NCBI GenBank assembly: GCA_021613535.1
Contig: CP075493.1
Location: forward strand, 9,920,001 to 9,984,000
DNA: 64,000 bases
Source of the DNA: Adineta vaga
Lineage: Eukaryota > Animalia > Rotifera
Direction: 5' to 3'
Part shown: one piece after another, positions 1-64,000 of the stretch
Layout of the letters: each line of letters opens with the position of its first letter
How positions within the stretch are numbered: position 1 is the first letter of the stretch
The notes under the pieces: model-generated
Database searches by the model: none
Seen by the model: only the letters and a program-made list of their open reading frames with translations
What the model was told of the DNA's origin: nothing
Made by a program: the position numbers and the translations under genes

Positions 1-1936
1 ATCGACTTAAACCTTGTGATACTAAGAACTTAATCGTATCCTCTAAAACAAAGCTCATTCGATACAGAATTTATACTAAAGAAAAACTAGCTAACCTCGA
101 GATGATGCATAGTTTTCTAAAAGACCAATACGTTTTAAATGTGTTGGTGACATGGCTGCTAATGCAATGGCATCACCGATTGCTTCGCTAAATGCTCCAT
201 GTGGTGAACGACGAAACCAATATGGCAATGATTTATATTGTAAATAATGTTGAATATGACCCATTTCATGATGAACAATATAAAAATCACGCGATGTTAA
301 ACTTGTACACATACGAATTCTATGACAAGGAAATTCTCAATATTTCGATGAATAACAATCGAATAAAATCATACCGAACATCATCATATTTATACATATC
401 AAAAGCAGTTGGATGACAAGCCATATGTCGATCAGGAATCTTTTTAAAAACTGAGAAATTCCAAAATCGATCGGAAGCTTGAGTTAAATTTAACGAAACA
501 AAAAATTCATCAGCATATCGAAAGATTTTTTCTTCTGTAAAATTCTAATGAGAAGAAAAAGTTAATTTCAATCACATAATTATAAAGTAAGAAGACAAAA
601 TACTTTTCGTTTCATTGCTGGACCTAAATCAATCCCTTTTACATGGGGAAATGGTAGAACGTCTTTTTCTAAATATGTCATCATTGAACCGAAAATATCC
701 TCTACAAAAACAAAGATTAATTTATGTTTTTATGAATTCATATTTGATACTGGTTAGATGAATTGGAATAGGTTGATCCAGTTGAATGAGACCAGGATAG
801 AGTCGACTCATCTGTTGCCTTATATAAGCATGTAAAAGACGATGTAATGGTTTTAATTCTTGCCATAATTGTTCGACAATACGACGTTCTTCATCGTTTG
901 TTGTTGAATCCGTTTTATCATTCATACCTTTGAAGAAAATCAAAATGAAATAGTTACCTGAAAAACAGACAACAAATTAGGGAAAGATATTAGACTTTTA
1001 ATCATATTCTCTTCGATATAACTGACAAATTCAAGAAGAAGACAACTTCGAGAATTAAATATGAGAGTGGGTTACTGCTAAGGTACGGTTCTGTTTGGCT
1101 TGTTGATTTTGTACAGCAATTAATGTTGAATAATGATCACGCATTGATATCGGTACTTCATACGTTGCATTCCATAAGGATAATAAATCATCAGGTGATT
1201 CAAGTGAACCCAGTAATTCTTGTACTTCTATTAAAAACAAAAACACATCATGTTCGTTACTAATTTAAATCAACGTACCATCAACGCCTAATCGTGTACC
1301 ATTCCAGATAAATTTTCGATGATAAATTTCTTTAACGCGAGTTTTTAATTTTTGTAATTCAAATTTAATTATTGTATCATTTTCTCCTGCATCACCAATC
1401 GATTGTGTACGTAATAATAACCAATGTAAAGATGATTCATTACGAGCCATTAAATCCTTAAATTTTCGTCCAACAATAGCAATTGTTTTTAAACAAGTAC
1501 GATAAAGTTCATAGTTTTTTTCCTGAATTCAAATATAAGAATATTTCACAAAGATCAACGACGAAAAATTTCTTACTGTTAATCGTTTTTTATTCAAATC
1601 ATTTAGATGTAAATGTGTTTCGAATTCTGATGATGATGTTATGTAAGCAAGAGTCGTTATATTTCTATCATATATATCCAAAATTGATTTTGCCTATCGG
1701 AGAAAAAATAAACGATATGATAAACTTCAGATTAAATGTCACACTTTTGCGCAACTATGAGTTCGAGAAAATAGTTAAAAAGAAAGTTTATTTACATATT
1801 CTTCTTGTTCTTTAATTGTCATTTTTTCTAATTTCTCTTGATCAATATCGATATCATTACATTCGACAATTTCTTCTATATTTTGACAATAAATATTTAG
1901 TATACCAAAGTAGAAAATAATCAGAATGCTTTTCAT
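1..1936 (-). CDS. Angiotensin-converting-enzyme-like metallopeptidase (peptidase M2), multi-exon, 3' end runs off the window start
   Basis: Signal-peptide-like start MKSILIIFYFGILNIYC (ATG 1936). Exons contain WQELKPLHRLLHAYIR, FWNFSVFKK..DRHMACHPTAFD, the zinc motif HHEMGH and FSEAIGD, all typical of M2/ACE. Confidence 0.85.
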
Positions 1937-2484
1937 TCTTCTGTCTAAATAAATATATACGAGTTCAATCATCAAATCTTCATGATACTTACATGTCAAT
2001 AGCAATTGTCTTTTCGACGTCGATTATTTTTTAAAATAATATAATTATGTGTTTGTGTTGCTGTTTGGATGACAGATGATTAACAGACGGATACATACGT
2101 ACACACATACATATGAAAAGGGATGAGAGAAAGAGGAGAAAACCTTTCTGGAAAGATTGATTGCTTTAAGCAATGAATTACAATGTTAGAAGTGTGTTTA
2201 TTGATATAAGAAATATCAACGTTATTCTTGCAATTAGAATGATTCGATGCTATGCCAACAAATATCGAGTTCTACAACAACTTTTTTGTTTCATCTGCTC
2301 TCTCTCCTCTTCCTATTTCAACACTTGCATTCGATGAATACATGCCTATGTATCTTTAGCTCTAAGTTACATCGTGTAAAAAAAAGTATTCACATATTTA
2401 TTTATAATCATTGCAAGGACGAATCTCTTTCGAGAACGATTCTCTTTTTTTTATTTATCGAAAAATATAACAAGTGTATCTTAA

Positions 2485-5163
2485 CTAACAACAACCCGTT
2501 TTCTTTGTTTTTGATGATACATCTATTATATTATTACCACTACGTAATTGTTCATCTTTTTCTTGCATCAATCTAGAAGAAACTAGCAAATTAATATGAT
2601 AAATTCATGAAATGACTTATTACCGAGCAACGGCTTCCATTATTTCTATAACTGATGTTCCTAATCGAGCACTACTTTCAAAAAATAAACATCCATATTC
2701 CTACATATCAATACATTGCTATCCTTTCAAAGAGTTTTCATAAATATTCAACTTACATCTGCTAATTTCGATCCATCTTTATATTTCACCGGTCTCTGTT
2801 CATCATCATTACATAAATCAATTTTATTTCCAACAATTGCTACGATACAATCTTCATTCGCAGAATCCTAGAGAAAAAGAAGATTTTCTAATGTAAATAA
2901 AAGAAATCTTTACTTGAATACTTGTCATCCATGCTCGAACGTTACGAAATGTTATCTCTGATTAACATCATACACAAGAATAACACCATCAGATTTACGA
3001 AAGTATTGTTTTGTAATACTTCGAAATCTATTAGTGAATGCATAAATAGAAAAATTTTCAAATATAAAAGAACTGAACAAACCGTTCTTGACCAGCCTAA
3101 AGAGAATTTTAACAAAGTATAATTATATAAAGGAAAACTTCTCGTCCTACAGTATCCCATAATTGTAATGCTATAATACAATTATCGATATTGAGCATTT
3201 TTGCTTGAAGATCAACACCAATCGTTGCGGAAAATGCTTCTTTAAAACTATCAGTACAAAATCGTTGAATAAAACTCGTCTTTCCAACTCCACTATCACC
3301 TGACAAAGAAATAGTCGATTTATTTACGAAAATGACAGATTTCTATGATGAACAAACCAATAAAAGCTACTTTATACATTCGATCTGGCACCGCATTCGG
3401 TGCAACATTCTAAATATGAAAATATATGAATTTTTTTGAGACAAATCTTCAGTTGAACTTACCATTAATTCTGAATATTGAAGAATTGAATTAGCACCAA
3501 CAGGCTGTTGACGTCTACCTAATCTTTGATTCCTTAAAAAAATAATGAGAAAAACAACAAGAAAATACTTTATTACTCAAAATGATTTTGATTTTGTAAT
3601 GCAAAAGAATTATTTTCATTGGTGTCTGTTGAATCATCATCTTCTTCAGGTTCGCTATCACCTCTAGAAATGAGATATCAAACATTTCAGTTTTTCTATT
3701 TTGACATTAAAAGAATCTGATTAACAGCTTTCAATGAATACCTGTGTGGTGAAGTGAAATAATCCGATAGAACCGAACCTTGCCTTCGTAATGTATAATG
3801 TGATGGCGACAGATCTCTTCCTTGTAACTAAAATCAGATGGTTTGTATATGACTGAATTGACTTTTTGACTTACACTTGCACCGTGTTGAATATCACGTT
3901 CGTCAACTAATCGTTTGTTTAACGTTCTATAGAATATAAAATGATCTAGATGATAGAAGAGATATTTCTAAACAAACTTCAGTGTATCTAATTCTTTTAC
4001 AAGATTTTCACGTTCAATAGCAAGATTTTCTGTTAAACTTAATGTCTGTCTAAATACAAATGATATTTCATCGAATCAATAAGTTTTCATATACAAACTT
4101 TGCTCGATCACGTTTTTCTTTTTTTGTTTGAATTTGTAATTGAGTAATATATTGTTTTGATTCTTGATATTCTCGTGCTAATTCTTGTAATTGCTGTTCT
4201 AATTCTATTTTTTCCTAAAGAAAAACAAATCATTGCCATTCAAAGAAAAAGTTTCGATATTTTCAAAAGAGATACTTTTTGTAATCGTTCATTATCACTT
4301 TTCGTTTCTGTTTCATTAAGATTTATATGAAGCAATTTGATTTCTAAATCTTTTTGAAGCTTTGTTACTTCCGTTAATTGTTGTTCTTTTGAACGTAATT
4401 CTTTTTCCATTTGTTCACGAAGTTCACGTTCTTTCAATTTTTCCTTCCAAGAGAAAAGAAAAGAAAAGAAGCAATTTCATCATTCAATAATCTTCAATTT
4501 CATTGAATATTTACTTCTTCAAGAACTTTCGTTTTTTCAATTTTAATTTGTTGTTCCATTTCATCATAGAGCTTCTTTATTTCATCATTATATACATTCG
4601 ATTTACTTTGTAGAACAGCTTCAATACTTCGATGATCCGATTTTGAACGTTTGATTTCATCTGTAACTTTACCAATAAATTGTTCGAATTGTCGAAGTAA
4701 TGTTGGATCAGTTTCACGTAATTTCATCCATAATCCCATGATTGTTTCTTCATCATCATAGAGATTTTTTGCACCTAAACTTTCTAATGTCTCCTGAAAG
4801 ACTTGTTGTTCTTCATCTTTTTCAGTGACATCATGTCCAATAAATTCTTGTTCATCATCATTATTATATTTCATTTGATTACCAAGAAACATTCCAAAAC
4901 CAGCTACGAAAGAAAAGTATTCAATTTCATTGAAACATAAAAAGTCATCTTTACTCACAGGTAAATTCTTCTAATGTAAGAAAACCATTATGATCTACAT
5001 CTAGAGAATCAAAAACATCTTCTAATTGTTCAGGTTCAACACCAAGTTCATCACGTAAACGTTGCATATCTTTTTTAATAATAAAACCTTTCTGTTCTTT
5101 ATCACATGAATTAAATAATTCTTCAGCTTTAGATGTTATCAAGTCTTGAATATTGTCGGTCAT
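2485..5163 (-). CDS. Large Rab GTPase with N-terminal EF-hands and coiled coil (RASEF/Rab45-CRACR2A family)
   Basis: EF-hands ([23 protein letters not shown]), long coiled coil, GDSGVGKT, spliced WDT|AGQER|[21 protein letters not shown], and C-terminal KKTGCC* prenylation motif (stop 2485-2487). Many short introns. Confidence 0.88.
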
Positions 5164-6026
5164 ATTTGTTGATCTAAAGTCAAAAATGTCTTCGTCAAAA
5201 TAAAAATGAATTTAGTCTTTATGCATCATATGTCTCATTCAGCTGTTGCTTAAGCATAGACTTCTTTTGCACCTCAACGCCACCCTCCTTCTCTCGTAAT
5301 AAAACTCTTTTATATTCAAATGATAGAATAGTTTCGCTGCTGAATTAGCTTGTAATATGGCAAGGTAGAATTGAATACACTGAATGTTAATAAATACATA
5401 AATAATCGGTTTTTTCTCTCTTCTCTTTCATATCAATATGTACATAAAAAAATACGAAAAAAAATAACATGTTATCGTTGTACGAATCTTGACGGCAGCT
5501 GCTACTGCTGCTATTCCTTGAATTGTTTAGATCGAAGCACTTGGTTATGTTTTTTTTTCAAAACCGTCATTTTTCATTAACGATGCAAACGATGCGTATA
5601 AAATACATTGAATTGCCAATCGTGCAATAATTGAGTCATCGCATAGATGATGACAAACAGAAAATCTGTCATAGTAACACGAAGAAACTGTTTTCTTTGT
5701 ATCAAACGAAAAAGGAGATCGTTATGCATGCTTAGATTTTGATTGAATATAAACTTCTCTTTACATATGGATGAAATTTAATTGAACTATTAAATCCATG
5801 TAAATTTTCGTCAGTTCTAGGTGTTCTACACGAGACAGTGTAGTTAAGTTTGAAAAATCGGATGAAAATGTTTTCTTTTCGTGTCGACCTGTTGTTTTAA
5901 TCGTCAAACGTTTCTTTCAGAACGTAGAGCAACTCAAAAAAACAACATCGAAAGATTTACTCGATTATTCAAAGGTTTCAATCAATGTATGTTTGTCTTT
6001 TTTGGTCGTCAATTTAAAAGAAAATA

Positions 6027-7029
6027 ATGCGACAACCAGTAAGAGGCAATAAAAAATCTGCCGTTCAACCGGTAGTAATTATAAATGAGAATGTATGTAT
6101 TATCTAAATGTCGAAAGATCAAAACTTATGATTATGAATTCTTTTGTTTAGAAATTTACTCCAAAAGTTTCGGAACGAACGATTCAAAAGAAACAAAAAG
6201 CAAGAGAACAAAGATTAAACCCAGGAATGTTTGATGGCACTCTCAATGCATGTGGTATCATTTGTCTCTATCTTTTTTTAATCGTTTGTGTCCTTATTGG
6301 AGCTGGTTTGTTAACATAGTTTTCAATTGAGTTCCTTTTCGAAGATTTTTTTTCATTCTAGGTGGAATAGTTGTTTGTATTATCTATTTTAGTAAGTTAT
6401 TCATTCGTTATTTGTATGAGAGAGAGAAATCATGAACATTTATCATTATAGATGTTGATAATAATACACAAATTTGGAAAATTATTGGAATTGTACTTGG
6501 TGGTTTGACATGTATTATTGGAATTATTTTAATTCTTCTTAGTATATTTAAACAAGTACGAAATCGACCATGGAAATCGAAAAAAGAAGAAAAACTTGTT
6601 AGTCATGAAGTGTATGAAGATGATGACGATGTCGATGTCGAAGATCTCACTATAAATCCGAAAGATATTCACGAAACAAAAGAAACAGCTTCATCTCCTA
6701 TACCACATCCATCCTATATTCCTTCAAAAGCAATTTCGACGGAACCAATCTTTCAACCAGAACATATTTCCATTGCAATTCAAACCGAAGAAAATAAACG
6801 ACATACAGTTATCGACCGAACGAAGAAAATATCGACAACAATGGAAACTCAAACAAATCTAAATCCAGATTCAGTAGATAATGTTTTCTTTCGACGAGTG
6901 CCTGTCGCAACTGCAAAAGTTGTTGTTCAACAACCTGCAACGAAAGTTATGATTGTTCGAGTACCAAATACTGCTGGTGAATTGATTATTCAACCACCAA
7001 GAGAATCACTAATGCACGATAAAAAATAA
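6027..7029 (+). CDS. Uncharacterised membrane protein (about 2 TM helices, low-complexity cytoplasmic tail), 4 exons
   Basis: ATG 6027 (MRQPVRGNKK) splices in frame through GT-AG introns to hydrophobic GIICLYLFLIVCVLIGAGGIVVCIIYF and IIGIVLGGLTCIIGIILILLSIF, ending in ORF 6505-7029. Confidence 0.6.
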
Positions 7030-7973
7030 CATCAAACTTTTTCAATGTTTGTTATTTTTTCATAATCGATACTACGTATATATATATATATATATAATGA
7101 GATAAATGTATATAATATTATAATCGCATGCCCGAATACTTAGTTATCATGTCTGTAAAGAAAACAGACGCCTGTTCGATAATTTCATTTGATGTATTAT
7201 TATTTTTTGTTTCCGTTGAGGTTAAACAATTCAATGTCATTTATTAATTTTCTCAATATGAGATATAAATATTGATTGAGTCAAAAATAGATTATAAAAC
7301 CTTTCTGATATAATCTAAAAGAAATTTTTAGTAATATTATTGTGCTTGTTTATTGTTGTTGTTGTCGTCGTCGTCGTCGTTTTTCTTCGATATTATCGTA
7401 ACCTAAATACGTCAGAATGACAAAAACAGTCGAGCTATTTCTATTTCTCTATCTCTCTTTCCTGTTCGGGGGAATAGAAATAGTATATTAGAGATTTCCG
7501 CTTGTTATACGCAAGACAATATCTTCTGATCAGAAATAAAGTTGACGACCGAAAAAAACATATCGACGTCAGTGATATTTTAGCTAGTTATCTTGCAAAA
7601 TAGGGTTGACGACGTCACTAATTCTACAAAGAAAGATATCGAAGCGTCCTTCTTTTCTTTCCGGCATAGTGTACTAGCGGTAAATGTTGTTGTCAACACC
7701 AAGGACGATCAGAAAAAAAAGAAGAAAGAAATGGACAAAAAAACCACATACACACAAAAACTGACTGGCTTATGTATACTAGCGAGAAAGAGAGAAAAAA
7801 AACAGATCGTCAATACACTATTGCTGAATAAACACTATCCATACAGGCATACAGATAGAAACTAGTATCTCGAAGTACATACTCGACAAGGTTTTTGTTG
7901 TTGTTCGATAGAGAAAGTAGATGTAAGCAAGAAATACTTGAATTTCTCTTTTGTTTTAATGTTCTAGACAAAC

Positions 7974-9282
7974 ATGTCGCGTCGAGCCCGTTCAATGAGC
8001 CGCCTCCGTGGCATAACGCCCGGACGTGATACAACTTCATCAATTTACGAATATGGATCAGCTTCCAATGGTACTGGTGGAAGCGGCTATTCAACTCGTC
8101 TCAATATTCATACGCCTGATGTGTATGGAGCATTAAATCGTACTCTTCGAGCTACTTCTGTAGCTCGATCTAAGGATGTCGATGATGAATTGTCCGGCGG
8201 TCATTATAATCGATCACAATCGGTAGGTCGTTTTGATCATTTGAGAGCACGACGTCCTTATTCAGCCTATGGTACACATGATTTCGATTATTTTGATCGT
8301 TATACAGAGCGTATTCGAGATAAAACTCCAATTGCTCTTGATACTCATTATTCACATTATAGACCATATTATTGGTATCATACAGCACCACGAACATTTT
8401 ATTATCATTTTCCATACGATGATTGGCGTTATCGACCACTTCATAATTATCGTTCACCTGCACTGTATTCAGCGGCCGGTACTGATTCATCGTATAATGA
8501 TCGTTTTAATAGTTCAATTGATCGTGTATCATCTTTAAAACGTACAATGCGTGATCTTGATTATACACGTGAATTACGACAAATGCGTTATCGTACGCCA
8601 TCAACATTTTCATCAATTACAAGTGGTGATTATCTTGGTCAAGCACGAGACGATGTTCGTCGTGCAATTGATTCACGTGTTGGTGGTAGTGGTGTATCAC
8701 GACTTGATAATCCAAAAGATTATTTTGGACGAAAAGTAAGCAATTCGATTACAAATACAATTGTGAAAATCCTATTTTCTCATCTATTGTAGTATGTTCA
8801 ATTTGAAAAGAGAGGTGTTAATAATGTTGGTGTTCAATATAATGGTTTGACAAGAACCGTTGAACATAAACCAAGTTATTGGAGAGCAGAAGATAATGTT
8901 GAAAGAGCATAGTAAGCATTTGTTTTGTTCATTAGAACGAATTATACTATTTCATATTTAATCTAGTGAATTAAAAGCACAAAATGATGAAACATTAGAT
9001 AAAATCTATGATAATCAAGATAAAATTGATGCAAGTCGTGAATGGCTCTTGGAAGATAAAGCTGGTGTTGCTCCACGAATGTATCATTTTGATATGGATT
9101 CGGTAAGTGATTTTAGAATGATCATATTAAATAAAATGACTTGATATATTTTGAAATTTTTTTAGCGTCGAGCTCGTCGTGATGTTGATAATTCATTACG
9201 TACCATTCGTAATCTTCAACAATTTAAACATGAAACATTCAATAGATTATCACAACCATGGACATTCGGCAAATATCTATAA
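7974..9282 (+). CDS. Uncharacterised Arg/Ser/Tyr-rich protein, 4 coding exons
   Basis: Long ORF 7974-8735, then exons ~8792-8910, ~8967-9102 and 9166-9282 joined in frame by GT-AG introns. No recognisable domain. Confidence 0.7.
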
Positions 9283-10100
9283 TAAGATCGAGAAAGGACA
9301 TTCCGAAGGATGTCTCATTCAACAGGAATAACCTTCTCGAACAATAAGAAAGAAAGAAAGAAGGAAAGCTATTTTGTTCTGCTTCAACTCTATTTTTCTT
9401 TCTTATGTGTGAACCTTTTCCCTTCTCAACCTTCACTATGTTAAAAAAGCATACACTTTTTCTCGTTAATAATACATATCGCTTCTTCTTTTTCTTTCTT
9501 GTTCGTATATTTCTTTGGTTTTTTTCTTGTCTCTCTATATGCATAATACAAATTTAATTTCATACAAATATCTCTACACAGTATATCATAATAAACAGAA
9601 AATTTAAGAAAATTCCATGTATATTCGTCTGTAATGGTTTACAAATCTTGAATTAGTATAATATTATTTGGAGGTCATTCAGATAATGCATTGTTTTAGA
9701 CATAGATGAGAGTAGGAATGTTAGTCAAGTAATAAGTCAACAATAAGTAAGATAATGTGTCATTGCAGAAGAATCGTCGAGCCTAAGTGTATGGTGCCTT
9801 CATCGACGTTTTGATATGCCTCATTCAAGTCTAGCATGATAAAGGTTGATCATTTGCAGTTCTCTGTTCATATCCAAAGAAATGATATTTCCTACATGCA
9901 TCTGTAAGATAGGAAATGTTTCTTTCTTTTATGATACGATTGATAGATTCTCCTAAGGTTAATTGACTTGATGATTAGATTGATTAGATGATATCTAAAT
10001 CTGTATTTCAATCCTTTTGAGAAAAAAACGTTTACAACTCATCTTTGTCATTGTCAGAATAATTTGTTATGCAATTAGAACACTTTAAAAACAAATTACG

Positions 10101-11185
10101 CTAAAATTCATTCGTCTCTGTCATTGTTGGTTTCTTTCGTAGAATTTGCCAGAATTTGAGCCACTGTACACGTGAAAGTCGATAAATCATTTCAGCAATT
10201 TCCATCAATGAAAGAAAACTAATACCAATCCAAAGACCTGTATGTCCACCAACATTAGAAATAACATCAACTGCACTAATAGTTGCTTGTTGATAATAAA
10301 TTTCACTACGAGTTGTTTCATAGGCCACTTCTAATGAAACATAACTCGATTGAATCTCTGATATCCATGATGTTGACCAATTGTGTGGCAAGAGAACTTG
10401 TGATGATTCAACAAACTGTTTAATATTCTTCAACAGAGAAACAGGTGATGCTAAAAGTGACGTTGATCGAGTGTTAAAAGCAATATATGTACAGTCTTGT
10501 TGACAAGGAGAACAATAAGTCGTCCAAATACTTTCTGTATTCATCATTTCTGATTCTGCTTGTCCATAACATGGATCACTTACATTACAAAGTGGTATAT
10601 GAATGGTTTGATCCGAATGGGGAAGTACTATAAAACGTGTGTTCCACGAAAAAGGATTCCCACATCCACATTTTTGATAGCTACAACAATGGTGTTTTTG
10701 TTGAAATAACAATTGAGATGAAATTATTTTCTTATTTACTTACACATACGATTGTGAACAAGTAAGAAAACATGCAATTTCTAAATATCCGTAATCAGTA
10801 CCATGATATTCATTAAACATTGCTTGCATTCCTGTAGTAAGTGTATTACTGCATACTGTATAGGGTGATGGTAAGAAATAACTCGTCTTCTTTTCATATC
10901 CTAATTTATGATGTTGACCAGGTGCAAGTTGCTGAGCTCTCATTTCAATATAGGGTAATTGTCTATTATCATGAACTAATACTACTGCTCCAATACCTAA
11001 AGAAAAGAGGAACACGAATGAAATTGAAATAATGAAATTATCTGTTACCATCTGATAAATGAGGAACATATTGATGTTGATGAACATAGAGACGTAATTT
11101 AAGTACACCATTTCCTCCATTATCAGTATTATACTTTAAAGTTTGACCAAAACTATCTTTCAATTGCGCATTGAATGTGTAACAT
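10101..11185 (-). pseudogene. 5'-truncated copy (last ~2.3 exons plus native stop) of the DEG/ENaC channel gene
   Basis: Encodes QKCGC, ISNVGGHTGLWIGISFLS and the native end MTETNEF*. Homology to the copy at 19.6-21.3 kb stops abruptly mid-exon at 11185. Confidence 0.88.
10111..11185. repeat. 1075-bp direct duplication, copy 1 (partner 19625-20699)
   Basis: Colinear with 19625-20699 with no indels; about 20 substitutions counted by eye (~98% identity). Confidence 0.95.
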
Positions 11186-11225
11186 TATAAATGTGTAGAG
11201 AGGTATTTTGTAATTTCGAAAGATC

Positions 11226-11465
11226 ACTGAGAATTGTATAAAATAGAAAAAAGAAGTTTTAACGATTATGATCATATGTTGTTGTTTTGATGAAAGATTG
11301 GAAATGATACAGAAAACTTTTCTTTTATTTAGATAGGTTATGCTGACTGTGATCTTTTTTCATAGCGGGAATGTGGGGATATTGAAATTCTATTTTCTCT
11401 TATTTTTTTTTCTCTTCTATTTTTTCGCGCGTTCCAATCTGAACTAAATTCTCATGTCAACTGTG
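11226..11465. repeat. ~225-240 bp direct repeat, copy 1 (partner 16194-16418)
   Basis: ACTGAGAATTGTATA...TCAACTGTG is near-identical to 16194-16418. Copy 1 carries a 15-nt slippage insertion (TATTTTTTTTTCTCT). Confidence 0.95.
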
Positions 11466-11870
11466 ACAGAAATATTAATGGAATGGTCTGTATTTAAATT
11501 TTACTTCTCTTGGTATCGAAAAAAATGGTGGCGCTAATATAGTCAAATAATTAAAATTTTGTTCAAATCAATAATTTAAATATGGCTAGGATATATGTTG
11601 CTCAAGTAAAGCCGTAGCCGAAGCTTGTAATTATCGTGCTCGTGCATTTATTGAAATAAGGGAAACAAATGCATCGAAAATGTCAGATATACAAAAATAT
11701 TATGGTATATTATGTTTTCAATATATTGATAAGATCTTTCAAATACCCTATTTTTCGTTTTAGATTCATCAATGGCGTATATAATTAAACATGAAAGAAG
11801 TCAATCGATGTCGTGATCCAAATCAACTTCAATTGATGATTATCAACGATCGACACACATCGATTTAAAA
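11466..11870 (+). pseudogene. Decayed fragment of an unidentified intron-containing gene
   Basis: Coding-like stretches (WNGLYLNFTSLGIEKNGGANIV; YICCSSKAVAEACNYRARAFIEIRETNASKMSDIQKYY) broken by stops, followed by a GT..AG intron (~11705-11763). Confidence 0.4.
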
Positions 11871-12043
11871 ATTTTCAAAAGAAAAAAGGTTTTATATAAA
11901 ATTTCTTAGTTTTCTATCTAAAACTGAAAAACAAGAAACAACAATCACAACATGATTTGTATTTTTATTCTTTCAGATTAAAAATGAAAAATATTCATTC
12001 ATGAACATTTTTTAATATTGTTACACAACGACTGCTTGAACAA

Positions 12044-13631
12044 ATAACACTTGGCACATCAGGCTTTACACCAGCTGTTTATCCAAAAGTTATACTCGGT
12101 GCATTTGCTCAACGAATACAAAATTCGAAAAATCCTGAAAATTTTTCAATTAATTTATATACCGGTGCATCAACTGCTGATGAACTTGACGGTGTTTTAG
12201 TACGAACTGGTCGAATGAAATTACGAATTCCTTATCAATCACATCCTGATCTACGAAAATTAATAAATCAAGGAAAATTAAATTTTATTGATATGCATCT
12301 TAGTCATGTTGGACGATATATAAGAGAAGGAATCTTTCCTTCGATTGATGTTGCAATTGTCGAAGCTTGTGATGTCACTTCAGATGGAAGAATTATTTAA
12401 CAAATTCAAGTGGAATGAGTGGAACTTATCTTAGTTTAGCAAAAGATATTTATATTGAATTAAATCAAATATATCCATTGGATATGAAAAGTCTTCATGA
12501 TATTTATTTACCAGAATTACATCCAGGAAGACCAATTAATATTGATTATGTTGATGATAGAATTGGTACACCTTATGTTCGTGTGAATCCTGAACGAATT
12601 AAAGGAATTGTTTTAACAGATAAATTTGATTCTTCAAAAGGTTTTAAACAACCTGATAATGCTAGTTTTAAAATTGCTAATCATATTCTTGATTTTGTTC
12701 TTCATGAAGTTGAACGTGGAAGTGAGTTTCTTTTTTTCTATTTTCTCTTTTTGATTTCATATCTTCTTGTTTTTCTTTCGAATAGGAATTCCAAAAGAAT
12801 TACTTCGATTTCAATCTGGTGTTGGAAATGTTGTAAATGCTGTTTTAAATCTATTGAAATGTAAACAGAAATTATTCAAGATTCCATATTTGATTTATTA
12901 GATAGTGATAAACTTTGTTTTGCATCAACAACAGCATTAACATTTTCATCCGAAGGACAAACACGATTTTTCAATGAAATAAATGAACTTAAATCGAAAT
13001 TTGTTTTACGTCCATTGGAAATATCAAATAATCCTGAAGTTATTCGTCGAATGGGTTTAATTACGAAGAATACAGCATTAGAAGCGGATATTTATGGAAA
13101 TGTTAATTCAACAAATGTTTTAGGTTCATCAATGATGAATGGAATTGGTGGAAGTGGAGATTTTACTCGAAATGCAGTAAGTTTATTTAAATAATTGATA
13201 TCAATCTATTTGATTTTATCTAGTATATCTCAATATTTATGGCACCATCAATTGCAAAAGGTGGAAAGATCTCTGCTTTTGTTCCAATGGTTTCACATGT
13301 TGATCATAATGAACATTCAGTACAAATTATGGTTAGTGAACAAGGTTTAGCTGATTTACGTGCAAAAAGTCCAAAAGAACGAGCAAGACTTATTATTGAT
13401 AAATATGTTCTTCCAATGTATAAAGATCATTTGAAAGATTATATTCGTGATGCTGAACATAATTCATTTGTACAACATACACCACATGATTTAAAACAAG
13501 CACTTCCATGGCATATTCGTTTACAAGAAACAGGTTCAATGCATCCTGCTCATCCTGAAGCAAAACAACTGACGAGCAAAGAAAAAAAAGCAGCAAAGAA
13601 AATAGATCAAACAGCAGTACCAAAACAATAG
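12044..13631 (+). pseudogene. Acetyl-CoA hydrolase/succinate CoA-transferase (YgfH/ScpC/AarC/Ach1-type), 5'-truncated and disabled, 2 introns
   Basis: Motifs GTSGFTP, YTGASTADELDG, IDMHLSHV, DDRIGTPY, QSGVGNV, TEIIQD, LEADIYGNVNST, MMNGIGGSGDFTRNA, VPMVSHVDHNEH, EQGLADLR, HTPHDL. Introns 12722-12785 and 13177-13223. Lesions: no start, 1-nt frameshift ~12392, frameshifting deletion ~12848, TAA 12862-12864. Confidence 0.9.
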
Positions 13632-14226
13632 TTGTTTGTTTCGTTTTCTTATTCTTTCTAGTCATTCGTCAGTATTCTCTTGTTTCAGACATTAGAATTA
13701 TGTATTTACTTAGTTTTTGTCTACGTATATCAATAAAAAAATCAAATCCCGGTTTAATTTACATAAGAAATCAATTGTATTTCTTTCGAATACTATCTTG
13801 AAAATGTGAGTGTGGAGTGAAGAATACTTTATACTTGAAGTTTGATTATAAACCTTTATTCAATCCACACAGAATAAATATACGATCGAAAAACAATACA
13901 TCTGATATATCGTTCAAAGAGATATATTCACAAAATTGTCTGAATATAAGTATATTTTAGCATAAATCTCCGGAAGAAATTTCGATTGGAAAATCCAAGA
14001 AAAAAGGGAAGGTGTTCTTTTGAGTATTGCTCATTTCATAATCTTTTGTTTCGTTCATTCATTCATATACGACTGCAAAGTCAATAATACAAGAGCGAGC
14101 ATTGTCTAGGCGGACGGTTGAGTTCACACCTTTGCAGTGCACTTGAGAAAGAGAAAAAGAAAATTTCTATATATATTTATGTATACATACATGGTTCATC
14201 TTTCATACTCTTGAACTTTAACAAAT

Positions 14227-15972
14227 ATGGATTGTAACCTTGCACATATTCTCAACATACCCGACGAAATATTGCTGAATATTTTCACGAAATTTACTAA
14301 TATTGATGTTCTATATTCCCTAGTTGGTATTCATGAGAAATTTGACAGGATCGCATATGATAGCAAGTTTACTGAAATTATTGACTTAACTGCTTTGTTA
14401 CCAGATGGCTCGTACGGTTCATTGGAAGATGATATTATCAATCGATTTTATACAGTTCTGTTGCCTCGTATTCATAACAACGTAAAATCTCTTACTGTTC
14501 AAGCAAGCTCATTTTTGAATATTATTAGTATGAATAGTTATCCGAATTTGCACATGCTCACTCTTCACAATCTTGGATACAACGTCGCTTCCCACATTTT
14601 TACTGGTAAGTTGTTTGATTTGTATTTTGGAATAGATTATTAAAATATTTCCCCAATTCTCTTCTTTTAAGAAAACTCTCCGTTTGTTTATTGTTACAAA
14701 CATCAGATCACACATTTAGTCATGACGATTAAGGATGACTTGCGAATTAGATTAATGGAAGTTGCTATGTCTCAAATTTATGGTGCTATTTCTATGTGGT
14801 TTTCAAAGCTTCAGTATATTAGTGTCGATGGTCATGCTCATATTTCTTATACACGAAGAATACTCAGCGGTTTATCACCTTCGCGATGTTATTTTTCAGG
14901 TGTCGTTTATTTATCTATTAAAATACATGATCTTGATGATTGTTTTTGTCTACTTGATGGTGGTCTTCGTCAACTAGAAGCCTTATGTGTGCAACTTGAT
15001 AATCTTCATTTTTCACGAATGACTATCAATGACGAGGTAAACAATTATAGATGAGTCAATTTATTTGAATGTATAAAGATAGCAATCAATAAATACATGA
15101 TTATACTTTAGAGCACTTTGCGAAAACTGAAATGTTTTTCATTCAAATTATGTCGTCCAACTATGGACTTTCATCAAAAACTTGTGCCAATTCTTCGTCG
15201 AATGTCAAATTTAGAAAAGTTATCGTTGTGTTTTTTGGTATGCCAACAGAATTCATTTATTGATGGTAATTATCTCACTAATGATATTACTTGTCATATG
15301 GCACGTCTTCGTGAGTTTACATTCGATATTATCAGTGATAACACAAGCATTAATGTGTATCCTAAACCATCTTCTGATGATATTCGACGTACATTTATAG
15401 ACAATGGATATCACGCTGACTGTTATATTGATTATAGTGATATGAATGATACGATAGGACGATGTCATATCTATTCACTCCCATTTACGATGAAAAGTAT
15501 ACAACGTGTGACTTCCAAATTTCCAGGTGGAACCTTTACGAATGTTCGTCGTCTACGTATTTTGGATTTTGAGCGCTCTTTTGAAAACTCATTCTTCGTT
15601 AAAATCTCACAATCGTTTCCTTTATTACATCTTTTGTCAGTATCAAATACAATAGAACGATTGGAAAAACCATCACATCGAGCGATGAAAAACAAAGACA
15701 CATCTTCGGTCATTGAATTTCCTAATCTTATGGAAATTTATCTGGTAGATGTGCATATTGACTATGTGGAACAATTTCTTTGTTGTTTGAATACTCGACT
15801 ACCTAGTCTTAGTACGCTTCATGCTCACTATGAACAATTACTAACTGTTACAAAAAACTTCACAAGGAATGAAACACGTATTAATTGTGCAAAAGTAAAA
15901 GATGTTTATTTATCCGAAGGAATGGATTTGGTACATTCAAGAAACTTTTATACGTATTTTCCTTGTCTCTAA
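14227..15972 (+). CDS. F-box-like/LRR-like protein, intact, 3 exons (14227-14605, 14672-15036, 15112-15972)
   Basis: N-terminal ILNIPDEILLNIFTKFTNIDVLYSLVGI (F-box-like), followed by degenerate LxxLxL repeats and CHIYSLPF...FTNVRRLRI...FFVKISQSFPLL. Exons join in frame. Confidence 0.75.
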
Positions 15973-16193
15973 AACCGTAGTATTTGTATATAATTATTTG
16001 TTATATCTGCTTATTATTATATAAATAAGTGAAAAGAATACTAGTTGTTCAAAAACAATCGTATTGTCTAGAGAATACTTTATGTTTTGTATAGTTTATG
16101 TGTCAGCCAGTCAGGCAATTTAGCTGGGATTGAAATCTTTACAAATAGCACAATATATTAATCTATTTTTTATATTTCAAGAGAAAAAAGAGA

Positions 16194-16418
16194 ACTGAGA
16201 ATTGTATAATATAGAAAAAAGAAGTTTTAACGATTATGATCATATGTTGTTGTTTTGATGAAAGATTGGAAATGATACAGAAAACTTTTCTTTTATTTAG
16301 ATAGGTTATGCTGACTGTGATCTTTTTTCATAGCGGGAATATGGGGATATTGAAATTCTATTTTCTCTTCTATTTTTTCGCGCGTTCCAATCTGAACTAA
16401 ATTCTCATGTCAACTGTG
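16194..16418. repeat. ~225 bp direct repeat, copy 2 (partner 11226-11465)
   Basis: Near-identical to 11226-11465. Confidence 0.95.
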
Positions 16419-16419
16419 C

Positions 16420-17495
16420 CATATCTATTGCTTGATTAGTAAATAATAAACGTAGATCAGTGATAGGATTATGAAAAAAACTCAAGTATTGCTATAACAC
16501 ATTGATGACGTTCGCAGGATAAATATATGCAACAAGAAATAAACCATTTTTATTTGATAAATTATATGGTTTAACATACCAACCGTCGAGAAATGGTTCA
16601 TTTGGTTGATAAACATGAGAACTCATTTGAACATATTCATAATGTGTGACATTAGGAATGGAATCAAATATAAAAGCTTTCTTTTCTTTTCCTTTAAATA
16701 CTTTTAAAATATATTTGCATGTATCATTCATAACAGTAATATAATCACCTAATTTATGATTATCTTGTAAAGTGTCGTACAAATCAAAATAGGCATGTGA
16801 AATAAAACGTAATTGTTGTTTCTCACGAGACAATCCAGTTCATTGTTGAATAATTTCTTTTAATTCATAGATGTAAGTATTTAAATTTGTTTCAATTTCA
16901 AACGATTTCTCTTTTACAAAATTACATTTAACGAGTAATATTTGAGTAGATTAAGACAGCCTTTTGATTTGATGATATACTATTCAGAAATAATGTTTTT
17001 GGTTCAGTGCGTTCATAAGAAATGGATTTTAATTTGGTGAAGTTTCCATTTGTCGAAGAACTTACTGTAAGATTAATGGTTATAATTATAAAGGATACAT
17101 TGAAATAATGATACAGTTCGATGCACGACTTGTTGAAAACTGCGAAAAGTATATTTATCTTTTACATATGAGAACATGCAAACATACTCAAACAAAATCT
17201 TATTTTTTCTTCATTTATAAAACGAAAGTGAGTTTTTGTTTTTCATCAATTCTAATCGTAAAAGTAATGTGGTTAAATACTTTTAGTTTTTTAGCATTTT
17301 TTTCTTTTATTCTTTCTAAATGATACAATTCGCTTCATACACTGAGAATACACAGATTATTTTCCTCAATACATTTAGCATATACTCCACATTTGAAGAC
17401 TGTGTTCCATTCATCTTCGTTTTTGAAAATCTCTTCATTGAAATTTGTCGAATGAATAACCCTAACTTCTCCTTTTCTATTTTGAACAATAAAAT
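16420..17495 (-). pseudogene. Decayed gene fragment with a ubiquitin-like domain followed by a possible lipase-class-3-like N-terminal segment
   Basis: 16950-16700 reads QILLVKCNFVKEKSFEIETNLNTYIYELKEIIQQ*TGLSREKQQLRF..LQDNHKLGDY, which aligns by eye to the ubiquitin fold, with TGA at 16840-16842. Then MSSHVYQ..DGWYVK..GLFLVAYIY..(frameshift)CVIAI. Several stops upstream. Confidence 0.55.
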
Positions 17496-17829
17496 CATAA
17501 TACATGCCACATATGTATTCCGTATTCATCATTTTCTTGTTCATTGTCCAAAGAATAGAATGAAGAATTTTGTTCTAAGACCATATCATCTCTAGTTTCA
17601 TGTTCTTTGAGATCTCTTGTAATTAGCTTTTTCCAAAACTTTGCTTTGATTGGAAACGATATTGACATTCCGAGAAGTATTTAGAAAGAGGATTGATTGT
17701 ATTTGTATCATACCAACTTTGAAGTGTTTGTAATGTTAAGCTAGAAGGAAACAGAGAAGCATCGGATCGAAGAATATTTTCTAATTTCGATCTATCTATT
17801 TGTTTCGAATAAATTTTATCTTGCACCAT
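17496..17829 (-). pseudogene. Frameshifted 5' fragment of a separate gene, possibly GNAT-like
   Basis: MVQDKIY..LENILRSDASLFPSSLTLQTLQSWY, then in a shifted frame GMSISFPIKAKFWKKLITRDLKEHE...YGIHMWHV, ending abruptly at ~17497. The family guess is from memory only. Confidence 0.35.
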
Positions 17830-18241
17830 ATTAAACAATTATCCGTTGTTAATCTGACAAATCAGAAAAAAAGAATATAAATATTTTATGCTTGAGGGCA
17901 AAGTATCGGAAGAAAGTACGAAGTGCGGACAAAAGAATAAGAATATTGTATTACATGTGATCTTATTTTTATCATTTTTCGAGTTAGACAATGAAGTCTA
18001 ATGAAGATAAACCTAACTAACAATTGTAATTTAAAGATGAATAATTGCTTTACTTGAATGCAGATATTGAATCTTTCAGATAAATAACAAAATAAAACAT
18101 TACATAAGAATATTATATAAGTTTTCGTTCGCGTATTGATAGTTACGTTGTCGAGTGATATCTTTTTGCATATCTTATTATAATTTTATTGGCTTAGGTC
18201 ACTTGTTTAAAAGTTCATTCGGTTTCAGAAAATTTCTGAAA

Positions 18242-19624
18242 ATGTTCAGCACTTTTCTATTCAATGTTTAAAACCGACTTATATAATTCGATTATATTAT
18301 AATTTAAGTGTAAAATGAAAAAACTTAATGATATGAAACAATTTCAAAAAGCTTTAGAATTTTTTTTATGAATATGAACGAACAAATCATGATATGATTA
18401 CAGATCTAGCTGTTAGTCACGCATTAAAATCTTGTACTAATATGAGAGATTTTCAAGCTGATTTTAATCTTCATCAATGACACTCATCTTTAATAGAAAA
18501 AAACAATTATTCATTAGCATCACTCACTCATTTTTATAGTTAGTAATAATACGTCATTTCTAATTCGATACCTAATTGCATATCAAAAGACATAAAAAAT
18601 GCTGAGAAAATTTTTCAAAAATTGAAAAATAAAACAGTTGATATTTACGATGCCATGATGCAAGGTTACATCCAAAATAATCAGGAACACAAAGCAATTG
18701 ATATTTCCTTTCAAATGTCAAATCCTAGTCCAAAAAATGTTTCGTTATTCTTTCATGCATGTGCACAAATTGGAAATAAAGAAACATTAACGTTAGTTAA
18801 GTAAGTCTTTTCAAATCTTCCATGTCATTATCAAATTGATCGATATATATTAACAACTGTTTTTAATGTTTTTATTAAATGTGATGATTTGTCAAGTGCT
18901 GAAGAAATTTTTCCTAAAGTTGCAACCAATACACTTAGTTATGGAAATTTAATGACTACATATAATGAAAACAATCAACCGAACAAAACATTAGATTTAT
19001 ATGAACAAATGAAAAGAAAACAAATTAAATTAGATTCAACCATTTCTTTTCTATTAATCAATGCATGTGCTGCTCTTGGAATCTATTCAATATGTCAATC
19101 GATTTTTGAACAAATTCCAAAATCATTTCTTAACAATATTTATATTAAAAATGCACTGATAGATATGTGGGTAAGAATATTGATAAATGAATGATGACGG
19201 AAGAAAAGTATGTTTTTATTCGTATTAGGGAAAATTGGATTGTATTGATAAAGCGAAGAATATGTTTGATTTGTTAGCACAACCAGATACAGTTGGCTAT
19301 ACGTCTATGAGTTAGTTTTAGGTAATATTTTAATAAATAAAGGATTTTTTTCATCATTTCAATTAGTTAATTCCTATGGATTAAATGGAATGGGATTGGA
19401 AGCAATTGAATTATTTTATCCGATGCCATCGCAATTAATTCTTGAAGAAACTTATGTTTGTATTCTGAATGCATGTTCATATTCAGGATTGGTGGAAGAA
19501 GCTCAAAAGATATTTTCAAAGATAAGAAATCCGACAGAAAATATTTGTACAACAATGGTCAGTCAAAAGAAAACTGTATTTGTGATATTTATTTCATTGA
19601 ATTTTAGGTCGATTGTTTTAGTAG
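18242..19624 (+). pseudogene. PLS-class (plant-like) pentatricopeptide repeat gene, disabled and 3'-truncated
   Basis: Spliced NALIDMW|GKLDCIDKAKNMFD..DTVGYTSM|INSYGLNGMGLEAIELF..TYVCILNACSYSGLVEEA..TTM|VDCFS. Introns 19171-19228, 19311-19366, 19558-19607. Stops at ~18268, ~18478 and 18802. Cut at 19624 by the ENaC duplicate. Confidence 0.85.
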
Positions 19625-21277
19625 TTCATCTCTGTCATTGTTGGTTTCTTTCGTAGAATTTGCCAGAATTTGAGCCACTGTACGCGTGAAAGTCGATAAA
19701 TCATTTCAGCAATTTCCATCAATGAAAGAAAACTAATACCAATCCAAAGACCTGTATGTCCACCAACATTAGAAATAACATCAACTGCACTAATAGTTGC
19801 TTGTTGATAATAAATTTCACTACGAGTTGTTTCATAGGCCACTTCTAATGAAACATAACTCGATTGAATCTCTGATATCCATGATGTTGACCAATTGTGT
19901 GGCAAGGGAACTCGTGATGATTCAACAAACTGTTTAATATTCTTCAACAGAGAAACAGGTGGTGCTAAAAGTGACGTTGATCGAGTGTTAAAAGCAATAT
20001 ATGTACAGTCTTGTTGACAAGGAGAACAATAAGTCGTCCAAATACTTTCTGTATTCATCATTTCTGATTCTGCTTGTCCATAACATGGATCACTTACATT
20101 ACAAAGTGGTATATGAATGGTTTGATCCGAATAAGGAAGTACTATAAAACGTGCATTCCACGAAAAAGGATTCCCACATCCACATTTTTGGTAGCTAGAA
20201 CAATGGTGTTTTTGTTGAAATAACAATTGAGATGAAATTATTTTCTTATTTACTTACACATACGATTGTGAACAAGTAAGAAAACATGCAATTTCTAAAT
20301 ATCCATAATCAGTACCATGATATTCATTAAACATTGCTTGCATTCCTGCAGTAAGTGCATTACTGCATACTGTATAGGGTGATGGTAAGAAATAACTCGT
20401 TTTCTTTTCATATCCTAATTTATGATGTTGACCAGGTGCAAGTTGTAGAGCTCTCATTTCAATATAGGGTAATTGTCTATTATCATGAACTAATACTACT
20501 GCTCCAATACCTGAAGAAAAGCGGAACACGAATAACATTGAAATAATGAAATTATCTGTTACCATCTGATAAATGAGGAACATATTGATGTTGATGAACA
20601 TAGAGACGTAATTTAAGTACACCATTTCCTCCATTATCAGTATTATACTTTAAAGTTTGACCAAAACTATCTTTCAATTGCGCATTGAATGTGTAACATA
20701 AACCATACCGTGATGATATAAACCACGTGAAATTAGCTGTTGTACATAACATTTCATTGTAAGAACAATATATCATCATTGATTCGAGTGAATAGAAGTA
20801 TTCATGTAGAGATTCATTACGATTGAGTTTCGATGTTAAATAATCATGAATATATGAAATTTGTTCATCAGTAAAATTTGTTGAATCGTTTGTGTCAGTA
20901 AAATGAAGTGTATTGGTATAGTTTAGAAACGGTTTAATAAAACGATCATAACGCAATGGAGAATAATTACAGATTGTAACTGCAGGAAACGCTTGTGGCC
21001 ATTCGCGAATAATTTCTATGGATGTTTGAGTTGGATATTCAAAATATGCTCGAATCGATTGAAAAATGAAATATGTCATTATGCCAGTAAAAATAAGCAA
21101 TGAAATCGACCAAAAAACTCGATTGTGTATACTTTCACTACGAGCAATACCTGGTATACCATGTGTGGATGTATTCAAACTGAATTCTTTGATTATTGAA
21201 CGAGCTTGTCGAGTTTTCGAATTTGTTTTTGTCTCATTTAAGTTGAACGATAACTTTCTTTTAGTACTTTTAATCAT
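19618..21277 (-). CDS. DEG/ENaC (ASIC-like) sodium channel subunit, 3 coding exons, C-terminus altered by the junction
   Basis: FSLNTSTHGIPGI (HG motif), TM1, YFEYPT, FPAVTICNYSP, YGLCYTFN, Cys-rich thumb, SNVGGHTGLWIGISFLS (TM2). First ATG at 21277. Stop TAA 19618-19620 lies in PPR antisense sequence. Confidence 0.9.
19625..20699. repeat. 1075-bp direct duplication, copy 2 (partner 10111-11185)
   Basis: Colinear with 10111-11185. Confidence 0.95.
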
Positions 21278-24141
21278 TTCATTTAATAATTGTATTTCTC
21301 TAGGACGACGCGTCGGGACAGTTATATATGAATAGAGACTAATAAAGTTGTTATAAATGTGCTTCCTATTTAAAGTAATATTCGTATTGCACACAGGTAT
21401 ACTTTATGAAATGTATTTAAATATCTTCATATTAATATTTCATCGTGAAACCTCATTGAAAAGATACACTCGATGAAATAGAAACCTATATTTATTCTAG
21501 TGACAAAAATAAGCATATAAGTTATTTTTTTTGCTCATTCTATAGTTTATGTCAATGTAAGTCATCATAGAAGAAACGATAGCAAGATTTGCACAAATTT
21601 AGTAGATGCATGTCGTCGATTATTTTGACAAATAAAAATATTATGAATATGTATAATATTCATTCAGAATTGAATATACGTTGAAAAGGTTTCATATAAA
21701 TGTAAGTAAAACATATTGATATTACATATGAATTGAATAATATTGTAAAGAAACATGACTAGTTATGCTAATGTAACAATAATCAAGTTTATGCACTTTT
21801 CATCCTTACAAAAAAAGGATTTATGGCATTTAAACTTTGAGTTCTTTGATACAAAATAGAAATACATTCAAACAAACTTGTTACATAATAGACAATGAAA
21901 GACATTGTGTTTTGTTTCAATAATCCGGTTAGATTATATCTATATTAATAACGATTATTGTGATTAGGATTAACTGCTACAGTGATTTTCCTGTTTCATT
22001 GACAAGGCAAAATCGCACTTCATATTGTCATAAATACCATGATTTTAGCATATATATATATATCTTCAAAACAATCTTTGACACGTCGTATAGAAATAAT
22101 GTAATGCTTGAGGTAGCAATGCATTCTGTTTCTGGGAAGTAAATAGTTTTTATGTTGGAATAAAAACAATATTGACAATATATTCAACGTTGAATTAAAA
22201 CTGTGCCAATTTTTTGCCGTGTTTCTAACAAATGGTATTATTAATCAAACAAAATATCTTTGAAGCACTTCAAAGGTATTTTCATAAATAGAAACTGTTG
22301 TTCGAAACGCTTTAATCTTGCATTTCTTTACTGTTGACAGTGATTTGTTGTTTTCACATGCCTTGGTAATAAACAACAGAAACGTAACAAATAGAGAAAA
22401 AAATAGTCAAAGCTGGTTTTTGCCCCAATTCGATTCAAGATGTAATATAAGATTCACTTTGATTCGCTATTAACAGATGTCTATCAGTGAAAATTGAAAT
22501 GGATATTACCATGTTGGAAAGAACCCACACTGATATTATGTTACTGATAAGCACAGATAGTCGAATCACTTTTTGATAACAAAGATAGGAAGACTTCAGG
22601 ATTTTATGAAAGATAGAAAAATGTATTTTCTGAGTAAAGTTTTCACACTCGATCATAGAATGAATGTTTCAGGTAAGTTATTGTAAAAAATAGATGAGAA
22701 GAATAAATCAATTAAGTATGTTTATACAAAGAAAAGGAGAAAACCAACGTTGTTTTGATGAAAATAAAACGTCTTAATCATATCGTAGAGATTTATCCAA
22801 TCATATGCGAATAACTTTTCGTTACTCGCTTGTGAAGTATTGGAAGTTTCCATGAGAAGATGAAAGGAATTTTCTAAATAATTTTCATTTGATTGGTTCT
22901 TTTACGCTTTGCATTATCCTCGTGGGTTATTATAGCATTCGAAGTCATTATAAAAATGAACGCGTTTAGTAGCAATGCGTTACTGATCAAAACACTTAAT
23001 ACAAATTTTACTCTCAAGATATTGATAGATCAACAACTGATCGAACTGCTTTAAAATTTCAATAATAGACCAGGTCAGTCTGTTTTCAAATACCATCATC
23101 CTATGTTGTCTCAATGGTCAACATTTAAAAAGTTCGAAAACTGAAGAATTTTTCAGCGTCCGAGCTATAGGTAAGCACAATTTTATCATCTCATTTGGTG
23201 ATCACAATGATAAGATATGTTGGAAACAAGAATAGAAGTATCTCGAATACATAGTTTTCTCAAAGCTAGGTTGAGGTAACTTAATTAAAAATGTAGAATC
23301 CAATGTTCGAAGAAGAGTAGCTCTAATTTATTCATTTAAATTGTTTGGGTGTTCAAGTCCTAGCTGTAAACAACAAGAAAATTTGTCTAAATTCTATTAT
23401 TCGTTATTAGGTCGTCTGCTTTTATGTCTGCAATGCAATGAAATTTTCATTGAAAAATCGCTGTGCTACATATTGGGATAGATATCTTGTAGTACTTTCG
23501 AATTCGACTGATGGTTTTTCTTTTTTTTTGAAAACGCTACTCTTTGCGAATTTTGTAAAAGTTGGTTAAATAGAGAGTTTTCTATGAAAGGATTATAAAT
23601 ATCAAAAATATCTGTTCTTCATTTCTCTATCCTAGAAAAAGTGATGGCATGGCTTTCCTCTATTCCTTTGAATTCTTCTGTTCTTCATTTTGACTATTGT
23701 GATATTCAACTGCTGCAATATTTCATTGATACATTTTGGTGAGCTTGTTCTTTGTATTAGAGATTGTTGTTCTCTTTGTTTTTCTATCACTTTTTTCATA
23801 ATGTTTGGATCGTTCGGTTACAGTTTTAAGCAAAATGATAAAAAAATATCATCATGCTATGTCGATTTGACCTGGTAGCAAGTGGCTAATCAACTCTTAA
23901 GTCAATATGAAAATTGCAAACCCTCTGATTCCAAGTTTTAGACACTCACTATGCTTCACTTGTTTAATTTACATCTAGGAAGTATATGAAACGACTATGC
24001 TATATATTTATTATAAATAATACATGTAAAATTATGCAATGCATACTTAAATGATTGATTGCACTCCATTCTTAATGAATCTTAGATAGATACTTTCTAT
24101 GGATATTATCTAAGCAATTAAAGGTAGAGAAAGGAAATGAA

Positions 24142-24320
24142 GTAAACAGGAAGTATCCACATTCGTTCATATCATGTTTCTTCATGAGTAACATGAATGA
24201 CTCATCGATAGTTAACAAAATTACTCTACGAAGAAATGACACAAAACATGATTTGTTCGTTCGAAACTACTTCCGTTATTTTTTTACATTTCCAACATGA
24301 TCAATATGACTTTATATAAA
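24142..24320 (+). promoter_or_regulatory. Probable TRAF gene promoter (TATA plus AP-1 and ETS-like sites)
   Basis: GTAAACAGGAAGT 24142-24154, palindromic ATGACTCAT 24197-24205, ACTTCCG 24269-24275, TATATAAA 24313-24320, then ATG 24398. Confidence 0.45.
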
Positions 24321-24397
24321 TATCTCACTAACTGCTCACATCGAGAACTATTAAGAATTTATAAACGAAATGACATCTGCAATCTAGTATAGATCGT

Positions 24398-26374
24398 ATG
24401 TCGAAAATGAATAATTCTAGATCTTTGTCTTCTCAAAAGTAAAGATTACTTGATACATTTCTTATCTTGTAGATTAATTTATGATATATTTCGTATATAT
24501 CTTTTTTCTATATATGGCAGTAGGTATTCTTCAGTGAAAAATGGCATCATCGTACTTGATTTCTACATTCAGAATTGTTCAACAAACACGGGGTATAATG
24601 TGAAAGATATCGATTTGTTCAATCGAAGATATATTTGTTTGAATTGTCGACTGATTCTCAAAGATCCTGTTCAACTCAACTGTGGTCATCGTATTTGTTT
24701 CGTATGTATTCTAACAAATGAAATGTAAGAATTTGATATCGTTCATTCTCAATTTTATATACTTGAGTAAATATTTGTCTTGCATTTAAGCAATATTCAA
24801 TGTCCTGAATGTTTGGAAACGACGTTGAGTTCACAGGTTGTTTCAGTCTCTTTTTATTTCTTTTATTCAATACATACTAGTTGCATTATATGAAAGATTC
24901 GACGCGATAAAGGTCATGGAAATGAAATGCAAACACTACTTGTTTCTTGCAGTTCATGTGAATGGTCAGGCCTTCTAAAAGATTATCAAGTACTTTGAAC
25001 ATCTTTCTGATTGACAAAAAATTGCAATAATTTTCTTTTCTTTGTTGAGATTCATCTTGAACAAACTCATGAACAGCACGATTGTTCATACTGTAAAGAA
25101 ACATTCACTTCCGTCGTAGCCCTCAATCAGCATCAGGAGCAAACCTGTCCAAATATACCAATGCACTGCATTCTTCAAGTCTATGGTTGCAAGGAGCAGG
25201 TATACGACACAAGAAACTCTAACAATTTACTATTATCTCATATAAATAGTTCTTACGTCTTCATGCGTTACAACACTATCATAGTGAAGTACATCAAAGA
25301 ACTCTTGTATTATGTGCGAAACAAATATTTGTCGATCTGTCTGAAAAAAGTCACTCCCTTGATAATTTTGATACGAACCCTGAGCGAGTAACAACTTCGA
25401 TGACCGATCGCAATAGGGATCAATGGAAATATATCAAAGACTTGACGCATGTTTTCGCTGATAGTCTTGAAGTGTTAAATGATGATATGCAAATGTTAAG
25501 TGACAAATCTTTACAACAATCACTATCAGTCGCAAAAACTAGTCAGCACTTACAAGTCTTGAAAACATCATGTGAAGAATCAAATGCTATGATAAACGTT
25601 CATGCTACTGATATGAAGATTCTCAAACAGGTGAATTCTACTTTGAAACAAACAATTACAGAATATCAGTTAGCCTCTTACGATGGTACATTTACATGGA
25701 GAATAACTGATGTTCGTCAAAAAATGAGTAAATATATGTTCATCTTTACGATGGAAATATCTTCATAGCATGTATATTTAGTTGATGCTCAGTCTGAAAA
25801 TCAAGTTTCAATCTATTCACCACCTTTTTATTCTTCACCAACAGGATATAAGACATGTACTCGTCTCTATCTAAACGGTGACGGAAATGCGCGCCGTACG
25901 CACATGTCAGTTTTCTTTGTTCTAATGCGTGGTATTTATGATACTTTACTTCCTTTCCCATTTAAGTACAAAGTAACGTTCTGTTTGTATGACCAAACAG
26001 GTCAACAACAACATATCATCGATTCGTTTCGTCCTGATGAACGATCAAATAGTTTTCAACGACCAAATTCTGATATGAATATTGCAAGTGGAATACCCAA
26101 GTTTGTGCCATTAGCCATTCTCGAACAAGCGAATAGTCCATATATCAAAGATGATACCATGTTCATTAGAATATGGATTGATTTTGGAAATTTACCAAAA
26201 ACGATACTGCCTTATATGATGAATTTAAATCCGGGATTACCTGTATTTCTTCAACAAAAGTTGATACATCAAGAGCTAGAATGTCGTAAAAATGTAAATA
26301 AATCAAAGGACACAGCTGCAATTGGCAACAATCATCAACAGCAAGTCAATAATAATACAACGATGGAAGAATAA
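24398..26374 (+). CDS. TNF-receptor-associated factor (TRAF2/3-like): RING, TRAF zinc fingers, coiled coil, MATH
   Basis: CLNCRLILKDPVQLNCGHRICFVC...CPEC, CSSCEWSGLLKDY, SYDGTFTWRITDV, SIYSPPFYSSPTGYKTCTRLYLNGDG, DSFRPD..SNSFQRP..MNIASGIPKF. Exons join in frame. Confidence 0.93.
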
Positions 26375-26573
26375 CAAAAATCAGTTTAAAAAACACACCC
26401 ATTCATGATCACTTCGATTTCTTCATATCTATTCCTGAACCTTTTAATCAGTTATAAACAAGAAAAATAAATCTGTCTATACAATGTGTACCTAATCAGA
26501 TACTACAAAAATCACTTTTTATGACTCTAGATTTATTGATACTTTACAAAGAAATAGTTCTTCCATAATTCAA

Positions 26574-27131
26574 TTATTTTCGATTGAAATCAGGATGTCG
26601 AGAGATAAAATTGACGAATTCTTCTTGTGTAACATAACCACGATTTTGTGGATCGATCTGTTTCCAATAAAAATGTTCTTTACCAGCTGGTGAATCATTA
26701 TAATCGCACGCACGACGAAGAATTTGATGGCCATATTGTGCTGAAATCATTCCATCCATTTTGTTTTGTTTATGTGCGTTATTTTGACGAATAAGATATT
26801 CTAAACGATCATACTGTGGGATAGTATTATTGACTAAAACAATAACATTAAGAAATTCATCAAATGAAAGAGTATTCGTGTTATCACGATCAAATGTTCG
26901 AAAAATTCGGCTTGCTTGTTCTTTCATTCGTCCTGTATCATGCATTTGTATACCTGGAATTCGTGCATATAATTGAATAAAGTCTCCCATATGTAAAACA
27001 CCATCACGACCAGCTGCTTGATTAAAATCTGTATACAAACGATCAATTTCACTACGTGATAAACCACTCGTTTGTGCTAACCGATCTAAATCCCATTCGG
27101 TATGTTTTACACGACTTGTACGAGATCCCAT
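26574..27131 (-). CDS. Intronless EF-hand protein, NCS/recoverin-like with probable N-myristoylation (paralog 1)
   Basis: True start probably MGSRTSR (ATG 27131). FDRDNTNTLSFDEF and IDPQNRGYVTQEEF EF-hands. TA-run TATA ~45 nt upstream. Confidence 0.85.
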   Translation of the reverse strand: MGSRTSRVKHTEWDLDRLAQTSGLSRSEIDRLYTDFNQAAGRDGVLHMGDFIQLYARIPGIQMHDTGRMKEQASRIFRTFDRDNTNTLSFDEFLNVIVLVNNTIPQYDRLEYLIRQNNAHKQNKMDGMISAQYGHQILRRACDYNDSPAGKEHFYWKQIDPQNRGYVTQEEFVNFISRHPDFNRK

Positions 27132-27591
27132 CGATATTATTTTTGTATAAGTGTCGAATATGAATACAGATGTATATATATATATACTCAAAAATAACTA
27201 TCAATCAAAGAAATGAAGTACATATAGGGAATGTTGAGGTAAACATTCATTACATGATGACGTTGAAGAATCTAAATATTTCAAGGTACACTATGGTAAT
27301 GTGTCATATATTTGCACATTACAACGTTATGATTAAGAAAAAATGATTTTCTTTCTTTCTATTTCAGGTAGATGTTTTTACGGTGCATATCGAAACATGA
27401 ATAATTGCACTTATGCAACTTTTAAAAAGTACTTCTATTACAAACTTCTCAATGAACAATTTATAATCAAATTTATGATATATATATATTTATTTATTTA
27501 TTTATTTATCTTAAATGCGAAATTAAACTACTGTTTATACAAATGGAATATTTTTAAAATAGAAAAACTAGTCTATAGAATTGTTGAGAAT

Positions 27592-28137
27592 TTATTGATA
27601 TCGTCGATTGTAAGCGTCTTGTTGAGAAATATATTGCATCAGCTCCTGTTGGGTGACATAACCACGATTTTGTTGATCAATCTGTTTCCAACATTGATGT
27701 TCAGTACCTTGTGGTAAACCGTAGTAATCATTGAGACGACGAAATACTTGATGACCATATTGTGCCGAAATACGTCCATCACCTCGTCCAGGATTATTTT
27801 GTTGAATAACATGTTGAATTCGATCACGACGAGGCATATTGTGATTGAGCATAGTTACTGCATTGAGAAATTCATCGAATGAAAGTGAACCTGTATTATC
27901 TCGATCGAATGATCGGAAGATACGATCGATTTGTTGTGGTGACACAGCATTTTGTCCACCAGCAAATTGTGAATAGACATTAGCAAACTCATTTCTATTG
28001 ATTACACCATCGCGTCCAGCTGCTTGAAAAAATTGTTGTTGAATTTGTTGAATTTGTTGAGCAGATAAACCAGTAGCTTGTTGAACTTGAGTTGTGTCCA
28101 TTTGATTGAATCCTACACGTCCTTGTCGTCCACCCAT
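27592..28137 (-). CDS. Intronless EF-hand protein, NCS/recoverin-like, Gln-rich (paralog 2)
   Basis: MGGRQG start; FDRDNTGSLSFDEF and IDQQNRGYVTQQEL. Colinear with the paralog at 26574-27131. TATATATAG ~75 nt upstream. Confidence 0.88.
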   Translation of the reverse strand: MGGRQGRVGFNQMDTTQVQQATGLSAQQIQQIQQQFFQAAGRDGVINRNEFANVYSQFAGGQNAVSPQQIDRIFRSFDRDNTGSLSFDEFLNAVTMLNHNMPRRDRIQHVIQQNNPGRGDGRISAQYGHQVFRRLNDYYGLPQGTEHQCWKQIDQQNRGYVTQQELMQYISQQDAYNRRYQ

Positions 28138-28699
28138 ATTTGAAGTTTAATAAATTGATGAAGAAAATATGTTTCGATTTTGAAATCTACAAACTTCTTC
28201 TCTCTGTGTCTATATATATGCGTCCATAACGCACTGGATTGAGGGCAGAAGCGTTGAAGCGTAAACAACAAAAATAAACTATCAATTTACGTCAGAGATA
28301 AATGATTTATGATAACGAAGACTCGATAATGAAAATATTCTTCGATTTTTACTCAAAAATCAGAACCAGGTTCTTTTAGCTCGTGTTTTTTACATGTGTC
28401 CATTCAAATCATTTATGAATAATTATATTCAATAACATAATCAACTAAATATGAAATTTATTTTGAAAATGAAATATTATATTTTGTAAGAATAATGATA
28501 TCAAGTGTTATTTTTTTCTTTGACTTTCACACTCATAATAATCAAATAAAAATAATTCAATCATCAACTTAGTCTTATTACTTTTCTTTTGAAAGAAGTG
28601 TTTTTATATCAAATGAATTTCACTGGTTTTACATAGCTTGTTGTAATCTATCATGTTATATTGATTTGCATGAAGATTTTTTGCTAGTTCTCTACTTGT

Positions 28700-30420
28700 C
28701 CACACGTCCATTTCCGTTCTATCTCATATTCATTCATCATTTTCTTTGTGTATAGCGCGAAAATGACGTTACTCTTCTGTTGCGCGTGTGCACATAGTCA
28801 AAGATCATATTCCTCAATATAACTTGCTCGTCATCGTTTCGCACACATGCCTGACTTTTGCCGTCATCTAGTCTCCGACAGAGAGAGAGAGAGAGCACAC
28901 ACACACGTAAAGTAAATACATCAACGAGAGCAGATGCGATACGGAAAAACCTATACGACTATACTCAACTTTTCCTCTTCGTCATTGTGTATGTGTGTAT
29001 ATGTGTGCGCTCTCTCGTTCGTTCCCGACGAACAACACTACAGCAGAATGGAAGATGCTACTTCTCTTACCGCCATCATTGGTCGTCAACTTTCCGAGCG
29101 CGAGACATACATACTTTTTTCTATCCCGTCCGCTTTTTCGCCTCGTCTTCTTCTCTTCTCTTTCTTTTGTCGCTGTGGAGTATGTCTTGCTTTCCATAAT
29201 GTGTGTCGGAGCGCAATTAAACTCGAAAATATGCTGTTAAACTTTCCCATTCTGTTGAATAGTAACGTTCGTTCTGTTGTATTCTTAGAGTTAATCTTTC
29301 TACATCCTATCGTTTCTATTCCGATCTGTGGATGATGAAAATATAATGGTGAACTCTTATCTTTTCTTCTTCTTCTTCTTCTTCTTTTTATTATTTCTAT
29401 CGCAACGTAACCTAAATCTAATGTTGCACAGCGTCCGTTCTTTTCCTTATTCGCAACGTTTCGTAGCAGGAGCATATGTAAGCAAACGAGTAACGGGCGC
29501 ATGCGGTAGTTCAAGAAAAGAGAATATACAAAGATAGCCGTTGTGCGTGTGTGCATTTTTTGTACATATTCTACATCTTTAGATGACTTTGTTTCTCTTT
29601 TTCTTATTCGAGAATATATATATATATATATTCTGTTAGTTGGTTGCCCTCCTTTTCTCTTTCTCGCTTTCTCGCTCGCTCTCTTTTCCCTCACTATAAT
29701 CAACACTGAGAAAGCATAAAAGAGTTCGTGTGTGTTTTCCATTCGTTTTCGGCTTCCTATTTTTTTTCCTTCTCTTCTATCTTTCTACTCTTACTCGCAC
29801 TGATGGATGTTTGCAGACGCCAAATGCGCGCATATATATATATATTTATACAGAAAAAAGACTAAGGGTGAGGAAGACGAACACACACACACACACACAA
29901 TAAAAAAAGAAAGAATAGTGTTACTACTATTGAACACGATTTTTCTTTTCTTTCTACTTTTTTTGACTTGCGCTCGATGAAAAAAAAAAGTCGAATTGAG
30001 CACTTCGGAAGCAAACAGAAAAAAGTTCGTCGCGTTCTTTCTCTCTCTTTTCCTCTCTCCCTCTCCTTTCTGCACACATACCTTTTTTTCTGTCATTTAT
30101 TTCAGTGTGAAGAATAAAAAAAGGTAGTGAACTTCTCTACAAGCGACTTTTTTTCTGTATCAAAAGCAAGCAAAAGCGAAAGCAGGTAATAATGATAAAT
30201 AAAAAACGAATGGCGCCCTTTTTGAAAACAAGCTGTTGCCATCTGTTCAAATATATATATATATATATACTCTCTCTCTTTTCGTCTATCAATCATGTTC
30301 ACACTATTGGTATGAATATTGAAAATTTTCGGATGAGATATTTTATTTCTACGAAAAAAAGCATCTATGATCAATTAAAGGTTGAATATTAATGATTGTT
30401 TTCTTTTTTTAGCCATTTTC
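28700..30420. other. Microsatellite-rich, CpG-richer noncoding region (promoter/5' UTR/first introns of the HTH gene)
   Basis: (GA)n(CA)n ~28878-28906, (TTC)n ~29364-29385, (TA)n and (CA)n runs. The ORFs here are low-complexity artefacts. Acceptor TTTTAG at 30412 precedes ATG 30428. Confidence 0.5.
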
Positions 30421-30427
30421 TATTTCG

Positions 30428-32578
30428 ATGAGTGAACAAAAAACAAGTACTTTCCATGCTCCACCACCATTAGGTTCAGTTGCAAATACATTAAGTAATC
30501 CACATCATCAGAAAATGGACTCAATTGATTATACTGCTGATGAAAGTATGATAGCTGTAAGTAAAATCAATCTTAGCATTCTTTTTGAATTTAATTTTCA
30601 AAATCATTTCAATAGGATTTTATGGCTGTTTTACCACAACTTGACCCAAACGATTCATCAGTAACAATTACTTCTCCAACATTAAAACTTAAAGGACAAT
30701 TGAATGAATCATCGAAAATTCTTGGAAAATTCGATGCATTTGCTGCTGCTATTCAACAACAACAACAACAGCAACAACAACAGAATGGTATTTCTCTCGC
30801 TTCAGCTCTTGTGAAAAAAGTTCAACAACAATTATTACCAGCAACAACAGTTGATCCATCATCACCACCATCGCAACCTTTAACTAATCAATTCGATTAT
30901 CAAAATAATAAACGAAAACGTAAAGTTGACCGTCCTTCTCAAAAACGTATTCGTGGTTCCTATAAACTTGTTTCACCTGAACAAAAAGTCATGATACATG
31001 AATATGCGGAAAAACATGGTGTCAAAGCAGCATCAAAATTATTTCAAGTCGCACCATCGACAATCGCCTCATGGTTATATCAAAAACCCAATGGTGAACG
31101 AACATCAGCCATACGAAATAAAGAAGCACATTCACGCATACTTGAATGGATTCAAACACGACAAGAGAATGGTGAACGTGTAAATAATCGTGATTTTCAT
31201 ACATACGCATTGGCAACAATGAGAGAATTAACCGGCAATCCGGATTTTGCTGCATCACGATCGTGGTGTTCGAATTTTTTGAAAAAATATAATATTCAAC
31301 TGGATAGGTAAGAGAAGAACACATACACGCACACAACGACTTTTTTCTTTGAAAAAGAAAAGGTCTATCTGAGAAAGCAGTGATCGATTGTTACATACAT
31401 ATGTGTATAAAATTTATTTTAAAAATAGAATGAATATCACTAATGTATTTTGAAAGATTTCTATTAACTATTTCTTCTTCAGTTTTATTTTGCATTTATG
31501 TTCTTTTTATTCAATTTCTTTTTCTAGCGAAAAACAAGCCGATTCAACATCGGCACAATTTCGATTTGATTCAATTGATGAAAATGCTAGTGGTAAGTGA
31601 TTCGACTTTCGTCAGCAATCCTTAACCCTATTAGAACGAATGTAGTCTATAGAATGATGTTCAATTTCTTTCTGAAAAGTTCGATTGAGTAGCATACAGT
31701 AACAATTATCTACGATTTAGAACTTTATTTCATTCTAAATGTTTTCTTTTTTCAGAAAGTTCTCAATGTTATACTGGTGGTGGTAGTCCACTTGATGAAG
31801 TCACTGATGACGAAGATAATGGTCCAAATCTTCATATTTCCAATGATGAAGAAAATCAAGAAAGTCCACCACGATTATCTACAAGTGACTATAATAACAA
31901 TCAACGAATGAATCCAAATCATTGTTTATCTCCTTCATTACAAATGAAAAATCTCAATGGACTTGATGATGTTTCAACAACAACAACAAATGTGATTAAA
32001 GTTGAGCAAGATAATGATTTTCATAGTTCATCACCATCATCATCAAATAAAATATCTCTGGGAGCAAATTTATCTGCATCATCATCGACAGCTAGTAAAC
32101 GTCTTACTGGTACATTAAATCGTTTATTACAGTCAGCTATTAATCGACCAAATGGACATCATTATAATCAACATGTTAATGGAATATCATCGTCACCATC
32201 GGCATCATCATCATCAGTTGTTGATACAACAGCAAAAGAACCAAAAATAAGTTTAGAAATGAATACACAAACAATTGAAAGTAAATTTTCATTTTCAACA
32301 TTTTTTTTTCACTCATATTTTTCTTTCTAGCATTTGTTCAACATTTTGATAGTTCATTCAATACGATGACATATTTTCAAGAAAAACTTCAACAATTACT
32401 TGTTTCTATTGCACGTAAGTTCATGTTACTTTCAAATTTTATCGATTGATTGATTAATTGATTTGCTTGTTTGTTTTCAGAGGAACGAGATAATTATCGA
32501 ACACTTTATCTCAAGGAACATGATCGTCGTTTAGCAGCTGAATTACGTTTAAAAGAGAATAACAATACCATAAGCTAG
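30428..32578 (+). CDS. Transcription factor with Brinker/psq-type HTH plus CENP-B-type HTH, polyQ tract and C-terminal coiled coil; 6 exons
   Basis: RGSYKLVSPEQKVMIHEYAEKHGVKAASKLFQVAPSTIASW and ILEWIQTRQENGERVN..F..YAL..DFAASRSWCSNFLKKY, with NLS KRKRK. Exons 30428-30556, 30616-31307, 31528-31592, 31756-32280, 32331-32414, 32481-32578. Confidence 0.8.
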
Positions 32579-33304
32579 TCAATCAAAAATTGCAATCGTT
32601 TGTTTTCTATTCCCTCCTTTATATATCTTTGTGCCAGACAAAAAACTGTGATCTTTTCTTCTTTTTTTCTTTCGCGAAATGAAAACCTTTAAAAGAGAAT
32701 TTGTTTTTCTTCTTTCGACGAAAACAGACTACAAATCAAAGTCAACACGTTTTTTTTGCAATAATCGTCATTTTCTTTTATCTGTGTGCTTTGTTTTATA
32801 GCAATGTTTTGTTTATGTGTGTGCCTTGTTTTCAGCAGTATAAATTTACTCACTTTTGTTGTGTTGTGTGTGATCTTTTTCTTTTTTTGCTACGATAACA
32901 TGTGTTTGTATATCTTGTTCTAGTCATTTTTTTCAGTTTTTAACAGGAAAAAAACAGAAGAACAAACCTGATTTAGTTTGATAGTGAAGTCTTATAAAAC
33001 AAACGTTTTCAGTATTAGCACGAGTTGATATAACGTGGGAATGTGAACATCTGTCTAGGATTAAATTTCAAACAACCAAATATTAATTCTACATAAGAAG
33101 AAAATTATTTCATCTCTTTTTCTTCTGTTGAATATATTTAATCATTTATCATCTGTGTATTTTCTTTTCTGTTCATAATAAAATAGAAATCGAATAATAA
33201 CAATAACAACAACAGCATCAGGAACAAAAAGAAAACAAAGAGAAACCAGTTTGAAAGTAACAAAAGAGAAAATTTCGAGAGAGCAAAACAAAGGAAGAGA
33301 TATT

Positions 33305-35756
33305 TCATGTTAAAACATGATCATAATCATCACTATTTAATAAGCGAGCCTTCTGTTCAATAGTTCTTGTATCAATATAGAGTCCATTTGATTCTGATTT
33401 CGAATTTGGTAAAAGTAAGCAAAACATTAGAGCAATTGTAGCAAGTAAAGCACCAAAAAGAAATGGTGGACCGGGAACATCACGAGTAAGCATGGTTAAA
33501 TACATTGGTTTTTCTAGAAGTCGAATACTTGTATGATTCAAACGAGACGATAGTGTTGTTGTTGATGCTGATGGAGCAGATTCATTTAAATTAACATTAA
33601 ATAGATAAAAAATGAAACCAAACAAAGCTGGGCCAAGACCATTACATAAACCACGTACACCATTAACCATACCTTGAACTAAACCTAAAATACACATGGA
33701 AATTTGTATAAATAAAACTTTATTCGGAGATATTTCTCTACCTTGTTGATCCTCTTTCGCATATACAGAGACAAATGCACTGATCGATGGATATGTCACC
33801 GATGATAATGCCGCTAGGCCACCTGCAAACCACATAACCCTAATGATAGAAAAACTTCTTGATTACTTTGAAGGAAATCTTTCTTGAACATACCAGTTCG
33901 ATGTAGCAACTCCATATGCTGCTAATTGTACAATTTGAAAAAATAAACCAACCATAATTGTTTCTTTTGAACCAAAATATCGTTGTAAGCAAGCTAATAA
34001 TGCTGTCTAAAATTTGTATAGATTCTTTTTAATAAAGACAAAAGATTTCCAATTTGATTTTTCTTCTTACTTGAGCAATACAGGAAAAAATTCCAACGAA
34101 AGCAATAAAATAAGCAATTTCATCTTCCGAAAAGCCAAGCAACTAAGAAAAACATTTCTAACAACTTTTGATCATATATAAACAAACTTACTAATCGTAG
34201 ATAAACAAAAAAACAGGAATATTGTCCGGCTTCTGTAATTAGATGAAATAATAAGAAAATAATGCTATTGATGAATTCCTACCAGGAAGATAAGATAGAA
34301 GAACAATAAGACATATTAGACATATAAAACGATCATGAGTAATATTTCGAAGAGCCTAGAAAAGAAAATTTTTCTTTCGAATGGATGCATATAAGAAAGT
34401 AAACAAAACGCACAGCAAATGGATCAATCTTATCCCATGAAATTTTTTGATCACTTCTCAGTCGTTCTGGTAAAGATTCTGGTACAACAAAAAAGATAAA
34501 TACTAGATCCAAAATAGCAACTGCCGTGCCTAAATCGAATCGAAATGATGAATATACAAGAGTAAAGAAAGAAATAGGAACATACCAAGTGCAATAACAA
34601 AATTTTCACTATATAATCTTGCTAAATGTGCACCAATAGCAGGACTTGTGATTAATGATGCAGCAAATGTAGCTGTTACTAAGCCTAAAGACAAAACAAA
34701 CTAAGCGTTGAATAATTTGATTTTCTACATACCATAAGCTGCACTTCGTGAATTCTCATCAGTAACATCCGCAACATATGAATAAACAACACTGAATGTA
34801 ACGGAAAAAAGGCCACTTATACTAATCAACGCAAAATACCACCTAAATATAAATAACAATTGAATATAAAATCTTCGAAAAGTGTGTCTTATCTACATTG
34901 GACTGATTTTCATCAATGGAATAGGACAACATGTAAAAAATACAGTAATCAATAAGAATGATTTTCTACCCCAGACATCTGAATAAGCACCAAGTAATGG
35001 TGAACTTAAAAATGTTAATAAACCTCTAAAAGAATGGTACAAGAAAGATAGCTTATCTGAACGATATGATTGTACATACTTTATTCCATGAATAACGCCA
35101 TTCATTAGAAAAGTATGAGTTGGAAATGTTTGATTGAGTGTCTAAATGATGTACACAGTTTAATTTTGTCTTTCTTAATTTCATGAGAAACTTTCTTACC
35201 GAAATAACTGGATTTGTTAACAGACCCCATGCAAAGAATTCGAGAAATATTACCACAAGACCATGATATACGCTCGGTTTTCCAAATCCGCGAGGCTAAA
35301 ATAGTAAAATGAAATAGATGAAGAATTCAAAAATTGAACAAAATTGGAAAAACAAAACCGAGATTTAGAAGAGAATAGATATACTTTGAATAATTTATAT
35401 TGTCTATTTTCGAATTTGACACGTTTATCTCCATCATCATTATCAGACGTTGGCGTTTTATCGACATCGGCAACATAATCTGTCATGGCCGATGACGAAA
35501 GACGCCGAAATTTATTGGAAACCACTATTGTTGCCAGTGAAATATTCGATTATTTACACTTATAAATACACTATTCAATCGAATGTTTTTTTTATATAAA
35601 AACAAAGAAGCGATCTAGGTCAAATTTCAAATCATATATATGCCCATCACATATATCAAACATGAATAAACAAAAGATGAAAAATCTTACCAGATTATGA
35701 CGAGTGATAAAATTATTAGGACTAGTTAAACGACGACGACTTTTGGTGACAATCAT
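33305..35756 (-). CDS. MFSD14: MFS transporter HIAT1/MFSD14 family
   Basis: GFGKPSVYHGLVVIFLEFFAWGLLT, PLLGAYSDVWGRKSFLL, SYVADVT, YLPEAGQYSCFFVYLRL, SSVTYPSISA, QGMVNGVRGLCNGLGPALFG, PGPPFLFGA. First exon 35756-35691. Confidence 0.92.
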
Positions 35757-36727
35757 GAATGAATTTAGATCAATGTAGGAAGAATTAAATAAGAATCTTT
35801 CATGTCAGTAATATATATATCATAGTCTAAGTCACACCTTCTTATTTTATTCTACTGAAAAAGAAAATTGCGTACGTGCACCACCTGATACTCAGTGCAA
35901 TGAAGCGATTTCCAAAGGAAAAAAAACGTTTTTTTTTGCAAGCAAATGCATGCTAACGGTATGATTCATCAAAGCTCGTTAGTCGGTTTGCTATTGGAGA
36001 ATTGATATATCGCTGCATAGAAAAAAATCTCATAGAGAGCGTTAGATTATATCATATCATATCATACATATTGTTTATATCGTCCTTCTATAAACATATT
36101 GAAATACTTACGATATTCTCTATCAATCAATTAACGGAAATATAATCTTATAATCGATTTATTTGAAGAAAAAAAAAGAAACAACAAATAAGAATCTTCT
36201 TTTTTTTTGCAATAACCAGGTGCTCGATTGATAGGTATCTTTTTCAAGTGCATTTAAGGACATGTGAATATATTCGGGAAAATGAGTCATGATTTTTTGT
36301 TTCGTAATATAAACAACAAAAATAATTAAAAACAGATCTTTTTTTTGGCAATATGAAAGAAAATAGTTCCAAGTAATTTTCGATGATACTTCTTTTTCAA
36401 AGTGAAAATCTATGATACGGTCATATTAACATCGTTAACTTATAACATAAGACATTAAACTTCAAATATTTTCATGCCTCATTGAATCTTTGCTTCTTTT
36501 TTTTCTTTTTTTCCTTTCTTGGGGTTTTCGCTCAAATTATGAGTGCTTTTTTCTTTTTTTCTCTCTCCAATACGTAAACGTAGAGAAAAAAGAAAAGTAA
36601 ACACAAATCAAGCCAACACACTGCTCGTATAAATAGAGCCAAACATCAAAATAATATATAATTATATTGTTACATTAAAAAAAACACGACAACATTTTGA
36701 ATTATTGAGAAATTCGTTTTTTTTGCA

Positions 36728-38347
36728 ATGTTAAACGATTCATCATTATCAACAATACTATTTCGTATCGAACATTTATTCGATGGACAAACTTCCGCGT
36801 CACAAAAATCGTCAAATTTTTCACCAAATCATCCTATGTCTGAAATGTCTCTTAGTAATGACATTGCCGATGATCTCGATCGATTTCTAACAAATAATGA
36901 ACAACTTTCGGATCGAAGTCATACATCATCACCAACAATTTCTCCATCATCAGTTTCATTAACACAACAAATCTCTTCATCATCGCAATTTGAATTCATA
37001 TTAAATGCATTAACTGCATCATCGGCACGAATTAATGAAGAAACGACAACCTATTTAAATCAAGGTCAACCATATGAAATTAAATTTCTTACAAATAATC
37101 ATTTATTAACAGGAGAAAATCATTCCTCACCAACTATTTATCGTTCTATATTACGTTTGTGTTTTTGGGATAAAAATTTACAAAGTCAAGAACGTGAATT
37201 CATGCAAAAATGGTTAAATGAATATCAATTATCATCCTTATTTGATATCGATATGAATTTAACATATGGAATTTTATCAATCATACGTTCACGACAAGTT
37301 CCAAATGCTGTCGAAATCGTTTGGGATCCATCTGCAACAACATCTTTATTCGTTCGATTTAAATGTACATCAACGGATTTTGCACAGAAACGACATGGTG
37401 GTGAAAAAGGTATACCATTACGCATACAAATTGATACATATCATGAAGATGATGTTCATGCTATAAAACATTTACATTCATGTTGTTGTAAAATTCAATT
37501 ATTTCGTTTGAAAGGTGCACAAAGAAAAAATAAAGCAGATAAAATGAGAATTGAAAAATTAAATCAAGATCAACGTCGACGTTATCAAACAACAATAGAA
37601 TATACAATTTTACAATCATGTCTGGTTTCATCTTTATATACGATGAATCTTTTGAGTTTATCTTATCCACCCGATGATTTATCCGATGTTTATACTCAAT
37701 CATCCACTACAACAGAAAATCTTCTCGTCGAAAAAAAAGATTATGATGATTTACAAAACAAATCGAACAATATTGATAATCACCATCGTAAACTTTTACC
37801 ATCATCATCACCATCATCTGTACCGGATATGAAAGGTATTTTTTCTGAATGGCAAAACGATAAAGTTGATATAATACCGAATATAACTATTCGATCAACT
37901 AATGAAGATGTTTTAAAATGGTTAAATAGTAACAATTTTTCATCTGTTTTAAAGCAATTTCAACATTATACAGGTCTCGATATACTTCGTTTAACTACAA
38001 ATGATATTCGTCGAATATGTAATGAAGAAGATTCGATTAGTATTCGTCTTTATAATCGATTACATGAAACCATTGTTCCACCATTGAAAACTCTTTATAT
38101 TAAAACGACAAATAATGATATCTATTCAGCTATTTATTTACATACATTTACTTGTCGTGAATTAGGTGAAAAACTGTTCGAATTAACTCAACAAGAACCT
38201 TATTATATACTATTAGAATTCAATAAGATACAAATTAAGATTGATAATGATAGTGTTGTTAAATATTCTCTACCGGATCAAGGTCGATTTTTTCTGAAAA
38301 ATTTTTCTTGTGAATTTGTTCTTTGTTTGATAAATACTTCTGTATAA
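36728..38347 (+). CDS. LSF/TFCP2 (CP2/grainyhead family) transcription factor with SAM domain, single exon
   Basis: TTYLNQGQPYEI, CTSTDFAQKRHGGEKGIPLRIQIDTY, HSCCCKIQLFRLKGAQRKNKAD; SAM-like WLNSNNFS..FQHYTGLDILRL..SIRLYNRL. Confidence 0.9.
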   Translation: MLNDSSLSTILFRIEHLFDGQTSASQKSSNFSPNHPMSEMSLSNDIADDLDRFLTNNEQLSDRSHTSSPTISPSSVSLTQQISSSSQFEFILNALTASSARINEETTTYLNQGQPYEIKFLTNNHLLTGENHSSPTIYRSILRLCFWDKNLQSQEREFMQKWLNEYQLSSLFDIDMNLTYGILSIIRSRQVPNAVEIVWDPSATTSLFVRFKCTSTDFAQKRHGGEKGIPLRIQIDTYHEDDVHAIKHLHSCCCKIQLFRLKGAQRKNKADKMRIEKLNQDQRRRYQTTIEYTILQSCLVSSLYTMNLLSLSYPPDDLSDVYTQSSTTTENLLVEKKDYDDLQNKSNNIDNHHRKLLPSSSPSSVPDMKGIFSEWQNDKVDIIPNITIRSTNEDVLKWLNSNNFSSVLKQFQHYTGLDILRLTTNDIRRICNEEDSISIRLYNRLHETIVPPLKTLYIKTTNNDIYSAIYLHTFTCRELGEKLFELTQQEPYYILLEFNKIQIKIDNDSVVKYSLPDQGRFFLKNFSCEFVLCLINTSV

Positions 38348-38515
38348 TACTTTGCTATTCTTTTTTTTCTAGTCAACAACATTTATTCTTTGATTTTTCT
38401 TGTCTGTTTTAGATGTGAAATGTCATTTTATTAGAAAAAAAAAGATTAGATGTATATGAAAATCATTCATTAATTTTAAAAAAAACACATATGTTATTTG
38501 ATCACAAATGGAATA

Positions 38516-39857
38516 TCAAAGATCTTCTTCGAATATCACACGTCTAGAAAAATTAAAAATATAGTTCATTTTCTTTTTATGAAAATTTCAATAAATATTC
38601 TTACTTCAATGCAGGTATCAATTTCGGTGCTTGATATATAAGTGAATGTCCGTATCCCTCACCATGAAATGATATCATATCAATAGTAAAATGAAGTAAT
38701 TTCTTCTTCTGTCGATGATCTTCGCGAGCAGCTAAAGCAGCTTGTAATAATTGTTGACCATGGTTGTACGGTACAGTATAATCATCATCGGCATGTAAAA
38801 TAACACATGGACAATTGAGACTTGCTAAATGTCCACGTGTTTGAAATCCAAGTTTAGTTGTTTGTAGAGCTTGTCCTGTTAAGCTGGAAAACCATGGGTG
38901 CCAACTAAATAATAACGAAACATAATGTGTGCGTATTGCTTCATGAATATTAATGAATGCAGCTTCGAGAACAATTCCAGCAAGTGTTTTACTTTCATCA
39001 TCGGATAATCTTGCAGCTAATTGACAAGCAACTGCTGAGCCAAGTGATTGACCCCATATGTAGATTTTTCGTTCGCCATTTGTCATATTATGTAACCAAT
39101 CATAAACATATCGAGCATCTTGAATTAGACCTTCTTCTGTTGGATCACCAGTTGAATCACCAAAACCACGATAATCAAAAGTAAATACATCGTATTTTAA
39201 TTCGTCACGTAATTTTTTACACATTCCACGACGATTAAATAAGGAACTAAAAAATTTCAATTGAAAGATTTCAGACAAATATAGTCATTTAATCATACCG
39301 ATCAAATGCATTGCCATGAAAATAGATTATCATCGGAATCGATGATGATGTTGATGCAATATGTTTTTGAAAATAATCGTCATCATCAATGTAAGATTGA
39401 TCTGAACTGATGAAGAACGATAATGCCTGAAGAAGTACATATATATTTTTTAATGCTAATATGAAACGTAATTACCTACCAGACACCAATACGAACATTA
39501 GGTTCAACGTTTGAATAGAAATTAAATACTCGATTAGCACCAAATGTTTCCGGTTGAGTAAAATTATTTCCTGTTTTGACTAGATTTCGTAAAATAGATC
39601 ATAGATGTATTCATAGATATATAAATCATCTTACAGATATTCATAAAAACAATATGTTTTATAATTGTTGGATAAACAAGCAGCAGAATTGGTAAGGTTA
39701 ACGAAATGAAAACATATATAGTACTGATGATTACACTTAATTTCGTCAAAATTCGTCTATTTGAAAGATTGAAAAAAAACAAACATCATAATAGAAATAT
39801 TCGGAAATCTATTTACATTGGTTTTGGCCATGGACGAGATGAATCTACATCAGACAT
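38516..39857 (-). CDS. ABHD12-like alpha/beta hydrolase (paralog A)
   Basis: N-terminal TM, IYFHGNA, FDYRGFGDS, WGQSLGS nucleophile elbow, LEAAF, LHADDD, GYGH. ATG 39857, stop 38516-38518. Confidence 0.88.
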
Positions 39858-39982
39858 ATCTATCTACAAAGAAGATTTTTGTTAATTTCATTAGCATTGG
39901 CAAACATTCAATTATAATTTATTTCTACAAAAAAAGAGAGCTTATATGACACATATAGATCAGAATCGTTCGTTTCTATCTT

Positions 39983-41541
39983 TTAAGAGACTGGTAAACG
40001 TTTGAGAAATGCAAAATCACTGACTAATTCTTGAAATTTTGAATATGAATAAATATGATTATGTCCACAACTTGCTGAACGTGGAACAGTTATCAGACGA
40101 ACAGAAGGTAGATTAGGATCACGATGAGTTTGTACATATTTTTCGATCTAAATAGAGAAAGAAGAAAAATGAATAGAGATGAGAATAATCATCGATTGAT
40201 CATACTAATTGAGCATGATGATATGGGATAATAGCATCATCTTCTGAATGAAAAATTACAATTGGTAAGGGAAGAAAGGAAATTCTAGAAGAGAAATAGA
40301 AAAGAGATCAATGACAGATATGATAATGTCAATCATACATTTCATTATTGGGAAAATCAAGTTTTACTATTGTTAAAGAATCCAATGCAGCTTTCATAAA
40401 ATATGGATTAACTTTCAATACCTAAAAGAGACAGGTTATACTTGTTTTCATAGAAAAACAAACTATGAATTTACTCGAGTTAATGGATAAGAAGCAAGTG
40501 CTTCCATTGTATTGAAAAAAGGTGCTTCAAGTACCAGACCAGCTGGTTTCTCGACTTCTATATAATTCAAAAGAAAATCGATGCAAATAAAACGTCATTG
40601 TCTGTAGAAAAAAGAACTTGCATACCATTATGATTTTGAAATAGATGATTCATTGTCCATAGAGCAACACCCGTTCCCATTGAATGACCCCATATTGTTA
40701 TAGGATTTCCGGGACAAACACTCCGTATTGTATTGTATACATGTAATACATCCGTTACAATACCATGTATAGTTGGTGTACCGGTTGAATCACCATATCC
40801 ACGATAATCAACAGCAATGATATGATTACCAAAAGCACTCATAACTCTATAATGGTTCGATCGATAATGTGTTGCTCTAAAAACCATTCATTAAAATTTC
40901 TTTCTTCGATATCGAACTTTAATGTCGATTTACCTTGTACCATCTTGACCATGTAAATACATAATGATAGGATGATTATTGGATGGTATATATTGTTTCA
41001 AATGATCAGCAAGTGTAGATAAATTAGGATCAATTTGTACGGCGGATGGTACAACATACCTATATAATGAAAACATTTTGTGTAGAATCAATGTTTTACA
41101 AAGTTCGTATAAGAGATTTTCGAACTACGTTTGATGAAATAACACTATTAGTTAATCTTACCAGATTCCGACCGTTACATTGGGTTCAACTTGTTCATAA
41201 ACATTGACAGCATTCAATTTGAAAGCACTTGGTTTCGTTAAATCAATCCATGGATAATATCGAGCTATAGAAAACAACGTGAAGTCTTTGAAATCAAATG
41301 AAAAATTCCAAAGACAAAATATTTACACCAAGTTTGAAAAAACATTTTTTTCAGAATAACATCTCCATAGGAACGAAGTAATACTGGTCCTAATATAATC
41401 AATGATGTTATAATCAAAACGACGCCAAGAAACCATCTTATTAAACTAAAATATGGCATTTAATACATTTACATTTCTAGAAATGATTTCTTACATTTTT
41501 TTCAAAAACGAAAATTTCGTCGAATGTCCTTCTGCACTCAT
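39983..41541 (-). CDS. ABHD12-like alpha/beta hydrolase (paralog B)
   Basis: First exon MSAEGHSTKFSFLKK (ATG 41541) spliced via a 49-nt intron to ILIRWFLG (TM). YLHGQDG, DYRGYGDS, WGHSMGTG, LEAPF, FHSEDD, CGHNH. Confidence 0.85.
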
Positions 41542-41663
41542 CGATCTACAAAGAAAAGAGATTTATTAATAGACTAAAATTGACCTCAAATCATCAATTA
41601 TTTTATAAATGCGCTAAAATAATGTTTGTTTTTGTTTTCTCAAATATAAAAAAAAAGATCTTT

Positions 41664-42859
41664 CTATATCATTTTAAGTATAAAATTCGGTATATCAAAA
41701 CTATGATCATCACAGATAACAAGATCAAAAATATTCTTATAAACTTCTAATTTTGTTGGTGTACTTCGATTTAAATAGCCTATTTTAAGTATGTGTTTCA
41801 GATTCTTCATTCCACCAATCATTCCAACATCACCAAGAGTATCACCAAGAACGATTACATTTGGACGATTCAAAATTGATTGATAATATGGACTATCATG
41901 AATTTCATGTTCATTTTTATTAAATGAATGAATTACTTTTTCACTGAATGATACGGGTTTCCCATCGGAATCGTATCGAATGAAATTCGAAACTATATGT
42001 GCTGAGGCATGATTACGTTCAAACTCTGGAATTTCTTTTTCAAGAAAAATTTTGATCACATCACCTAAAATAGAATTAATATTCTATGAAGACTTCAAAT
42101 GGAAAGGCAAATAGCTACCTAAACCAGCAGACAAAATTAAAATCGGTGTACGACTTTGTAATAATTCAGTGATAAATTCACGAACACCTGTTCTTAATTG
42201 AAGCGTCGATTCATGAACTAATTGACGGATCATTGATTTATTGAGATTCGATGAGAGAATAAGAGATTGAGCTTTACGCCACCAGTCGATCATATGTGGA
42301 ATTTTTTCTTCGACTGGTAAATGAACATCATGCTCAATAAGGATATATTTTGAGCGTAATTGATTAGCTTGATCTCGAAGTAATGTACCATCAGGTAACT
42401 AAATGAAATGAATAGAAAAGTTTTGAAATACTTCGACTATTCTGTCTTTCGTTGTTATTATTATTGGTTTATTTGAATAGGATCAGTATTGTCAACTACA
42501 AATATTTACTATTGAAAAATTAATTTTATTTGTAATGTTTGCCCTAAGTATCTAATGTTGCATATACTTTCAGTTTTAACAACGATCGATTTTAGTCTAT
42601 TAAAAACTTATTCTCGAATGATTATTGATAGAAATCTTACTAAAACGTGTTCATTGCTTTCGACGACAGCAAATGTTGTTGGTGCAGGATTACCATTAAC
42701 TTCGTAGGTTGATAATGTATAATCAAAATCAGCTACAATATGTAACTTTTTTCGTCCATCATTGATTAATGATTGAATAACTTCTTCCACATGTGTTCGT
42801 TTATCATCCTGGATATGAACGTTTGAATAGGTTTGAAGAAGTTTTTCTATGCAACTCAT
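41664..42859 (-). CDS. NT5C3: Cytosolic 5'-nucleotidase III (pyrimidine 5'-nucleotidase, HAD family)
   Basis: HIVADFDYTL (DxDxT), KIPHMIDWW, ILSAGLGDVI, IVSNF, IHSFNKN, NVIVLGDTLGDVGM, LKIGYLN. Confidence 0.92.
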
Positions 42860-42962
42860 GCTTATCTAAAAATTATTAAGAAAAGAAAAATTATTACTCA
42901 TTTTCATTTCACAAAGAAAAAAATATTATTTCAAAAAAACAAAATCATAGCACCGGAATGGA

Positions 42963-45081
42963 TTATAGAGCTGTAGTAGTTATATTATCATCATTCTTAT
43001 TATCACGATTCTTCTTCATTTGATTCGTCAGTATCTTTAATGCTAATACAGATGTTAATAATGCACGATAAGTTTCATATAATTTCACTCGAGTAAGATT
43101 TTCATCTTTGTATAATTTTGTCATCATTGCATTGTATGATTCAAGTTCATACAAACTACACAAATGCCATTGAGGAAGAATATCATTAGGCAATGATGCT
43201 GTTTGAGAATATGTTACTAAAAATGATGGAATACGACGTGATAAAATTGGATTTGGAGGTACTATTGGTGTTTTAACCAATTCTCGATTACTAAAATACA
43301 ATTAGAGAATGCATTTATTGATGGGTAAGAAATGAGAGATATTTTGCTTGCCGTTGAATACGTTTTTGTAGAAATAATTTCTGTTCGTGTTTATCGATTT
43401 CATAGGAATCACTACTGGTTTCTTCTTCTTCTTTGACAGTGTCAGTTTTATTTAGGTGTGATGTTACACGACGATGTGTTTTTTCTGCAGCTCGACCTGC
43501 TTCTTCGACGCTTTTTCTAATACAAGAGAAACAAAATCAATTTTCTCTGTATTTAAAACTTCTGTATTCTCACTTGACCGGATCACTAAACGCTTTTCGT
43601 TTCTGTCGTTGACGTCGATTTTTTTCTCCTTCTTTTCCATAAAGTAGACGAGAAAACTCTCGATCAAAACCAGCTTGTGGTGGATTCGTTGGAGAATAAT
43701 TTGGACGAGTCATTGCTGATAATGCTGAATGTGAACGTTCGATATTGGTTTTCAATTCATAACGTGGAGCTGGAAGTCGAGTAGATGTATTTGCGACAAG
43801 CATTGGATTTCCTGGTGATAAATGTTGGGTTATTTGTGGTCCAGTATGCACATGTTCACGTGTTAATGATGATGATGTAGGAAGACGAATTAAATGTTGA
43901 GCTATTTTATTCGCTAATAAAACAAGAAAGGAATTAGTTTCTTTTGGTTCATAAAGAAAAGATGAAACACACCTGATGAAGGTGGTCGATGACCACTGGT
44001 TACAGACGATGAATAAGATGGAGGTGGTGGTCGATTTCGATTCTGTTCATTCAAAAGAATTGGAGCAATTATAGGGTGATTCGGTTGAGATAGAGGAGGA
44101 GTCCATCCTAATGTTGATGGAGGAAAATTCAAACTCGAATTATTACTTGAATAAGAAGGTGGTTGTGATAATGATGATGATGATGATGTGTGTGATTCAA
44201 TTGTTGTTGGTATTTTAAGTTTAGAATAATAAGTAGCAAGTATCTCATCAACTGTTAATCGTGATTTGGGTTGCTCAACATGTTGTTGTTGTCTTTCATT
44301 ATTTTCGTTGATTCGTGGAACAACGTTATGTTGCTCCAATAACTGTTCTAACGAAGATGAATAATGCATTCGTATTGGATTAATCGGTGTTGATAAGAGA
44401 TCAACATGAGGATCTGTTTGAGAAGATATTGGTACGTTCGAACGATACGAATGTTTATGTGATGGACTGACAGATGCAGAATCAGTAGGTGAACGAATAA
44501 GCGAGATATTCGTAGGTGGAACTTCGTCGACAACAGCAGCTGCAGAAGAAGGTGGTGGTGGTACAGATAAAATTGTTGCTTGACGTAATTGACCGAATGT
44601 AATGGGTTGAGATCTCGATTCAATACTGGAAGTTGGCGTTTTCAATGGTGAAACTGGTTCACCAACTCCTCCTCGTCCTCTCAATGACTCAAGCATTGTT
44701 ACAATTCGTCGTTGAATTACTCTTGATTGACCATGTGATGAATCAGGAAGTGCATTTTCTGTCAAAGGTGATAATATTGGCTCATCTGAAGATAGTTTCA
44801 CATTATTTTGAGTCACTTCATTTTCGTTGTTAACTGTGGATGATGACGCAAGTAATTCGACCATTCTCGAATTGAATCGTGTACTATTTACTCCTGGATG
44901 AAGAACTAGAAGATACCGAGATTTATATTATATTTGTTTCTAATTTAATGCGTATTCAACATTTCTTCTACACAACTCTATACTTTAATTACAAACCTGA
45001 TGCTGTTGATGGATCATCTCGTGGAATGAATTTACCAGGAGTATTACTCTGAAATGTTACTTGTTTCTTTTTCGACATCAT
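42963..45081 (-). CDS. Salvador (SAV1)-like scaffold with C-terminal SARAH domain and no visible WW domains
   Basis: N-terminus MMSKKK..PGKFIPRD resembles SAV1 MLSRKK..GKYVKKE. C-terminus PNPILSRRIPSFLVTYSQ..ILPQWHLCSLYELESYNAMMTKLYKDENLTRVKLYETYRALL resembles the SAV1 SARAH region. The middle is S/P-rich. 5 exons. Confidence 0.65.
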
Positions 45082-45162
45082 ATATTATCTAGAATACATA
45101 AATATATACGTTTCATTCTTTAAATTTATTTCATTTTAATTATATAGAGAAAAACAAGATTT

Positions 45163-45579
45163 TTAATCTTTAATTGCATATGTTCGTTTAGGGAAAGCAA
45201 AATTTTTTCGTTGAGCTTTTGTTAAACGATTCGATTCTTCTTTCGACGTCAATTCACGTCGTTTTGCTCGTGTTTGTTTAGGTCTTAAATCTTTTGGTTT
45301 ATATTTTTCTCCTTGATAAAAACTTCTTAAATTATCTTTTCTTGTTTGATTTTGAACAATATGTACATGAACAATTGATTTTTGAACTTGACCAATTTTA
45401 TCCACATTTTTACTACCAGTTTTCAAACTAGCTAATTCTTCTTGCAGATTATTCAATTGTTCTTCGAGTTCATCTGACAATACATCAAAGAGTATATATA
45501 TAAATAAAAACTAGGAATATAATATGAAATATGTACCTGGTTTTTTCGATCGAATATCGGAGCATCGGAGTTGAGCCAT
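45163..45579 (-). CDS. RPL35: 60S ribosomal protein L35 (uL29)-like, divergent; 2 exons
   Basis: MAQLRCSDIRSKKP|DELEEQL..KSI..V..NQTRKDNLRSFYQGEKYKPKDLRPKQTRAKRRELT..FPKRTYAIK matches eukaryotic uL29. Confidence 0.85.
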
Positions 45580-45765
45580 ATCATGTCATCATTGAAGGAA
45601 GGTTTGAAGTATAAACTAAATAACAGAAGAAAAAAAAATGAATCATCTATCTCGTCACAATAGAGGGCAGTAGAAGAACAAGTTAAATTGCGAGTGGTTA
45701 ATTCATTGGATAAAACAAAACAAACATTATTTGATATTGAAATCAAAAGTCGATCAAGACAAAAT
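45580..45765. promoter_or_regulatory. Bidirectional promoter between RPL35-like and XPO4
   Basis: Only 186 bp separate the divergent ATGs (45579 minus, 45766 plus). Contains a GC-richer core CTCGTCACAATAGAGGGCAGTAG...TTGCGAGTGG. Confidence 0.7.
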
Positions 45766-48700
45766 ATGGATATGGAAAATGTTCGTCAAGTACTTGAAGA
45801 TGCTGCTCAAACATTCTTATCTGCTGCAAATACAATTACAAATGAACGACGTCGAGAAGCTGAAAAAGTCAGTGAAAACAAATTCTTCTTTCATTTTCGA
45901 AATTCTTTTTTTTTCTCATAGGTTTTTTTGCAATTTCGTCGTTCACAATTTTCATTAGATTTATATCGATATCTAATTGAACATTCATCTTCAAGTTATG
46001 TTGTTTATCAAACTTTAACTGCACTTCGCGAAGGCATTGTTAAAGAATGGTCATCATTAGATGATACGTTGAAAGAACAAGTTGTTCAGTATCTTCTTTC
46101 CTATGTTTATACTCATTATTCAACATTATCAGTACATGTACGAGAACAAGCATTACAAATTCTTGTCGTTATTAATAAACGACGTAAAGCTCAACGAGTT
46201 CAAATAGCAAAAGATGGTTTTACAATTAGTTTAGCATTGAATAATCTTCTACAATCAAATAATGATAGTGAATTTCAATTTGGTTTGATGTTACTCAATG
46301 CTTTCATTAATGAATACAGTTTTAGTAATGGTAAACGAGTTTGAAATGTTTTTTTTTTCATTTCTCACTGAATGTCATTTTCTTTTTGCAGCAAATGAAG
46401 CTGGTTTAACACTCGAACAACGTCATTCTGTTAAACGTGATTTTGAAGCAAATGAATTAAAAAGTGTTTTTGAATTATTATTGAATAAACTTCAAAATAA
46501 TCTTGGATCACTTTCATCCAATACTCATCTATTTTCATCAATATCATCATCAATTGAAAAAATTCTTCTCTGGAATTTTTCATCATCATTACCAAATATT
46601 CGTCGAAGTATGGAATCATCAACAAATGTCGAATCGATTGACTGGAAACCACCAAATAGTTGGAAAGAATTAATATTCGATCAAAAACTTGTCGAATTTT
46701 TCTTTCATATTTATAGTACATTAAAATCCTGTGTATGATATTGATTTCTTCCTCTCATCATTATTCCGTACTCTTTTTGTTGTTGTTGTTGTTTAGAATG
46801 AAACAAAAGTTTTCCTACAACTTCGTTGTCAGATACTTCGGTAAGTTTTAACAAAATCTAAAACAATTCAATAAAAAGAAGTTCAATATTTAGATGTCTT
46901 TCACAATTGGCATGTTTAAATGGTCCATTGATAAGTGATGAAGAATGTCGTTTACGTTATTTAACAACATTTTCATATTATTTTGTTCAAACCTTTCTAA
47001 CCAATTCGGTATTAACAATAAATTTAACTGAATGTTTTGATCTTTCAAATATTCTATCAAATTTAATTACATCATTTACTGTCAAAGGTTTTTGTTCGAT
47101 GCATAATGATCTATGTAATTCATTCTTACAATTAATGGCTCAAATAACTATTCTTCTTTGTCGAACATCTGTCACATCATCAAATAATCAATTAGATAAG
47201 ATTATAGAAGATCCAACAATTGCCAAAGAAACATTTGATCGATTATTACAAGCATGGTCTAGATTGCTATATGGAATTGATTTTGGTCGATTTGCAAATT
47301 TACGACCATTAGCGATTGAAGTTTTTGATACATATCTTCAAACACATTTACATACGGATGAAAAACAAGATGATAAGGAATTAGACTTTGATGATGATAA
47401 TGATGAAGATGATCGGGATTTATTCAGGTAAGAATATAGAAATACATTCTTCCACTACTATTTTATATCTTTATCTTCATGAATTTTAGTGAACAATTAA
47501 TATGCATTGGTCTCTTTGGTCGTCATATCATTGATCATGCATTACCATTATTAAATCGTCTATTAATCGATCGAACAAAAACTTTATATCAAATTATGAA
47601 TAGTACACCATCGAATATCAATAATAATAAATTAGATCGAATCAATGATGATTTACATTGGTTATTATTAATATGTGGTCATGTTATTACTGAAGAATAT
47701 GATGCCGATGAACAAAAAACAATACCAGATGCAATTATGAATTTTTCAAGTGAACAAGTGAAACATTGTGATTTGAAAAAATGTGTTCAAATTTCTCAAC
47801 ATATTCTTCAACAACCACAATTAGATTTAACTGACGAAACAATTCATGGTGTTAGTCCTTTGACACAATGGTAAGATTTTTGAAATCAATGAACATCTTT
47901 TATTAATTCGTTTTTTTAGTATGGTTATTGTTTTGAAATTATCAGAAATTGAACGACTTCTGTGCAATAAAGGTCTTTTTGAATATATAAGTGTACAAGT
48001 TGCTATCAGTTTGACATGGTTTATTCGACGATTAGCAGCGAATTATTTAGGTTTTGATGAACAATCATATAAAGAAGGTAAATCTCGATGAAAGTGAATA
48101 TCATTTGATTTCATTTGATTTTCATCTTTGTAGTTAGTCAGATTTTAGCAATCATGCTTGGTAAAGGAAGTGAAATGTTAGAATTCCTAACAAATTATTT
48201 TCTTTCAAAAGTTGTTACTAATCTACAAATGTGGGCATCCGAAAGTGATGTGATTAAAGAAACAGGTATTTCAATAGCAAACTAATCATTGATTTCTATT
48301 CCAACCTATGTCTTTCTTTTCTAGCCGATCTATTTGTTACTTTATCAATAAAAAAAGAATCATCCTTAATTCTGATTAAAAATGAATTGTTCTGGACATT
48401 AGCTAATAATGTTATATCAAATCAAATGCCTATACAATTAATCAATGAAGAATATAAACGTTTACTAGTCAAAGGTATAACATGTTCTTGTTTGAATAAT
48501 TCATCCGATGAATATCGTTTACATTTTGATCAATCTATCTTTCAAATACTTAATCAACGTTTAAAATCTATTGTGGAATCCATTCAAACGTTACTTGAAC
48601 AAATTAAATTGAATAATAATAATAAAATTCATTGTACTAATGCATTACAAACATTCTATACCGAAAATGTTTTAAATCAAATAAGTACATTGATTAATTC

Positions 48701-49989
48701 CTATTGTGGATTAATTGAAGGTGGTTCACGATGTTCATCTGTACAGATAACATATCTTTTTGAACATAGTCAACAAACATTACAAAATATTCTTGATCTA
48801 TTCGATTTTTATCATAATTATAGTGATCAAGTACAAATTATATTGGAATTATTTTCCTTGTATGCCGAACATGTATTAGTTTATTTAAATGAAAATCATA
48901 CGAAAATCTTCTATGCATATGTCTTGAGATTATTACAGATATTTACAAAATGTAATTATGGAAAGAAGACGAAAGAAATCAATGCCGATGATGATTTTAA
49001 TGGACATATTTATACATTATTGAATTGTTTAAATCATTTATTAGCTAAAGATTTTATTGATTTTTCAAATGATTCATCAACAAATTCGTAAGTATCATAT
49101 TTAAATGTGATTGAAGATTTTAGACTAAAATAATCAGAAATGAAAATATTGAGGATAGTCTATTTATATTGTGATTCGAGATAGAAATAATAGATGGGAT
49201 CTGATGTAAACCTGAGCGATATACATTTTTCTTCAATGTTTACGAACAATAATAATAGTTCACGAGTTTATCAATCTATTTATTACTTCTAAATGAGATC
49301 CGAAATGCGTATGATCCATCAATCTCTAATTTTATAAACAAATCAATATTTTGACATTTGTTTCTTTTTCCTTCTTCGTTAATAGAGAAATAAATGTTGG
49401 TGATGTTGCTCTCTATGGTTTAATCATTTGTTTACCATTAATTCAATCAGATAATCTACTAAAAATTCCATCAATAAGTACTTGTTATTATAAATTGGTA
49501 TCATCATTATGTGACCAACATTCTGAATGTGTCTTTCGTTTACTTAATGCGGAGCAATATTCAATATTTTTATCGACAATTAAATTAGGCCTTGATAATT
49601 ATGATAATGAAATATGTAAAATGTGTTTAGAAACTCTTCAAAGTTTAACATTAAATACCATGAAACAACAGAAAGATAAGGAAAAAATCAAATATCTCGA
49701 ACATTTTCTTGATTATCTTCTTCAAGAAATAGTCACAAGTACAACAACATTATCTGATCTATTCGATACATTAGCTGGAACAATTTACACATTGATATGT
49801 GCTTATCCCAATCAATTCTTTCAATTTCTTTCTCAAATGAAACAACAAGATGAGAATTTAATACCTATTATTGACAAATTTGTACATGATATTGGACAAA
49901 AATTTGATTATAATCGCAAAGCTAAAGTTTCCTTTACTGTTAAGTTTGAATCTTTTGTTACAGATCTTAGGCGAATTATGAAAAAATGA
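45766..49989 (+). CDS. XPO4: Exportin-4
   Basis: VLEDAAQTFL..NERRREAEKVFLQFRRS..YVVYQTLTALREGIVKEW, CLSQLACLNGP, EDDRDLFSEQLICIG, NDDLHWLLLICGHV, AKDFIDFS, DVALYGL..LLKIPS. Multiple in-frame introns. Confidence 0.88.
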
Positions 49990-50132
49990 TGTGTATATAC
50001 GAGTGAGAGACAAAAGAAAACATCTTGTCAAAAAATCATTCATTTGTTATATTTTTTGTTTTGTTTAATAAAAATTCCGATAAATATAATCTTTTGTCTT
50101 CGAATACAATTTGTTCATTTTCAGATATATTT

Positions 50133-51123
50133 ATGATTCCATGTCTAATTCTTGTTTTTAGTATTCTATATCATTCATTGGCATTCAACGATAGGATGGC
50201 TTGGCGTTCTTCAGGTGCATCACATCGAGAATTAATTGAGAATTTATATAAAAATGGTCTAATCAAAGATCAACGTATTAAGCAAGCAATGTTAGAAGTT
50301 GATCGAGCTGATTTTACACAACAAAAAATGGATGCATATGATGATCGACCACAATCAAGTATATTCGTATAGAAACGTGTTTTTTTAAAAGTATTTATCT
50401 TTATATTGTAGTTGGTTATGCGGTAAGTACTTGAACGGTACTAATAATTAATCTATTATGAATTTCGCATTTCTCAAAATCATTTTCAGGTCACGATCAG
50501 GTAAGAAACTTATATACGTGTGAATTTCATTTGAAATAGTTTTTATTCTCCTAGTGCTCCACATATGCATTGTTTCGGATTGGAAATTCTTAAAGATCAA
50601 TTAAAACCCGGTAAAAATTATTTACGAAAATTTCTTGAATAATTTTAATTACGTTTTTGTAGGTGCGAAAGTTCTCGATGTAGGTTCTGGTTCAGGATAT
50701 TTAACTGCATGTATGGCTCGTCTTGTTCGGCCAGGTGGTAAAGCTGTGGGTATTGAACATATTCAAGAACTTGTCGATAAATCCATTATAAATCTTAAGA
50801 AAAATCATGCAAATTTATTTGATGAAGGTGTTCTGGAAATTCATAAAGGTGATGGTCGACAAGGCTATGCTGCAGAAGCACCCTATGATGCTATTCATGT
50901 TGGTGCTGCTGCGCCGGATACACCACATGAATTGATTCGTCAACTTAAAGTTGGTGGTCGACTTGTTTCACCTGTCGGTGGGTCTGGAGGTCAAGAAATG
51001 ATTACATATGATAAGAAAGCAGATGGAAGTTATCATGAAGAACGACATATGGGTGTGATGTATGTACCATTAACAGATGAACAAAAACAATATGCAAGTG
51101 CCGGAATGCGCAAAGATTTATAG
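50133..51123 (+). CDS. PCMT1: Protein-L-isoaspartate O-methyltransferase (PIMT) with hydrophobic N-terminal extension; 5 exons including two 11-nt micro-exons
   Basis: [10 protein letters not shown] at ATG 50196, PQSIGYAVTISAPHMH (spliced), [48 protein letters not shown]. In-frame upstream ATG at 50133. Confidence 0.95.
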
Positions 51124-51244
51124 ATGACTATTTTATTTGATAAATATATATATGTTTGTGTATTTCTTGATATAATCAAGCTAGTCTTCGATATGTTCTG
51201 TTCTTTTTTTTATAATTAAATTTCGTTTGTTCTAGATCAGTAAA

Positions 51245-52346
51245 ATGCTTAGTAGACGTGTTATATCATCAATTTTGTCGAATAAATCTTGCCGATTTAT
51301 TCAGACAAGTGCTATTGTTAATGCAAATCAACAACAAACTTCTCAATCAAGTTATGATAAATCTTTATATGATTCAACACGAAAAAATTTATATATCAAT
51401 AGTGAAACACGAGTTATTTGCCAAGGTTTTACTGGTAAACAAGGAACATTTCATTCTCAACAAGCACTTGATTACGGAACAAAGGTAGTTGGTGGTGTTA
51501 GTCCAAAAAAAGCAGGAACAAAACATTTAGGTTTACCAGTATTTAAAAATGTTCATGATGCTATGAAAGAAACAGGAGCAACAGCAACAGTCATCTATGT
51601 TCCACCTCCAGGTGCAGCTGAAGCTATTCTTGAAGCTATTGATGCTGGTATTGGTTTAATTGTATGCATTACAGAAGGTATTCCACAACATGATATGGTC
51701 AAAGTCAAACATAAACTTGTTAGACAAAATAAATCACGACTTGTTGGACCAAATTGTCCAGGTGTAATTGGTAAGTTTTTTGTAAATATTTAAATAGATT
51801 AAGAATAGATAGAGATATTTAGCTCCTGGTAAATGTAAGATCGGTATTATGCCTGGTCATATTCATCGGCCAGGACCTATCGGTATTGTTTCACGTAGTG
51901 GAACATTAACATATGAAGCTGTTCATCAAACAACTCAGGCTGGTCTCGGTCAATCTTTATGCGTTGGTATTGGTGGTGATCCATTCAATGGTACTGATTT
52001 TATTGATTGTTTGGATCTGTTTTTGAATGATTCAGCAACGAAAGGTATTATTCTTATCGGTGAAATCGGTGGTAATGCTGAAGAAGCAGCTGCTGAATAT
52101 CTCAAGGAAAAGAATACAGGTTCTAATGCTAAACCTGTTGTTGCTTTTATTGCCGGTCAAACTGCTCCACCTGGTCGTCGAATGGGTCATGCTGGTGCGA
52201 TTATTAGTGGTAAATCTGGTGGCGCCGATGGAAAAATTGAAGCTTTAAAAGATGCCAAAGTTACTGTTAGTGATTCGCCTGCGAAAATGGGTCAATTAAT
52301 GTATAAGTTAATGAAAGGCGAAGATCAACCATTTCAACAAAAATAG
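51245..52346 (+). CDS. SUCLG1: Succinyl-CoA ligase alpha subunit, mitochondrial; 2 exons
   Basis: Mitochondrial-type leader MLSRRVISS; [55 protein letters not shown]. Confidence 0.97.
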
Positions 52347-52901
52347 ACACTTTGTGAAAAAAAATCCGATTCAGTTTTCTTCATACTTTTAGATTATTTT
52401 ATTTTATAAAAAGAAAAGATGTTTGTTCTCATATTCCTTAGTATTGACTATTTCATTTATACTTCTATGCGCAACAGAATCGAATGAATTTCCTTCTTTA
52501 ACTCTTTCACTGCGATACCATACAAAGAAAAAAACAATCAAAAATGTAATTAGGACATTCTCTTTGTCTTTGTCATCAATGGTTGTTATGCACTATTGTG
52601 ATTAAAAGAGAATATCCTTTAATGTATGTAAGTCATGGTGGATCGTTTTCATTTTGAATTTTTCGTCGTCGTCGTCGTCGTCGTTGTCATCGTAGGTGAA
52701 AGAGAAAAAGAACGGAAGAGAGACACTGTAAAGCTATGCAAAGGTAACATTATTTTATTTCGAAAATATTGTCAGACTCTTAAAAAACAAGTGTTGTGAA
52801 ATGGAATTTTTTACATTCTATTGTCACCGATTCTTATTTATGCATTTGAAAAAAAAACAAAAAGCAATTCAACTAGATTACTTTTTTTAGATCAATTTCA
52901 C

Positions 52902-53915
52902 ATGGCAACTAACAATAATGGCACGTCCACATTTACGAGCAATAGATTCGAATCATCGCACAAAACTAAAGATGATCTTCTAAATGAAATTCTTCAATGT
53001 GGCATCTGTCTTTCGCGTATGTCCTCGCCCTGTTGTCTTCCTTGTGCACATGCATTTTGTCGTTCATGTCTAATTGATTATGCCGAGAATAATTATGTAA
53101 ATACGTCTTCATCAATGAATTATATTCGTTGTCCATATTGTAATATTTATTTAAATTATTCTTCAATTGAACAATTAGAAACAATGTTAATTGTCAATCC
53201 GACATTAAGACAATTGTGTGAAGTATTAGAAGCAGCGAAAACAGCTAGCGAACAAACAAATGCAGGATATCAGGCACGATGTCATACATGTTGTTCACTT
53301 CAAATGCTTAAAATATGTAAACATTGTTCTTTCATGCTTTGTGCAACATGTCGACGAACACATTTATTAGATGTTCATCGTGAAAGTAAATTTCAATTGG
53401 ATATTCTTGATTCTCGTTTACGTTTAATTAATGACAAACGTTCTCAATTAAATCAAATGCATCAAGAATATGATCGCATGAAAGAGTTAATTCATTCGTA
53501 TACGGAGAAATTAATGCATACGATAAACGAACAATGTACTCAAGCTTTTCAAATACTTGACGAACGACAACATTCCAATGATGAAACTTTTTGGATTGGA
53601 AATGGTTTTGATAATGGAGAGAAATTAGATTTCTTTATTGCACTACTTGATACTGGAAAAAGAAAATTATCAGCTAAAAATATAACAGATAGAGATCTTA
53701 TGGATCTATCGGATAATCTTCAAACAATTCCAGATGTTGATGAAAATCTTTTAAATTCCATGACTTTTTCTCAAGTATCTTTGATCGTTGATGAAACATG
53801 TTTTACGAAGCAATTTATTCGTATTGGTGAAAAGAATGAACCATCAATGGCGACAGATATTCCGGAAGAAGCCAGTCATTTGGATAATGAACAGACTGAA
53901 TCAAATCAAACATGA
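52902..53915 (+). CDS. RING / B-box-like / coiled-coil (TRIM-like) protein, intronless CDS
   Basis: CGICLSRMSSPCCLPCAHAFCRSC...CPYC RING; CHTC..CKHCSFMLCATCRRTH; coiled coil. ATG 52902 follows an acceptor at 52890. Confidence 0.82.
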   Translation: MATNNNGTSTFTSNRFESSHKTKDDLLNEILQCGICLSRMSSPCCLPCAHAFCRSCLIDYAENNYVNTSSSMNYIRCPYCNIYLNYSSIEQLETMLIVNPTLRQLCEVLEAAKTASEQTNAGYQARCHTCCSLQMLKICKHCSFMLCATCRRTHLLDVHRESKFQLDILDSRLRLINDKRSQLNQMHQEYDRMKELIHSYTEKLMHTINEQCTQAFQILDERQHSNDETFWIGNGFDNGEKLDFFIALLDTGKRKLSAKNITDRDLMDLSDNLQTIPDVDENLLNSMTFSQVSLIVDETCFTKQFIRIGEKNEPSMATDIPEEASHLDNEQTESNQT

Positions 53916-54930
53916 AAATCTTTGACTTTATTTTTAGAAAAAAATAAATTCGACAGATACTGTACTAAAACAATAGAATTAAATTCGATCATTTCATATT
54001 TTGAATATTTAACCGAAAGGTAAATCTGTACATCTCAGTTATTCGATGAATGAAGCACATTCGGTAAAATATTACTAATGCATACTTTTGAAAACGATTG
54101 TTAATAAGAGAAAATCAAAATACGTCATGTATTTTATTCAATAATAGTAGCAGCAGGTGGTAAAAATTGATTGATGTAGCAGAAAATTACATAGTTTTGA
54201 AATAAAAAGAAACAAGAATGCTTGAATACACTTATAAAAGTTCTGTAGGACAAATAAAAATACTTCTTGTTTCAAAGAGTACTATATTGAAATAGTGATA
54301 CAACGTTTTAGTGTATAAAAATAAACTAATTCGATAGGTACATTTCAAGCAAGAACGTTGATGTAAACAATATGTATATCGAATTGAAGATGATATTATT
54401 TCATCTAATGTCAATCCGTTCATAAATTAAATTAATTAACATAAACAGAGAATAGAATGAATGAATGTTTTATTAAGATTTTCGTTTATTTGTTTTACAT
54501 TGACGTAATTTCTAAAGTAAGAAGAAAAGAAAACAACATTAATCATTCTTGATCTGATCTATCTTTTTTTTCTTTCAATAAGAGAAAGAAAAGGGCATTT
54601 AAAAATTTCGAAGGTAAAAACGTGTTTTAATGTTCTTTTCTATCTACTACTTACCATATTTTCGGTCAATCGTATTTCTTTCTCTTCTTTATTTAACAAT
54701 TAAATTGTTTATTTTTCTAAAGATTTATTTGCCCACAGGAGCAATTATTGTTGTTATGCACAAAAGCACACACATCGAGCAAAGAAAAAGAGCAAGTAGA
54801 AGAGAAGAATTTCAGTTTTTCTTTCTACAGTGTACAAGTCACAACATAGAAGATAGACATCCGAGGTTTGAAAGAAGTCTTACTCTATTTTGAATGAATG
54901 TATTCATATTATTTAGGTTTTTATTAAGAA

Positions 54931-56529
54931 ATGACGAGCACCATTGATGATCTGGGAGATCCATTTGCTGATCTTGACAATCGTATCTCCAATCGGAGAC
55001 CAGCAGATGATATAGTGAATGCTAATCCTGGCATGAATATCTTTACGAAACAACCAGCATCAAAAACTGTTCAATTAAAAGCTGAAAATTTTGAGTTATT
55101 CAATCATAATGAACGTTTAGTCGAAGAAAATGGTTCTTTAGGTACTGGATTAAATAAATTACAGAATAAACATGATAAATTAATGTATTTGGCACGAAAT
55201 CGTCTTAGTGAAGTACGATCAAAATATCAAAAACTTGAACAAGATAATCAAACATTACGAGAACAATTAGAAAGACTAAAAAGAGCTGGAGAACAAGCAG
55301 ATAAAGTTGCTAGTGACTATCAACAAACTGAAGAGCGGTAATTATAGTACAGCGGATTTCTCTTCTCTTTCATTGTTGTTTTTCTTTTAGTTATAAATCA
55401 GTTGAACGTGAATTACGTACAATGATTGAAAAATTAAAACGTGAGAATGATGATTTAAAAACTAAATATTCCGTTGGTGAACTTCATTCATTGAAAGAAA
55501 ATTTTCATACAACAAAACAAGCTTTAGATCAAGCTAAACGTGAATTATATTCAATGAAAGATGAACTTCACAAAGCTAGTTTTGAACGTGACACATTTCA
55601 GCGAGAAATTGGTTTTTTAAATGAAAAAATTACTGATCTTACTGGAGCAAAAACAAAAGCCGATAAAAAGGTTGAAGTATTGTCTGAACAAGTTGAGAAA
55701 TTACAAACACATTTAAAACGGTAACAATCAGAACAAAATGGCTACAGATTTTTATTTATATATTCTTCATTTAGTTCGGAAGGTAATTGTCAATTATTAC
55801 ATGAACGTTTAACAGCAGTGAAAAAAGAACGTGATACAATTGAAAGTGAAAGTCGTGCAAAAATTTCAACATTAACACAAAATTTGAAAGAATTACAAGT
55901 CTCGTCGAAAACATTAATGGAACAATTTCGTGCACAAAGCAAGCAATGTGAACATTTAGATGCTGAAAATAAACAATTAACTGAATATGTTGTATGTATA
56001 TCGGATCTCTTCTATAGTTCATTGAATCTTTTTCGTTTAGAATGGTTATCGTAAAGAAAATGATATTCTTGCCAAACAACTTGTTAATAGCAATAGTAAA
56101 CAAAAACAATTAATGCTAGAAATTGAAACCTTCAAATCTGCTGATGCTTCAGTTAAAAATGAAGAAGCATTACGTATGCAAAATGCACTCATGAGTTTAA
56201 CTGATCAATTAACACAATTACGTAAATTACATGCAAATACTCTTGCAGAAAATCGACAAACAAAAGAAATGTTAATTGAAAGAGAATCTGTTCTAACAAA
56301 TTTAGGTTATGAACGTCATCAATTACAAGATAAAGTTGTTAAAAATGAACATACGCTTCGACAAATGGAACGTAAATTAGCTGGACGTGATGTATCAACG
56401 AAACGACCATTACCACCACCACCACATTCAACAGTCAATATAACAAAACAAGAATCTCCTGTAACACTTAGTAATCCAACATCAACAATGATAACAAATT
56501 CATTTTCGAATATTGTTATTCCGACATAA
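54931..56529 (+). CDS. Uncharacterised long coiled-coil protein, 4 exons
   Basis: In-frame exons ~54931-55337, 55391-55720, 55774-55991 and 56041-56529; heptad-rich E/K/L/Q composition; Pro-rich tail RPLPPPP. Confidence 0.75.
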
Positions 56530-56804
56530 ATATATCTTTGTAATCGAATGTCATTCCAGACTTTTCTTCCATAATCTTCGTCTTTTTTCGTTTACATATG
56601 TTTGAAGAAAAAAAAAGAACGTATTTTTTCATTTTAAAATGATTATATCATTATTTCGCAGAGTTTTGTTCCTTTCCAGGCTTTTTTTAGATATTCAAAG
56701 TGAGAAAAAAAACAAGGATGACCATGCATGTAAATACTGACAAAGCACACTTTTATCATGGGAGATATGAGACAGATACATGTGCGGAATAAGATAACAA
56801 ACCG

Positions 56805-56812
56805 TATAAAAG
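56805..56812 (+). promoter_or_regulatory. TATA box of cathepsin L
   Basis: TATAAAAG ~25 nt upstream of Inr-like CTCATT, followed by a short noncoding exon and an intron (56867-56952) ending at the ATG. Confidence 0.65.
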
Positions 56813-56952
56813 CTGCTGTAAATTGATGCACTCATTACAGTTCTTCTTTTGTTTCATACAACAAAGGTAAGTGTTAAAAAAATATAATCAAGGTTTTTCT
56901 TTTTCATTTCAAAGATAACTAATCATTGTCTTTTTTTTGCTATTTGGTTTAG

Positions 56953-58258
<1,306 letters not shown>

Positions 58259-58628
58259 ATTATACAACGTTTTTTTCTATGTTTCAATTTTTTCATTTCT
58301 TTTTTTATTGTATTCTAATAACATCATAGCAATAAAAAGAAAACAAAAAAAGCTTTCATAAATCTATCTAATCATTTATTCATCACATCACATATCCATC
58401 CATTAGTATGAATACGATGTTGAAAGTAGAGATCGTATTGAAATGAATCAATTGTCAACTAAGAGAGAGAGAGAGAAGAAAAAGAAAAGAGCTTTTATGA
58501 ATAATACTATATGAATATTGATATATTTTTGTATCAAAACGAGAATCTTCGAGTAAGAATAACAATATTTCTCTTGTTCATACGTGAATATATTTAAGAT
58601 TAGATTAAGAACATAAGATACTTGTATC

Positions 58629-60078
58629 ATGTCTATGATACTCAATATAACATTTAATCTTGATGATTATTCACCATTTGGATCTGATGAACATATTTAT
58701 ATAACAGAATATCGTTCACTTATTATAACAATTGTTTTCTTTTTAATTGGTTTATTTGGAAATGTTATCATGTTACTTGGAAATGGTTATATTCTTTGTC
58801 ATTCTTATGATAAAGAAACACGTACATTTGAAAATTTTCTTATTGAAATAACTTGTTGTGATATGATCGTTCTTTTATATCATTTAATTAATTCAATTAT
58901 ACGTTATAAAGCAATACCAAATAATGAAATAGATACAATGACAGGATTGATTAATATCTCTACAGTTTGTTGTAAATTATTAACATATACTGTCCGAATT
59001 TCGACATTAATGTCACATTGGTTAATTATATTATTATTATTAAATCGATTATTTTTAGTTTATCCAAAATTTTATCGATTGATTACAATTGTCAATGCCA
59101 AATATGCTGTGTAAGTATGCAAATCAAAATCAAATGACTTGTTTTTTTAGTATAGTTCATTTTATGAATGAGAATTTCTTCGATCAATTAATTTATTTTA
59201 CATTTAGACTTTGTCTACTTTTTCTATTTACACTTTTCAATGTACCATCAATTGAATCCATGTCTTATAATAAACCTCTTCTATTTATTCCAAATTCAAC
59301 TAATATAACAGCAACATTTAATCGTCATTGTTTAATGAATGCTGATATGATTGATTTACAAGCTTCGATTCATTCAACTGTCGTTCTTATCAATGTTTTT
59401 CTCTATAGTGGTATTGGTCTAATCTTACCAACGATTCTAATTTTTATGCTTTCGATAATACTTTTTCAAAAAGGTGTTCATATTTGGAATGAATTACATT
59501 CACATCATTCAGAAACGGAGAACATTTCTTTACGTTGTGATTCTCCAATTGTCGATTATCTTCGTACCTACAATGCAGCATTTACATTATCAATTGTCTT
59601 TGTATTTCTTTCTTTACCATGTAAATTACTTCGTTTAATTGTTCTATTTGCTTCCTATGATACCAATGAATTTCTCTCAACAAATCAAATTCTTTTACAA
59701 GCACATGAACAAATGCAAACAATTGGTTTAGCATTTGAACTTTCACTTTATTCATACAAATGTTTTATAATTATTTGTACACATTATCGTTTTCGTTGTG
59801 CATTAAAATATCTATTAACATATCATCGAACAAATATTATCCTTGATCATCGTCGATCAACAATTGAAAGTCATTTTTCACATAAAACTATCTATGAACG
59901 TCAATCACAAGCAAGTGTCGTCCCTTTTGAAGGTTTACATATTCATTTACAACGAAATGAATTTGAACCAACAATATCAATGTATAGAACGACAAATTAC
60001 AATCAACGATCTACTAGTTATAGAATACGAACAAGTATATGTAGTCGACGAACAAAAGATGAAGAATTATCTGTTTAA
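58629..60078 (+). CDS. Divergent class A (rhodopsin-like) GPCR, 2 exons
   Basis: TM1 IGLFGNVI, TM2 EITCCDMI, TM3 CCKLLTY..LLNRLFLVYP, further TMs including FLSLPCKL and a final helix ending in YRFRCAL. Intron 59111-59208. Confidence 0.75.
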
Positions 60079-60394
60079 AAAATATTATTGACATATAAAA
60101 CAAAACAGTTCAATCATCGGAACAAACTTTGACCGCTTAGCTAAACTATCTACTTTTATTGTTAAGAATAAAGAAACACTTCGTCTATTCAATTATTAAA
60201 TGTGAATTTGTTTGATTATTTTTCATTAAATTTTAAAAGCAAATAAACATTTTCTTATTGTATTAGTTTTAGTCCATAATTATTATTCTTACCTTTCTTT
60301 TCCTGCATAGGAAAATTGTCAAGTAAATAAAACATTCTATGTTTATTTTTCACAAAAACCAAACACATACACTTTTCATCAGATGTGTACAAGT

Positions 60395-62649
60395 ATGAAA
60401 TTCTTCTCTTTTATTCTATAATTCTGTCTATTAAAATGAATACTATGGAACAGATCGTGAACTATGCTGATAATGCAACAAGTAATGTTCATTGAACGTT
60501 TTGTTTTCGTTTAAACAGATCGTTTTTTAGTAATAACACAATTATCAGAATGTTCTTCAATAGTGAACTTAACTGAACTCATACAGGATGTATGTAGAAT
60601 AAAGAATCTTTATTCTTTAACGTTGATGTGTGGTTTTAGCTTTATAATTTATATCAAAATACAAGTTCAACTATATTTTACAATATTTCTATTGAAAATT
60701 TCGAGTAAATCTATTTCTTCTTTCATTTTTCATTCATTATTAATCGTTATGAATTAGTTGTCAATCATCGACAGGAAAATATTTCGAACAAATTATCTTC
60801 TTTACAAAATCAGTATCACTTCAAATTCAAATATCATTAGGTAAAAATTAACGAAGATGAAAACAAATTTTTATTCTGTTTATTCAAAGCTTCTCTTTAC
60901 TTCAATTATATAACTTCAAATGGGTATTCATTCCACGGATTTTTCATTGAACAAAACGAACGATTTCTTCTTTCATCTATCACATTAAATTCTAGTAAGT
61001 TACATGAAGAATTCCTTTTTTTTCTTTTTTGAAAAAGAACCAATCTGTAATATAAGAATTTCTGGTTAGCCTTCAAATTCTTTTACCAGACATATCTGGA
61101 ATGATGATACATGATACAACATACAAATGATTGGTTAATAATTATTTATAGACGATTAAATTTGATACAGAAAAGTGCCATGATTCGACCTTGTTGTTAT
61201 CAACTACATGAACCTTATAAGGATAGTTTTTCTCAATAAATTTATTATCTGTTAGTTAGCGAAAGAATGTTGAAGAGATTCGAATAACATAGATTGCATG
61301 GACGTCTTTGGAGAGGAAAACTCAAGGACAAAAAGTCTTGTCGTGAGGATAGAAAGTCTGTCTGCCCTTTTCTTTTCTAATACAAGTTAATAGATATGGG
61401 TGGAGTCTTCGGTCATGAACTTAATATGACAATCTTGCGAAGATTTATTAATTTAAATCTATACTCTCAATATCTAGTACCTCAATCTGGTGCGTGTTCA
61501 AGTGGTGCAGCAGTTCAGATTCCACTTTGTTCATTGAATAGTTCAACACCTGAATGTATTGAATTCGTTACCAATCCATGGATATTCAATTGCAGGTTTG
61601 AACAACAACTACTATCAATTTTCCGAGGTCGATCTCTTTCTCTTACAGTATAAATTCTACTACATCTACAAATCCATCAACATCAATCATCTCCGATCAT
61701 GGATCAGTGTTGACGATAATATCAACTGTATTGAATTCGTGGCAAATTGGACTCATATGCGGTTTAAGTATGTATGCTTTGTTAATCAATGAAATGTGAA
61801 TAGGTTTCTCTAATGTAGGCATTTTCAGCTGTTTGATTCTGCTTCTAATTGTTGTATGCTTTTATCGACGATGCTTGCGTACAAAACGAATCAGTTTATC
61901 ATGTGAAAATCTTTTTGATGATAAAAAATTTTTACACAAAAGGTAGAAGAGATTCATTTTGAATAATATTCTCATTAATAGATAACTTTTCTTTAGTGTA
62001 ATACCTCATGATTCAATCTTTCAACATGTTGTTCATGTTACTGAATCTAAACAAAGTATCAATACATTGGTTTCCTGGATTCATGATGGTATATACAAGT
62101 AAAACATTTCTCGTTTTTCTTTCTCGTAGTATTCCTCATTCTAATCGACAATAGACAAGAAATTTTTCTCGATCCTACAACTATTCATGCTACAATTTTT
62201 CTTAACAAATCGAATGAATCAATTCATCCTTCTAATAACAATCAATCGAATATGTTATTACGAAAATCACCTTCAACATCAAGTGTACCTCAATCTATTT
62301 GCACAACATCGATAGATCGATTTCAATTGAGTACAAGTAAATATCTTCTTCTACCATCTCATATAAATTTCTGAAGAAAAATCAAAGGTGATTTAGATGA
62401 TGAATCATTTGATGATTTGAATGAAATCATTATTGATTGTTCGTATCCAATACAATATATCAATAGATCATATACTGACGACAATTTATGTGATGAAGAT
62501 GCATGGATGTCAATCTTAGCTGTAGCAAATGCTGAAGTAAAGAATGACATTTTTACTAAAAATAAATCATATATATATATACATGTTTTTAGCTTGATTT
62601 ACTCAATCAATTAGAAAATGAACAAAATGGAATGATAACAACATTGTAG
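60395..62649 (+). CDS. Uncharacterised single-pass membrane protein with many small exons
   Basis: Signal-like MKFFSFILIILSIK, Cys-containing ectodomain (GACSSG..PLC..PECIEF..WIFNC), TM CLILLLIVVCFI, acidic tail ending MITTL*. Exon chain only partly traced. Confidence 0.5.
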
Positions 62650-63258
62650 AAAAGCGTTTTTCTTTTATATCTTCGAAGAAATAAAGAAAAAAAATGGATC
62701 TCGAATTGATATATTATTTATTCATTTCTAATTCAATGTCATATTCAATAATAAACAAGATATTGATTATGTTAATTTTATTTGATATGAAAAGACTCTT
62801 GAGAAATCTTTTACATTCTTTGACAGATCATTGATCAATAAACATAATGTTAACAATTAGTTCTCTATTGAATGAAGAAGAAAAAAAACGATTTAATAGA
62901 TCAATACATTCTCTCCATGTAAAATTTTTATTTTATTTCAAAAAGAAGTATTAATAGACTATACAGATAAAAGTCTTTGAATTCTTCTTTATATGCGCGT
63001 TTTGACACGCGCGTTCGAGAGAAATTATTCAAAATGTATGGTTCGGTTAAACACACAAACTGAATTTGCTGTAACTCGTCGGAAAATATCGATTGTCTTT
63101 TTCTATTCTGTATCAAAGCAAAATAAATCGGTGATTAAATGTTCGAACGTGTATGTATATATATATATATATGTATGTATGTGTTTAAAAAGAAGATGAA
63201 GAACGAACAATTCTTCTAATGTCTATTCTACATGTTCGTTGATTATTTAATCATTCAT

Positions 63259-63764
63259 TCAAGAATTCACACGAATCGATGATGTTGGATTTCGAAGATA
63301 AACATAAGTACTTGATGATGATGGTTTATTCGATGATGTCGAAAGATTTGATTGAAATAGAGGTCGTTTAAAAATTGGATTATGATCATGACTGAATGTG
63401 GAACGTTTTGGTCGATTTAATTCATCTACAATTGAGATATGTATTGATGTTGAATGTGGTTGTTTGACTGTTGAAGATGAATGTGGAGTAAATAATCGAT
63501 TTAAATGTGTTGATGATGATATAGGAGAATTATTAAAGGTTGGAAGGCGATTTAATTTGAAAGACTTCGTTGATGTTGAAGAGATCTTATCAAATAATGA
63601 TGTTGTACTATCATTGGAAGTTTTATTTTCAATTTTAGTTGATTTCGATGAAATTAAATCATGTTCATCATCACAAATATGATTAAATAATTCCGATAAA
63701 ACAGAGAATGTTTTTTGACAACGATGACATTTACGTATTTGATTATTATCATTTGATAGATTTC
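63259..63764 (-). CDS. Terminal exon of a zinc-finger protein (rest lies upstream, partly or wholly outside the window)
   Basis: Acceptor TTTCTAG at 63765; KCHRCQKTFSVLSELFNHIC (C2HC/C2H2-like) followed by a Ser-rich tail. Confidence 0.6.
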
Positions 63765-64000
63765 CTAGAAAAAAGAAATCCAAAACAAACCTGTTATTGT
63801 TTTTGTATAAATATCCTTATGAAAATCATTCAATCGAAACGAGTAAATATAGAGAAGAGAAAACAAAATGAAAACGGTTTATTTTACTACTCATGATAGG
63901 TTCGCATATTTTTTAGGTAAATGTCATTGATAATAAATTAGTGAAGCAAGCATATATCTTATCTATTACTTACTCGATCTATTCTGTCTCTTTTTTTTTC

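What the first reader, a model, noticed from the sequence alone, without database searches (positions are those of the whole stretch)
38516..45579. Candidate five-gene eukaryotic operon (RPL35-like > Salvador-like > NT5C3 > ABHD12-B > ABHD12-A) resolved by trans-splicing
Seen: five co-oriented genes with stop-to-ATG gaps of 81, 103, 122 and 125 nt. Each downstream ATG is preceded 4-7 nt by a pyrimidine-rich acceptor: TTCTAG|ATAATAT-ATG (45089), TTTTAG|ATAAGC-ATG (42866), TTGTAG|ATCG-ATG (41546), TTGTAG|ATAGAT-ATG (39864). Three gaps have AATAAA only 15-55 nt before the acceptor (45125, 41562, 39918). The donor-like GTs I noticed would give introns of only 21-39 nt, shorter than the ~45+ nt introns seen elsewhere here, and there is no room for a promoter. 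Known: ~100-nt spacers coupling polyadenylation to SL trans-splicing define operons in nematodes, tunicates and flatworms, and SL trans-splicing occurs in bdelloid rotifers. Inference: a polycistronic unit. I am not aware of operons being characterised in this group.
Basis: partly seen in the sequence, partly recalled or inferred. Interest (0 to 1): 0.86.

Follow-up and report, generated by a model that had tools for sequence, protein, structure and literature searches.

The report
Conserved five-gene operon in bdelloid rotifer
Five tightly packed genes of the rotifer Adineta vaga most likely form one transcription unit that is cut into separate messages by spliced-leader trans-splicing, a layout known from nematodes and sea squirts but not reported for rotifers in the papers I could search.

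Summary
Observation confirmed. Five intact minus-strand genes of Adineta vaga lie 81/103/122/125 nt apart, and each downstream ATG follows a YAG|AT acceptor. Order, short gaps and acceptors recur in the homeologous copy, in A. ricciae (first gap 44 nt) and in two Rotaria species, where introns and flanks expanded but the gaps did not. Public intronless transcript contigs from unidentified bdelloids carry the published rotifer spliced leader (SL) at the homologous acceptor of gene 3 (NT5C3) and gene 5 (ABHD12-A). One further transcript has the SL on a gene-4 start remnant and reads on into gene 5. The genome holds 59 SL-exon copies. Trans-splicing is therefore well supported for orthologues of three of four downstream genes. 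The acceptor also occurs on genes not shown to be operon-internal, 'no room for a promoter' is weak, and gap 2 may hold a boundary. A mirror unit (XPO4>PCMT>SUCLG1) shares the 186-nt head-to-head gap. No rotifer operon appears in the held literature. This scan has noted similar candidates elsewhere in this genome.

The parts
45580..45765 (.). 186-nt head-to-head gap RPL35-like/XPO4; inferred bidirectional promoter
   Evidence: Non-coding (indels) but conserved with A. ricciae, z=9.3 versus at most 3.5 for introns; contains a CTCF-like GC-rich word; promoter function inferred
45163..45579 (-). Gene 1: divergent RPL35/uL29 paralogue, 117 aa, 2 exons; no YAG|AT acceptor before ATG
   Evidence: Model; weak Pfam L29 hit; 52-55% identical to canonical copies on C3, C4, C6 and 79% to the A. 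ricciae orthologue
45082..45162 (-). Spacer 1 (81 nt), acceptor G at 45089, AATAAA 45130-45125
   Evidence: 44 nt in A. ricciae, 89 in R. magnacalcarata, 134 on C4; no SL transcript found for this junction
42963..45081 (-). Gene 2: Salvador-like protein, 616 aa, 5 exons; SARAH region, no WW domain detected
   Evidence: Last exon matches SAV1 6ao5_B, E=2.8e-8; no Pfam WW hit in orthologues; model
42860..42962 (-). Spacer 2 (103 nt), acceptor G at 42866, conserved word CCGGTGCT at 42949-42958, no AATAAA
   Evidence: SL on orthologous NT5C3 transcript L040; 2.2 kb long in D. carnosus
41664..42859 (-). Gene 3: NT5C3 pyrimidine 5'-nucleotidase, 299 aa, 3 exons
   Evidence: Pfam UMPH-1 E=1e-70; A. 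vaga I4U23_003198
41542..41663 (-). Spacer 3 (122 nt), acceptor G at 41546, AATAAA 41567-41562
   Evidence: SL joined to a B-type ATCG-ATG start in L071/L073
39983..41541 (-). Gene 4: ABHD12-like hydrolase B, 351 aa, 9 exons
   Evidence: Model; Pfam Hydrolase_4/Abhydrolase_1; public model I4U23_003197 is 321 aa and lacks exon 1
39858..39982 (-). Spacer 4 (125 nt), acceptor G at 39864, AATAAA 39923-39918
   Evidence: SL on orthologous ABHD12-A transcripts L024, L025
38516..39857 (-). Gene 5: ABHD12-like hydrolase A, 351 aa, 6 exons; last gene of the unit
   Evidence: Model; orthologues; convergent with a CP2/Grainyhead gene ending at 38347
45766..49989 (+). XPO4, head gene of a mirror-image candidate unit; no acceptor signature before ATG
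   Evidence: Model 1155 aa; Pfam XPO4 on orthologue
50133..51123 (+). PCMT, 143 nt after the XPO4 stop, acceptor G at 50124
   Evidence: fused to XPO4 in the A. ricciae annotation
51245..52346 (+). SUCLG1, 121 nt after the PCMT stop, acceptor G at 51235
   Evidence: fused to PCMT in the D. carnosus annotation; 117-nt gap in Rotaria sp. Silwood1

Best explanation
An SL-resolved eukaryotic operon. Pol II starts in the 186-nt gap next to XPO4 (inferred) and transcribes RPL35-like > Salvador-like > NT5C3 > ABHD12-B > ABHD12-A as one pre-mRNA (inferred). The single rotifer SL is trans-spliced onto the YAG|AT acceptor a few bases before each downstream ATG and gives each message a cap. This step is shown for orthologues of genes 3 and 5 and for a gene-4-type start; it is inferred for gene 2. 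The spacer is mostly the 3' UTR of the upstream gene, so poly(A) addition falls within roughly 0-40 nt of the next acceptor, nearer the tunicate/chaetognath type than the C. elegans SL2 type (inferred, weak). The members share no pathway apart from the tandem ABHD12 pair.
For: Leader plus AT at the 5' end of intronless contigs: L024/L025 (two SRA runs, ABHD12-A, 22 nt), L040 (NT5C3, 10 nt, followed by the same ATTAAATG as the C4 genomic acceptor), L071/L073 (full leader on a B exon-1 remnant running into spliced A). The leader equals the published Rotifera SL (PMC3795323 Table 1). 59 genomic copies against 0 in the control; those read are followed by a GTAAAT donor. All 23 spacer copies examined end in YAG|AT 2-14 nt before ATG; 22 of 23 are 44-193 nt. 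In R. magnacalcarata (median intergenic 1.4 kb) the A gene grew to 2.4 kb and the 3' flank to 3 kb while spacers stayed 89-176 nt. A. ricciae has only 34 nt from stop to acceptor in spacer 1. Spacers 1 and 3 show no conservation beyond the acceptor (z=1.2), unlike the head-to-head gap (z=9.3). An NT5C3 transcript has an 84-nt 3' UTR ending in a pyrimidine run, against 86-123 nt stop-to-acceptor in six genomic copies. Both head genes lack the signature in the window.
Against: No RNA from A. vaga and no intact dicistronic molecule seen. The SL marks about 60% of genes in A. ricciae (PMC4824033), and YAG|AT also precedes RPL35 copies on C3, C4 and C6, PCMT on C4 and other window genes, so it shows trans-splicing, not polycistrony. 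Spacer 2 is conserved (z=6.8) and is 2.2 kb in D. carnosus. No genome-wide AATAAA peak at 21-34 nt from such acceptors (210 matches versus 219 at 49-62 nt). L071 and L073 have identical 5' ends and may not be independent.
Confidence: 0.74

Rival explanations
1. Two units or a hybrid operon: RPL35-like > Salvador-like, and NT5C3 > B > A started from an internal promoter in or just before spacer 2.
For: Spacer 2 is the most conserved spacer (z=6.8). It carries CCGGTGCT in five genomic copies and has no AATAAA in the short copies. In D. carnosus it is 2.2 kb with a similar word about 250 nt before the NT5C3 acceptor. The word is 3.4-fold over control genome-wide (121 vs 36).
Against: The word is absent from the 62-nt spacer of L038. 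It sits 5-40 nt after the Salvador-like stop and reads as a miR-29-type seed site (own knowledge, untested). The tail-to-tail 3' UTR gap is conserved to a similar degree (z=7.1).
Confidence: 0.13
2. [quoted passage not shown]
For: The SL and the acceptor also occur on first or isolated genes. A two-way promoter fits in 186 nt and two 3' ends in 168 nt in this window. No dicistronic RNA was seen for the intact locus.
Against: Does not explain why spacers stay short in Rotaria while introns and flanks expand, nor the 34-nt stop-to-acceptor distance in A. ricciae, nor that ABHD12-A is still expressed through the B acceptor when the B body and most of spacer 4 are missing (L071).
Confidence: 0.1
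3. The acceptors end ordinary 5' UTR cis introns and no SL is involved.
For: GT..AG spans of 42-89 nt exist in three spacers, and weak donors occur in real introns here.
Against: Orthologous transcripts start with the SL at these acceptors. No conserved donor lies in any spacer.
Confidence: 0.03

Closest known systems
Tunicate operons (Ciona intestinalis, PMC1488885; Oikopleura dioica)
   Same: Co-oriented unrelated genes, one SL used for both monocistronic and downstream genes, very little DNA between the upstream 3' end and the acceptor
   Different: Different SL. The position of the poly(A) site relative to the acceptor is not mapped here. Dicistronic cDNAs were shown in Ciona, not here.
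Chaetognath operons (PMC2481426, PMC12460157)
   Same: Same clade (Gnathifera), no operon-specific leader, ribosomal-protein gene at the head of an operon, poly(A) site 3 nt from the acceptor in the RPS14-PCNA case
   Different: Several SL forms of unrelated sequence. The 2008 table lists rotifer operons as not determined.
C. elegans SL2 operons
   Same: About 100-nt scale gaps; gene models fused by annotation
   Different: The roughly 100 nt here is stop-to-ATG, which includes the 3' UTR, not poly(A)-to-acceptor. The downstream leader is the ordinary major SL; no SL2-like form or shared U-rich/Ur element was found.
Rotifer SL trans-splicing (Pouchkina-Stantcheva and Tunnacliffe 2005; not held, cited through PMC3795323 and PMC4824033)
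   Same: Identical leader sequence
   Different: Secondary sources report trans-splicing only, not operons. I could not read the original, nor the 2017 Terminon paper, which from memory describes multi-ORF retroelements in bdelloids.

Membership tests
SL-resolved eukaryotic operon | Co-oriented genes with unusually short gaps | tested here: met
   81-125 nt versus published median 0.8 kb; kept in four other genomes and the homeolog
SL-resolved eukaryotic operon | SL RNA genes with a donor site in the genome | tested here: met
   59 leader copies; the 10 read in context are followed by GTAAAT; structured, z=-3.2
SL-resolved eukaryotic operon | Downstream genes receive the SL at an unpaired acceptor | tested here: met
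   Met for orthologues of NT5C3 and ABHD12-A and a B-type start, in unidentified bdelloids; not seen for Salvador-like; no A. vaga RNA
SL-resolved eukaryotic operon | Polycistronic precursor exists | tested here: inconclusive
   L071/L073 join a B start remnant, an unspliced spacer-4 acceptor and spliced A on one contig, but the B body is missing (deletion allele or chimera)
SL-resolved eukaryotic operon | One promoter at the 5' end, none inside | not testable with these tools
   Only indirect conservation data; needs CAGE, PRO-cap or chromatin data
C. elegans SL2-type operon | Specialised SL2 on downstream genes | tested here: not met
   Leaders on downstream orthologues equal the major published SL
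C. elegans SL2-type operon | About 100 nt between poly(A) site and acceptor | tested here: not met
   Stop-to-acceptor is only 34-119 nt in several copies, and an NT5C3 3' UTR takes 84 nt
Ciona-type operon without intercistronic DNA | Poly(A) added at the downstream acceptor | tested here: inconclusive
   L041 ends in a pyrimidine run 30 nt after the start of AATAAA, but shows no poly(A) and has no matching genome; genome-wide AATAAA spacing shows no peak
Salvador/SAV1 | C-terminal SARAH region | tested here: met
   E=2.8e-8 to SAV1 6ao5_B, 2e-7 to 6bn1_B
Salvador/SAV1 | Two WW domains | tested here: not met
   No Pfam WW hit at E<=1 in four full-length orthologues; keep the name 'Salvador-like'

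The most novel reading that the evidence does not exclude
Two operons lie back to back (five plus three genes) and are driven from one 186-nt two-way promoter. They predate the bdelloid genome duplication and are resolved by one SL with poly(A) at or next to each acceptor. Single members can be deleted from one copy (XPO4 on C4; ABHD12-B in L071) while downstream genes stay expressed through the remaining acceptors, which would tie operon structure to gene loss in degenerate tetraploids.
Probability: 0.3. Interest if true: 0.75.

Novelty: new member of a known kind. Interest (0 to 1): 0.62.

Why it matters
Rotifers have been known to trans-splice since 2005, but operons are listed as not determined (PMC2481426 Table 4) and the bdelloid genome papers I read do not mention them. 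A conserved operon would add a phylum to the list. It would allow a test of whether operons are ancestral in Gnathifera, since chaetognaths have them. It would explain fused or 5'-truncated bdelloid gene models (three examples here). It also makes the link between operons and recovery from growth arrest testable in a desiccation-tolerant animal. The mechanism itself is of a known kind.

Tried and rejected
The metagenome scan for SL plus the Salvador-like start gave 29 chance hits. The ABHD12-B homologue search found no full-length transcript. L038/L039 looked like polycistronic RNA but retain introns, so they are genomic; L072 is also genomic. L026 starts with only 5 leader-like bases and was not counted. 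The AATAAA-to-acceptor spacing test showed no peak. Rfam has no match to the SL gene. CCGGTGCT as a general intercistronic element was rejected: it occurs in spacer 2 only. Spliced models were built only inside scripts for local comparison; database searches used single exons by reference or protein ids that tools returned, and the joined-model search was left out. The 2005 SL paper and the 2017 Terminon paper are not held.
Full report
Source. The assembly has 100.8 Mb in 6 contigs and the window is C1:9,920,001-9,984,000. Proteins of this locus and of its homeolog on C4 match annotated Adineta vaga proteins on contigs of the same length, so this is the bdelloid rotifer A. vaga.

Observation. 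All five genes translate without internal stops. The gaps are 81, 103, 122 and 125 nt and the acceptors lie at 45089, 42866, 41546 and 39864, 4-7 nt before ATG. AT follows 5 of 34 cis acceptors but all four of these, and both downstream acceptors on the plus strand (P=1.2e-4). Gene identities hold: UMPH-1 for NT5C3, alpha/beta hydrolase for both ABHD12-like genes, a divergent L29 for gene 1. Gene 2 has a SAV1-type SARAH region but no WW domain. Spacers do contain GT..AG spans of 42-89 nt. And the genome is compact here in every orientation: 186 nt head-to-head with XPO4, 168 nt tail-to-tail with a CP2 gene.

Conservation. The homeologous block on C4 (proteins 52-65% identical where compared) keeps all five genes with gaps of 134, 74, 90 and 140 nt. 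A. ricciae has 44, 115, 127, 132; R. magnacalcarata 89, 116, 100, 176; Rotaria sp. Silwood1 135, 102, 175 for gaps 2-4; an unnamed bdelloid 62 and 96. All 23 spacer copies end in YAG|AT 2-14 nt before ATG; these copies are related, so they are not independent trials. In Rotaria the introns of these genes and the flanks grew by kilobases while the spacers did not (published median intergenic 1.4 kb). Didymodactylos carnosus keeps Salvador-like > NT5C3 > B > A and the acceptors examined, but gap 2 is 2.2 kb and RPL35-like was not found upstream. Between A. vaga and A. ricciae the head-to-head gap is conserved (z=9.3). Without their last 20 nt, spacers 1 and 3 are no more conserved than introns (z=1.2), spacer 4 is slightly (2.9) and spacer 2 clearly (6.8).

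Spliced leader. Their species and library types are not shown by the tools; I infer RNA origin from the missing introns and the leader. L024 and L025 (two SRA runs) encode ABHD12-A and begin with a 22-nt leader followed by AT and, 12 nt after the junction, the ATG. L040 encodes NT5C3 and begins with the last 10 nt of that leader followed by ATTAAATG, the same letters that follow the C4 genomic acceptor. The leader is the published Rotifera SL (PMC3795323). It has 59 copies in this genome against 0 in the control, many in head-to-head pairs; the copies read are followed by a GTAAAT donor. L071 and L073 (two JGI samples, identical 5' ends and first 900 nt) carry the full leader joined to ATCG-ATG and a stop-containing remnant of ABHD12-B exon 1. 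They continue into the last 35 nt or so of a spacer-4-like sequence, pass its unspliced acceptor and run on into fully spliced ABHD12-A. The simplest reading is a copy in which the B body was deleted at a short shared repeat, so that A is transcribed from upstream of the B acceptor. A chimera cannot be excluded. No transcript 5' end was found for Salvador-like.

How it most likely works. Shown: SL genes exist; orthologous downstream messages carry the SL at the predicted acceptors; spacer length is constrained across families. Inferred: one transcription start in the 186-nt gap, one precursor, and 3'-end formation close to each acceptor. For the last point, an NT5C3 contig has an 84-nt 3' UTR ending in a pyrimidine run 30 nt after the start of AATAAA, while stop-to-acceptor is 86-123 nt in six genomic copies. 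Little or no intercistronic DNA remains. However, a genome-wide count found no excess of AATAAA at 21-34 nt from such acceptors, so the Ciona-type claim stays open. The acceptor is not diagnostic of an operon: it also precedes the RPL35 copies on C3, C4 and C6, PCMT on C4 where XPO4 is missing, and other window genes. The case for co-transcription rests on the SL together with constrained spacers, the 34-nt case and L071.

Surroundings. On the plus strand XPO4 > PCMT > SUCLG1 show the same layout (gaps 143 and 121 nt). Public annotations fuse XPO4 with PCMT in A. ricciae and PCMT with SUCLG1 in D. carnosus, a known side effect of operons (PMC7986045).

Comparison and novelty. It works like tunicate and chaetognath operons, with one leader and tight junctions (PMC1488885, PMC2481426, PMC12460157). 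It fails the SL2 and 100-nt tests for the C. elegans type. Seven literature searches aimed at rotifer operons or trans-splicing and two bdelloid genome papers gave no report of rotifer operons; a 2008 table lists them as not determined. The library is incomplete and two key papers were not held. Earlier notes of this scan describe similar candidates elsewhere in this genome. I used them only as a lead for the poly(A)-at-acceptor idea, which I could not confirm here. Verdict: very likely a real SL-resolved operon, a new member of a known kind; confidence 0.74 for the five-gene unit and about 0.87 that at least part is co-transcribed; interest 0.62.

Noticed in passing
window 45766-52346 (+): XPO4 > PCMT > SUCLG1: second candidate operon sharing the head-to-head gap; order kept in Rotaria sp. 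Silwood1; XPO4 missing from the C4 copy and from D. carnosus while PCMT keeps its acceptor on C4.
   Followed up: partly
window about 45640-45655; L016 about 4600: CTCF-like word (CAATAGA[G/T]GGCAG) conserved in the head-to-head gap of A. vaga and A. ricciae.
   Followed up: no
window 42949-42958: CCGGTGCT just after the Salvador-like stop in five genomic copies; could be a miR-29-family seed site or a promoter element.
   Followed up: partly
L027-L036 (G000 C1, C2, C5, C6): SL RNA genes mostly in head-to-head pairs about 134 bp apart, in at least two intron types; on C2 they alternate with U2 snRNA genes. The base before the leader is T in the genome, so the first G of the published 23-mer may come from the cap. 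Eight copies have a C-to-A change at leader position 9.
   Followed up: partly
window 45163-45579: This RPL35 copy is strongly divergent (52-55% to three mutually similar copies) yet conserved with A. ricciae (79%); it has upstream ATGs at 45592-45584.
   Followed up: partly
window 43351-43291: Probable GC-AG intron in the Salvador-like gene.
   Followed up: partly
L021 (Rotaria sp. Silwood1): One assembly lacks most of XPO4, the head-to-head gap, RPL35-like, Salvador-like and NT5C3 exon 1, while another assembly (L022) has Salvador-like: deletion allele or misassembly.
   Followed up: no
L013 and L014, about 280-330 nt after the RPL35 stop: A tRNA-like sequence (probably tRNA-Pro) on the opposite strand follows both canonical RPL35 copies.
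   Followed up: no
window about 10100-11350 and 16300, 19600-20700: Duplicated stretch with near-identical ORFs around an acetyl-CoA-hydrolase-like, an F-box-like and a PPR-like region; the scan already has a note on it (s1-484901).
   Followed up: no
window 5173 (-), 52891 (+), 56953 (+): YAG|AT acceptors before the ATG of RASEF-like, RING-finger and cathepsin-like genes (names from reading the ORFs) with no neighbour shown within operon distance: likely ordinary trans-spliced genes.
   Followed up: no
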